Positions 1 to 49,161 of a stretch of 49,161 bases of DNA are shown here, piece by piece; positions within the stretch are counted from its first letter, which is position 1, and each line of letters opens with the position of its first letter. Source of the stretch: a virus. Lineage: Duplodnaviria > Caudoviricetes. The notes below the pieces were generated by a model. It did no database searches and had not been told where the DNA came from. It worked only from the letters and a program-made list of their open reading frames with translations. The stretch spans positions 1-49,161 of the IMG/VR virus record IMGVR_UViG_3300032103_000318. One strand, written 5' to 3'. A program made the position numbers and the translations under genes.

Positions 1-75
1 GGAGTATATCAGGGGGAGTCGGGAGTATATCAGGGGGAGTCGGGAGTATATCAGGGGGAGTCGGGAGTATATCAG
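1..75 (+). repeat. 21-bp tandem repeat GGAGTATATCAGGGGGAGTCG (3 full units plus a partial), continuing the array at the right end
   Basis: Three exact units at 1-63 and a partial at 64-75; degenerate units at about 49064-49161. Confidence 0.95.
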
Positions 76-93
76 GAGGGTTCTGAGAAATGA
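1..93 (+). CDS. C-terminal part of the junction-spanning ORF that starts at 48822: (GVYQGES)n-GVYQEGSEK-stop
   Basis: Frame 1 is open from base 1 to TGA at 91-93, which overlaps the endolysin ATG (ATGA). It encodes the same heptapeptide as the open frame at the right end. Confidence 0.65.
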   Translation, partial: GVYQGESGVYQGESGVYQGESGVYQEGSEK

Positions 94-800
94 CTAGATT
101 GATGCTGAGGTTTAGTCGGGATTGCCCGATAACGTCTGGGCCTGAGACTAAGCAGGTTTTAGAGGGCTACTCGGTTTTTGTAGATGCCTATGTCCAAGTC
201 GGGGACAAAGTTAGGTTTACGTTGGCTCTGGGGGCTTACCCGGAGTATTGGATTTGGACGTTTCATAGCTCTGGGCGGAATACCTGGGAAGCTCCAGCGA
301 GTGCTGTGGTAGATCCCTCAGGGGTTGGGAATGGAGAGCCTAAGGATCAGGGGGGTCAGGGAGGTTCAGGGCTAATTATTCGGTTGCCGGGGTTTAGTGG
401 GACGTACCGGGCTAATCAGGCTATTTTGCCAGGGGGTAGCTTTACGTGGGGAGAAGCCCTGCATGCCTCAAAAACCAGCTACAGGGTGCCAGATAGCCCT
501 AAGGTAGTACACAACATTATTAGGGTGGCCGGGGTGATGCAAGAGGTTAGAGATAGGTTTAGGGTGCCGATTAGGGTGAATTCGTGGTATCGAGATCCCG
601 TCACTAATCGTCGGGTTGGGGGAGCGTCTCAGTCTAGGCATCTGGTGGGGGATGCAGTGGATTTTGTAGTCAGCGGGGTTAGCCCAGGTAAGGTGTATCG
701 GGAATTAGATGATTGGTGGGGGAATCAGGGAGGGTTGGCTAGCTCCAGCACGTTTACCCATATTGATGGACGGGGTTACAAGGCTAGGTGGGCCTACTAG
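90..800 (+). CDS. Endolysin, peptidase M15A-like Zn peptidase with N-terminal accessory domain
   Basis: C-terminal motifs NSWYR..N..VGGA..S.H..G.A.D and FTHIDGRG typical of Peptidase_M15_3. Confidence 0.85.
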   Translation: MTRLMLRFSRDCPITSGPETKQVLEGYSVFVDAYVQVGDKVRFTLALGAYPEYWIWTFHSSGRNTWEAPASAVVDPSGVGNGEPKDQGGQGGSGLIIRLPGFSGTYRANQAILPGGSFTWGEALHASKTSYRVPDSPKVVHNIIRVAGVMQEVRDRFRVPIRVNSWYRDPVTNRRVGGASQSRHLVGDAVDFVVSGVSPGKVYRELDDWWGNQGGLASSSTFTHIDGRGYKARWAY

Positions 801-843
801 ATGAGAAAACCTTAGGATGGTTTGGTGTTTCCGAGACTAGATG

Positions 844-886
844 AGAGAAAACCCCGGCTTCTTTATGGGATGACCGGGGTTTCTCT
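844..886. terminator. Probable bidirectional intrinsic terminator between convergent genes
   Basis: AAACCCCGG (849-857) pairs with CCGGGGTTT (874-882). Confidence 0.6.
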
Positions 887-940
887 TTAGCTCGGAGGGT
901 ATCTCAGGGAGCTTTGGAGGGCTCGGAGGTATCTCAGAGG

Positions 941-1126
941 TTAGGCTCTTAACCACCCCGCGTACTTGGAATAGTGAAGCCGGGTAGTTTTGCCCTCCCT
1001 GGTTGTGCATACAGCAATAGTCAGGGTGGTTTCCGACCCTTTGTACTGCTCGTTCATATAAACCAAGAGTTGCCCGATGTAGACAGGCAGGGTCAGATAT
1101 TGAGCGCCGGGTTCTAAATAGGTCAT
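941..1126 (-). CDS. Hypothetical protein (61 aa)
   Basis: ATG start with GAGG upstream and an extended -10 TGCTATAAT on the minus strand near 1153-1161. Confidence 0.5.
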   Translation of the reverse strand: MTYLEPGAQYLTLPVYIGQLLVYMNEQYKGSETTLTIAVCTTREGKTTRLHYSKYAGWLRA

Positions 1127-1153
1127 GGAGGAGTCCTCTATATACTAAAAAGA

Positions 1154-1759
1154 TTATAGCAGGATTTCAGATAGGCTGTCTATGGCTTCTTGGAGTTGGT
1201 ATTCTAGGGCGGGTTCCTGAGAATCTACGTAGAGGGCGAGAAACCAGTTACCGGGGCTAGGACAGGAGAGGTAGAAGTGAGAGCCGGTTATGGTCTTTTC
1301 CAGGTCGAAGTAGTTGGCCTGGTTGGTTTTCTCTAGGGCAAAACAGGCATCTAGGCGCAGGGAGTCGTACAGAGGTTTGTACTCTGTGCTGGGGAGGTAG
1401 ATGGTCTGGAAGCCGAGAGGTAGGGGCGGGTCGTAAGGGCGGTGATGCTCGAATAGGATTACGCGGTGATTGCCCTGATAGACCCCAAAGATGGCTCGGT
1501 TTGCTCCATCATTGACCAGGGATTGGAGGGTAGAGCGGATGGCCTCTACTTGCTCACGGGAGTAGCTGTGGGTTACCTGGCGATTCCCAAAGTTCAATAG
1601 GAAGGTGATGAGTTCTTCTTCATTGCGATAGGCGACCCACAGAGGATAGCCCGTAAACCCAACGAAAAGACCCATTAACGACAAAATAATCAAGGATCGA
1701 AGGTTATCCTTGATTAGGGGAAGTTTATCTAGGAGTGAGAGGAAAAAATTTAGGCCCAT
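1154..1759 (-). CDS. Membrane protein with one TM helix and a C-terminal GAF-like domain; possible T4 T-type holin
   Basis: TM segment LIILSLMGLFVGFTGYPLWVAY, C-terminal FYLSCP, preceded by the late motif, near the endolysin. The holin call is inference. Confidence 0.4.
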   Translation of the reverse strand: MGLNFFLSLLDKLPLIKDNLRSLIILSLMGLFVGFTGYPLWVAYRNEEELITFLLNFGNRQVTHSYSREQVEAIRSTLQSLVNDGANRAIFGVYQGNHRVILFEHHRPYDPPLPLGFQTIYLPSTEYKPLYDSLRLDACFALEKTNQANYFDLEKTITGSHFYLSCPSPGNWFLALYVDSQEPALEYQLQEAIDSLSEILL

Positions 1760-1778
1760 ACCTTTGTGCCAGGAAATT

Positions 1779-1788
1779 GGCTAGGTAT
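1779..1788 (-). promoter_or_regulatory. Putative late promoter motif ATACCTAGCC
   Basis: Starts 29 nt upstream of the ATG at 1759, the same spacing as the copies at 23587 and 42828. Confidence 0.7.
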
Positions 1789-1837
1789 AAGCCTAAATTT
1801 GTGATTCTGGTCTGGATTAGGAGTGATCCATGTCACT

Positions 1838-1873
1838 CTACTTTGGTTCTACTTTGGTTCTACTTTGGTTCTA
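1838..1873. repeat. 11-bp tandem repeat CTACTTTGGTT x3
   Basis: Exact units at 1838, 1849 and 1860. Confidence 0.9.
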
Positions 1874-1876
1874 CAC

Positions 1877-2074
1877 CTATTCTGTGTAGGTGTAATCAAA
1901 TGTGCATTCAGGGAAGTGAAGCTCCGTGTAAGCTCGTATAGCTTTTAGGTCGCTGAATACTTTACTTACCACAGTGAAGTGACAGAACACGTCGATCCCT
2001 GTTAGATCATTTCCCTCCTCTACGAGAAGAGGGGTAGCTATGCTTTCTTCCCGGTTTATGGTCAGTAGGTACAT
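1877..2074 (-). CDS. Hypothetical protein (65 aa)
   Basis: ATG ORF in the small minus-strand gene cluster. Confidence 0.5.
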   Translation of the reverse strand: MYLLTINREESIATPLLVEEGNDLTGIDVFCHFTVVSKVFSDLKAIRAYTELHFPECTFDYTYTE

Positions 2075-2134
2075 GTTACTTGTGGATAGTGGGACAGGTG
2101 GGCTTTTCCCGGAAGGGTTCCGGGATTAGTTGGG

Positions 2135-2494
2135 TTAGAGACTGAACTCTAGTTTCCAATGGCGATTATCTATCTCCCTCTTAACCGCTACCCTTGATGA
2201 CTCAAGGGCTTGCTTTAGGAAAGGCTGGAAGTCACCCTCCGTGATGTCGGAGAAGTCAACCAGCAATAGGCTAGTCTGTCTACCTAGCCATATGCACACC
2301 CGATTAGTATAAACCTGGCGGGATACGGTCAACCCCGCCTTTTCGGGGAATTCTGCATTAAGGGCGAACTCTAGAAAATCCCCAGCACAGTATGCCAGGG
2401 TTTTGTCTTTAAGCTCAAGGGTTTTTTCTTCCCCTACGGCTATCATGTTGTAGCCTGAGGTGGTCATGGACTTTGAAACTGAGATTGCGTACAT
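2135..2494 (-). CDS. Hypothetical protein (119 aa)
   Basis: ATG with strong RBS AAGGAG upstream on the minus strand. Confidence 0.7.
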   Translation of the reverse strand: MYAISVSKSMTTSGYNMIAVGEEKTLELKDKTLAYCAGDFLEFALNAEFPEKAGLTVSRQVYTNRVCIWLGRQTSLLLVDFSDITEGDFQPFLKQALESSRVAVKREIDNRHWKLEFSL

Positions 2495-2884
2495 CGGTCT
2501 TCTCCTTAGTGTGGTCAGTGGTTGAATCTGGACTTACTTTCCTTTGAGGTTGGCCTAATCTTAAGCCTCACTGACCCGCTTGCTACGCTTCGAACGCTTG
2601 TCACCGCTACAGTTTGTTTAAGCTGTAAACCATAGTTTCAACGCTATGGCCGGGTTATCCTCTGTATTTCGACCTTATCGTGTTTCCGTTTGGGCTGAAA
2701 CCTAGTTACGGTGAAGGGTTTATGTCTTGCCCTGCTCACCTAAATCCGAACTCTTAACGACAAGGTGTACTCCAGAATGCCAGATTATATTTTTTTTTTT
2801 CTCTTTACTGCCTCTCGTTGTCTACCAGGGCTACCGCGGGATTTTCACCGGCTTCGGAGGGTTTTCTCTCCCTCCGATAAATCT

Positions 2885-2912
2885 AATATAGCACGATTTT
2901 TGTTAGTTGCAA
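2885..2912 (-). promoter_or_regulatory. Sigma70-type promoter, leftward
   Basis: Minus strand TTGCAA-N16-TATATT with extended -10 TG. Confidence 0.55.
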
Positions 2913-2931
2913 CCCTCTTTACAAAACTTTA

Positions 2932-3032
2932 GGGAGAGGAGAGGGCGATCGGTGGGAGAGGGGAGGAGGATCGGTGGGAGAGGGGAGGAGGATCGGTGGG
3001 AGAGGAGAGGGCGATCGGTGGGAGAGGGGAGG
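2932..3032 (+). repeat. 22-bp G-rich tandem repeat (4 units plus a partial) between divergent promoters
   Basis: GGGAGAGGAGAGGGCGATCGGT / GGGAGAGGGGAGGAGGATCGGT units at 2932, 2954, 2976 and 2998. Confidence 0.9.
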
Positions 3033-3071
3033 TGTGCTAAAATATTAGTGCCTAATATAGGAGGGGGTAAA

Positions 3072-3845
3072 ATGATAGATGATGGATTTGAGATCCAGGT
3101 ATTAAGCTCTACAGCTAATCCTCAATTGGTGAGTTACTTGGCGATGCACCAGGATTATTCCGAGGGCTTTGTGGGGGATTTGGTGGGGGATGGGCAGGAA
3201 GAAGGCTTTGTGAGGGATCCTTTCCGAGATGGTTTTTTGGGAGAAAGGGTCGCCGGGGAAAGATTGGTTCGGTTGTGCCTGAGTCGGGGACACTGGGGGG
3301 TTATTGAACATCCTCAGATGGTGGTAGCGGTGAAAGGATTCCCCCACAGCACGATGCAGCAGTTACGGACACACCGGCATCTGAGTTTTGATGTGCAGAG
3401 TGGGCGCTATACGGGTAAACGGTTGGTGGATTTTGTGAAGGGTGCTGACGATCATATGGGGGTTGAGGATTTGTTTTGGGTTCGCAAGCCAGGGGTGTAC
3501 GTTGACCGGATGGGTAATCGGTTGGTTTGGAATGCCCTAGATCGGGAGAGGGAGTATCAGCGGCTAATCACGGTGTGTCAGCAATATGCAGAGGCGGTAG
3601 ATGAGGGGATGCCCTATGAGATGGCGCGGGATCTGTATATCCCGTACTGTGTCCGGCAGAATTTTGTGATGTCGGGGAACCTCCGGGCTATTCTGCATCT
3701 TATGGAGCTTAGGGGCACGGCTGATGCAGAACTGGAGTGCCAGGAATTTACACGTCTGATGAAAGAAGTGGTGAGGGATTGGGTTCCAGAGGTGTTTGAA
3801 TGGTGGGAAAAGGTCAGGGATGGTAAGAATAGGAGGTCACCGTAA
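3072..3845 (+). CDS. thyX: Flavin-dependent thymidylate synthase
   Basis: GHWGVIEH and QQLRTHRHLSFDVQSGRY (ThyX motif, cyanobacterial type). Start moved to ATG 3072 after RBS GGAGG and extended -10 TGCTAAAAT. Confidence 0.93.
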   Translation: MIDDGFEIQVLSSTANPQLVSYLAMHQDYSEGFVGDLVGDGQEEGFVRDPFRDGFLGERVAGERLVRLCLSRGHWGVIEHPQMVVAVKGFPHSTMQQLRTHRHLSFDVQSGRYTGKRLVDFVKGADDHMGVEDLFWVRKPGVYVDRMGNRLVWNALDREREYQRLITVCQQYAEAVDEGMPYEMARDLYIPYCVRQNFVMSGNLRAILHLMELRGTADAELECQEFTRLMKEVVRDWVPEVFEWWEKVRDGKNRRSP

Positions 3846-3885
3846 GATGGCTAGGTTAGGGGTGATGGTTGGGTTGGTGTTTTTG
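3843..3885 (+). repeat. 43-bp direct repeat, copy 1
   Basis: TAAGATGGCTAGGTTAGGGGTGATGGTTGGGTTGGTGTTTTTG, identical to 5746-5788. Confidence 0.95.
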
Positions 3886-4179
3886 GGGATTGCCCTGGGG
3901 ATTCCTGAGAAGGCATTGGGCGAGGCTAGCAGATCTTGTGATTTGGCTATTGAGCGAGAATTACAGGTGGTACCGCGGCATTCTAGGCGGTTTACTGAGC
4001 GGGTTCTAACCACGGTGATAGAGGAGGAGATGAGGGAGGGAGCAGCTAGGGTGTATATTAGGCAGCAGATTAGGAATAGAGCCACTACATTCAGGGTGAG
4101 GCTGTCTGAGGATAACGTGGAGGGGATGGTCGATCGGGCGATCGGAGCAGTTAGGCGTTTAAGGAGAGGAGCATGTTAG
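3847..4179 (+). CDS. Exported or membrane-anchored hypothetical protein
   Basis: ATG 3847 just after the thyX stop; signal-peptide-like MARLGVMVGLVFLGIALG. Confidence 0.7.
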   Translation: MARLGVMVGLVFLGIALGIPEKALGEASRSCDLAIERELQVVPRHSRRFTERVLTTVIEEEMREGAARVYIRQQIRNRATTFRVRLSEDNVEGMVDRAIGAVRRLRRGAC

Positions 4180-5345
4180 TTGAGTGTTTGCCGGTTCTTT
4201 ATGCAAGTCTGGCTCTGAGTCACTTTACGGTTCAGTTAGCGCTGGCCATATGGGGGAGGTCGAAGGGCTTGGTTAATGGGTTTAGCGGGGATGAGCGAGT
4301 GCTGGTGATTGTGCCAGGGTATCGAGAACGGGAAGACTCTATAGAAAAGACAGTGGAAAGCTGCGTAAGGGCATGTGAGGGCTTCAAAAGAGCCACGGTA
4401 GTTTATGTGGAAGATGATAGGGCTAGGGATTTGGGGGAAGTGTGCTCTCGGTGGGGTGACCGGGTGGAATTTTTGGCAGTGGGACGGAATGTGGGGAAGC
4501 GGAGGGCTCAGGCTTTTGCTTATCGGTGGTATAGGGAGAGGTACGGGGTGCCTGATTTCGTGATCACGGTGGACAGCGATACCTTGGTGGAACGGAGGGC
4601 TTTTGAGGGCTTGGTGTTTAAGGATCCGGGGATAGGGGCAGTGACGGGGAATATAACAGTGAGGCCAAAGGATAATTTTTTGAGGCGATTAATTAGTCTC
4701 AGGTACTTTCTGGCTTTTAATCTAGAGAGGCAGAGTCAATCGGTGGGGGGTCAGGTTTTGTGCTGTTCCGGGCCTCTATCGTGCTACCGGGGGGAATTGT
4801 GGAACAAGGTGTTAGAGGACTATGAAACCCAAATGTTTAGGGGGAGGGAGTGTACGTTTGGGGACGATCGACATCTGACTAATTTAGTGATTAGGGAAGG
4901 GTATAAAACGATGTATAACCATAGGGCACTGGCCTATACGTCTGCCCCTGCTGATTTGGGGACGTATATTCGTCAGCAATACCGATGGACTAAGAGTTTC
5001 TTTAGAGAGGCGCTAGTGATGGTGGGGTATGGCAGAAAGCTAAATGGGTATACTTGGTGGGAGATCAGTGTTGCCCTAATAATGCCTTTGTTGCTAGTGG
5101 TAAATATTGGGGTTATGGCGGTGATAGTAGCCCCTGAGACTCCGTTTGTGCTGGTCAGGTATGCAGGGATAGTGATTGGGATGGCTTGGCTACGGTCTAT
5201 TTTTGGGGTGGTGGTGGATGGGTTTAATCGGAAGGCGGATTATTTTTATTTTCCAGCTTTTGCAGCGCTGTCTCTGGTGTTGCTGCTACCTCTGAAGATC
5301 AAGGCTTTGTTTAATTTGACGGATACTAGGTGGGGGACACGATGA
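4173..5345 (+). CDS. Processive GT2 glycosyltransferase of the class I hyaluronan synthase / NodC family
   Basis: VIVPGYRE, NVGKR, TVDSDT, CCSGPLSCYR, GDDRHLTN, QQYRW, C-terminal TM helices and terminal WGTR. Confidence 0.88.
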   Translation: MLVECLPVLYASLALSHFTVQLALAIWGRSKGLVNGFSGDERVLVIVPGYREREDSIEKTVESCVRACEGFKRATVVYVEDDRARDLGEVCSRWGDRVEFLAVGRNVGKRRAQAFAYRWYRERYGVPDFVITVDSDTLVERRAFEGLVFKDPGIGAVTGNITVRPKDNFLRRLISLRYFLAFNLERQSQSVGGQVLCCSGPLSCYRGELWNKVLEDYETQMFRGRECTFGDDRHLTNLVIREGYKTMYNHRALAYTSAPADLGTYIRQQYRWTKSFFREALVMVGYGRKLNGYTWWEISVALIMPLLLVVNIGVMAVIVAPETPFVLVRYAGIVIGMAWLRSIFGVVVDGFNRKADYFYFPAFAALSLVLLLPLKIKALFNLTDTRWGTR

Positions 5346-5725
5346 TGTTGGATTGTTATGTGGAGGTTGAGCGGTGCATAGAGGTAGAGGTGGTTGATCG
5401 GGCGGATTGGTTACGGGTTACGGAAGGGTTTCAGGGTAGGCAACGGGTTGAGGCAGGGTTTGAGTGGGCGGGGGGAGTGTCTGGGCTGATGGTGGATGTA
5501 GCCGAGGGAGACGTTAGACCTGTTCTTGGCTATCGATTTAGTACGGAGGTTGTGGAAGGGTTGAGTGTTCAGGGTTTGGTAGGTGTGGGGTATCAGTTTG
5601 GCCACGATAGTCGAATGGTGGTACCCGTTAATGTAGGGTTGAGCTATCGGCAGGACGGGTTTAGTTGTGGGGCACGGGTGGGGCTACGGTCGGCTGGAGT
5701 AAGTTGTAGAGCGTTACTACCCTAA
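5342..5725 (+). CDS. Hypothetical beta-strand-rich protein, possibly outer-membrane beta-barrel-like
   Basis: ATGA overlap with the GT2 stop; alternating strands VLGYRF, VGVGYQF, VGLSYR; no obvious signal peptide. Confidence 0.5.
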   Translation: MMLDCYVEVERCIEVEVVDRADWLRVTEGFQGRQRVEAGFEWAGGVSGLMVDVAEGDVRPVLGYRFSTEVVEGLSVQGLVGVGYQFGHDSRMVVPVNVGLSYRQDGFSCGARVGLRSAGVSCRALLP

Positions 5726-5745
5726 GTTAGGGGTGATAGAGAGGT

Positions 5746-5788
5746 TAAGATGGCTAGGTTAGGGGTGATGGTTGGGTTGGTGTTTTTG
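5746..5788 (+). repeat. 43-bp direct repeat, copy 2
   Basis: Identical to 3843-3885. Confidence 0.95.
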
Positions 5789-5914
5789 TTAGAGTGGTAT
5801 GATGGCACGGGTTATAGGACTCTGTATTTTGATCAGAGGGTCGATTGTGAAACCCGTGCCCTGATGCTAAGACGATCGTTGGTCTATATAAGGAAATGGT
5901 GCGAAGATGTCTAG
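5750..5914 (+). CDS. Small exported F-x5-C-x17-C protein, paralog 1 (54 aa, absent from the ORF track)
   Basis: MARLGVMVGLVFLLEWYDGTGYRTLYFDQRVDCETRALMLRRSLVYIRKWCEDV; RBS GAGG; similar to the 5907 ORF. Confidence 0.75.
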   Translation: MARLGVMVGLVFLLEWYDGTGYRTLYFDQRVDCETRALMLRRSLVYIRKWCEDV

Positions 5915-6125
5915 ATTGTTGATTGGGTTATTGGTTGGGTTGGGCTTGAGTTTGGTGGGGACGGGCGCTGGTTGGGCTAGGTCGGTGTGGATTTTGGAAT
6001 GGCACTTCGATGGAGTACGTTCAGAGGTGTTTTACAACTATGACCAGTGCAATCGGAAGGCCCATGAGCTAGAGGGCAAGGGTATCTATGTGAGTCGGTG
6101 GTGTATCCTGGAATGGCGGCCTTAA
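5907..6125 (+). CDS. Small exported F-x5-C-x17-C protein, paralog 2
   Basis: Signal peptide followed by LEWHFDG..FYNYDQC-x17-C. Confidence 0.8.
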   Translation: MSRLLIGLLVGLGLSLVGTGAGWARSVWILEWHFDGVRSEVFYNYDQCNRKAHELEGKGIYVSRWCILEWRP

Positions 6126-6229
6126 GGAGAGGGGTGGTGAGGGGGTGATCGGAGGGTGGGAAAGGGCTGGGAAAGGGCTGGAAGATCTGTAAGTGATTGA
6201 TAACGTTCTGTACTTAGGAGATTAGGATC

Positions 6230-6622
6230 ATGGCTTATTCGTTGTTTGAAAGACCCAAAGAAGAGGATGTAGAGGATCTGACCCTGATAGAGGGTCGGGA
6301 AGATGAGTGGGGCTGGGATGATGATGAGGATGAAGATAGTGGCCCACCCACCCTGCCGGAGTTTCCTGAGGAGGAGATGTCTACACGAGGGTTTCTTAGG
6401 GGGTTGGCTTCTCTGGGGATGGTGCTGGTGTGGTTAGGTCTGGCGGGGGCTAGTGGGGCTAGTGAGTCGGGCTGGAAGATGCGATATACTCATACCCCCG
6501 GTAACCAAGATGGCGTAACGGCCATCTTCCCTAACGAGGATCAGTGCCAGCAATTTTCCAATCAGGTTAGAGCAACTGGGGGAACAATCCTGCAAAAATG
6601 CCATCAGATTTGGTTTATCTAG
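6230..6622 (+). CDS. F-x5-C-x17-C protein, paralog 3, with acidic N-terminal extension (possible internal start at 6377)
   Basis: Acidic first 49 aa, a hydrophobic segment, then FPNEDQC-x17-C. Confidence 0.75.
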   Translation: MAYSLFERPKEEDVEDLTLIEGREDEWGWDDDEDEDSGPPTLPEFPEEEMSTRGFLRGLASLGMVLVWLGLAGASGASESGWKMRYTHTPGNQDGVTAIFPNEDQCQQFSNQVRATGGTILQKCHQIWFI

Positions 6623-6625
6623 CTT

Positions 6626-6660
6626 AAGGAGGGATCATCTAGTTGGGTGACCCTCCTTTT
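6626..6660 (+). terminator. Intrinsic terminator
   Basis: AAGGAGGG pairs with CCCTCCTT, followed by a T tract, right after the 6622 stop. Confidence 0.65.
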
Positions 6661-6840
6661 GTTTAGTGGGGTTAGGGGTTTGTTTAGGGGGGTCAGTAAG
6701 AATCCCCTAGATCGGGAAATTGGCAAGTTGGAGTGGACTATGGAGTTCACAGTTAGCGCGTAGTTAGTCAGTCTAGGGGGGCTCTAAATCTGCCCCTAGC
6801 CTATTTTGGAAAATCGCAGAATTATGGAGGTGTGAATAAG

Positions 6841-6987
6841 ATGACTGGACTAAATCGGACTGAGGCTAAGATCGTTGCCATTAAGGTAGCGATGGAACAG
6901 ATTAATGACCCGGATAAACGGGTAGAGGCTAAGGAAGTGATCGAGGCGGCTAAAGAAGCCGTAGAGTCAGTGGAGCGAAACAGCTAA
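6841..6987 (+). CDS. Small helical hypothetical protein (48 aa)
   Basis: RBS GGAGG; MTGLNRTEAKIVAIKVAMEQ...; TAATG overlap with the next ORF. Confidence 0.6.
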   Translation: MTGLNRTEAKIVAIKVAMEQINDPDKRVEAKEVIEAAKEAVESVERNS

Positions 6988-7724
6988 TGGAATACGTTTT
7001 GGTGGTACTGAATACAGAAGACCTAGACGAGACAAGGCTGAGCGACTGCACGATAAGAGCTAGGAGGAGAGCGCTCTATGGCTTTATCTGGCCCGCTTGT
7101 AAACAGCACTATATCGAGGTATAGGGGGAGAGGGTTTCTGGGGGGGCAGAGGATAATACCCTCCAGCAGCAAGATTTTCCCGTGATCGAGCGAGCTTATT
7201 GCAATCCTCCTGGTGGAAAGCTCAAGAATCGCTCTCTACAATCCCTGTTTTGGCAGTGGTGTCTAGATAATTATGAGGTGGGCAACATTAGTAGCCTAGT
7301 GTTCTTGTGCTTTAATTTGAACGCGGGCCCGGCATTGAACCCCCACATGCTCAGGTTTCCCAGAGTATACACAACGAAAGCAGCAACTTCCCCGGATGTC
7401 TCTACGTCAGGTCGCTTGAAGTATGTTTCACTCAGGGGGAAGTTGATTGAGGGTCTGGAGCGAGATCTGGGGTTAGAGGGTATGGCTAGGGATAAAAAGA
7501 TAGTTAGCCTACTTAAGCTGCCTGTCCACAAATCACTGGGGGATGATGTTTTGGTTCAGGAGTCTAACCCAACTCATCCAGGCATGTTTATCCTTCTACC
7601 AAATTTTTTGAATTATTGGGGTGAGACTGATCTGTTTCGGATTTACTTCGAGCAATTTGGCACGTATGCCCCCCAGGTCACGATCACTGGGGTTAAGGGC
7701 TGGGTTCCTTTAAGTGAGGGCTAG
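6987..7724 (+). pseudogene. Phage Dam-like N6-adenine DNA methyltransferase, N-terminally truncated or interrupted by an in-frame TAG at 7122-7124
   Basis: AYCNPPGG resembles catalytic motif IV. The 6987 ORF is in the same frame as the 7182 ORF with one TAG between them; no intact DPA-type motif I. Confidence 0.45.
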
Positions 7725-7727
7725 GAG

Positions 7728-7759
7728 TTGCCCCATACCTAGCCCAATTGTGCTACCAT
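7728..7759 (+). promoter_or_regulatory. Sigma70-like promoter (TTGCCC...TGCTACCAT) overlapping an ATACCTAGCC motif at 7735-7744
   Basis: Both elements are visible upstream of ATG 7790. Confidence 0.55.
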
Positions 7760-7789
7760 AAGGGTATAGACGTTTATCTCTGGGTAATT

Positions 7790-8752
7790 ATGGACATCGC
7801 TCAAAAACAGACCATGCCTGACCAATCTGATCAAGGGTGGTGGTTTAGCCGTCACGGTATTTTCGGTAGGGCAGAAATGGCCGCCATCAATGCAGCATGG
7901 TCTGTTTTTGAGGGCGGTGATCCTATGGGCACTAACGTTGGCTCTTCATGCTGGGGGATTCAGGACGCTCTAGGTTATCTGCGGAAGACTAAGCTGTATC
8001 AAGAGTTCGTCAAAATTTGTCGAAAACACGGTAAAGACCAGCCCGATGATCCCATTAAGGTATTGTCTTATCAATGCGTTCTGACCCAGTTTGGTGCTTC
8101 CTCCAATTTCCTTACAACCCGCGTCACCCCCACTCTGGCGGCATATCGTCGGTCTGATTTAGCTCAGGATGTACAGAACTTCTTTCAGAGGGCATCTCGT
8201 CGCCCACGATACGACTCAACGCTATATCACAGCCACCGTCAAAACGTGTCTAAGCCTTTTTACAACAGCCGAACCCTTGAAAATTCGACGGAGGGAGCTA
8301 ACCGGTTTCGTCGTTTCCGAAAGACCGGGATCTTGGATCGAGTCTTTGAAATGTTTTCTGAAACCACCAAAGGAGAGGTTTCTGCGGAACAAGAGAATTG
8401 GGCTCCCTATTGTGGACTCATGACGAAAATGAACGACATGTCCTTTAGCACTGAATCGAAAGACTTGATCAAGGAAGGTGTGAAGCGCTTTTTAGATAAG
8501 CATGGGATGGAGATTAGGGCAGACTTTGAAGACTTCTTGAAATATACGTTGGTCTGGGAGGTGAATAAAAAAATCAGAGAGAGTTTTGAGCCCGGAGAAC
8601 TAAGTGAATACATCACTGGTCTAATGACTGTGATCCGGAATGCTACATCTTCAATGGATGAGGAATACAAAGAGCTAGGGCTGGACATGTACAGATCTTT
8701 TGATAAGTTGACGAGGCGGGAACCTGACTGGGAAAAATTTTACTCTGGCTAG
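7790..8752 (+). CDS. Hypothetical protein (about 320 aa)
   Basis: Long ORF with no recognised motif; ATG 7790 preferred because the TTG start at 7748 lies within the promoter. Confidence 0.8.
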   Translation: MDIAQKQTMPDQSDQGWWFSRHGIFGRAEMAAINAAWSVFEGGDPMGTNVGSSCWGIQDALGYLRKTKLYQEFVKICRKHGKDQPDDPIKVLSYQCVLTQFGASSNFLTTRVTPTLAAYRRSDLAQDVQNFFQRASRRPRYDSTLYHSHRQNVSKPFYNSRTLENSTEGANRFRRFRKTGILDRVFEMFSETTKGEVSAEQENWAPYCGLMTKMNDMSFSTESKDLIKEGVKRFLDKHGMEIRADFEDFLKYTLVWEVNKKIRESFEPGELSEYITGLMTVIRNATSSMDEEYKELGLDMYRSFDKLTRREPDWEKFYSG

Positions 8753-9199
8753 CTAACCCGCTGACTTACAACTAAATAACCGCTCAGGCTCAGTAGGGTT
8801 TCCTATCTGACCCATTTTGCTTTGCCCATTTCCCTCTGACTTCTAAACGTTACCCCTGTATCTTCCTTATTTCCCCTAAACCACCCCTGGATCTGTCTGC
8901 GGTATGTGTGAGAAGTGGAGTTACCCCACACACCCTAGAGAGGGGGACATGCTAAATGTCAGGTTATCACTAGGTTAAGACATCCACCCTTCCCCCCAGC
9001 CATCCCCCGAAGTTACCCAGCCATCCCCCGGAATCTCCCGCAGGAAGACCCTTCCCCTACCTCAATAAAACGTGTTAAAGTAAAGGGGTAGTTTAAGGAT
9101 TATGTCAGAATGAAACTTACATACACCTACATCGCCCACCCCTAATACCCAGACCATTGCATAATCCAAGGTTCTCTTAACGGGAAACCGTTTACTATT

Positions 9200-9634
9200 T
9201 TGTGCGAACACTCTTACTATGTGTCCGAATCTCTGGGCAAGTACAGGAGCAAGGTAGAAGAGGAAAACTACCACCTGTACTTTGTCATAAATAGGCAATT
9301 CTTGACCTTCTTGTGTCATGAGCTAGCCCCCACTAATTTCCGATTTTCCACATTTACAGGGGTATCCCGTCACCTAAGATCAAAGGTAGGGGATACCCAA
9401 TTCTTGTGGAGACCGCTATCCCATGAGGAGATTCAAAAGCATCTCCTACACCTAATAGAGTATGCGTGCCAAAAAGAGGCCGCACTTTTGCCTAGCAGTC
9501 GGTTCTCAGGGGGGGTGGGGAAGCTGCAAGAGGCCCAGCTAGTTCTACACCCCGTTAACAAAGCAATCAGGCCATTGCCTTATTTCCCGATTGCTTTCAA
9601 TTTCAAAGCTAAAATGGTACAATCAATCAAGTAG
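9200..9634 (+). CDS. Hypothetical protein
   Basis: 144-aa ORF; start uncertain. Confidence 0.55.
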   Translation: MCEHSYYVSESLGKYRSKVEEENYHLYFVINRQFLTFLCHELAPTNFRFSTFTGVSRHLRSKVGDTQFLWRPLSHEEIQKHLLHLIEYACQKEAALLPSSRFSGGVGKLQEAQLVLHPVNKAIRPLPYFPIAFNFKAKMVQSIK

Positions 9635-9652
9635 TCTATCAAGGTATACACA

Positions 9653-10018
9653 ATGAAATCACGGTTTCGCCGATCCGCCCTGCAAATGGCGGCAATGTCT
9701 GAAGAAGTCCATGGATTTTTGACAGCTTTCCCGGAGTTCGCTCACCTAGGTTTCCTCTCTTCCGCTTGGGCTTGTAACATGGCACCTAATTCTTTTATGA
9801 GTATGGCCACAACCTACCAAGCCATCCCTAGCGGTCTAACGCTAGAACTGCCCCAACCCGGCAAAAAAGACAACTCCTCCGCCTTAGCTCTAGATTTCCT
9901 TATCAAGAATCCCCTAGAGGCCGAGACATTTGTTAGGAAGCTGAAAACCATTCAGCATGTATCGTCTCCAGACTACCGGCCATCCCCAGAGAGGCTGATA
10001 GACTCCCCTAACTCATAA
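9653..10018 (+). CDS. Hypothetical protein
   Basis: ATG with AAGG upstream and extended -10 TGGTACAAT near 9614-9622. Confidence 0.7.
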   Translation: MKSRFRRSALQMAAMSEEVHGFLTAFPEFAHLGFLSSAWACNMAPNSFMSMATTYQAIPSGLTLELPQPGKKDNSSALALDFLIKNPLEAETFVRKLKTIQHVSSPDYRPSPERLIDSPNS

Positions 10019-10170
10019 TTAGCAACTTAGGGAGAGACTGATGGAAGTAACCTATCAGTATTTTTCTGGCAAAAATGGGGTATGCCTATCCTATTCTCTA
10101 GGGTCAGACAACCTCTCCATTTATTCCCTGTCTTTGGCAGGGGTTAACGGAAAGTTCTTAGTTAGCCTCT

Positions 10171-10440
10171 TTGAAGCCTGTAACCCTTATTCACTTAGGG
10201 GGTTACAGGCTAGGGTTTGAAGTCCGTAGAGGGGTTCTTAACTTTGCATTCGTTAGAGATGGAACCCCTAAAATCCCAGCCGTTTTGTGGCCAGGGGACA
10301 AATACCTAGACCCGGACTTTCTACTGTGCATCCTAGGGTACCTATTGGAGGTATCCTGTCTTTTACCCTCTAGCCAGGTTTGCTTTTCAGGGCCAATGAC
10401 CGTAGATCTTAGAGATGTTTGGAGCATCAACCATGCTTGA
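10171..10440 (+). CDS. Hypothetical protein
   Basis: Stop overlaps the dUTPase start; own start uncertain. Confidence 0.45.
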   Translation: MKPVTLIHLGGYRLGFEVRRGVLNFAFVRDGTPKIPAVLWPGDKYLDPDFLLCILGYLLEVSCLLPSSQVCFSGPMTVDLRDVWSINHA

Positions 10441-10906
10441 TTTTGAAGTGCTACCTGAATCAGCCATTGATTGGGAACAGGTTATCGGCGGTCACCCTGT
10501 GCTTGTCGTTCCCTACCCCCATGACCTACAGAAACCCAAACGAGCCACCAAAGGATCAGCGGGGTATGACATCGTTAGCCCAACTGACTACTGCCTCAAC
10601 CCTAACGAGGTGGTTATCCTGCCCACGTTCTTGACCGTCAAGCTCTCCCCCGGTATCTTTTTGGATATCAGGCCGCGATCGGGGTCAGGCTCTAAAGGGC
10701 TACGAATCCTAAATACGACCGGGGTGATCGACACCGATTACTATCCTGGCCACATCGTTTTACCGCTCAGGAACGAAGGCACCCAACTCATCACCCTCAC
10801 CAAAAACAAGGGTGTAGTTCAAGGTATCTTCTCTATCTATCTGCTCACAGACGACGACAGCCCCCTAAACGCCGAGAGAAGTGGGGGCTTTGGCTCAACT
10901 ACCTAA
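10433..10906 (+). CDS. dut: Trimeric dUTPase
   Basis: Motifs SAGYD, RPRSG, GVIDTDY, Q-G and C-terminal RSGGFGST. Confidence 0.95.
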   Translation: MLDFEVLPESAIDWEQVIGGHPVLVVPYPHDLQKPKRATKGSAGYDIVSPTDYCLNPNEVVILPTFLTVKLSPGIFLDIRPRSGSGSKGLRILNTTGVIDTDYYPGHIVLPLRNEGTQLITLTKNKGVVQGIFSIYLLTDDDSPLNAERSGGFGSTT

Positions 10907-10915
10907 GGAGGAACC

Positions 10916-11083
10916 ATGCTAAAAACCGTCTTGATTGGAATGCTGCTGGCCTGGATAGCTTCCCTCGCCCTCAGCCTCTCCTCTGCCCAAGATAACTCAA
11001 GTTCTGATCAGGCCGTAACCTATCAGAACAAACATAACCCGGCTAATCGCTCAGGATCAGGCCATCGTCAGAGGGTACGCTAA
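10916..11083 (+). CDS. Small secreted peptide precursor (55 aa, absent from the ORF track)
   Basis: RBS AAGGAGG; MLKTVLIGMLLAWIASLALSLSSA then QDNSSSDQAVTYQNKHNPANRSGSGHRQRVR; TAATG overlap with the next gene. Confidence 0.75.
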   Translation: MLKTVLIGMLLAWIASLALSLSSAQDNSSSDQAVTYQNKHNPANRSGSGHRQRVR

Positions 11084-11553
11084 TGCTCCTAGATTCCGTT
11101 CAATACCCGGTCTGGGCTATCCCAAAGCCCCGATCCAGAGTCAGCTACACCTCTACGGGTTTAGAAACCTGGGCCAACGGTGAAGTCACCGATTGCTTTG
11201 TGGACATAAACCTGCCCTATTCTAAGCGGTTGAACCTCGCCCAAGAGATCACCAACCCCCATGACGGCCTAGTACTCCCTGCTTTACTAGCTGGGGCCCC
11301 AATGGACTTGCTGAACCTTCTGAAGATAGCCGATTGTATCTTAAAGCCAGAGAATCAGCCCTTCCAATTCCAACTTGGTATTATCCAAAAGCTAGATAGT
11401 TTTGAGGCTACCCTCATTTCTTCCAGCCCTGGTTGGGTAGTTGCCGATTCCCCTGAGTACGGCAGAGTTGAGGCCAAGATCCTAGCCCCTCAAAGCCCCT
11501 CAGCCCCTCGCCAACTAACCGTCTTCCATCAGAGAGGGAGGTACTACTGTTGA
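11083..11553 (+). CDS. Hypothetical protein
   Basis: Overlapping start and stop with both neighbours. Confidence 0.7.
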   Translation: MLLDSVQYPVWAIPKPRSRVSYTSTGLETWANGEVTDCFVDINLPYSKRLNLAQEITNPHDGLVLPALLAGAPMDLLNLLKIADCILKPENQPFQFQLGIIQKLDSFEATLISSSPGWVVADSPEYGRVEAKILAPQSPSAPRQLTVFHQRGRYYC

Positions 11554-12107
11554 GGACTCTAACTATTATGACGGGCTTCTCCGGGGCAGGAAAAGATTAT
11601 TTTTGCTCCCAACTCGGTCTAGCCAAAGTTAGCTTAGTCCGCCCTCTGAAAAAGCTACTGGAAGACTCCTTTGGTCTTCCCGCTGGCCACCTAGATACTC
11701 CTGAGGGCAAGCTCCAGACTATCCCCGGCACCAACCAAACCTATCTGGATTTCCTTATAGAGTCTTGGCGGGAGTCAGAGCAGGGTTCCGTTTTCGGAAA
11801 TCTGTGGGTTAACATCGCTAGGCAAAAAATCCTAGCCCTAAACAGCCCCTGCATTACCGACTTTCGGTCTTTTCGTGAATTAGACATGGTTAAAGGTCTG
11901 GTTTCATCACGCCAAGCCAACCTCGTTCACTTCCATATCCTGGGGGGAACCGCTCGGCTATCCGACATCCACTGCGTTTCCCTAGCAGCTGAGCTAAAAA
12001 ACTTGGCCCTATGTTCTGAAACGTTCAGCAATACCAAACAGCCAGAGAATACCTTGGTGGTTTTGGCTAGAATGCAGCAAATCTTAGAAAGTGTAGGCTC
12101 ACCTTAG
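11550..12107 (+). CDS. Deoxynucleoside monophosphate kinase-like P-loop protein
   Basis: GFSGAGKD Walker A, PLK motif and ITDFR. Confidence 0.8.
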   Translation: MRTLTIMTGFSGAGKDYFCSQLGLAKVSLVRPLKKLLEDSFGLPAGHLDTPEGKLQTIPGTNQTYLDFLIESWRESEQGSVFGNLWVNIARQKILALNSPCITDFRSFRELDMVKGLVSSRQANLVHFHILGGTARLSDIHCVSLAAELKNLALCSETFSNTKQPENTLVVLARMQQILESVGSP

Positions 12108-12136
12108 CTATCTTTTCGTCCATCTGGTTTGTTACA

Positions 12137-14269
12137 ATGAGTAACACGCTTCACTGTTCTTTATCCCTATCTAAACCTATGAGTGATCCTCGGAGTCTGC
12201 TAGCCCCTACCGGACGGGTTCAGCGCTTTCTCGAAAACCCAGATGGCGGTACCCTGCCTGCCTCTTGCACCATCATCAGGATGGATCAATACAACTTAGA
12301 GCAGTTATTTGAGTTCGTCCAGGTCGCTCTGGTTACAGCGGCGGGAGTGAACATCCACCTAGAGCAGTTTAATTCCGAGTACCTGATCGATAGTCAACCC
12401 ATCGGAAAGCTAACCCTCGATCCTGCCATGGGGATTCGCATTCAGGATTCCATGCTGTATGATCCTCGAATACCCGGCAGTTGGGGAATTATTGAGGCAT
12501 CCTACCAAATCTACTGTAGGTTGGTTGCGGGCGAGGATGTTGCCATTGACCTTTCCCTGATTCGCCCAGAAGGTACCATTGGCTCTAAAGGGCAAGTAGC
12601 ATCTGGCCCGGAATCCTTCCTTAAGATCTATCGGGCGGTAGAGCGGTTGGCCCAGTCTTACACCATCTCCAATATGTTGTCGGTGCTGTCTACGTTCAAT
12701 GAAGTCATTCGACGCGGCGGAGTCTATAAGAATGGAGCGGTAACGACTTCATTGCCCATCTGGCACCCTGACTTCCCTGAGTATGCCACCGCTCATGCCC
12801 CTACTGTCCACCCTTTCCTATTTAAGGGCGCAGTCATCCCCCGAAATTATGAGAATTATCTAGACCGTCTAAGCCTAGCCATCGAGCGGGCTAATCAGGC
12901 GGATCTTTGGCTGGAAAAAGCTATCTCAGCCCAGGATAACGTTACCTGGCTAAGCACGGATGAGATTGAACCGGATTTTAGCAATGTCTTGGGGCACAAC
13001 GTTTGCCTCAAAGGTGATCAAAAAATCCTGGTGCGGGAAGGCTCAGAAGTTAAAGTCAAAGCCATTTCTGAGGTCACGGATGGGCCAGTCGAAGTGTTTA
13101 ACGGTACCGAATGGGTAACCGCCAATTTCAAAAGCTATGGCCTATCTGACCAATTTGTTAAGGTCACGCTTAATGACGGTACTGTGTTGGAAACCACGCT
13201 AGACCATCGGTGGATCCTCTCTGACTCATCCGAAATTCTTGCAAAAGATCTGGAAATCGGCATGGAAGTCCTCACAGCTTCTGTAACGGAAACACCCCGT
13301 CCCAAAACCAAACCGGCAGTCATAAAGTCAGTGGAAACCATCACTCAAGAACCCGTAGAAGTGTTTTCAGGCAATGTTCCAGGTGGTCAATATCTTTTAG
13401 CTAATGGTATAGTCACTGGCAACTGTCGCGAAATAACCCTCAAATCTAGAGGTACCTGCACCATCATGCCCATTAACCTGGGGATGGCTCAGGAACCCGC
13501 AGAGATTGAACAAGCCTTCCCTCTCGGTATGGCAGACCTATGCCGACTCCAGCAAGCAGATCATCAAGCGATCGCCGGGATTTACCTACCTGCCCAAGAC
13601 GATCGCCAGGTGGGCTTAGGTTTGATGGGCCTAGCCAATCTTTTGGCAAACCACACCCTGACCTACGCGGGTTTCACCACGGATCTCGGTCAATACCTAG
13701 GGGAGTTAAAAGGGCTGGGAGTCGATGGTCTAACCCTAAAGCTTCAAAACCTCACTGAGCTACCGCCGTGCCATAATCCCTGGGTGCGCGCTTTGGTAGA
13801 GGGGTTCCGCCAAGCATCTCTGGTGGCAGAACAGTACAAAATGGACAGGGCTTTTGGGATTGCCCCTACCGCATCCGTAGCCTATCGATACCGGGACTTC
13901 AAGGGCTTTACAGTATGCCCTGAGTACAGCCCCCCAACTGGTCAACAGGTTGAGCGCATATCCAATAGTGGCATGACAGAAAGCTCCACCATCTACCGCT
14001 ACCCCACCAATGTAGAGACAACGGCCACAGTCGATCGTCAAATCCACTTTGACCTGTCCTGCCATCTTCAGGTTTTGATGGATATGACCGGGATGGGGCA
14101 CTCCATCTCCTTTAATGTATGGGGTGAGCTAGACTATGACTACGCTATGGCCTGGTTGGACTCCCCACTCAAAGCTACCTATTATCTATGGGAGGTAGAT
14201 CAAAACTACCTCGATAAGTCTGACCAATTGTCCGATCTTAATGCGTGCGGTGTCCCCATCCGCCAGTAA
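12137..14269 (+). CDS. nrdA: Ribonucleotide reductase alpha subunit (compact cyanophage class I type) with intein
   Basis: TGRVQ, PASCT, VASGPESF, RRGGVYKNGA, spliced NVCRE catalytic loop, VGLGLMGLAN, IAPTAS. The start may be ATG 12179. Confidence 0.9.
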   Translation: MSNTLHCSLSLSKPMSDPRSLLAPTGRVQRFLENPDGGTLPASCTIIRMDQYNLEQLFEFVQVALVTAAGVNIHLEQFNSEYLIDSQPIGKLTLDPAMGIRIQDSMLYDPRIPGSWGIIEASYQIYCRLVAGEDVAIDLSLIRPEGTIGSKGQVASGPESFLKIYRAVERLAQSYTISNMLSVLSTFNEVIRRGGVYKNGAVTTSLPIWHPDFPEYATAHAPTVHPFLFKGAVIPRNYENYLDRLSLAIERANQADLWLEKAISAQDNVTWLSTDEIEPDFSNVLGHNVCLKGDQKILVREGSEVKVKAISEVTDGPVEVFNGTEWVTANFKSYGLSDQFVKVTLNDGTVLETTLDHRWILSDSSEILAKDLEIGMEVLTASVTETPRPKTKPAVIKSVETITQEPVEVFSGNVPGGQYLLANGIVTGNCREITLKSRGTCTIMPINLGMAQEPAEIEQAFPLGMADLCRLQQADHQAIAGIYLPAQDDRQVGLGLMGLANLLANHTLTYAGFTTDLGQYLGELKGLGVDGLTLKLQNLTELPPCHNPWVRALVEGFRQASLVAEQYKMDRAFGIAPTASVAYRYRDFKGFTVCPEYSPPTGQQVERISNSGMTESSTIYRYPTNVETTATVDRQIHFDLSCHLQVLMDMTGMGHSISFNVWGELDYDYAMAWLDSPLKATYYLWEVDQNYLDKSDQLSDLNACGVPIRQ
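13004..13423 (+). mobile_element. Mini-intein (140 aa, no homing endonuclease) in RNR alpha
   Basis: Starts CLKGDQKI, block B TTLDH, ends ANGIVTGN; the +1 residue is Cys. Confidence 0.9.
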
Positions 14270-14306
14270 CCGTCCGCCCAATAATCTTTACTGAGGTTTA
14301 GTTAGC

Positions 14307-15077
14307 ATGTCTACTACGCTTGATCGCTTGTCTGCTCTAGAAATCCAACTGCCCACCGAGGGTAAGTTGGCCCAGATTTTATCTCGGAAGCGGCCTTGGA
14401 AACCTTTCCCGCTCCAGCCCGTCAACGCCAATCCCATCACTGAAAAGTTGGGAACCCACAGAACCATCCAACGCTGTATCGCTCTGGCCCTAGAATTGGA
14501 GTTGCCAGTAGGAGAACTAGCCCTAACTGGCTCAGAGGAGCTAGCAGAGTTAGAGGATATGAATTTGGCCCTTCGACACAACGCCAAAGATGAGGTAACC
14601 CACTACCAGGCGTTTCAGGAAGCTGCCAAAGCCTACGATGTACCTTACGACATTATGGACGAGGTCGATGGGGTGTCTGCTCCAATTCTTGACCTTGATG
14701 AACACCCGGTTCTACTTGCTGGGTTTTTTGAACTCACTGTCTTTTTCCCTAGCCTATCCATCATGCGCAAGTGGGGATCTCCTGACTTAAAACGGCTGGT
14801 TCAAGACGTTAGCAGGGATGAGTCCTGCCATGTAAATACAAACTACTTCATAGCGGATAAACTCGGTCTGGAGTGGAACGATTTTTACTTAGCTAACGAT
14901 TTTCGCTGCTCTCTGATTGGTTGGCTAACCCAAGACCTATCAGGGGTTTCTGAAATGCCAGCCTTTTGGCACAAAGTCTCCGAAAACCTTAGTGAGACTC
15001 GTCAAGCCCCCGACTTAGCCCCGCTTACCCAAGTGGGAATGGTTCCGGCCTTCTTTGAAAATCGACGGGTTTACTAA
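14307..15077 (+). CDS. nrdB: Ribonucleotide reductase beta subunit (ferritin-like)
   Basis: LELPVGE, DEVTH, FFELTVFF, DESCH; directly follows the alpha subunit. Confidence 0.85.
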   Translation: MSTTLDRLSALEIQLPTEGKLAQILSRKRPWKPFPLQPVNANPITEKLGTHRTIQRCIALALELELPVGELALTGSEELAELEDMNLALRHNAKDEVTHYQAFQEAAKAYDVPYDIMDEVDGVSAPILDLDEHPVLLAGFFELTVFFPSLSIMRKWGSPDLKRLVQDVSRDESCHVNTNYFIADKLGLEWNDFYLANDFRCSLIGWLTQDLSGVSEMPAFWHKVSENLSETRQAPDLAPLTQVGMVPAFFENRRVY

Positions 15078-15097
15078 AGGTATGCTAAGATACTGGT

Positions 15098-15328
15098 ATG
15101 ATTGATCAGGTTTGCCAGTATCTAGACTCACTGACTGACATTGAACTCCTCTGTCTTTGCTACCACTTTGGCATTAATGACAGGGGAGTACATCTGACTA
15201 TCCCTGAACTAAGCAGGGGATTGCAGGTTAACCGATCTACGGTCGAAGCGTCTCTATCTAGAGCTACCCAAAAGCTGCTGAGCTACCCTGATATTTTGAA
15301 AGCACTGGAGAACCACACCGATGAGTAA
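15098..15328 (+). CDS. Stand-alone sigma70 region 4-like HTH protein
   Basis: HFGI....LTIPELSRGLQVNRSTVEASLSRATQKL; extended -10 TGCTAAGAT ends 6 nt before the ATG, suggesting a leaderless transcript. Confidence 0.75.
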   Translation: MIDQVCQYLDSLTDIELLCLCYHFGINDRGVHLTIPELSRGLQVNRSTVEASLSRATQKLLSYPDILKALENHTDE

Positions 15329-16220
15329 TTTGTTGTTGATTGTCGATTTCTCGGTGTTCTGTCACAATTTTGACACCAGTTGGAAGCATAACAAACTATC
15401 CAACCTAGACCTATTAGGATTGCCTGAAAATACCTGGGATCTCTACAACTTAACAGAGCTACAGGGGTTAACTCTGAAGCATATCCGGGATAAATCCATT
15501 GTGTCTTTCTGGCTAGAAACCCTAATCGGAGGGCCAAGCTATATCAAGCTAGGGAATTTTAGCCCGATCCTGGTCACGGATTCTAAACCCTATTGGCGTA
15601 ACGACTATACAGAAAGCTACAAGGGCGATCGACCTAGTAAAACCGAAACTTTCAATCTGGTTAAAGAAACGGGCTTATCTCTGGCTAAGAAATTGGGAGT
15701 GCCCGTGCTAAGCCTACCCCGATACGAAGCAGATGATCTGGCAGCGGCTGTTGTCAGATTCGCTCAGCTAGCCAAGCAGTCTAAGTCAGACTGTGATCTA
15801 GGAAAATTTGACCATACCTACCTATGGACGGTGGATTCTGATTGGATTCAGATGGTTTCGAGTGAGGTAACGTGGCTTAATTCTGGGCCATGGGAACCCC
15901 TAATTCGGGATATACCCGGTAGCTTAGAATGGATCAAGAAACGCCTCAAAGTTTCTCTAGACCACCCTCAAGATATTGTGCCAATCAAGTGTATCCATGG
16001 GGATTCCTCTGACAATTTACCCCCAGGCACGAAACCATTTTTGATTGACTTGATGAACCCCCATCCCGATTGGAATCCTCTCAAATCCCAATCTTTTTGT
16101 AACCATCTTTACGCTCTAAAGATTGAGGATATCTCACCTCATCTTAAACGGTTAGAAGCTGCAAAACTGTTCAATAAAAAGGTGGCTCAACTATCGAGGA
16201 TCATTGAATTTAATGGCTGA
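15321..16220 (+). CDS. 5'-3' exonuclease / flap endonuclease (Pol I N-terminal or T4 RNase H-like)
   Basis: LIVD, YKGDR, YEADDL, DSDWIQ, GDSSDNL. Confidence 0.9.
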   Translation: MSNLLLIVDFSVFCHNFDTSWKHNKLSNLDLLGLPENTWDLYNLTELQGLTLKHIRDKSIVSFWLETLIGGPSYIKLGNFSPILVTDSKPYWRNDYTESYKGDRPSKTETFNLVKETGLSLAKKLGVPVLSLPRYEADDLAAAVVRFAQLAKQSKSDCDLGKFDHTYLWTVDSDWIQMVSSEVTWLNSGPWEPLIRDIPGSLEWIKKRLKVSLDHPQDIVPIKCIHGDSSDNLPPGTKPFLIDLMNPHPDWNPLKSQSFCNHLYALKIEDISPHLKRLEAAKLFNKKVAQLSRIIEFNG

Positions 16221-16536
16221 CTCTCTTATCGAAATCCTTCAAGAAATTACCTTAGGCTATCCTCAGGACGGTCTGAGGTATACGAGGTCTGATCTAATTT
16301 CCGACCTCTATCTGTGGGCTTCTAATAATCCCCTAGAAGGCGCTCAGCGGGAGACGTTAATAAAGCAAGCCCGTAAGATCTGGAATGCGAACACCATCGT
16401 TAGGAAGCCGTTCATAGATCAGACCTACTTTGAAAAAAATGATTCTGAAGAAGCCCCCCAAGATTCCGAAATCTGGAGTATACTGATTAAAGAAAGCGCA
16501 GAAAGGCTTTCTAAATTAACCCTAAAGAGGAAATAA
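16204..16536 (+). CDS. Hypothetical protein in the replication operon
   Basis: Coupled ORF; ATG 16213 is the probable start. Confidence 0.7.
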   Translation: MNLMADSLIEILQEITLGYPQDGLRYTRSDLISDLYLWASNNPLEGAQRETLIKQARKIWNANTIVRKPFIDQTYFEKNDSEEAPQDSEIWSILIKESAERLSKLTLKRK

Positions 16537-16537
16537 A

Positions 16538-17524
16538 ATGATCGAAGTATTGTTTGACTCCAGTTCAAAGATCGTTTCCCATTACAAGGGGAGAGCGATA
16601 GACGAAAACTTTAGCCCAAGCTTGGCGACGATTAAATTCATTGCCCCTGTAGAGTATGCTGCTCTTGTGTTAATGCAACGAACCTTTCCTGAGTTTGCTG
16701 AGGTAGGTGAAGATTTTACCCCTGCCTTAGTAGTTCAACAGGGAGGTGCCTTTAAGGCGCTTTATGGGCCAACCATCCGCCAGCAAGATGGCCAACTTTA
16801 CATCTGCGCGGGGTTAATCAATAGCCCTCTGTCTATCCAACCTGATGGCAAGACCTTTATGGTAGGGTCAGCCGAGGTGGACATAGACACCATCAAAGTG
16901 AACGGTTATGACAACCTAGTCATGTCGTTCACATGGGTAACTAAAGGGGATGACTTAACGCTATATGTTCCGCTAGGGATGAAACCCCTAGAGGAGGGCG
17001 AAAAGGAACCAACCACCAAAGCCGTAAAGTCTCTTCTTAAAACGCCTGAGAAATTGGCGGAGCTTTTGATGCCGCCACCTAAAGCTCAAAACCCCACGAT
17101 CTACCTTAAGTATCTCCCGGAAGGCACTTATCAAGTCATCGGGTTTAATGATTTCATGACCCAAAAAGGTGAATACGGTGCCAAGTTAACGATACTAGGC
17201 GCTCTAGACAACAATGGTCTTCCTACTCAGGCATACCGGAACCCGACAAAGGAGCAGGAAAAGGATCTGCTCAACCCTGAGGTAGAGATGATCCCTCTGA
17301 CCCGCGTAGATGCATGGGCTCATAGGAACGATTTGGATCTTTTACGGCAAAAACCCGTAATTTCACCTGAGTTTCCCGCTCAGCTAGTAATAAACAGAGT
17401 ACAGAAAAGCCGTAACGGAAACGGCTACTCTGTCAATTGCGGGCTCATTCTCCACCCTGACTGCACGTACCAAAATCTACCTCAGGAAGAGGTAGATCTC
17501 TCTATTTTAGATGATCTGCTATAG
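16538..17524 (+). CDS. Hypothetical protein, possible ssDNA-binding protein
   Basis: Beta-rich with acidic tail EEVDLSILDDLL, strong RBS and downstream terminator. The SSB call is inference. Confidence 0.5.
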   Translation: MIEVLFDSSSKIVSHYKGRAIDENFSPSLATIKFIAPVEYAALVLMQRTFPEFAEVGEDFTPALVVQQGGAFKALYGPTIRQQDGQLYICAGLINSPLSIQPDGKTFMVGSAEVDIDTIKVNGYDNLVMSFTWVTKGDDLTLYVPLGMKPLEEGEKEPTTKAVKSLLKTPEKLAELLMPPPKAQNPTIYLKYLPEGTYQVIGFNDFMTQKGEYGAKLTILGALDNNGLPTQAYRNPTKEQEKDLLNPEVEMIPLTRVDAWAHRNDLDLLRQKPVISPEFPAQLVINRVQKSRNGNGYSVNCGLILHPDCTYQNLPQEEVDLSILDDLL

Positions 17525-17545
17525 TCTAGTCCATGGGTAAACGAC

Positions 17546-17585
17546 AGGGGATTACTTGGATGACGGGTAATCTCCTTTATTTTTT
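17546..17585 (+). terminator. Intrinsic terminator
   Basis: AGGGGATTAC pairs with GTAATCTCCT, followed by a T-rich tract. Confidence 0.6.
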
Positions 17586-17596
17586 CAGGAGAGCTA

Positions 17597-19420
17597 ATGA
17601 AAGACCCCAAAACCAGGGAAGAGAAATATCAGCCCCTAGAAAAGGAGGAACAGGATTACGAAAATCTGATGCATCTTTACCTAGATGGTAAAGAGCTTTT
17701 TAAGCAGTGCGGGTACCTGGTAGAGCCTTCCACATCGGGGCTATATGGTTTTCACAAGATCTACCGGATAACCATCGCGTCTATCTTAGAAACAGAAATC
17801 AATTACCCAGACGAGTTTAAGGTATGGCGGGAGATCGCCACCGCTCAAGAAAGGTCAGACCTCAATGACATCATGATTGGGTGGATTAATCGGGGAGAAT
17901 ACTGGGCCAAGGTTTACGGATTTTGGCGACCCATCGTCAAACCCAACAAAAATAAAAACAGCCCTTTGTACGTCCTAACTGAACAGTTGCTTAAGGAAGC
18001 TGAGGTTAATTCTAAGCGTACATCCGGGTCACCAGAAGCGTCCCTAGCCACCCCACAGCCCGTTGTCAGCATGTCCACCAAAAAGCAAGTAGAACTAGCC
18101 CCGGTTAAGTGGATACCCCTGGCAGAATGGTTCCCAGAGGCCGTACAGCAGGTTTCTATCTACGATGTGTTCACCATATTCCCGAAAGCTGAGGCAGATC
18201 TTCTAGCCTTAATGGTGGGACGTGCTTGCGTGGGTCGATCTAACCTGGTTCCACCCGGCTACTCAGAGCCAATCATCCATTCTAGTCGGATGGCCGCCTT
18301 TATCCTAGGGGAAGATCCTGGCCTGGGTAAAACCACGCTGATGAAAGCTCTGTTTTCTGCTTTAGAGACGGTGGGTTACCGAGTGGAGACGTTTGAGAGT
18401 ATGGCGTCTAAGTTCAACCTTGGCCCAATCATCTCAGCAGACGTGGTTTACAAGGATGACATCACTGACGATGAATTTAAGGGCCTCACCAAAACAGGAT
18501 CGGTAAAATCCCTCATATCCTCAGCCGATTTCATGAAAGTTCAGGACAAGGGCGTGGATGCCTATTCCATTTTTCCCTCCGCTGCCCTATTCATCAATAC
18601 CAACTCCTATAACCCCAGGGTCGTCTATAATGTAGATCCGGGGACAGCCGACCGAATCAAGCTAATTTCGACGGTGCGAGAGGCAGAACTTCTAGACCTG
18701 GATGTGTCGCCTCTAAGCCAAGGATCACCCGATTACCGCCCTTTTATCCACCTAGATTACCTGGCTGAGAAGATAGGGGTCAGCAAGCACACGATAATGC
18801 TGTGGGTAGCTCGGCAATGCACCGACCGTTTTCTTAGTCTATTATCCAATAAAACCGATCTGGAGCAGGAAGTCGATAGAATTACCCTAAATCTAAGAGA
18901 ACCCATGAGTAAAGATTCAACGTCCCAATTTTTGACAGCGGTAGTCATTTTGGGCTCTTTATCTAACAACAAAATCTCGGTAAGGTATCGGGCTAACGGG
19001 TTCAAACCCATCTCGGTGGATAAGTTTCAATGGGCGACTCTTTTCTACGATTTTCTTTTGGTTGCTAAGGCCATTAGAAAAGATCCTGAATTGTTGGATA
19101 AGCTGAGGCGGGATTTTGAGGAATCCCACAATGATTTCCTGCATCCCTATATTGGGCTATCGTTGATGGATTTAGCTTCCCTCAATATTTGGGTTATGGA
19201 GAAATCCCCAGAGTTTGCCAGTTTAGCCCAGAGTGACCCATTGGACTATCTAACCAAAGCCCTAGCTCACATTCGGATGAGGAATGGTCTGGAGTTCAGC
19301 AAAGACATTGTTTGGGTGAACAAGGCATACAAACGAGTTGAATACTACCTGCCCCAAGTATTCAAGGATTTCAAGTATAATGAGTTATTGGGGTCAGAAG
19401 AAAACTGGATCCCGAATTGA
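17597..19420 (+). CDS. SF3/D5-like P-loop helicase
   Basis: Walker A GEDPGLGKTT, Walker B VYKDD, sensor FINTN; no clear primase domain. Confidence 0.7.
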   Translation: MKDPKTREEKYQPLEKEEQDYENLMHLYLDGKELFKQCGYLVEPSTSGLYGFHKIYRITIASILETEINYPDEFKVWREIATAQERSDLNDIMIGWINRGEYWAKVYGFWRPIVKPNKNKNSPLYVLTEQLLKEAEVNSKRTSGSPEASLATPQPVVSMSTKKQVELAPVKWIPLAEWFPEAVQQVSIYDVFTIFPKAEADLLALMVGRACVGRSNLVPPGYSEPIIHSSRMAAFILGEDPGLGKTTLMKALFSALETVGYRVETFESMASKFNLGPIISADVVYKDDITDDEFKGLTKTGSVKSLISSADFMKVQDKGVDAYSIFPSAALFINTNSYNPRVVYNVDPGTADRIKLISTVREAELLDLDVSPLSQGSPDYRPFIHLDYLAEKIGVSKHTIMLWVARQCTDRFLSLLSNKTDLEQEVDRITLNLREPMSKDSTSQFLTAVVILGSLSNNKISVRYRANGFKPISVDKFQWATLFYDFLLVAKAIRKDPELLDKLRRDFEESHNDFLHPYIGLSLMDLASLNIWVMEKSPEFASLAQSDPLDYLTKALAHIRMRNGLEFSKDIVWVNKAYKRVEYYLPQVFKDFKYNELLGSEENWIPN

Positions 19421-20937
19421 AAAATAAGGAGAGACACAAAATGGCGATGAATCAGTACCAAAAAGAGGCCGCGGAATTCTACCTAAGCTCTAAGAAGTCT
19501 ATCTTGGTGAGGGCTAGGGGGGGATCAGGAAAAACAAGTTGGTTACTGGCCCTATCTAAGCCACCGAAGTCGAAGTCGGCCATCTACGTTAGTTTCACGA
19601 ATGCGGCCAAGGATGAAATACTGAGACGGGATCCGGGCTTACAGGGCCAAGTTAAAACCATCTACCAACTGGGGATGGCAGCGTGTCGAAAACTTCTAGG
19701 AGATGTCCGTGTAGAGTCTTGGAAATACCAAACCATCTTGAGAGATCTGCTCAAGACAGATGAGTATACATCTTTGGAAATCCGGCACAAGATCACGCCG
19801 GGTTTCTATGCAACCCAAACCAATCAACGGGAGCTAGATCAAAGGATTTCCCTGTGCCTAGTCAATTTGCTTTGGGATATTGACTCCATATCCACTTATC
19901 TAGAACATGAGTATTTTGCTAACCCTGTGGTAGAGGCTTGGCTAATTTCACGAGCTATCCTAATCGGCCACCGACAAGCTGTAGAGGAGGGCGTGATTAG
20001 CTTTTCTGACATGATCTCGTTCCCATTCAGTCCTGCTGCTAGACCCTTAAAAACCCCAGGCGTATCGCTGTTTACTCGCTGGCCCATCGTGTTTCTTGAC
20101 GAGGCCCAAGACTGTTCAGAAGCCCAGCTAAGGATTGTCCAAGAAACCGTAGGGAAAGGTCAACTCGTTTCTATCGGAGATAATTTCCAATGCATTTACC
20201 AGTTTGCCGGTGCCGCTGAGGACTCCCTCGAACGAATCCGGGTAATGTTTGGGTGCAAAGAATTCACCTTTCCGATTTGCTATCGATGTGGGGACACCAT
20301 ACTTAAGGAAGTCCACCATATTGTCCCGGATATCCAGGGCACAGGCAAACCCTCTACAGTCGGCTGGCTCAACGACAAAGCCGAGCTTTATGACTTCCTA
20401 GAGAACACCAAAAAAGATACCTTAGTATTGGCGAGGGTGAACCGTTTACTCTTTACCCTGGCTCTAGACCTAATGGACAGAAACATCCCATTTTGCTTTG
20501 CCCAAGCCAATCTGGGGGAAACCATTAAGGGTAAGGTCAAAACCCTTCAGAGCAAGGTTAGCAAATTTTCAGAGCTATCTGAGACGCTAAACCAAGAGCT
20601 AAAGACCGCTGAGGAATATCGCAACTATAAGGCCGCAGAAACTTTGGAGTGTATTCAGGTCATTCTGAAAAAAGATAAGCCTCAAAATTACCCAGAGCTT
20701 TATGCTAGTATTCGGGGGATCCTTTATAGCCCTTCCGCGGATATTCGGCTTAGCTCTGTCCATGCCTCTAAGGGCGCTGAGGCAGATAATGTGGTGATTT
20801 TCGGGGACGATTACTTCCCCCACCCACGCGCTCACACTGAAGCCCAATTAAGAGCGGAGAAAAATTTGGAATATGTTGCCAAGACCAGGGCAAAAACTGT
20901 TCTGAAGTACATGGATTTTACAGACTATGAAAGTTAG
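19417..20937 (+). CDS. UvrD/Rep superfamily 1 helicase
   Basis: GGSGKT, SFTN, FLDEAQD, GDNFQCIYQFAGA, CYRC, SVHASKGAEAD, YVAKTRAK. Confidence 0.93.
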   Translation: MKNKERHKMAMNQYQKEAAEFYLSSKKSILVRARGGSGKTSWLLALSKPPKSKSAIYVSFTNAAKDEILRRDPGLQGQVKTIYQLGMAACRKLLGDVRVESWKYQTILRDLLKTDEYTSLEIRHKITPGFYATQTNQRELDQRISLCLVNLLWDIDSISTYLEHEYFANPVVEAWLISRAILIGHRQAVEEGVISFSDMISFPFSPAARPLKTPGVSLFTRWPIVFLDEAQDCSEAQLRIVQETVGKGQLVSIGDNFQCIYQFAGAAEDSLERIRVMFGCKEFTFPICYRCGDTILKEVHHIVPDIQGTGKPSTVGWLNDKAELYDFLENTKKDTLVLARVNRLLFTLALDLMDRNIPFCFAQANLGETIKGKVKTLQSKVSKFSELSETLNQELKTAEEYRNYKAAETLECIQVILKKDKPQNYPELYASIRGILYSPSADIRLSSVHASKGAEADNVVIFGDDYFPHPRAHTEAQLRAEKNLEYVAKTRAKTVLKYMDFTDYES

Positions 20938-23578
20938 ATCCCAGATTGCTGAACTTGGTTACCGCTTTTTGCCAGACGACTACAACGCTCTATTATTTGG
21001 CACAGAAGGGCCAGCAGTATCTCGGTTAGTTAAGGGCCAAGTTCAGAACCTTTTTGACCGATTTGGCTTGACTCTAGAGCCCCAAGAAAACAAAGAACTG
21101 GATTTCCCAGACCTTCGGATCTTGGGGGGAAAGCAACCTGTTGACTACCTGGCAGACGTACTAGAGCCCGTACAGGCCATTAAGGACGGACTGTTAGCGT
21201 TCGGTAAATTCCAGCAACCTAAGCCACCCTCCATCAGAAACGTTAGGACTAATCTGAACCCCGGTTGGACTCGCTTCTCTCACGATGGCTCTATCCAGAT
21301 CTCTGACGGAATCCTAGAGGAGATGGCCATTTTTGACGTAGAAACCTACGTTAAATTCCGAAACTATCCGGTAATGGCCTCTGCACTCACAAAGGAAGCG
21401 TACTATCTTTGGCTTCATCCTGCCCTGCTATCCACCCAGACATTTGAACCGCTCCTGATTGACCTAGGATCTAAGCTTAGAACCGTGGTGAATTTCAACA
21501 CTCTGTTTGATGCCAACAAAACCCAGCAAGCCTATGCCTTCTTTGATCGACAGGTCAACTGGATTGACTTGATGTCTATGCACATTGTGTGTAATGGAGC
21601 TTCTAGGGAACAAAAGGCGGTACTGGCTAAGCCCCAGCTAACCTTTGGGACAATGTGGAAGCAGCACACTACTCTAGAAAATTCCTTAGTGAATGCCTAC
21701 AACCTGCACTGTTCCCATATGGAGCCCTTAGGTCAAGAGGATAAGCAACTCAGAAATCTTTTTAAGGTCGGCAACCTAGAGACTTTTCGGGCCAACCTGC
21801 TGGACTTAATCAGGTACTGCTTACTGGATAGCTTCTACACGAAAAGCCTGATGGAAGAGCTATTACCCAAATATTTTTTGCATAACCCTCATTTGGTGAC
21901 GTTGAGTGGGCACATCCACCTGGCTAACACTCTATTGCCCGTGGTGGATAATTGGGATACCTGGGTGAATCAGGTAGAAGGCACGTATAGGCGGTTAATC
22001 CTAGGACTCAATCAGAATCTAACCCAACTGGCCCATGAACTGGCTAAGGAGGGTGACACCGATTTTTGGAGCGCACAACTGGATTGGACTCCGGCTAAAT
22101 CAGGAAAATCCAAAGGGCTTCCCGCATGGTACCGGAAACATGTAATCAATAAGAAAAAGGATAACCCTATCTCTACTCAAACGGCGATCGCTCCACTGCT
22201 ACTCAAGATGACGTGGGCGGGGAACCCAATGTTCTATCACCCTAAGCTCAAATGGTGCTACACCTTGCCAGAAGAAACGGAGGGCTGTATCCGGTATGCT
22301 TGGAAAAACCAAGACCTGTATCTGAAGAAGATTCCTCACGCCAAAGGAGAGAACTTTAACTGTGGCTCACCCCTAGGCAAAGACTACATCAGTTTTTCAG
22401 CAACTGAGATTATGTCCTCCCCTAATCCGAGGACGCTGGAATTCATGAAACAGGCTAAGTCGCTGGCTTACTGGAAAAGCATGAATAAACGGGTTAAAGA
22501 GTTTTATACCGTTAAGTCAGACATTGGTTGTCAATCCATCAAGCCCTATCTGTTGCCCCACGGAACAATCACTCGGAGGGCGGTAGAGTCTACCTGGCTA
22601 ACCTGCTCAGACATTAAGCCAGATGTGGTGGGCTCTGAGTTAAAAAGCCGGATTCAAGCTCCCCCCGGATATAAGTTGGTGGGGGCTGACTTCGATGCCC
22701 AAGAGCTTAACTATGGTGCAGCACTATCTGATTCCTTTTTCGGGTTGCATGGCTCTACTCCGATGGGCCTAACTCAGATGTTGGGGGATAAAGACAAGAA
22801 GACGGACGGTCACTCTTTACTGGCTAAGGACGTGGGAACGGATCGGCAGCTAGCCAAAACTCTCAATTTTCTGATGCTGTTCTTCGGGGGAATGGCGGGG
22901 CTATTTGAGGCCATCAAAGCCAATCGCCTTGACCTACCCGATGAAGAGGCTAAAACCATTGCTCGAAAAGCCCTCAGTTTAAGGCGAGGTGTCAAGGATC
23001 GACAGACCGGGCTGTACAAGGGCGGGACAGATTCCCAAGCCTATAACTACATGATGAAAAACGCCGAAACCTTGCATAATAGAACGGCATTTAGCAAATC
23101 GGCCATTTCCCGGTGCCTTTGGAAAGATGTGGTAGGTAAGGAGTTCATGCCCAGCCGCTGCAACCGAGTAATCCAATCAGGCGGTGTAGACATCCTACAT
23201 ATCTTTGTTACCCTCCTAAACCACTTCATTCAGCGCTATGGGATTCAGGGGTGCTTCATCATCTCCATCCATGATGAGGTCTGGAGCATGGTCATAGAAT
23301 CCCAAGTGGATTTGATGGCTCAGATCTTCCAGCTTTGTCACCTACTCACCTGGGCCTTAGTCTACCAATCCCTGGGTTTTGAGTCGATTCCATTCGACCG
23401 TTGTTTCTTTTCTTCCATCAATGTAGACTACTGCATCAGAAAGGAAGTCGATAACCCAACTCAGTGGATTGATGGTGAACCTCACTATTTGGGCCTGAAA
23501 ACACCCAGTAATCCAGATGATTCTACGCCGGTTGGATACCTCATTAAACCTAAGGACATTGTGTTTACCCTGTCTTAG
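20927..23578 (+). CDS. Family A DNA polymerase of the mitochondrial Pol gamma type, with 3'-5' exonuclease
   Basis: FDVE, DLMSMH, YCLLD, KIPHAKGENFNCGSPLGKD, GTITRRAVESTWLT, GSELKSRIQAPPGYKLVGADFDAQEL, ISIHDEV, FFSSINVDYCIRKEV. Confidence 0.93.
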   Translation: MKVRSQIAELGYRFLPDDYNALLFGTEGPAVSRLVKGQVQNLFDRFGLTLEPQENKELDFPDLRILGGKQPVDYLADVLEPVQAIKDGLLAFGKFQQPKPPSIRNVRTNLNPGWTRFSHDGSIQISDGILEEMAIFDVETYVKFRNYPVMASALTKEAYYLWLHPALLSTQTFEPLLIDLGSKLRTVVNFNTLFDANKTQQAYAFFDRQVNWIDLMSMHIVCNGASREQKAVLAKPQLTFGTMWKQHTTLENSLVNAYNLHCSHMEPLGQEDKQLRNLFKVGNLETFRANLLDLIRYCLLDSFYTKSLMEELLPKYFLHNPHLVTLSGHIHLANTLLPVVDNWDTWVNQVEGTYRRLILGLNQNLTQLAHELAKEGDTDFWSAQLDWTPAKSGKSKGLPAWYRKHVINKKKDNPISTQTAIAPLLLKMTWAGNPMFYHPKLKWCYTLPEETEGCIRYAWKNQDLYLKKIPHAKGENFNCGSPLGKDYISFSATEIMSSPNPRTLEFMKQAKSLAYWKSMNKRVKEFYTVKSDIGCQSIKPYLLPHGTITRRAVESTWLTCSDIKPDVVGSELKSRIQAPPGYKLVGADFDAQELNYGAALSDSFFGLHGSTPMGLTQMLGDKDKKTDGHSLLAKDVGTDRQLAKTLNFLMLFFGGMAGLFEAIKANRLDLPDEEAKTIARKALSLRRGVKDRQTGLYKGGTDSQAYNYMMKNAETLHNRTAFSKSAISRCLWKDVVGKEFMPSRCNRVIQSGGVDILHIFVTLLNHFIQRYGIQGCFIISIHDEVWSMVIESQVDLMAQIFQLCHLLTWALVYQSLGFESIPFDRCFFSSINVDYCIRKEVDNPTQWIDGEPHYLGLKTPSNPDDSTPVGYLIKPKDIVFTLS

Positions 23579-23586
23579 GGTGGGCG

Positions 23587-23596
23587 ATACCTAGGC
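23587..23596 (+). promoter_or_regulatory. Putative late promoter motif ATACCTAGGC
   Basis: Intergenic, starts 29 nt before the portal ATG. Confidence 0.65.
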
Positions 23597-23615
23597 AAAT
23601 TCCTGTGGTAAAGGT

Positions 23616-24887
23616 ATGAATGACCTAACTACCACTATTGAAGCGCTGTACGGGCTACGGGAATCCAAAGAAGCGAGTTGCCTCTACGATCCATCCCGCG
23701 GCCAGTATCTCCCTGTCCAGAGCAGCCCTCTGAGGGAGTATGTTCAGGACGTAAACCGGTTTTTGTTTGCGGGCGGGGTATCCCTAGCTAACCATACCCT
23801 CCCTGATTCCCACCCGTCTAATGCTCTAATCGATCAGCTAGTAAAGGTGGGCATCAACCCCTATTTGGATAACTTGTGGGAGCTTTGTGCGATCACGGGG
23901 GAAATACTGGCACTGGTCAGGTTTAACTACAAAAATCTGCCCTCTCTAGAGTATTTTGACCGCCGCGAATTTACTCCCACCTATGACAAAGCCGGAAAAC
24001 TCACAGAAGTCTCGATTTATACCTCAATAACGATCGACGGAATCCGCTATATCTATAAGGTAAAGGCCGATAAATCCCATTATTATGAGTATCCTTTGGT
24101 TAAGGAGCAGTATGCAAAAAACTACCAATGGGATTCAAACGTTACCCTGGTAGAGCATAACTATGGGGAGGTTCCGGCGCAGGTTATCAAACTCAATCCC
24201 TCTATCAATTCAAAGCGGGGTAAACCAGAGTTCAATACGGCTTCAGTGAATCTGGCCGCTTCCATCGTGTTTATGGAGTACGGCCTAGATGAGAATGTGG
24301 AATTCCTGGGTAACCCTCTGATTGATAGCCCGGATCCCCGCGAAACCATCAAAGCTTTGAATCAGAAAAAACAGGTACTTCAAAAGCTGCCTAGTGATGA
24401 GGGGGGTGGGCATGAGATCCTACAACCTGCCCCGCTTACCCAGCATGAGCTTGAGTACCTGAAATATAAAAAAGAAGCCTTTAAGAGACTGCACGGAATC
24501 ACCAACACCCAAGAAACCCGGCTGAACGATGCATCCGGTATCGCTCTCAGGATTATGAACGATGGCCTAATCAGCAAAGCCCAATCTAAGTGGAGTCAGA
24601 TTGTAGAAGCCGGATTAAACCCTCTGCTGGACTTGGTGTGTCGGCTAGGGCAAGCGCAGGGTCTTTACAACCTGGGATCTTTCTTCCCTAAATGTGGCTT
24701 TTATCTGGTGCGTAAAGAACCTTATTTTGCTCAAACGGAAGGCGAAAAAATTCAGAGCTTAGAAGTTACTAATCGCCTGATTGAGATGGGGGTAGACAGG
24801 GCGGAAGCGCTAAAAGAAACGTTCTACACCCACCTTACACTTGAGGAAATTAATGCTAAGCTTAGGGTGAACTTGGAGGATATTTAG
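23616..24887 (+). CDS. Portal protein
   Basis: 423 aa; HNYGEVPA, G.PEF and ASGIALR resemble SPP1 gp6-like portals. Confidence 0.75.
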   Translation: MNDLTTTIEALYGLRESKEASCLYDPSRGQYLPVQSSPLREYVQDVNRFLFAGGVSLANHTLPDSHPSNALIDQLVKVGINPYLDNLWELCAITGEILALVRFNYKNLPSLEYFDRREFTPTYDKAGKLTEVSIYTSITIDGIRYIYKVKADKSHYYEYPLVKEQYAKNYQWDSNVTLVEHNYGEVPAQVIKLNPSINSKRGKPEFNTASVNLAASIVFMEYGLDENVEFLGNPLIDSPDPRETIKALNQKKQVLQKLPSDEGGGHEILQPAPLTQHELEYLKYKKEAFKRLHGITNTQETRLNDASGIALRIMNDGLISKAQSKWSQIVEAGLNPLLDLVCRLGQAQGLYNLGSFFPKCGFYLVRKEPYFAQTEGEKIQSLEVTNRLIEMGVDRAEALKETFYTHLTLEEINAKLRVNLEDI

Positions 24888-25103
24888 ATGGGTTGCCAGG
24901 GATGTAAAAAAGAAATAACGGAGCATACCAACATGTTAGATTTAAGTGAACTGCTGGGCTTATTTGATAACCCCAAAGAGGTGGAAATAACAGCCCACCA
25001 AGTGGTATACTATAGGGGTAAATGGATACTGCGAGTAACCCTCTCCTATCAAGAAGAGGGAGAAACCACTACCCGAACCTTAACTATAGGAGAGTTAAAT
25101 TGA
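24888..25103 (+). CDS. Hypothetical protein
   Basis: ATG immediately after the portal stop. Confidence 0.6.
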   Translation: MGCQGCKKEITEHTNMLDLSELLGLFDNPKEVEITAHQVVYYRGKWILRVTLSYQEEGETTTRTLTIGELN

Positions 25104-25543
25104 TGACTGAAGAAAAAGAGCCAATCGGTTCTAACCCCACGCAAGACTTTCTGGCCCTATTAAAGGAAAGCCTTCAGCCGATGATTCAGGAAGCAGTGCA
25201 AAAATCTGCTGCCCCTGCTGCCCCTGCTCCTAATGGGGAATACTCCGAGCTTCTACGGGATATGGTTCTACAGAGCTATGGAGTGCCAGAGGAGATCAAA
25301 GGGTTAATTCCCGCAGACCCGGTAAGAGCTAGGGAATTTTTGGGGTCAGAGGCTTACCAAACCCTGAAACAGAAGCTGGAATATGTGCCGATCGCTGCCC
25401 CTGAGGAAACCCCCGTAGAGCCAGCAAGCACTGGGGATAAGGAAGCACCTGGCCCTGCTAAGCCCACTAAATTTTCAGATATTCAGGATATGCACGCCTT
25501 CTTGAGTGACCTTCTGAAAGGAGTGGATAGCGGAGATGCCTAG
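25103..25543 (+). CDS. Hypothetical acidic Pro/Ala-rich protein, possible scaffold
   Basis: ATG 25103 with RBS AGGAG; function inferred from composition and position. Confidence 0.5.
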   Translation: MTEEKEPIGSNPTQDFLALLKESLQPMIQEAVQKSAAPAAPAPNGEYSELLRDMVLQSYGVPEEIKGLIPADPVRAREFLGSEAYQTLKQKLEYVPIAAPEETPVEPASTGDKEAPGPAKPTKFSDIQDMHAFLSDLLKGVDSGDA

Positions 25544-25793
25544 AAAACCATCGGCAGAGACAGAACCAAGCCAAGAAGCCGATTCAGTTTTTGTCTGCAT
25601 CGACTTAAATTTGACGGGTCTGCCTAAGTTTCCATCCACGGCGGAGGGCGCTAGCAAGTCTTACTCAGAGTACCTGAATCGCCAACATAATGAGGGTTTA
25701 GATCTGGTTGCCGTCATTCCTTATGCTTTGGGGGTAGAACTGAACCGTAAGATGCTGGTGTTCAGGAAAGTTAGCCATGAGACGAGTAGCTAG
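25536..25793 (+). CDS. Hypothetical protein
   Basis: Overlapping coupled ORF. Confidence 0.65.
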   Translation: MPRKPSAETEPSQEADSVFVCIDLNLTGLPKFPSTAEGASKSYSEYLNRQHNEGLDLVAVIPYALGVELNRKMLVFRKVSHETSS

Positions 25794-25873
25794 CCTAGTT
25801 CTGTTAATTTCGATTCCCCTGGCGTTTTTCTGGCTAGGGGCTAACCTTTCGCCCTTAAAGGAGGGAAATCGCC

Positions 25874-26209
25874 ATGTTATCATTTCTCAAACTGGCGCGG
25901 GCTCTAACTGAAGCAGAGACTCGCCAAATCAACGCCAAGCTAGAGGAAATGGGCTTACCGGCTTATTACACGGGTAGTTCATTCCAGCCCTTTAATCCTC
26001 TGTATCGCCTAGACACTCCCCCGCGATTCACCGTGGGATTTAGAGGAATCCGGCTCAATCAGTTCTACTTACGGGTCATCGTAAACCCGGATAATCCTGC
26101 TTATCCTAAGATCTGCGAGGTGTTAAACCAGCAGCAGGTTGGGTATCCAACTGGTGGCCTATTTAGCTGCTCCGAGCCAATTAATCAACAAATCACTCTA
26201 CAGTTCTGA
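25874..26209 (+). CDS. Hypothetical protein
   Basis: RBS AAGGAGG. Confidence 0.7.
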   Translation: MLSFLKLARALTEAETRQINAKLEEMGLPAYYTGSSFQPFNPLYRLDTPPRFTVGFRGIRLNQFYLRVIVNPDNPAYPKICEVLNQQQVGYPTGGLFSCSEPINQQITLQF

Positions 26210-26216
26210 GGACGCC

Positions 26217-26486
26217 ATGTTTCTAATTTTGTATTTCCTGGGCTTTATAGGGGCATTTACCCAGCTAAACTTTTTGCTATCCGAAGAGCCCGATGATTAC
26301 ACAGTGATGGTAAATCTGTGTCTGGCAGCAGCTTGGCCCTTGTTCTCGATCGGGGTTTTATGGGTTTACCGTCAGGAAGTCGCCGGAACCCTATCCAAAT
26401 TCCTAGGACTAATGGCTGACCTAGATCTGCTACCGGAACCCCTAGAGGATTTCCTAGGGTTTATCGATACCAACCGAGAGGGATAA
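26217..26486 (+). CDS. Small membrane protein with two hydrophobic segments
   Basis: ATG 26217 with GAGG; MFLILYFLGFIGAF and LCLAAAWPLFSIGVLW. Confidence 0.65.
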   Translation: MFLILYFLGFIGAFTQLNFLLSEEPDDYTVMVNLCLAAAWPLFSIGVLWVYRQEVAGTLSKFLGLMADLDLLPEPLEDFLGFIDTNREG

Positions 26487-26528
26487 ACTCTCAATCTTGG
26501 TCTATCCCTCAATCTTGGTCTACAACTG

Positions 26529-26556
26529 GCCCTGTCTAGAAATAGGCGGGGTTTTT
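26529..26556 (+). terminator. Intrinsic terminator
   Basis: CCCTGTCTA-GAAA-TAGGCGGG followed by GTTTTT. Confidence 0.7.
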
Positions 26557-26628
26557 CATATAGCCCTTGTGTTACCCGGTAAGACCCCTGTTTATCCCCC
26601 CCCTGAGTTCAAAGGGTAACTTGGATTA

Positions 26629-26638
26629 TTACCTAGCC
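26629..26638 (+). promoter_or_regulatory. Putative late promoter motif TTACCTAGCC
   Basis: Intergenic, after a terminator and before the tail tube gene. Confidence 0.7.
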
Positions 26639-26675
26639 TAAGAAGAGAGTCATAGGAAATATCCAAGGTAAAACT

Positions 26676-27422
26676 ATGGCGGCTGGACAAGGCAATATTG
26701 TAACAGGCTTTATCGAAGGTCTGGTTAAGACTACGGGCACTGAAGTAATCATGCTGCCCTTTGGAGACAAGGTTGGGGGAGCGACTTTCCGGTATACTAC
26801 TGAGAACCAGATGGTTGAGACATTTTCTCAGCAGGGTATCAAAGGCATTTCGGGTAGCTGCCCATTCAGAGAAGGCTGCTCGATTGAGTTAACGTCTGAA
26901 AACTTGGCGTGGGCGTTTCTGCAAGCGGCCACCAATACTTTAGCCGAAGATTCCGCGGCGTTACGGGATCGCTCCATCAGCGTTGTTCTGTCTACCACAG
27001 ATGCTGGCCCTCCGGTTGTATCCACTTACGTCCTGACTGGAGTTGCGGTATCTACTACGGGCGATATCTATGCAGCTGACGAAGACGGAGTTCAGTACGA
27101 TGTGACCGCTACCGTTGCGGCTGGTGATACCACGTTTGAGTTCGACGCTAATTTGACAGGCCGGAAAGTCACCATCTTCTATCAACTTCCTGCGGCTGGT
27201 GACAATAACGTGATTGCGTTAGGTTCCGGTCAAAAACTGGGTGAGATTGGGGTGTACGGCCGGTTCTTTGGTTGCCCTGAAAACTACCAAATCACGATCC
27301 CTCGTGGTATTATCCAAGCCAACCTAGAGATGGGCGTCGGTGAAAATCCGGGTTCCGCCGCTCTAACCGTGATGGCAATCCGCAATAACAACGGGGATTT
27401 CGCCCTGATTGAACGGATCTAA
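26676..27422 (+). CDS. Major tail (tube) protein
   Basis: 248-aa beta-rich protein with its own late motif, followed by a chaperone-like ORF. Confidence 0.65.
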   Translation: MAAGQGNIVTGFIEGLVKTTGTEVIMLPFGDKVGGATFRYTTENQMVETFSQQGIKGISGSCPFREGCSIELTSENLAWAFLQAATNTLAEDSAALRDRSISVVLSTTDAGPPVVSTYVLTGVAVSTTGDIYAADEDGVQYDVTATVAAGDTTFEFDANLTGRKVTIFYQLPAAGDNNVIALGSGQKLGEIGVYGRFFGCPENYQITIPRGIIQANLEMGVGENPGSAALTVMAIRNNNGDFALIERI

Positions 27423-27487
27423 TGTGCTAAAATAGAGGTGTTCTCTCTGTTCTTAGGGGGGCTATCATAGCGGTAGCCCTTTTATTT

Positions 27488-28117
27488 ATGAGTCATTTCG
27501 AGTTTGAGTCAACCTTAGGGATTAGCGCGTCCAACGGTGCCATGCTCATCAAAAGCCCCACCGGATCCCTCCAGATAATCCGAGAGCTTACCCTCTCCAA
27601 ATTGCTGGAAGTCTATCCTAAATGGCAGCTTTTGGTCAGGCAACTATCCGCAGAGCTTCCCTCACTCTACCTGAACCAACCCAAACTCCGGCAATCCCTA
27701 GACGATCTGATGGAAGATTTTGGTCTTAATTCCAGGGATCTAACCTTTAATCAAATCGAGGCGCTGCTCTTTTATTGGGAGAAGGAACCCGCTTTACTTT
27801 GGCAGTTTCATAACGTATTTCCTCGGACGCTAGATCTACCGACAGACGAAGAAATGGTAGAGGATGCTGAGTTTATCCAGCTAGACATTTTTGAAACTGC
27901 CCTGTTGTACCTTGCTCAGGAAGGTAAAGAGCAGTTAATGCATGAATGGCCCTTGTCTCGGATCATGAAAATATTCCTGAGCAAATCGTTTATCAGTTGG
28001 CTAGGGAATCCCGATAACAAGCAAAAGATTTTAGAAAGACAACACTTAAAATACGTTGAGGATAATCCTATTGATACCGATAAGTTGGCTGAAAAAATTA
28101 GGGAGATGATGAGTTGA
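27488..28117 (+). CDS. Putative tail assembly chaperone
   Basis: Helical acidic protein after the tail tube; position-based call. Confidence 0.45.
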   Translation: MSHFEFESTLGISASNGAMLIKSPTGSLQIIRELTLSKLLEVYPKWQLLVRQLSAELPSLYLNQPKLRQSLDDLMEDFGLNSRDLTFNQIEALLFYWEKEPALLWQFHNVFPRTLDLPTDEEMVEDAEFIQLDIFETALLYLAQEGKEQLMHEWPLSRIMKIFLSKSFISWLGNPDNKQKILERQHLKYVEDNPIDTDKLAEKIREMMS

Positions 28118-28133
28118 TACCTGACCAAAAACC

Positions 28134-28385
28134 GTGACCATAGGTATGGTAGAAACACAGGCGCTACTAAATCGGCTTAAACAGCGGGTGCTGGATAAGC
28201 TTTATGAGGAACCCTATCAAAGAGAGGATGGGGAATGGGTTGATCCGCTTCCCGCTAAGGATTTGGCCTTAATTGGTGGGCTCATCCTCAAGATGCACAA
28301 GTTAGAACAGGATCAGGCTAAGGCGGAAGGGCAAGGTAAGACCATTGCAACTATCCCAGCCTTTCCTCAAATTAGGGAGGGTTAG
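28134..28385 (+). CDS. Putative terminase small subunit
   Basis: Small helical ORF immediately upstream of the large subunit. Confidence 0.45.
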   Translation: MTIGMVETQALLNRLKQRVLDKLYEEPYQREDGEWVDPLPAKDLALIGGLILKMHKLEQDQAKAEGQGKTIATIPAFPQIREG

Positions 28386-28387
28386 CG

Positions 28388-29827
28388 GTGAAATACGAAT
28401 CCGAGATAGGTAAAGGATTTAATAGGTGGTCAGAGGGTCAATACACGGAAGGCCAGGAAAAAGCCCTATCCAATTTCAGCGATTTATTTATCCTGAATAG
28501 CGGGTCTTATCGATCGGGTAAGACCGAAATTTTGTGCCGGGCTGGAATCCGACACATCCTAACGTTTCAGGGAGCTAAGCTAGGGGTATTCAGAGCACAT
28601 CTAGCTAGCCTTAAAAAATCTACGCTCTTGACATTTCTTCAGCTTATCCATCCATCCTGGGTCAAGTCCTGGTCTAACACTGACTTGGTGATGGAGCTAA
28701 TTAATGGCTCAAAGGTCAGTTTTATTGGGGCTGATTTCCCGGATCGCTTGGGCTCAATCGAACTAACCATGGCGTTGATCGATGAAGCCGCAGAAGTTTC
28801 GGAAGAGGCCATCACCATGATCCAAGGGCGGCTATCGGGGCACCTAGAACGACCTACCAACTACGGCGGGCTTCCCTCTAACCTACGAGAGTACGTAGAT
28901 GCTACTTTGGGAATCCGCCAGACATGGTTAGCCTGTAACCCTAAATCCTCTAATCATCCGCTCTATAAGACCTACATCAAGGATCAGAAGCCCGGACACA
29001 AAATCTATAGCTCTAACAGCCTAGCCAATGTCAACCTGCCGGAGAATTACCTAGTCCAGAATTTAGCGGCCTATGTCCGAGATGGTTTTGATATTGCCTG
29101 GGTAAGGGATCAAGTTAGGGCCATCAGATCAGGGGAAGCTCCCGCGGACGGCCTACACCTCAAAGACTATCTTAATCCTTTGGGTCAACGGAACCTCCTA
29201 GGGCTGTGGGTCGCTTTGGAGGGAGCGGTCTATAATTTAGATGAAGCCCGGCATCTATTGGGCAAGGTTCCAGAGGGTTGGCTGGACTCAGGGAAATGTT
29301 TTGCAGGGGTGGATTTCGGCTTCCATAACCCCAGGGTGATCGTGGCTAAACGGTATCAAGCGCCCTCAGAATTAGGCTTCAAAACGGCCTATGCTGCTGT
29401 GGATTACTGGCGGGGTAAAGAGGCAACCGGCGAAGATCTGCTGAATGCCCTCAGAGCGTTGGTAGATCGCTGGGCTATTGAAACCCTTGTTCTGCCCCAT
29501 GACAGACCCGACTTATTTAAGCTGGCTCGCAATGAATTTGGCTCTAATTCCCTGAGAAAAGCTAAGACCAACGTACTATCCGGGATCCTTACTACCTCTG
29601 AGTTTATAAACAGCGGTCGCCTAATCTTTCTCAAGACTACGGATGACCCGGAAGCCCCTAATAACCATGCTCTGGCCTGGGAAGAGATGACGGGGTATGA
29701 ATGGGGCAAAGACAAAAATGGAAACTACCAGGATGAGCCCGTGAAAAAGAATGACCACTACCCCGATGCCCTGCGGTACCTGGTGCACACGCTCGAAAAT
29801 AGGCGAAGAGGGTTGGCAGATGAATAA
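28388..29827 (+). CDS. terL: Terminase large subunit
   Basis: GSYRSGKT, LIDEAAE, ACNP, GVDFGFHNP, NDHYPDALRY. Confidence 0.93.
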   Translation: MKYESEIGKGFNRWSEGQYTEGQEKALSNFSDLFILNSGSYRSGKTEILCRAGIRHILTFQGAKLGVFRAHLASLKKSTLLTFLQLIHPSWVKSWSNTDLVMELINGSKVSFIGADFPDRLGSIELTMALIDEAAEVSEEAITMIQGRLSGHLERPTNYGGLPSNLREYVDATLGIRQTWLACNPKSSNHPLYKTYIKDQKPGHKIYSSNSLANVNLPENYLVQNLAAYVRDGFDIAWVRDQVRAIRSGEAPADGLHLKDYLNPLGQRNLLGLWVALEGAVYNLDEARHLLGKVPEGWLDSGKCFAGVDFGFHNPRVIVAKRYQAPSELGFKTAYAAVDYWRGKEATGEDLLNALRALVDRWAIETLVLPHDRPDLFKLARNEFGSNSLRKAKTNVLSGILTTSEFINSGRLIFLKTTDDPEAPNNHALAWEEMTGYEWGKDKNGNYQDEPVKKNDHYPDALRYLVHTLENRRRGLADE

Positions 29828-29868
29828 TAAAGATGTTATTATCTTAGGGTACCGATTGAGGAAATCCC

Positions 29869-29994
29869 ATGATCGTGGAAATTGGTCAGAAAACCGCACT
29901 GTACGCCCTAGTTATCACTGTGACAGGAATCTGGTTGTTTACTATCGCCAACCTGTATTGCCTACTGGTGGCCCTCTCTGACGCCATCAAGTAA
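29869..29994 (+). CDS. Small single-TM peptide (41 aa)
   Basis: RBS GAGG; MIVEIGQKTALYALVITVTGIWLFTIANLYCLLVALSDAIK. Confidence 0.45.
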   Translation: MIVEIGQKTALYALVITVTGIWLFTIANLYCLLVALSDAIK

Positions 29995-30056
29995 GTTCAG
30001 GGGAGGGTGTCCCTAGCCCTCCCCTCTATCCTTTTGACATTTAGAGGTAACCCAAA

Positions 30057-30251
30057 ATGGATAACTTGTCTATCCCCAAGCAGTTAGAGCTTGAAAACCT
30101 TAGGCGGCAACTGCCCCAGATGAGCCGAGAGCAGCTAGAGGATTTTTGCAGCTATTTGATGGAGTCCTACCTGATTTCTCAGCAACTGCGGGAAGACTTG
30201 GTGAGGGAGAAGCCGGGTTGGTTTGGTTTTCTGGGGGGTATTGACGGCTAG
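30057..30251 (+). CDS. nblA: Phycobilisome degradation protein NblA-like
   Basis: LSIPKQLELENLRRQLPQMSREQLEDF..YL matches the NblA pattern LS-x2-QQ(F/L)...MSREQ. Confidence 0.8.
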   Translation: MDNLSIPKQLELENLRRQLPQMSREQLEDFCSYLMESYLISQQLREDLVREKPGWFGFLGGIDG

Positions 30252-30297
30252 GCAAAATCTGCTATACTGTTTTTAGTTGTTAGAGGAACCTTCCACC

Positions 30298-30456
30298 ATG
30301 TTTTTAGAAATGTTACCGTTCGCTGTTCTGATTAACGAATCCTTAGAGGTGATCGGGGAAGACTGGAAAGCTTACTGGAAGCAAGTCAGTCGCCCAACCC
30401 TTGAAACAGAAGATACCTCTGATTGGGCTTTCCAATCGTTGTTGACCCAGCTATGA
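30298..30456 (+). CDS. Small hypothetical protein (52 aa) with its own sigma70 promoter
   Basis: TTGACG-N16-TATACT at 30241-30268, RBS GAGG, downstream terminator. Confidence 0.6.
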   Translation: MFLEMLPFAVLINESLEVIGEDWKAYWKQVSRPTLETEDTSDWAFQSLLTQL

Positions 30457-30473
30457 CCAGAAAGGAGATGTTT

Positions 30474-30510
30474 AAGCCCGGTAGCTCTTAGAAGTCACCG
30501 GGCTTTTTAT
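30474..30510 (+). terminator. Intrinsic terminator
   Basis: AAGCCCGGT pairs with ACCGGGCTT, followed by a T tract. Confidence 0.7.
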
Positions 30511-30517
30511 TGGGAAG

Positions 30518-30527
30518 ATACCTAGCC
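30518..30527 (+). promoter_or_regulatory. Putative late promoter motif ATACCTAGCC
   Basis: Just after a terminator, upstream of the tape measure gene. Confidence 0.7.
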
Positions 30528-30564
30528 TAACCCTTGCACCATAAGCAATGTGAGAGGTACGGCT

Positions 30565-33500
30565 GTGGCTAAATCGGTATACCAGATTCTTCTAGAGATT
30601 GAGGGAGCTAAGCAAGTCCAAGGCGCGCTCAATGAAATTGGAACCCAACTCGGCTTGAGCGGTGCTGCATTAACGGCTTTTTCTGTGGGAGCGGCTAAAA
30701 TGGCCGCCGATTATGAACAAGCTCTGGCCATGGTAGCCACAGTCTCTGATGAATCAACGGGATCTACAGAGGAGTTTTCTCAGGCACTTCGGCAACTCCA
30801 GCAGGATACCGATGGCGCGATCGATATCCAGCAAGCGGCGGTGACCTCATACAATCTGTTAAGTAGTGGCATCAAAGATCAGACCGATTTGATGGCAGCA
30901 CTAGAGCTAGCCCAAAAAGCGGCGATCGCGGGTCAATCAGACATTAACACGGTATCCAAAGCGGCGACCTCTATCATCAACTCTTATGGGGATGCGTTGG
31001 GGGAAGGGCTGACCCAGGCGGAAAAATTCGAGAAAGTGATTGATCAGATGGTGGTCACCCAAAACGAGGGGGAGATCGTAATTGACCAGTATGCCAGTTC
31101 TATTGGGGCAGTAGCCGCTAGCTTCAAACTGGCAGGGCTTAGCATCGAAGAAGTCAACGCGCTTATCTCAATCACCACCGTCAAGGGGATTCCAGCAGCG
31201 TCAGCGTTTACCAACCTAGCTCAGGCCATCAGTAACATTCAGCAACCGACTGCCGCTGCCACACAGGAAGCCACCAGATTAGGGATAGCGTTCGATGCCG
31301 CCCGACTTCAGCAGGTTGGCCTAGTGGGGATTGCCAAAGATATCGCCGGGTCTTCTAATCTAGCCGCAGACTCCCTGGCCAAACTATTTGGGTCGGTAGA
31401 GGCCCGTAACTCTATCTCGGTATTGGTGGATAGTGCTGGGGAGCTTGATAGTGCTATCCAAAAGCAAGTCCAAAGCGTAGGGGAGCTAGACTCGGCCTAC
31501 AGTAAGGTTTCGACGACCCAACTTCAAGAAATCAACCGTACCCTGAACCTTTTGAGGACTAGCTTCATTGATTTAGGTAATGGGGCTTTGGTGGCGTTTG
31601 GCCCAGTTATCGAGATGGTCAGCCGATTCGCCGCTACCCTAGCTCAACTAGACCCAAAAATCCTACAGGTTATCGGAGGTTTGACGGCAATCACTGGGGT
31701 AACTCTGACACTAGCGGGAGGTACTGCCCTTCTCATCACTAGCCTGACCACTATTGTAGGAGCGTTTTCTACCCTGGCTGGTTTCTTAGGGTCAGCCGTG
31801 GTTGCCATGAAGGCGTATGGGGTAGCCACGTTAATGACCACAGGAGGAATATCCGGTCAAGCTCTGGCCCTGCTGGCTTCTCAAAAAGCATTCCAAGTAT
31901 TGAGCGTGGCCATTGCGGGGGCTACCAAATCTCTGCTGGCTATGGCACCCACGTTTGGACTAGTCGCTCTGGCAGGGGCTTCAGTTGGGCTAGCTGTGAG
32001 TACCTTCCAAGCGATCACGGGGGAAGCCAGAAAAACCAGGGAGTCCGCCCGTGACCTCGATAAAGCCCTCCGAGATATCACAAAAACCACCTCGGAAGGG
32101 TCTTTGGAAGATTTCTTTGGGGATGAGGTTTCCCAGAATATTGAGCAAATCACGGCGGAGTTAGGGCCATTAGTTGGGCTCTTGAATAGCGCCCTTGAGT
32201 TGCTGGGATTGCCGAGTGTCAGCGATGCCAAAGCCAACCAGACTACGCGGGCCTTCCATGACTTAGCGGATAGTGCCTCAGCAGTTTCTCTTGAAGCCTC
32301 TAAAATGGCTAACCAACTCGATAAAGGGTTGACCGTTGACCCTGCTAAGCTGGAGCAGATGAACGAGGTTATTGATCGGTCGATCGCCGCTCTTAAGGAA
32401 CAGAAACCCACCCTTCAAGCCGACATCGCGTTACGAGATGGGCTTATTGCCAAACTGGAGAAAAATAAAGCGGCTCTTAACGAAACCAACAAAGCCACTG
32501 AGGAGTCCACGGCGGTCACCCAGGAATCCAATCAGGCGGTAGCAGATAATGCCCAGTCGGTCGAAGATGCCGCCAAAGCTTATGATGAGTACGCGAATCG
32601 GATTAGGGAATCGGTGAGCCAAATTGAGGCAGCGGCTCAAAACCAAAAAGATGCCTTAGTGGGCAGCCAATCCCAAATTGCTAAAGAATCTCTGGCTATC
32701 CAAGAACAAGCGGTAGCAGACCAAATCGCCCTGCTCGAAAACCTGAAAAACCAATCAGGTACCTCATCAGAAGAGCGGATTAACCTAGAAATTGAGATCC
32801 AACAAAAGCAGCTAGCCCTCAATAAAGAACGGCTAGAAACTCAAAAGGAGCTAGAGGATCAGTATAATCAATTTCTGAAAGATAGTAATGAGCTAAAGTT
32901 AGTTGAATTGGAGACTAGGGCGGCACGGGAAAACCTGACTATTTCTGACACGTATGAGGAGAGGAAACGGTTAATACAGGAAGCCGCTCAGATTGAAATT
33001 GATGCTATTAACCAGAGGATTGAGGCCGCCGTAGATGGGTCAGGGGAAGAAAAAGCCCTGGTTCTAGAGCGCGCCCAAGTAGCTAGGGATGCGGCTGTCC
33101 AGATTCGTGACCTAGATAAAGAACTAGCGGATGAAAAATTAAGGCAGATTGAGGAAATTAAGGCTAAAGAAAAAGAAGCTATCGATCAAAGGCTAGATGA
33201 TATTGCTCTGGTGATGGAGCGGGAAAAGGCTGCTCTTGACCAGAGACTTCAAGGTCTTCAGATCTATAATGATTCCCTGGGGATTGCCCAAGATTATATG
33301 AGCGGTACAGAGGGAATTCTAAATCGAATTAATGGGGTGTTAAATGATGGGAATGCTACCCTTGGCCAACGAAATGCCATGCTGGGGATTGCCTCAGAAA
33401 TTATTAGCACCAATGTCGGCCAACAAATTAACCTAAACAATACCGCAGAGGCCCAGAATGCCATCCAGCAAGAGCTTAGTATGCTGGAGCTAACTAAACT

Positions 33501-34197
33501 GCAATATAAGATGGAGCAGTTGGAAATTGAGCGGGAACAGCTTGTGGTGGCTAATGAGCTTAAGCAACTTGAAATCCAAGGCCAACGGGAAGGTATCCAA
33601 GCTAAGTTAAAGAGTTCGGATTTGTCAGAGAATGAGCGTACCCGGCTAACTCAGCAGGATGAAGCTTTAGGTCGGCAGGCAGATATTGAAAATCGTAAGA
33701 CCGAAGTCCAATCCCGGGGAATTGATAATCAGCGGAGATTGGCTGAGCTAGAAACGATGATCGCAGAGGCCATACTGAATAATCGGAAAGGTCGAACTGC
33801 TAATGAGGCCGTGGAAAGCGGGGACAGATCTAATCTGCTTAACAATGAAGAGCTAAAGAGGATAGCAGAGGCTGAACAGAAGGCAGCAGAGGATAGGGCC
33901 AAAGAAGCGGAAAGATCTCGGCGGAGAACGGAAAATTCCGACCGACAAGTTCAATCTGACCAGCAAATGGTGAGCCTATCTCAGGAACAGCTAGGGGCTA
34001 TGGAAAGGCAAACCTCAGCCCAGCAAGACGTAGCCCGCAATATCTCTAACCTGGCCCAAATCAACCGAGACATTAGAGACAACTCTCGAAATATTCTAGG
34101 GGTGGTACAGGGAATAAACCGACAACTTACCGCATTGCCGGGCAATATCGTAAGGTTACTTCCCAGACCTGCCCCTGTTTCTTCGACCCGACGCTAG
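30565..34197 (+). CDS. Tail tape measure protein (TP901-like core)
   Basis: About 1210 aa, Ala-rich core, hydrophobic central segments, long coiled coil; GTG 30565 after GAGAGG. Confidence 0.9.
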   Translation: MAKSVYQILLEIEGAKQVQGALNEIGTQLGLSGAALTAFSVGAAKMAADYEQALAMVATVSDESTGSTEEFSQALRQLQQDTDGAIDIQQAAVTSYNLLSSGIKDQTDLMAALELAQKAAIAGQSDINTVSKAATSIINSYGDALGEGLTQAEKFEKVIDQMVVTQNEGEIVIDQYASSIGAVAASFKLAGLSIEEVNALISITTVKGIPAASAFTNLAQAISNIQQPTAAATQEATRLGIAFDAARLQQVGLVGIAKDIAGSSNLAADSLAKLFGSVEARNSISVLVDSAGELDSAIQKQVQSVGELDSAYSKVSTTQLQEINRTLNLLRTSFIDLGNGALVAFGPVIEMVSRFAATLAQLDPKILQVIGGLTAITGVTLTLAGGTALLITSLTTIVGAFSTLAGFLGSAVVAMKAYGVATLMTTGGISGQALALLASQKAFQVLSVAIAGATKSLLAMAPTFGLVALAGASVGLAVSTFQAITGEARKTRESARDLDKALRDITKTTSEGSLEDFFGDEVSQNIEQITAELGPLVGLLNSALELLGLPSVSDAKANQTTRAFHDLADSASAVSLEASKMANQLDKGLTVDPAKLEQMNEVIDRSIAALKEQKPTLQADIALRDGLIAKLEKNKAALNETNKATEESTAVTQESNQAVADNAQSVEDAAKAYDEYANRIRESVSQIEAAAQNQKDALVGSQSQIAKESLAIQEQAVADQIALLENLKNQSGTSSEERINLEIEIQQKQLALNKERLETQKELEDQYNQFLKDSNELKLVELETRAARENLTISDTYEERKRLIQEAAQIEIDAINQRIEAAVDGSGEEKALVLERAQVARDAAVQIRDLDKELADEKLRQIEEIKAKEKEAIDQRLDDIALVMEREKAALDQRLQGLQIYNDSLGIAQDYMSGTEGILNRINGVLNDGNATLGQRNAMLGIASEIISTNVGQQINLNNTAEAQNAIQQELSMLELTKLQYKMEQLEIEREQLVVANELKQLEIQGQREGIQAKLKSSDLSENERTRLTQQDEALGRQADIENRKTEVQSRGIDNQRRLAELETMIAEAILNNRKGRTANEAVESGDRSNLLNNEELKRIAEAEQKAAEDRAKEAERSRRRTENSDRQVQSDQQMVSLSQEQLGAMERQTSAQQDVARNISNLAQINRDIRDNSRNILGVVQGINRQLTALPGNIVRLLPRPAPVSSTRR

Positions 34198-34604
34198 CCC
34201 CCAAAGAAATAGTCGAAATAGTCGCCTTCCGGGGTCAGAGCTTCAGGATTCTTAAGGGTTTCAGGGGTTTCGGAGTTCTTAGGGGCTTTGGGGGTTTTTC
34301 TGACGGTTACCGCGTAGCTCTCTTCCCAAGTACCCTGATTGGACTCTTGGGCTATTTTGGCTAACTCTTGGATTTCCCGCTTCAGCTTTGCGATCCTCAT
34401 TCCAATAGGACTCAGGGGATCCACTTTGAAGACCCTGCGACTTGAGATAGTTATTACTTCTGAGTTTCCAAAATTCTGGATAAGGTTGGGCTTAATTTTC
34501 TTTTTGCCCTCCTCTGCCAGCTTACTCAACTCATCAAGCAGGACATACCGATCTAGATCTGACGGCAGATCATTTATAGCGTCAAACAATTCTTGAGTTT
34601 GCAT
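34194..34604 (-). CDS. Hypothetical protein, antisense moron
   Basis: ATG with AAGGA RBS and TACAAT upstream on the minus strand. Confidence 0.7.
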   Translation of the reverse strand: MQTQELFDAINDLPSDLDRYVLLDELSKLAEEGKKKIKPNLIQNFGNSEVITISSRRVFKVDPLSPIGMRIAKLKREIQELAKIAQESNQGTWEESYAVTVRKTPKAPKNSETPETLKNPEALTPEGDYFDYFFGG

Positions 34605-34627
34605 ACGTTCCTTTGGTGTCTATTGGA

Positions 34628-34637
34628 TTACCTAGCC
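34628..34637 (+). promoter_or_regulatory. Putative late promoter motif TTACCTAGCC
   Basis: Intergenic, upstream of the capsid gene. Confidence 0.7.
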
Positions 34638-34677
34638 TTAATTGTAGCGCAAAGGCAACGATAGAAGGACTTTAACC

Positions 34678-35739
34678 ATGTCTCAGAATTTTGCCCGGAT
34701 TCAGAACATTCTGAATACCACGTTCCAGGAACCGCTGGCTGATTTGATTAATCGGTCTAACCCGGTTCTAGCTGCCCTACAGAAAAAAGCGGTGGCTTCT
34801 CAAGCGATTTACCTCAAAGCCCGGTCTGCTTCCGATCACGAAGCTGGGCCTATTGCTGACGGTTCGACCGTAACCTTCACTAACCCCGGCACCGATTACA
34901 TTAACCCGACGTTGCCCTGGGCCACCTACATTTCAAAATTTAGCGTACCTAAGCGGGCTATGGCACAGGCCGCTGCTAATCCTGGTGAGATTGGTATGCT
35001 GCTCATGTCCGAGATTATGGAAGCGGGTAAGGATCTGTCTAGCCGGATCGCCGCTGACGTATTTGCAGGTTCCGTCTCTAATGGTCTAGTGGGGCTTCAG
35101 ACCATTGTTGATTCCACGGGCACTTATGCCGGGATCAACCGGGCTACCGCGGCTAACGCTAACTGGCGCTCAGTGGTTATCGATCACCTTGATACCACTC
35201 CTCAAGAGCTATCCACCAACGTTCTGTATCGCTTAGACCAGCTTTATTTCCAAGCAAATGGTTATGGCTGGAATGAGCAACCTGGCCTGTTCACCGGGGT
35301 AACCTCGGCGGATATTCTGACCAAGTACAAAGCGCTGATGGAAGACATTGATTTGTCTGCTCTGTCTTCGGCTCACTTTGTTAACCAGGCTAACACGGCA
35401 GGTTCTCTGGGTATCTCAGCCACAGGGTTTATGGGTGTTCCTTTCTTGCGGGATCGTAACGTGGTTGCGGCTACGGCTGATGCAGCTAACTCCGGTCGGC
35501 TCTATTTTCTCGATATGTCCAAAATCCACTTGTGCGTACTCAATCCTGGCCCTGGTGCTGAGGTTCATCAGACTCTGGGTTATGAAACTGCACCCGAAGT
35601 GGATGGTATCCGGGCTGAAATCGAGATCCTGGGCAATCAGGGTGAATTTGTAGCCGGCTACGTCAAAACCTACGTGCAGTTAGCTACTCCTAATCCCAAG
35701 GCGGCTGGGGCTGTTATCAAGAATATCCTAGCCATCTAA
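34678..35739 (+). CDS. Major capsid protein (HK97 fold)
   Basis: 353 aa; GLQTIVD..GTYAGINR....NWR, FMGVPFLRD, LYFLD; own late motif and downstream hairpin. Confidence 0.85.
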   Translation: MSQNFARIQNILNTTFQEPLADLINRSNPVLAALQKKAVASQAIYLKARSASDHEAGPIADGSTVTFTNPGTDYINPTLPWATYISKFSVPKRAMAQAAANPGEIGMLLMSEIMEAGKDLSSRIAADVFAGSVSNGLVGLQTIVDSTGTYAGINRATAANANWRSVVIDHLDTTPQELSTNVLYRLDQLYFQANGYGWNEQPGLFTGVTSADILTKYKALMEDIDLSALSSAHFVNQANTAGSLGISATGFMGVPFLRDRNVVAATADAANSGRLYFLDMSKIHLCVLNPGPGAEVHQTLGYETAPEVDGIRAEIEILGNQGEFVAGYVKTYVQLATPNPKAAGAVIKNILAI

Positions 35740-35745
35740 TCTAGG

Positions 35746-35793
35746 TTGGGGGATATCTGGGTCACCTTTTCTTGGCCCTAGATATCCCCCCAA
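35746..35793 (+). terminator. Strong hairpin after the capsid gene (terminator or RNA stabiliser)
   Basis: GGGGGATATCT pairs with AGATATCCCCC; no clean U tract. Confidence 0.55.
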
Positions 35794-35836
35794 TCTGGAT
35801 TTAGAGGAACCCTCATTAATTTTGGAAGGTGACGAT

Positions 35837-36112
35837 ATGGCTGTTCAACGTGAATCGTTTGGCGGAGGTGGCCCAGTATTTATTACGACTGTGGCCGTAG
35901 AAGGTCGGTTTATTGCGTTGTCTGCCATTAACGAGGCAATGACAATTCAGGAGATCCGACTACGCCCTAAAAACTCTCAAATTCCGGGGGTAGTTAATAC
36001 CAACCTGGCTGGGGCAATTATTGCGAGAGGATGTGATCTGAGTTTTGGCTCAGAACTAGAGGCAACCTACATCCGGTTGTCAGCGGGTTCGGGTATTGCT
36101 TACAAGGCTTGA
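35837..36112 (+). CDS. Small beta-rich virion protein, possible head decoration or spike base
   Basis: Follows the capsid gene; ends IRLSAGSGIAY. Confidence 0.5.
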   Translation: MAVQRESFGGGGPVFITTVAVEGRFIALSAINEAMTIQEIRLRPKNSQIPGVVNTNLAGAIIARGCDLSFGSELEATYIRLSAGSGIAYKA

Positions 36113-36127
36113 TAAAAAGGTAACGGT

Positions 36128-36583
36128 ATGACAACTACAAATCGATGGAAATTTAGACAGGCCCAAAGTCTGTATGGGGGCACAGCTTTACCCACCCAAT
36201 TCCATATTGCCCTGGGCACCAACGTCACCCCTCCGACTGTAGATTCCAACACTATGTCGGATGTCTCAGAGATTGCGGCGGGTAACGGGTATACGTCTGG
36301 CGGTCAAGTCCTAACCAGAGATTCAACCGGTTTTCCGACCATCTCTGAGGATGATGTCAACAACTGGGCAAGGGCTGTAATCCGGGTTTTCTCCTTTACA
36401 GCGTCTGGTGGAACCCTTCCTGCTTCCGGTGGGGCTATCAACTGGGTACTCATTACTGGCCCTGGTGCAGTAGTTGCTGATCGAGAAATCTACCATTTCT
36501 TCCAGACTGCTGCCCCAGTTTCGCTAGCATCAGGCCAAACCTGGGAAGTTACTGGAGCAGAAATCCGCATCACCGATCCTTAA
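36128..36583 (+). CDS. Virion structural protein
   Basis: SEIAAGNGYTSGGQVL and FTASGG pattern common in phage structural proteins. Confidence 0.6.
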   Translation: MTTTNRWKFRQAQSLYGGTALPTQFHIALGTNVTPPTVDSNTMSDVSEIAAGNGYTSGGQVLTRDSTGFPTISEDDVNNWARAVIRVFSFTASGGTLPASGGAINWVLITGPGAVVADREIYHFFQTAAPVSLASGQTWEVTGAEIRITDP

Positions 36584-36603
36584 CCCCAAAGAGGCATTCT
36601 ACC

Positions 36604-38091
36604 ATGAGACTATCTATTTCCCTCAGAATGCCTTCCGGTTCAGGGGCAGATAGTGGCGGTGCTGTAGAACCGGGTCAAGAGGGCTTGATGCAACTAGCCT
36701 CTAGTCTGGTGGCGGGCTCTGAAGTCTACCAAGAAACCCTCAGCCCTTCTCGATTTACCTCTGAGTTAATCGGGGGTTCAGAAGTCTACCAGGAAACCCC
36801 TAGCCCTGCTCGGTTCGTCCCTAGGTTGATTGCGGGCTTAGAAGTCTACCAGGAAACCCTTAGCCCTTCTCGGTTTACTTCTGAGTTAATCGAGGGTTTA
36901 GAAGGGTATCGAGAAACCCCTGATTTTTCCCGGTTCGTCCCCAGGTTAATCGAGGGCTCTGAGATATATCGAGAAACCCCTGATTTTTCCCGGTTCGTCC
37001 CTAGGTTGATTGCGGGTTTAGAGGTTTATCAGGAAACCCCTAGCCCTGCTCGGTTTGTCCCTAGATTGATTGCGGGCTCTGAGGAAATTATTAATCCTCC
37101 CCTAAATCCTCTAATGGAGTTTTCCACGTTTGCGGTTGGGGGCCCAGAAACCTACTTGGATACCCTCAGCTTCTCTCGGTTCGTCCCTAGGTTGATTGCG
37201 GGTTTAGAGGTTTATCAGGAAACCCCTAGCCCTGCTCGGTTTGTCCCTAGATTAATTGCGGGCTCTGAGAATGTGTCTAGTGGATTCACGATCAGCGGAT
37301 TTAATTCAACGTTCGACTCTGGGGGATTCAGGTATTACCGGTTTACCTCTAGCGGAACTCTGACGGTTAGCGGGAGTACAGCCCTAGTTGATCTCGATAT
37401 TTTAGGTGGGGGTGGTGGCGGGGGCAGACCCGGTAGTAACGGTGTTGGAGGAGGTGGCGGATCAGGCGGACGCAGATTAATTTCTTCTTTATCTCTAGTT
37501 CCAGGGTCTTACGCGGTTACGATAGGAGCGAGGGGAATAGGGAGAATTGGGTCAACGGGAGTGGGTCTTGATGGGGAATCGACTTCGCTAGTGGGTGGCT
37601 CTGTAAATGAGTTAGTTACGGGTGGCAGAGGCGGAAAAATTAGTACTAATGGCCTAGGCGGTGGTGGCGGGGGAGACGGTGCTGGGGCAACCGCTACAGC
37701 ATTTGTCGGGGGTTCCGGCGTAAATGCAGGAGATGGCGGAGATAGCTTCACGTCTGCTACTACTACCCAAAGAGCGGGCGGCGGTGGCGGTGGTGCTGGG
37801 GGTAATGGGGTAGACGGAGCAGACACGAAAGGCGGAGACGGTGGCCCTGGTATTCTCATGATTGACGGGGTTACACGGGGTGGCGGCGGTGGCGGTGGTG
37901 TTGGGGGCTTTACTGATCCTAACCGGGGTCAGGGCGGTTCAGGGGGTGGTGGCCGTGGTGGACGTAACGGGGCTAACACTGCCGACGCTGCTACTGGAGC
38001 TAACTCTGGTTCAGGGGGTGGTGGCGGTTGGTCTAACGGCAACGGCGGTAATGGCACGGCTGGCATCCTAATCCTGAGACACCCCCTCTAA
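36604..38091 (+). CDS. Fibre/adhesin protein with 20-aa tandem repeats and a C-terminal glycine-rich domain
   Basis: RFVPRLIAGLEVYQETPSPA-type repeats, then multiple GGGGG runs ending GTAGILILRH. Confidence 0.75.
   Translation: MRLSISLRMPSGSGADSGGAVEPGQEGLMQLASSLVAGSEVYQETLSPSRFTSELIGGSEVYQETPSPARFVPRLIAGLEVYQETLSPSRFTSELIEGLEGYRETPDFSRFVPRLIEGSEIYRETPDFSRFVPRLIAGLEVYQETPSPARFVPRLIAGSEEIINPPLNPLMEFSTFAVGGPETYLDTLSFSRFVPRLIAGLEVYQETPSPARFVPRLIAGSENVSSGFTISGFNSTFDSGGFRYYRFTSSGTLTVSGSTALVDLDILGGGGGGGRPGSNGVGGGGGSGGRRLISSLSLVPGSYAVTIGARGIGRIGSTGVGLDGESTSLVGGSVNELVTGGRGGKISTNGLGGGGGGDGAGATATAFVGGSGVNAGDGGDSFTSATTTQRAGGGGGGAGGNGVDGADTKGGDGGPGILMIDGVTRGGGGGGGVGGFTDPNRGQGGSGGGGRGGRNGANTADAATGANSGSGGGGGWSNGNGGNGTAGILILRHPL
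36701..37269 (+). repeat. About nine 60-bp coding tandem repeats with one interruption
   Basis: 60-nt period is visible in consecutive sequence lines. Confidence 0.9.
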
Positions 38092-38097
38092 TCCCCC

Positions 38098-38152
38098 CCG
38101 ATCGCCCACCGATCGCCCACCGAGAACCTACCGATCGCCCACCGAGAACCTT
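38098..38152. repeat. 11-bp tandem repeat CCGATCGCCCA / CCGAGAACCT(A/T) x5
   Basis: Units at 38098, 38109, 38120, 38131 and 38142. Confidence 0.9.
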
Positions 38153-38172
38153 TGTTAATCCTGTGAGGAACC

Positions 38173-38574
38173 ATGTCTATTCTACTTAAGCTTGAAGAAA
38201 TTACCGGAGTCTCTGATTGGGAGTCCATAAATTTTGGTATCTTGCCCGGCGAAGACCCTAAGGGCTATCTGTTTCCCCTGTCTGTGGAAGCCAACAATCC
38301 CTCACGCCAAATTGTTTCCTATGCGGTTGGAATTGCCATTTCTAGTGATACTCTGACAGGTTTGTCTGAGGCGTCCCTCGATCTTGCTAATCAGATTGTG
38401 AAAGCATTTTCCCAGGAACCTCAGTGTTTCCTAGACGACAGCGGAAACTCTAAAAGCCTAAGGTTGACAACCGGGGTGGAAATAGAGATACCCCAGACCT
38501 ATCCCAACCAATCCAATATCTCGCTAACCACGGGATTTTTCACGGCATTGACGTTTACAATTGAGGCCGGGTAA
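38173..38574 (+). CDS. Putative tail terminator / neck protein
   Basis: Size, beta-rich C terminus and context. Confidence 0.45.
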   Translation: MSILLKLEEITGVSDWESINFGILPGEDPKGYLFPLSVEANNPSRQIVSYAVGIAISSDTLTGLSEASLDLANQIVKAFSQEPQCFLDDSGNSKSLRLTTGVEIEIPQTYPNQSNISLTTGFFTALTFTIEAG

Positions 38575-39098
38575 TGCCAGTAAAGTCGATCAGAATTAAA
38601 GGCACCAGGGGGCTTAAACCGGCTGACTACTACCGAGATAGAATGGCTAAACTTGTGGCCTTCCTGAATGACGAAGGTACCGCCCTAGAAACAGAGGTGG
38701 TAAATGCTACCCCTGCTAATATGGGCCAACTAAGGAGAGGCTGGAAATTTGTACCCGCTACCTCCGATAACCCTAAGGCTGTGTTGGGGCAATCTGTCCA
38801 GTATTTTTTACCTGTGGAGATGGGTCGCAAACCAGGGAAAGGTATCTCGGCGGAAGGTCAGAAATCAGTCAAGCGTTGGGCTAAGTTAGTGCTAGGGCTG
38901 AGCAGTGAGGAACAGAGCGATTTTGCGTTTCTCTTAAGCCAAAAATATAAAGCCCAGGGTAGGCCCGCTGTTGGTTTTCTAGGACTAGCTAGGCAAGGTA
39001 CTATCCCAACATCAAGAGGTATTCCTGACGAACCGGTGTCTGGAAGTTTGCTCGATCTGGCTTTCAAGCGTTTTACCATCGGCCTTCGGAATCTGTGA
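38574..39098 (+). CDS. HK97 gp10-like neck / tail completion protein
   Basis: TPANMGQLRRGW and YFLPVEMGRKP. Confidence 0.7.
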   Translation: MPVKSIRIKGTRGLKPADYYRDRMAKLVAFLNDEGTALETEVVNATPANMGQLRRGWKFVPATSDNPKAVLGQSVQYFLPVEMGRKPGKGISAEGQKSVKRWAKLVLGLSSEEQSDFAFLLSQKYKAQGRPAVGFLGLARQGTIPTSRGIPDEPVSGSLLDLAFKRFTIGLRNL

Positions 39099-39110
39099 TA
39101 TACTAGACCC

Positions 39111-39518
39111 ATGATTACCTACGAGATCCAGAAACTAATTGAGCTTCAGCGGTTGACTTCGGGAAGGAGTAGACAACCGGGAATCATTGTAATTTCTAAA
39201 AATAATCTGCTCCAGTACCTCAACAGCCTACTTCCCTCAAAGATTTCTCTGGCTCTTCTAAATCAAGCCATCCGTATTTACTGTACCCGCGGATTTAAGG
39301 TCAACTTGGTTTTGGGTGCTGCTAAGTACAATCTGATTGCCGAGAAAGTACCCGAATTTCTGGATTGGTTTTTAGGGGAATACGACAAAGACCCCGATTA
39401 CTTTCTGAGCTTACTTCTCAGATCGTATGAGCGGTGGGCTAAGGCAGGGTCTGAAAGCAAGCAAAAAGACCAAGAATTTGTCAACCGACCCATCTTCCTA
39501 GAGGTAGGTAAGCTATGA
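39111..39518 (+). CDS. Hypothetical protein with its own sigma70 promoter
   Basis: Extended -10 TGATATACT ends 6 nt before the ATG, suggesting a leaderless transcript. Confidence 0.65.
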   Translation: MITYEIQKLIELQRLTSGRSRQPGIIVISKNNLLQYLNSLLPSKISLALLNQAIRIYCTRGFKVNLVLGAAKYNLIAEKVPEFLDWFLGEYDKDPDYFLSLLLRSYERWAKAGSESKQKDQEFVNRPIFLEVGKL

Positions 39519-39889
39519 CTGTCAGGGATGTAGAAGTTAGGCTGGCTTCTTTAGAAGACCGGATTCTAGATCGGCTGGGCTACCGAGAGTATCAGCTAAC
39601 GATTGGCACAGACGTTGTAGCCATTCTGCCAGGGACTGAGCAAAAGAATATCACCTCTTATAGTGATGAGCAGCTAAGAGGATTTGCCAATCGCCTGGGT
39701 GGAAACGGAAACCCGATCGGTATCTTCAAGCTCAAGATTTCCAGGGAAGTACCGGAAGCTACCGTCCGACAACTTAAGTATTGGCGACTGTCTAGGGAAG
39801 GCTATATTGCAGATTGTTTGCCGCTCGATATTAAAGTGACCGATAGTCGCTACGAAGTTTTACTAGGAGTTATCAAGGTATCCCAATGA
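39515..39889 (+). CDS. Putative head closure protein
   Basis: Size and context only. Confidence 0.4.
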   Translation: MTVRDVEVRLASLEDRILDRLGYREYQLTIGTDVVAILPGTEQKNITSYSDEQLRGFANRLGGNGNPIGIFKLKISREVPEATVRQLKYWRLSREGYIADCLPLDIKVTDSRYEVLLGVIKVSQ

Positions 39890-40296
39890 CCCTTACAAGT
39901 CTGCAAAGAGAAAGGATTAGCTTCCATCTGGACTATACGGCTTCCCGCTATCTTTTGGCGGTTAGTCGGGATATCCTAGTTTTGACACTAAACGCTGATC
40001 AGGAATTAGCGCTGATTGGTCAAGACTTAATAGGGCTAGACCCAGATGAAATTTTTGAGTTTCATGGGGTTCCTCTGTGTACTAACCAATCTGCCCTAGG
40101 TAAAGTTGAACGGGCTTTCAATAAGCTGAGTTCGGACATTATTGAGGAAAGCCTGTATGTGGCTGAGGCGGGATCGGTCAAGCTGAGGGCCAATGAACTG
40201 GCTAAGCGGGAAGCCCTCTATCTAAAGCAAGTGGAGCATTTGGCTCAGCTAATTGGGGGCACCTTTGGCTCAGATCGGGTAGGCCGACTAGGGTAA
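39886..40296 (+). CDS. Putative head-tail adaptor
   Basis: LTSLQRERISFHLDY start, AGSVKL, helical C terminus; context. Confidence 0.45.
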   Translation: MTLTSLQRERISFHLDYTASRYLLAVSRDILVLTLNADQELALIGQDLIGLDPDEIFEFHGVPLCTNQSALGKVERAFNKLSSDIIEESLYVAEAGSVKLRANELAKREALYLKQVEHLAQLIGGTFGSDRVGRLG

Positions 40297-40300
40297 GGAG

Positions 40301-42646
40301 ATGGACAAGGCGCTGATTAGGGAAGTCGTTAATGCTGGCCTAAAGGTTGAGCAGGTTAATCTCAGTCTTGTCCAGAAAAATTTAGCGACGGCTCGAAATC
40401 AGCTTAAAAAAGAACTGCTCAAAAGCCCTGAAACCCTGGCGCACAAAGGAAAGTTGATTAGCTTACTTGATCAATACCTAGGGGAAGTCGATCGGGCTAT
40501 TTCCGAGCAATTTGATTCTGGTCTGGCCCTAAAAGAAGGGTTGAGGGAAGCCAAATTTGTGGTAGGTTCTGAGGCGGCGATCCCTAAGGAATCGGATTTC
40601 TGGGGGTGGACGCCTACCTTACCGATTGAAGCAATTGGGCTAGCCAATGCCGAGATGGCCACACTCATCAAGGCCACAACCTCTGAACTTAAGGAGAAGG
40701 TTCTGAGGACGGTTCAGGTTGGGCTGGCTCAGGGGGCTTCCATACAGCAAATTCAAGACCAAATCCTGGGTACGGGATTAAAAGGGTTGCAGGGTAAAGA
40801 TGGGGTTTTCAGAAGCGCCACAAACCGGGCTGAAACCCAAGCTAGAACGATTAGCAATGAGTTGATTAATCGGGGGGCTTTGATTGGGTATAACCAAATT
40901 GATCAAATCTGTCCTGAGCTTGGTCTGAAGAAAGTTTGGCAGACCGTGAGCGATCGCAGAACCTCTGAGACTTGCCAGACATTGGCGGGTCAGGTTAGAG
41001 AGCTAAACCAAGAGTTTTCAGGTAATGGTTGGTCTGGAGCGAATCCCCCCAGTCACCCTAACGCCTACTTACCGGGGCAGCATGTGATAGCGGTACACCC
41101 CGAAGTCCTGAGCCGACATAGGTATAATGGGGATGCCGTCAGAATCAAATTGACCAACGGCGTTACTTTGGAAGTCACCGGAGAACACCCGGTACTCACC
41201 CCTGATGGATTTGTTGAAAGCCGTTTCCTCAGAGAAGGCCAGCAAGTCTTCTATAGCCCGTTGGTTGACAAGTTACAGCACTGTTATCCCTCCATAGATA
41301 GCGTTTTTGAGACTAACCAGGCTTTGATAGATAGCCGCATCCCCTGTGAGGATTTAGATAACGGTCTGGCTAAGTTTGAGATCAGGGGCTCAAGCGATAC
41401 AGAAGTTTTACTTAGCCCATCAACGGGATACCCTAGCTTGGTTAGTCGTCTAAATCCTGGGCGACTTTTCGGCAGTGACCAACCCATCCTTGAAAATAAT
41501 TTGGAAGGCTTTCTGAGGTCACATTGGAATTCCGTTTATATGAGGGATTGCCTTTATATATTGAATCCTTTTACGGAGTCCTCTGATATTTCGGGGGGTT
41601 TCTATTTGGTTGAGATCCAAGAAATCCACACGTTTAAGTATTGTGGGCATGTCTATAACTTAACCTCTAAAGATGGGTTGAACGTAGCTAATGGAATTAT
41701 AACTCACAATTGCCGCTCTAGAGTTACGGTGCTTTCTGCGAAATACCAAAAGGAATGGGATGACAGATTTAGGGATGCACCATCTGGCCCACCCCTGCCT
41801 AAGCCTAACCTGGGTGTCTCCAGTCGATTGGTTTCTGAGAACGCTATCGAGCCCCCTAGATCCCCCGCTTTGAATCCTGACAGATTATTTGGGGTGGACG
41901 CAGAGCGTATTAATGTGGCCCTAGAGAAGACGGCAAAAATGTCGCCTGAGATTAGCGAGTCTTTAGCCAGGTTGACTGACTATGCCAACCGGGAAAAGAT
42001 AGCCACCGTCTACTCCGACCGGTTTATGACGGACGATGCAATTATTGGTTTAATTGATGAATTGGTTCGGGCTGATTTTATTCCATCCGACCGTCGATCT
42101 GCTTTCTTTGCTCAGCGGGACGTAGTTTTTCGGATGCAACCAACTGTCGGAGGGCAGACTATTGAAGGTTTTAAGATGGTTCAAATAAATAGCCGGACTG
42201 AGTTTTTTGAGCGGATGGTTGAAAAGGGCAAAATCGATACTTTGGAGATTATAAAAGACTATAAAAGAACGTTGAAAAATGTGGTGCATGTACCGGAATC
42301 CAAACGATCTTTGGGTTTGCCTAGTAACGCGATTGTAAATGGATACGGGTCTATTACTTTCAGCGACGAACTGAGGACTGCCGAAACCTATGTGCATGAG
42401 ATAGGCCATTTAGTCCACTTCAAGGTCAGGGCTAAACTAGGCTCTGAGTATCGCTTACCCAAGTCCTTTGATTACACTCAAAATGTTAGTCAATATGGGG
42501 CTAGTAAGACCCCCGAAGATAATAACTATAAGGAAACTTTTGCAGAGGCTTTCACTTTTTATGTGATGGATAAAGAAGGGTTAAAAGAGGTGGCACCAAG
42601 CTTGTTTGACTGGGTTGAAAGGGCACTTATCTTAGCGGGGTATTAG
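40301..42646 (+). CDS. MuF / SPP1 gp7-like minor head protein with intein and C-terminal HExxH metallopeptidase
   Basis: RAETQARTI, KKVWQTVSDRRTSETC, PPSHPN|intein|CRS, HEIGH, VSQYG, ETFAEAF. Confidence 0.88.
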   Translation: MDKALIREVVNAGLKVEQVNLSLVQKNLATARNQLKKELLKSPETLAHKGKLISLLDQYLGEVDRAISEQFDSGLALKEGLREAKFVVGSEAAIPKESDFWGWTPTLPIEAIGLANAEMATLIKATTSELKEKVLRTVQVGLAQGASIQQIQDQILGTGLKGLQGKDGVFRSATNRAETQARTISNELINRGALIGYNQIDQICPELGLKKVWQTVSDRRTSETCQTLAGQVRELNQEFSGNGWSGANPPSHPNAYLPGQHVIAVHPEVLSRHRYNGDAVRIKLTNGVTLEVTGEHPVLTPDGFVESRFLREGQQVFYSPLVDKLQHCYPSIDSVFETNQALIDSRIPCEDLDNGLAKFEIRGSSDTEVLLSPSTGYPSLVSRLNPGRLFGSDQPILENNLEGFLRSHWNSVYMRDCLYILNPFTESSDISGGFYLVEIQEIHTFKYCGHVYNLTSKDGLNVANGIITHNCRSRVTVLSAKYQKEWDDRFRDAPSGPPLPKPNLGVSSRLVSENAIEPPRSPALNPDRLFGVDAERINVALEKTAKMSPEISESLARLTDYANREKIATVYSDRFMTDDAIIGLIDELVRADFIPSDRRSAFFAQRDVVFRMQPTVGGQTIEGFKMVQINSRTEFFERMVEKGKIDTLEIIKDYKRTLKNVVHVPESKRSLGLPSNAIVNGYGSITFSDELRTAETYVHEIGHLVHFKVRAKLGSEYRLPKSFDYTQNVSQYGASKTPEDNNYKETFAEAFTFYVMDKEGLKEVAPSLFDWVERALILAGY
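41063..41710 (+). mobile_element. Intein / Hint domain (216 aa) starting with Ala
   Basis: AYLPGQ start, block B VTGEHPV, HVYNL, ANGIITHN followed by Cys. Confidence 0.88.
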
Positions 42647-42648
42647 GG

Positions 42649-42825
42649 ATGGAGACGCAACTGCTGATTGACCAGGTTATTAGTCAGTTGATGGACATAG
42701 GTGATTTCCAACAGGCCAAACAGTTTCTAGATGAAGCTGCTCTAGTTTTTGAGGATCCGGCTGACAGGAGCTTTGTCGGTAGTTTAATGGAGCGGTGGGT
42801 TGTAGACAAAGTGCAGCTAATCTAG
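42649..42825 (+). CDS. Small acidic helical protein (58 aa), candidate immunity or partner protein
   Basis: ATG 2 nt after the MuF stop; METQLLIDQVISQLMDIGDFQQAKQFLDEAA... Confidence 0.6.
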   Translation: METQLLIDQVISQLMDIGDFQQAKQFLDEAALVFEDPADRSFVGSLMERWVVDKVQLI

Positions 42826-42827
42826 GG

Positions 42828-42837
42828 ATACCTAGCC
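42828..42837 (+). promoter_or_regulatory. Putative late promoter motif ATACCTAGCC
   Basis: Starts 29 nt before ATG 42857. Confidence 0.7.
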
Positions 42838-42856
42838 TAATTAGGAGAGGATAGGT

Positions 42857-43378
42857 ATGAGTAACGATTTGTCTTTTGTGATTGATCCGGGTGGAGTTGC
42901 CGGAGTTAGGCCGGGGATCAACCTGCGGGTTTTTCCTGCTGGGGCTACCGTGGCGGATTTCCAAAGCTATGGTACAGCAGCAGAACGCTTAGCTAACTCA
43001 GGATTATCGAGTGGGGGTTTCGAGAATCTTTACGACTTTCAGTTTACCTGTTATCTAGACAGAGAAGATTTCAGGAAGCTCAAAGGGTTAATGCTGTGGA
43101 ACCAGAATGAGCGACTTAGGGGCAGACCTTGGGAAGTTATCGTCTATAACTTTGCTGAGCCGTTTGTCGAAACCGCTATCCTGAGATCTCGATTTAAGGT
43201 ACCGGGTACTAACGTGATTTCGGAGATTGACCTAGGGCTAAACGGGCTTAAAGAGTGGGAATATTGGGTGGCGTTACAGGGTTCACTGTTGATGGAGTAC
43301 TCCCAGATTGGCTCTAAATTTGAGGTGGCTCTGGCATTCCAGGAGGGTACCTTGCTAACGGCGGATATGGAACCATGA
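42857..43378 (+). CDS. Putative distal tail protein
   Basis: First gene of the tail-tip cluster; beta-rich; context. Confidence 0.5.
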   Translation: MSNDLSFVIDPGGVAGVRPGINLRVFPAGATVADFQSYGTAAERLANSGLSSGGFENLYDFQFTCYLDREDFRKLKGLMLWNQNERLRGRPWEVIVYNFAEPFVETAILRSRFKVPGTNVISEIDLGLNGLKEWEYWVALQGSLLMEYSQIGSKFEVALAFQEGTLLTADMEP

Positions 43379-45390
43379 GCAGCGTATCGTTCCCTCTGTT
43401 TGTTAGTGTCCAGTCGGGTAACCCTAGGGCCACGATCCGGGTTAGTACGTCATATCGGGATGAATCATTGGAAATTGAGGGTACCGCCGTTAACCCATTC
43501 TTCCAGCCTGATTCCGAACTTGATCCGCCAGATGTTGGTGTACCTGGGCCTGGTGAAACCTCTCAACCTCCTTATTTTGGAGCGGGTACGGGGCTATTTA
43601 ATCATCTGCTGCTGCCCAAGCTAACCAACTTCCCATCTAAGGTGTTTAATCTAGGGATTGATGGGGTTGAGCTATTTATTAATGGGGTGGATTTTTCGGG
43701 TACCGTCTATTCCCTAGATTGGTCGGTTCCGGTCAACGGGGTGTCCCAGGGATCGCTGACGCTAAGACAGGCAGTCGGTTTCAATATTGACCCGGATACT
43801 AATGGGATTACCCAGGGATCCACGGTACAGATTAGTATTAGGCCCACGAAGCTTTATAGCGAGTTACTGACGAATTGCTTTGTAATTGGTAATCCCACGT
43901 ACACGCTTAACCAGGACGGGGAATATGAGCTTGGGTTAGAGATTGGGGATGAGTTGGCGCTATTGTCGGAGTCTGCCAGGAATCGAACGCTCTACTGTGG
44001 GCTACCGGCTAGAACGACTCAAGAGTTAGCCACCATCTATGCGAATACTAATGGGCTACGGACTAGGGTGTTTCCAGTGGGTCATGCTATCCAAGAAGCA
44101 TCAACCAACAACTTTTTGACAGAGAGCCCGTTTGAGTTTTTGAGTTCAATTTATGGCCCAATCAATCGAGATGTGAGGTGCAGTCCTCGGGGGGCTATCG
44201 TGTTCCCAGTTAGGCGAGATTTTGACCTTTCCCTGGCTACTGTGTTGAGCTACCGGGATGTTATCGAAAGCTCTAATAATTTTTCTGGGTATTATGAGCC
44301 TTTCACCAAAGTCAAGGTATCCAACAATTTCGATTTGTTGCTGCCCTTTGAATTCTCCAATCGGGCTACTCGGCAGATTCAGGGTAATCCCGAAAATAAA
44401 AAGCCGTGGTTTCAAGGCGGTTACCAGGAAATTGTAACTACCTCCACGTCTCTGGGGGATACGGATGTCTATATCAGAGAAGACACGTATGGGTATGTGC
44501 CCACTGAAGCTAGACCGTGGGACAAAGCGTTAGTGGACGAAGACCCGTGTGCGATTGGTGCATTTACCACGGCTTTTCAGTTGATAGGTACTAAGATAAA
44601 AGCTCTGAGTTACTATGCTCATCCCTCTGGCTCTAAGATTGTGAGCCGGGTGCAGACTTGGGTTAATGGTTTACAGATTTATCAAATTACGGATGAGGGT
44701 AGCCCTAATTTTGAGGATTATGATTTGTTTAATGGGCTTATCTCCTATGAAAATGTTACTTATGTAAATAGTCCTCAGCCTAATGTTGATGTTTGCTCTA
44801 AAGATTGGCAGATTGTTCAGACCAATGTTAGGAGAGAAGATTATAAGCTGAGTGAAGACAGAATCTTATTTTTTAGTGGTTGGGTTCAGGAAAACTATAG
44901 CCCTAGTGGGACGTCATCGCTGCTGGGGCAATCCTCGTTTACTGGGGTGGATCAGACGTGGATTCAGACCTTAGATCAGGGAGAATATGATGAGGCGGGA
45001 GGTTTTTGGGTAATTCAACCAACCCAAACGGAAGTCGGGGTTAATCCACCGGGGGCTACCATTATTAGTCCGGTAACTCAAAATATTACCAACTTTTCAG
45101 AGCTTACTCTGAGTGAGTTTCAAGAGCTTGAGCCGATTCCTTTGAATGCCCCATTCTGCTATAATAAGGATCAGTTAGATACTTTCGCGTTCCGGTATTT
45201 GACCGAGCAGTATGGGATGTCTAAAAGCATCATGGTGACCGTACCTTTTTCTAATACGTTAGGGCTGGGTGATTCTGTGGTGTTTGAGGACAGGAACGGT
45301 ATTCGGAAAAATTTCAGGGTCTGGCGGATTGAAGTGAATTTGACGGGTAAGCAGATTACCAAGAGCTTAGTTTTGTTGAGATGGAATTAG
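43375..45390 (+). CDS. Putative tail tip / baseplate hub protein
   Basis: 671 aa; C-terminal LGLGDSVVF...FRVWRIEV pattern typical of hub proteins. Confidence 0.6.
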   Translation: MSSVSFPLFVSVQSGNPRATIRVSTSYRDESLEIEGTAVNPFFQPDSELDPPDVGVPGPGETSQPPYFGAGTGLFNHLLLPKLTNFPSKVFNLGIDGVELFINGVDFSGTVYSLDWSVPVNGVSQGSLTLRQAVGFNIDPDTNGITQGSTVQISIRPTKLYSELLTNCFVIGNPTYTLNQDGEYELGLEIGDELALLSESARNRTLYCGLPARTTQELATIYANTNGLRTRVFPVGHAIQEASTNNFLTESPFEFLSSIYGPINRDVRCSPRGAIVFPVRRDFDLSLATVLSYRDVIESSNNFSGYYEPFTKVKVSNNFDLLLPFEFSNRATRQIQGNPENKKPWFQGGYQEIVTTSTSLGDTDVYIREDTYGYVPTEARPWDKALVDEDPCAIGAFTTAFQLIGTKIKALSYYAHPSGSKIVSRVQTWVNGLQIYQITDEGSPNFEDYDLFNGLISYENVTYVNSPQPNVDVCSKDWQIVQTNVRREDYKLSEDRILFFSGWVQENYSPSGTSSLLGQSSFTGVDQTWIQTLDQGEYDEAGGFWVIQPTQTEVGVNPPGATIISPVTQNITNFSELTLSEFQELEPIPLNAPFCYNKDQLDTFAFRYLTEQYGMSKSIMVTVPFSNTLGLGDSVVFEDRNGIRKNFRVWRIEVNLTGKQITKSLVLLRWN

Positions 45391-45391
45391 T

Positions 45392-46774
45392 ATGGCCAGA
45401 GCGAGTGACGGAACCAGGAGAGTAGCTAGTCAGCGGATTATTGTTCCCCCAAAAGAGGTTGCTAAGCCCACGGAGACTAAGCGACCTCCCGTCAATGCTG
45501 TCTCTATTCCTCATAATCCTGGGGCTATCTCTGAGCGGGCTTTGATTGATGCACGGGCTAACCAAAAACCCGTAGAAGATATTATTACGGCTCAGGTAGT
45601 TGGGAATAATTTTAGGTCAGGGGAAATTATTGTTAGAGATGGTGGTAGAAATAAATATAATGTTAAGGTAGGGGTGGGTGCTTTACGGAATAGTTTTAGT
45701 CCGTCAGGTAGGGGAGGGTCTACTCCGTATATTGTGATTGGGCAGACGGTGGTGATTAGTCGGTCACGGTCACAGAGTGGAGAGCGGACGATTAGGCTGT
45801 TGAGTGTGGTACCTCTCGGTAAAAATCCGAGAGATGTTTTGGCTAGGTTTGCTGGGCATGGCAATGTGAATGATTTGTGCGCGCCTCAGTCTGGAGGGAT
45901 TCCAAGTACACCAGAAAATCCCCCTAATTCCCCGGAGGATCAAGAGCAACCTCCGCCGGAACAGGAGAATGACCCATCTAACCCGGAACCCGATGATCCC
46001 CCTAGTAAACCGTTTGGCTGTAACCCTAATGATAATGCTCAGTGGTATGAGGGAGAAAACTGTCCTGCGGGGATGCGGTCGCTAGGGATTGCGGTGCTGA
46101 CTGATAAAACGATGAGCCTGTGTACCGGGCCCGTTTTGCCACCTGGGGATGGGTGCCCTCAAATTCCGGACACGTATGGTTGGGCCTGTGTTGGGGGAAG
46201 CTGCCAGTTTGTCCAAGGCGGGGGGTTTAGCACGAAGGGTGAGTGTGAAGCTGCGGGCTGTCGGACGTTCACTTGGAATTGCCAGGGTGGTAATTGTGTG
46301 GAAGCGGAGGGCGGTACTTACCTGAGTCTGGCGGAGTGCCAAGAAGCCTGTACCGTGACGTGGGATTTCCCTCCAGAAGGTTTGGGTATGGCGCCGTGTG
46401 TGCCGGTTCAGGGCAGCGGGGGGCAGTTCACTTCGGAGTCTTCCTGCAATCTGGCTAATGGAACAGAGGATAGACCGGCGGGTTACCAAATTACCGTTAG
46501 AGACGTTGTGGGTTTAGGGGAATGGGCTAGCTGTAATCCGAATTACCAGAATAGGACGTTTACCGTTAGGAAGATAAATAACTTAAGTGCGGTGTGCTGT
46601 ATTGGATCGCTGGGTAGTAATTCCACTGGATTGTATGGCAGTTGGGTAACGACCGGCGGGGTATTAGTGACCAATTCCTTCCTGGTAGGGTCTTGTGGCG
46701 GTGGGGTGATACCGTGCCCTAACGTTACGTGTGGCCCTAACTTTCCTGTAATTATCTCTATTCAGCCTCTCTAG
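45392..46774 (+). CDS. Tail-associated protein with Pro/acidic linker and Cys-rich repeats
   Basis: Repeats WACVGGSC..GGFSTKGECEAAGC and WNCQGGNC..GTYLSLAECQEAC. Confidence 0.7.
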   Translation: MARASDGTRRVASQRIIVPPKEVAKPTETKRPPVNAVSIPHNPGAISERALIDARANQKPVEDIITAQVVGNNFRSGEIIVRDGGRNKYNVKVGVGALRNSFSPSGRGGSTPYIVIGQTVVISRSRSQSGERTIRLLSVVPLGKNPRDVLARFAGHGNVNDLCAPQSGGIPSTPENPPNSPEDQEQPPPEQENDPSNPEPDDPPSKPFGCNPNDNAQWYEGENCPAGMRSLGIAVLTDKTMSLCTGPVLPPGDGCPQIPDTYGWACVGGSCQFVQGGGFSTKGECEAAGCRTFTWNCQGGNCVEAEGGTYLSLAECQEACTVTWDFPPEGLGMAPCVPVQGSGGQFTSESSCNLANGTEDRPAGYQITVRDVVGLGEWASCNPNYQNRTFTVRKINNLSAVCCIGSLGSNSTGLYGSWVTTGGVLVTNSFLVGSCGGGVIPCPNVTCGPNFPVIISIQPL

Positions 46775-46783
46775 GAGTTTACT

Positions 46784-48820
46784 ATGTCCGCTACGTTCCG
46801 TCAGTTTTTGGTTTCTAGCCCTTCTCTAGCCCCTAGTACATCGGGCGGGGGAGGTACATTGGTGTTGGCTCATCGCCGGGTTAACAAAGGGGGGCAGCGA
46901 TCGGCGATTAGTCCGCTACTGTCCAATATTGCTCTGCCAGCCACGATCACCCCCCAAAGTTATAGTGATACGGATGCTCTACTGCGGGATGAGTTTTTGG
47001 TTAGCAATGATGGGGGAACCACGTGGAGACTTGTGCCTACTTCCACTAATCATGTGGGGGCTTTGGCGGTTCCGGCCTTTAGCGGTAGCTGGGCCATTAC
47101 GACGACAGGGGCTACTCAGGCGGGGGATGGGTTTAATCTGGATTTCGGGGAATTTTCGGCATCTTCCAGCCCGTCCCAGATCTTTTACTTGCTGAACATC
47201 GGTACGTCTTTGGGTTCTCTGACGTGGAATCTGGTGGACTTGATTGCCCAGGAACCCATGAGAGTGTTGGCTGGGCGAGTGCAGTTTGAGATTTTGGGGC
47301 TGTTTGGGGACACTGGGAATGCCGCAGACCTTCAATTTAATCAGAGCTTGATTTGGGATATCCCTCAGAATAGTTTGAATACGATGCGGGTGTTGGTTCC
47401 TGCCCTTAGTTTTCTGAAAGTTCGGATGACCCTGTTAAATTATCCGACTGGGGAATTGCCGGAAGAGTTGATTAATCTGAGTCTGTCGGTAACGGTCAAT
47501 CAAACGAGTTTTCCACTGACCTACCCCAATCAATGGCCTAATGGGTCATTTTTGATTGATGAGGATACCCCGTTTAGACTGCCCGTGATCGAGGGGATAA
47601 ATGCTACAACGTTTCGGGTTAAGCCGTTCATGGTTAACGTGGACGGGATTTTGAGGGCTAACCTGAGAGATTTGGTGGTGCCGGTTGTCAATGGGAACAG
47701 GCGGATTACCTATGATGCAGCGGGGAACGTAGGAAATTTGGATCAAGCCGATCCAGTGCCAGCGGGTTCTGTGGTGGTTGCTGAGGCCACGTTCACAGCC
47801 GGGGTGATTTCCAATCTGGAGTATCCGTGGGCGATTAAACCTCAGGCGTTTGTGAGGTTGGGGGCTACTTCGGCGCTATTGGCTAGTCGATTTGTCCGGG
47901 TTAATACGGCGGGGCAGTTGGTTTATGCTACGTCTGGTGGTCAAGTTCAGGGGGTGACGCTGGGCAATAACAGTAATTTGGTGGCTACCTCTGGGCTGTG
48001 CTGGCTGGAGCTAGGCGGGAACGTGGTGATTGGGGATGCCCTTGCGCCCACTACAAACGGTAGAGCGATTCAGGCTAGCGCGGGGTCTGCTTTTGCGCTA
48101 GAGGCGGGCTCAACGGGACAGATTATTAAGGCGGCGATTAATACGATCGCTCCTAGTCTCTCAGGGGGATCGAGTACTTGGGGGTCGATTACAGGTACCC
48201 TGAGTAATCAGACCGATTTACAGGCGGCACTCGATGGGAAGCTCGGATCTGCTCTGCTGACGACCAAAGGAGATTTGATTTCTAGGACTAGTTCTAGTCC
48301 TGCTGTGATTCCGGTGGGGTCTGATGGGCAAGTGCTGACGGCGGACTCAACGACCACCACGGGGTTGGCTTGGGCTACTCCGTCTGGTGGATCAGTGAGC
48401 CCTCAGTTTGCGGAATGGCCTCTGAATAATTATGGGCTGAGATTGACTACTGGGGTGACTCTAGAGCCTACGTTGGTGTCGCCCACGGTGTATGCGGGGA
48501 CAGGGTTTGGCACGGGTGGGTTTACGGTTCCGACAGGGCAAGCAGGTCTTTACTATGTGGAGGTGTATGGGGAATTGGTGGGCTCTACTAACAATCTGGT
48601 GTATGGCCTGGTGGGCATACGGAAGAATACCACTAACTTCTTTCGCCGACAACAGATCAACTTTGGGAGCCCTTCATTGGCCTTTATCCAGACGCTCAGC
48701 ACTAAGATCTTTCTGAGTGTGGGGGATGTGGTTAGACCTCAGTTTGAGGTAGCCTTCTCATCTGGCACCGTTACTCTGAATAATGCTAGTCTGTTGATTA
48801 TTAAGGATGGAGGTTACTAG
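46784..48820 (+). CDS. Tail fibre / receptor-binding protein with C-terminal C1q-like domain
   Basis: WGSITGTLSNQTDLQAALD, LTTKGDL..GQVLTADS fibre motifs, FTVP..AGLYYV..LSVGDVV. Confidence 0.75.
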   Translation: MSATFRQFLVSSPSLAPSTSGGGGTLVLAHRRVNKGGQRSAISPLLSNIALPATITPQSYSDTDALLRDEFLVSNDGGTTWRLVPTSTNHVGALAVPAFSGSWAITTTGATQAGDGFNLDFGEFSASSSPSQIFYLLNIGTSLGSLTWNLVDLIAQEPMRVLAGRVQFEILGLFGDTGNAADLQFNQSLIWDIPQNSLNTMRVLVPALSFLKVRMTLLNYPTGELPEELINLSLSVTVNQTSFPLTYPNQWPNGSFLIDEDTPFRLPVIEGINATTFRVKPFMVNVDGILRANLRDLVVPVVNGNRRITYDAAGNVGNLDQADPVPAGSVVVAEATFTAGVISNLEYPWAIKPQAFVRLGATSALLASRFVRVNTAGQLVYATSGGQVQGVTLGNNSNLVATSGLCWLELGGNVVIGDALAPTTNGRAIQASAGSAFALEAGSTGQIIKAAINTIAPSLSGGSSTWGSITGTLSNQTDLQAALDGKLGSALLTTKGDLISRTSSSPAVIPVGSDGQVLTADSTTTTGLAWATPSGGSVSPQFAEWPLNNYGLRLTTGVTLEPTLVSPTVYAGTGFGTGGFTVPTGQAGLYYVEVYGELVGSTNNLVYGLVGIRKNTTNFFRRQQINFGSPSLAFIQTLSTKIFLSVGDVVRPQFEVAFSSGTVTLNNASLLIIKDGGY

Positions 48821-48821
48821 G

Positions 48822-49161
48822 ATGGAGTACGAAGATTGCCGAGAGTTTATAGCGGATTGCCTGGGGTTGTTAGAGTATCGCCAGGCTAATTTGGGGTATT
48901 TCTCGGACTTTCGGTTCGTGGATGCCTGTGGAGTGGTTAGGCTGTTGGTGTCGCTGCGGGATGATGAGGGTAATGTCCGGGATAACGTGGTGTTGATTCC
49001 TGGGTCTTACGTGTATCAGGGGAAGACTAGTGAGGCTTTGAGAGAGTGCCAACGGTGTTTAGTAGGTATCTCAGGGGGCTCTGGAGTATATCAGGAGGAG
49101 TCGGTGGTATATCAGGGGGAGTCGGGAGTATCTCAGGGGGAGTCGGGAGGATATCAGGGGG
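48822..49161 (+). CDS. Hypothetical protein running off the right end into (GVYQGES)n repeats
   Basis: ATG 48822 with GGAGG upstream; no stop before the window end. Confidence 0.7.
   Translation, partial: MEYEDCREFIADCLGLLEYRQANLGYFSDFRFVDACGVVRLLVSLRDDEGNVRDNVVLIPGSYVYQGKTSEALRECQRCLVGISGGSGVYQEESVVYQGESGVSQGESGGYQG
49064..49161 (+). repeat. Degenerate 21-bp tandem repeat, same unit as 1-75
   Basis: About 4.5 imperfect GGAGTATATCAGGGGGAGTCG units. Confidence 0.9.

Follow-up and report, generated by a model that had tools for sequence, protein, structure and literature searches.

The locus analysed here raises two linked questions, namely whether a phage encodes an enzyme of the hyaluronan synthase (HAS) type and whether the polymer made by such an enzyme could leave a host with two membranes. 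The window, i.e. the whole stretch of 49,161 nt under analysis, comprises the entire virus record, which is rated 87% complete and linear. Both record ends lie in the same 21-nt tandem repeat, suggesting a circular assembly path, and G-rich tandem repeats of 21, 22 and 11 nt occupy positions 1–79, 2932–3041, 1837–1874 and the last 90 bases. The plus strand shows a strong G skew (up to 0.53) at positions 1–7000, compared to about zero at 8,000–30,000. Terminase, portal, tape measure and head proteins as well as a Pol-gamma-type polymerase are encoded. The major capsid protein shares 50.6% identity with that of the Acaryochloris phage A-HIS1, the 11 phage records that match the polymerase all belong to cyanophages, and among the 80 best relatives of the endolysin the named genomes are nearly all cyanobacterial, with the best genomic relatives mostly from Nodosilinea, Leptolyngbya and Halomicronema. 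These data bear out the cyanophage context given in the initial annotation; by its sequence, the genome is that of an A-HIS1-like phage, and a filamentous cyanobacterium is its likely host because of the relatives of capsid, polymerase and endolysin. No tyrosine integrase was found in the phage genome, and an IMG/VR scan for capsid relatives, outside which near-identical records possibly lie, returned none. Elsewhere, a perfect 18-nt inverted repeat (7800–7817 and 7895–7912, 77 nt spacer) lies inside the ORF at 7748–8752, and a MuF-type head morphogenesis protein (40301–42646) carries an intein-like insert as well as a C-terminal stretch that weakly matches the ATLF domain, neither of which reaches the Pfam cut-off.

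The locus itself is a cassette of three genes on the plus strand, encoding an arginine-rich protein of 110 aa (3847–4179) predicted to be a periplasmic helper, a class I HAS-type GT2 synthase of 390 aa (4173–5345), assigned from motifs, fold and residues, and a leaderless beta protein of 127 aa (5342–5725), which by homology to the barrels of two metagenome loci, L042 and L043, is a shortened relative of a PgaA/BcsC-type outer-membrane barrel and which is predicted from a structure model to form an 8-strand barrel. The first ORF overlaps the synthase ATG by 7 nt, with GGAGAGGAG as ribosome site ahead of this ATG, and the synthase stop overlaps the next ATG by 4 nt (ATGA, 5342–5345), which fits the translational coupling of the three genes proposed previously. 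Missed at that stage was an exact 43-nt direct repeat which brackets the cassette. Its left copy (3843–3885, plus strand, 100% identity) contains the thyX stop codon and the first 13 codons of the ORF at 3847, while the right copy (5746–5788, plus strand) supplies the first 13 codons of an ORF at 5750–5914. Recombination between the two copies would excise the cassette cleanly. Assembly unitigs of the source run break at the repeat, and their mean depths of 17.7 for the cassette versus 21.2–21.6 for the flanks, which as per-contig means cannot show deletion, fit a cassette integrated in most genomes. The cassette genes are absent from five thyX-related viral loci and from 36.5 kb of A-HIS1, where a tblastn search with the synthase gave no match. 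Promoter and terminator scans returned site counts no higher than in shuffled sequences. Downstream of the cassette follow three small paralogues with a Cys pair (5750–5914, 5907–6125 and 6230–6622; BLASTP E 1e-5 to 1e-6), for which no family matches were found. Two of them carry full leaders; the leader of ORF 5750 comprises only the 13 repeat-copied residues, beyond which the ORF is a paralogue of ORF 5907.

Every motif of the class I HAS-like set listed in the initial annotation is present in the uninterrupted 390-aa ORF: DSD (134–136), CCSGPLSCYR (197–206), GDDRHLTN (230–237), QQYRW (268–272) and the terminal WGTR (387–390). In Pfam the protein falls in GT2 and chitin-synthase-like families, and its sequence matches in the PDB are hyaluronan synthases only (five distinct sequences, E about 1e-37). 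The AlphaFold (AF2) model of the synthase (pLDDT 85.5, pTM 0.86) finds chlorovirus or Xenopus HAS in all of its 13 best PDB structure matches (TMq 0.83–0.88), compared to 0.70 or less for chitin and cellulose synthases together and 0.60 or less for chitin synthases. Sequence and structure matches therefore support the earlier assignment to the processive GT2 enzymes of the HAS/NodC superfamily. For Xenopus HAS1, the acceptor-site residues and two IFH1 arginines that contact GlcA (near GlcA-2) are named in PMC11750622. Mapped through a PDB-chain alignment, with a 13-residue offset between the chain and the numbering of that paper, all seven acceptor-site residues (Y178, F182, C197, D232, R233, W272, S275) and both GlcA-contacting arginines (R177, R186) are identical in the phage enzyme. 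At the positions of R177 and F182, three annotated NodC proteins have E and C, and GEDR in place of GDDR; in place of each of the NodC motifs EYWLACNEER, CGP, GEDR and RWARSTFRD, the synthase has the HAS-type version. Judged from these alignments, the diagnostic active-site residues are HAS-type and not NodC-type. The synthase additionally keeps every invariant column of a 96-sequence alignment, and it carries the clade-specific changes EDD for DDG and RYF for RYW.

Of 7,999 candidates scored in a protein search, 296 were relatives, including seven with 41–48% identity. Together with L042 and L043, two of the 80 loci kept, these seven form a clade of nine rows (support 100) which is distinct from NodC, giant-virus HAS and B. 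cereus HasA; of 135 rows, 33 that were duplicate, partial or mis-called had been removed ahead of the first tree. The phylogenetic comparison with HAS and NodC suggested in the initial annotation thus resolves a clade of its own, which is long-branched and separate from every characterised HAS, but gives a support of only 35 for the sister group, be it HAS or NodC. The clade profile found no match in 401 cyanobacterial genomes, with the best few candidates per genome scored, a genome scan over all species gave 30 matches, all outside the clade, and IMG/VR scans, beyond which near-identical records possibly lie, returned no clade members. For only two of the nine members is the sequence context sufficient for an assignment as phage or phage-like. 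More distant HAS-like GT2 enzymes are encoded on other viral contigs (L001, 7989–9140; L002, 7794–9233; L006 and L008–L010, about 7800–9215; L007, 8001–9179), L001 also carrying RecT and HNH genes and L002 an integrase. These enzymes come from three separate branches, and phages appear to have gained HAS-like enzymes several times; since they occur in other phage contigs, phage carriage as such is not unique. No barrel gene was found beside the distant enzymes of these contigs. A search of 50,697 phage records in GenBank with the synthase gave no more than three GT2 matches, all weak, and in the literature, covered mostly at abstract level with subscription papers largely outside coverage, no phage-encoded HAS was found.

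What the synthase makes can be approached through its substrates and through the gene neighbourhoods of its relatives. UDP-glucose dehydrogenase is absent from the phage record, in agreement with the lack of sugar-nucleotide precursor genes noted before, and is encoded in all four candidate-host-type genomes. Around bacterial relatives (39 loci, 61 of 109 listed ORFs scanned), UDP-glucose dehydrogenase adjoins the synthase in 5 loci and a HylP hyaluronidase is found in 3, where the HylP-type gene lies directly upstream of the HAS-like synthase (L025, a Saccharimonadales genome, 4010–5956; L055, 7989–9941; L074, 3–1541). These neighbours, which hint at a uronic-acid polymer, belong to distant relatives of about 31–36% identity, cluster in a small number of related clades and are lacking in 31 of the 39 loci. 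A nucleotide-sugar dehydrogenase is likewise encoded near a synthase relative on a Lactococcus plasmid. HAS-type synthases also occur in archaea (L024, L027, L031 and L034, from Natrialba, Natrinema, Bathyarchaeota and Thermoproteota), with UDP-glucose dehydrogenase adjoining the enzyme in L034. One DUF2334 protein, which we take to be deacetylase-like, is encoded among the neighbour ORFs of the 39 loci.

The predicted product is likely hyaluronan-like. We consider it unlikely that the product of the processive synthase is instead another polymer, for instance a GlcNAc homopolymer resembling chitin or a chain of glucose and glucuronate as in the pneumococcal type 3 capsule. The product of a GT2 enzyme is not safely readable from sequence, and the long branch that separates the clade from characterised HAS as well as the EDD and RYF changes would be compatible with another product, as would the likeness of the capsular synthase Cps3S to HAS-like proteins described in PMC10939387. 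Against this stand the two retained GlcA-contacting arginines, the much poorer fit of chitin synthases to the model and the absence, at E 1e-6, of any NodB-type deacetylase from the 61 neighbour ORFs of the 39 loci.

The second question, export, concerns the two genes flanking the synthase. The 110-aa protein has 18 Arg and 13 acidic residues in its 85-aa mature part, a Cys31/Cys110 pair and an N-terminal hydrophobic segment which is likely a signal peptide or anchor, in line with the exported upstream protein described initially. No family match was found for it, and among 99 candidates its profile recovered only itself and the L043-type protein. No TPR match was obtained anywhere in the cassette; this small protein may stand in for a periplasmic TPR scaffold. 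Tat hitch-hiking was rejected, the upstream leader having no twin arginine.

The gene order is conserved in L043, which encodes a secreted arginine-rich protein of 113 aa with a Cys pair in the same position (BLASTP E 7e-4), a synthase (46% identity) and a 292-aa barrel with signal peptide. This 69.8-kb contig is phage-like, with two endolysins, a helicase and methyltransferases, and no structural gene was found in the 21 kb seen. In L042, the synthase (63%) is followed by a 256-aa barrel homologue. Overall, a barrel is linked to six of the nine clade members, three pairs being read directly and three derived indirectly from equal-sized source contigs (2,442; 2,738 and 3,488; 15,998); for P0005, P0007 and P0008, a barrel partner was not identified. 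The L043 barrel resembles PgaA_barrel, YaiO and BcsC C-terminal barrels (features 0.94–0.98; TM 0.83–0.87), and a barrel profile search of 1.84 billion proteins returned 13 relatives, whose profile matches PgaA (4y25) at E 0.003. The third gene of the relatives is thus predicted, from profile and model, to encode a PgaA/BcsC-type outer-membrane barrel. Barrel homologues were found in 10 of 301 cyanobacterial genomes and adjoin a cellulose-synthase-like gene and DUF3131 in three of the five loci examined; the cassette therefore seems to combine a foreign synthase with a barrel of cyanobacterial type in a chimera. GenBank phages gave no barrel match, and an IMG/VR scan returned none, near-identical records possibly lying outside it. 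The barrel homologue P0135 (406 aa), extended at its N-terminus by a long helical part and with a Cys pair at its C-terminus, shows no evident signal peptide and is possibly an intermediate between TPR-barrel exporters and stand-alone barrels.

The window departs from this family pattern. Its 127-aa ORF is all-beta with an alternating hydrophobic pattern, as expected for the amphipathic beta-strand protein described initially, and contains four Cys, but in its alignment with the L042 protein (27%, E 4e-6) it corresponds to the C-terminal half, with 127 aa versus 256 aa in L042 and 292 aa in L043. The SDGN and YWxP motifs of the family are missing, and while L043 combines full size with a signal peptide, the window ORF is short and has no hydrophobic leader, signal peptides being judged by hydropathy or eye. 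In both the window and L042 an in-frame stop is found just upstream of the barrel start; in the window it precedes the ATG-proximal GTG start region by 12 nt. A frameshift fusion of synthase and barrel was rejected, since window and L042 do not have the barrel in the same frame and since WGTR is cytoplasmic. A homologue search with the 127-aa ORF recovered only itself among 15 candidates. The structure model suggested initially, of moderate confidence (pLDDT 66), shows eight long strands in an OmpA-sized barrel. Its best matches are a designed TMB (Z 11.1), PagL (10.7) and OprF and OmpA (10.6), with rmsd values of 3.0–3.4 over 109–115 residues for these small membrane barrels together and 3.1–3.4 over 110–115 residues for PagL, OprF and OmpA, compared to Z 9.1–9.4 for soluble barrels and 6.9 for PgaA.

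Halved, leaderless and with a predicted eight strands, the ORF is therefore unlikely to be a polymer pore, which makes export through it doubtful. Of the minimal synthesis and export system proposed in the initial annotation, the family-level part is supported by the conserved gene order of the relatives and by the PgaA/BcsC-type barrel which their third gene encodes, whereas the halved leaderless barrel of the window does not support it. Leaderless barrels with the same two Cys pairs are found in the window, in L042 and in P0136, together with synthases which are the window enzyme itself or 48–63% identical to it (L042; P0002, paired with P0136). Since the beta ORF is open, coupled and shares its four Cys with these two other leaderless barrels, its sequence argues for continued selection over simple decay.

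It is quite unlikely, in our estimate, that the cassette of the window is fully functional, with the 127-aa barrel reaching the outer membrane by a non-standard route and still passing or anchoring the polymer, be it as a single protein or as an oligomer. Such a function is favoured by the leaderless barrels with matching Cys pairs that accompany three synthases, by the oxidising compartment that paired Cys suggest and by the membrane barrels among the best model matches. Yet eight-strand barrels have narrow lumens, the model is moderate and soluble barrels follow at Z 9.1–9.4, an in-frame stop directly precedes the start in the window as well as in L042, and the differing barrel frames argue against a shared frameshift fusion.

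The membrane topology of the synthase has to be considered as well. One N-terminal TM is followed by the GT-A domain, interface helices and two further TMs, and the protein ends at the WGTR gating loop. A simple hydropathy scan and the AF2 model show a single N-terminal hydrophobic segment, where B. cereus HasA has two. Also missing is the pair of C-terminal TMs present in viral and vertebrate HAS, so that the enzyme has neither the six TMs of class I-NR, which form a monomeric channel and include two behind the gating loop, nor the four TMs, two of them N-terminal, of class I-R, a class of homodimers that elongate the chain at its reducing end. A homodimer prediction scored 0.00 and was counted neither for nor against. 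In NCBIfam, the best model is NodC (TIGR04242; 222 bits, E 9e-66, residues 40–390), whose cut-off of 550 is not reached, and no nodA or nodB neighbours were found beside the synthase. An action like that of NodC, in which a dead-end cavity would release short cytoplasmic oligosaccharides as signal or decoy, is suggested by the NodC-like length, by this top NCBIfam model and by the few TMs, as in NodC with its dead-end cleft (PMC9795070). It is very unlikely, as every diagnostic motif is HAS-type, the score falls far under the cut-off, nodA and nodB are missing and an oligomer made in the cytoplasm would have no use for a linked outer-membrane barrel. That the cassette is a recently gained passenger being lost, with no effect on the phage, is highly unlikely, since exact flanking repeats permitting clean deletion, the halved barrel, the lower cassette depth and the absence from thyX-related loci and A-HIS1 are countered by a synthase that keeps every invariant alignment column and by depth figures which, as per-contig means, cannot show deletion.

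We propose, at about even chances, that the intact HAS-type synthase likely makes and translocates a hyaluronan-like polymer from host UDP-sugars, and that the halved leaderless barrel likely no longer exports it. The synthase would draw on host UDP-GlcNAc and UDP-glucuronate, processively build a hyaluronan-like chain, as structure and family knowledge suggest, and push it across the inner membrane. Because it has only about three TMs, the channel would presumably be formed with a second subunit; a short streptococcal HAS enzyme functions as a homodimer according to PMC10939387, and a second subunit is therefore a likely way to build the channel. The arginine-rich upstream protein may then guide the anionic chain through the periplasm. 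The full barrel of relatives such as L043 would let the chain out to coat the infected cell, while in the window phage the chain would be retained in the periplasm, pass through a host pore or be released by lysis. Protection of the infected cell against competing phages or grazers while the infection lasts would be the most likely benefit; superinfection exclusion, aggregation and grazer avoidance, the roles offered in the initial annotation, are conceivable. A bolder version, which we put forward tentatively as a possibility, is that a cyanophage lineage assembled two-membrane hyaluronan export from a HAS-type synthase foreign to cyanobacteria and the barrel of cyanobacterial glucan-secretion loci, so that infected cyanobacteria become coated with hyaluronan in the way that chloroviruses coat algae, and that in one branch a leaderless, disulfide-bonded barrel, here with eight strands, still works.

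If true, a HAS-type enzyme that a phage carries along with an outer-membrane pore would extend this class to a new host range and to a new design of export, and phages would add a whole surface polymer to the infected cell, beyond modifying an existing one. The system would provide a bacterial model for why algal viruses make hyaluronan, and a compact three-gene route by which Gram-negative or photosynthetic hosts could secrete polymers of this kind. The barrel series, i.e. full with leader, full without and halved without, offers a natural test of strand and signal loss in outer-membrane barrels.

Among known systems, PBCV-1 HAS and Xenopus HAS1 (PDB 7sp8, 8smn; class I-NR) share the fold, acceptor residues, GlcA arginines and WGT gating loop with the phage synthase, and PBCV-1 HAS is likewise virus-encoded. 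However, these enzymes have six TMs, as described for Xenopus HAS1 in PMC11750622, and continue past WGT, whereas the phage synthase has about three TMs, stops at WGTR, belongs to a separate clade and to a phage of a two-membrane host, and is accompanied by a barrel gene but by no genes for precursors. HasA of class I-R (Streptococcus; for the sequence comparison, a B. cereus candidate) is of similar length and shares the GDDR and QQxRW.KSF.RE motifs, and B. cereus HasA ends one residue after WGT, as does the phage synthase. It differs in its two N-terminal TMs versus one, B. cereus HasA and the phage synthase do not group together in trees, and HasA hosts have one membrane and need no barrel, in contrast to the two-membrane phage host. 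Rhizobial NodC, a chito-oligosaccharide synthase (TIGR04242), resembles the phage enzyme in length and overall layout but has its own motifs, with the phage synthase reaching 222 of 550 bits and having no nodAB. Compared to PgaABCD and BcsABC, the cassette has a HAS-type synthase, a stand-alone barrel without the long TPR arm, halved and leaderless in the window, neither a deacetylase nor a c-di-GMP sensor, and is carried by a phage. We therefore regard it as a real, conserved and apparently undescribed variant of synthase-dependent polymer export, in the window with a doubtful pore beside an intact synthase, which shares with PgaABCD and BcsABC the combination of an inner-membrane GT2 synthase, a periplasmic helper and a PgaA/BcsC-type barrel.
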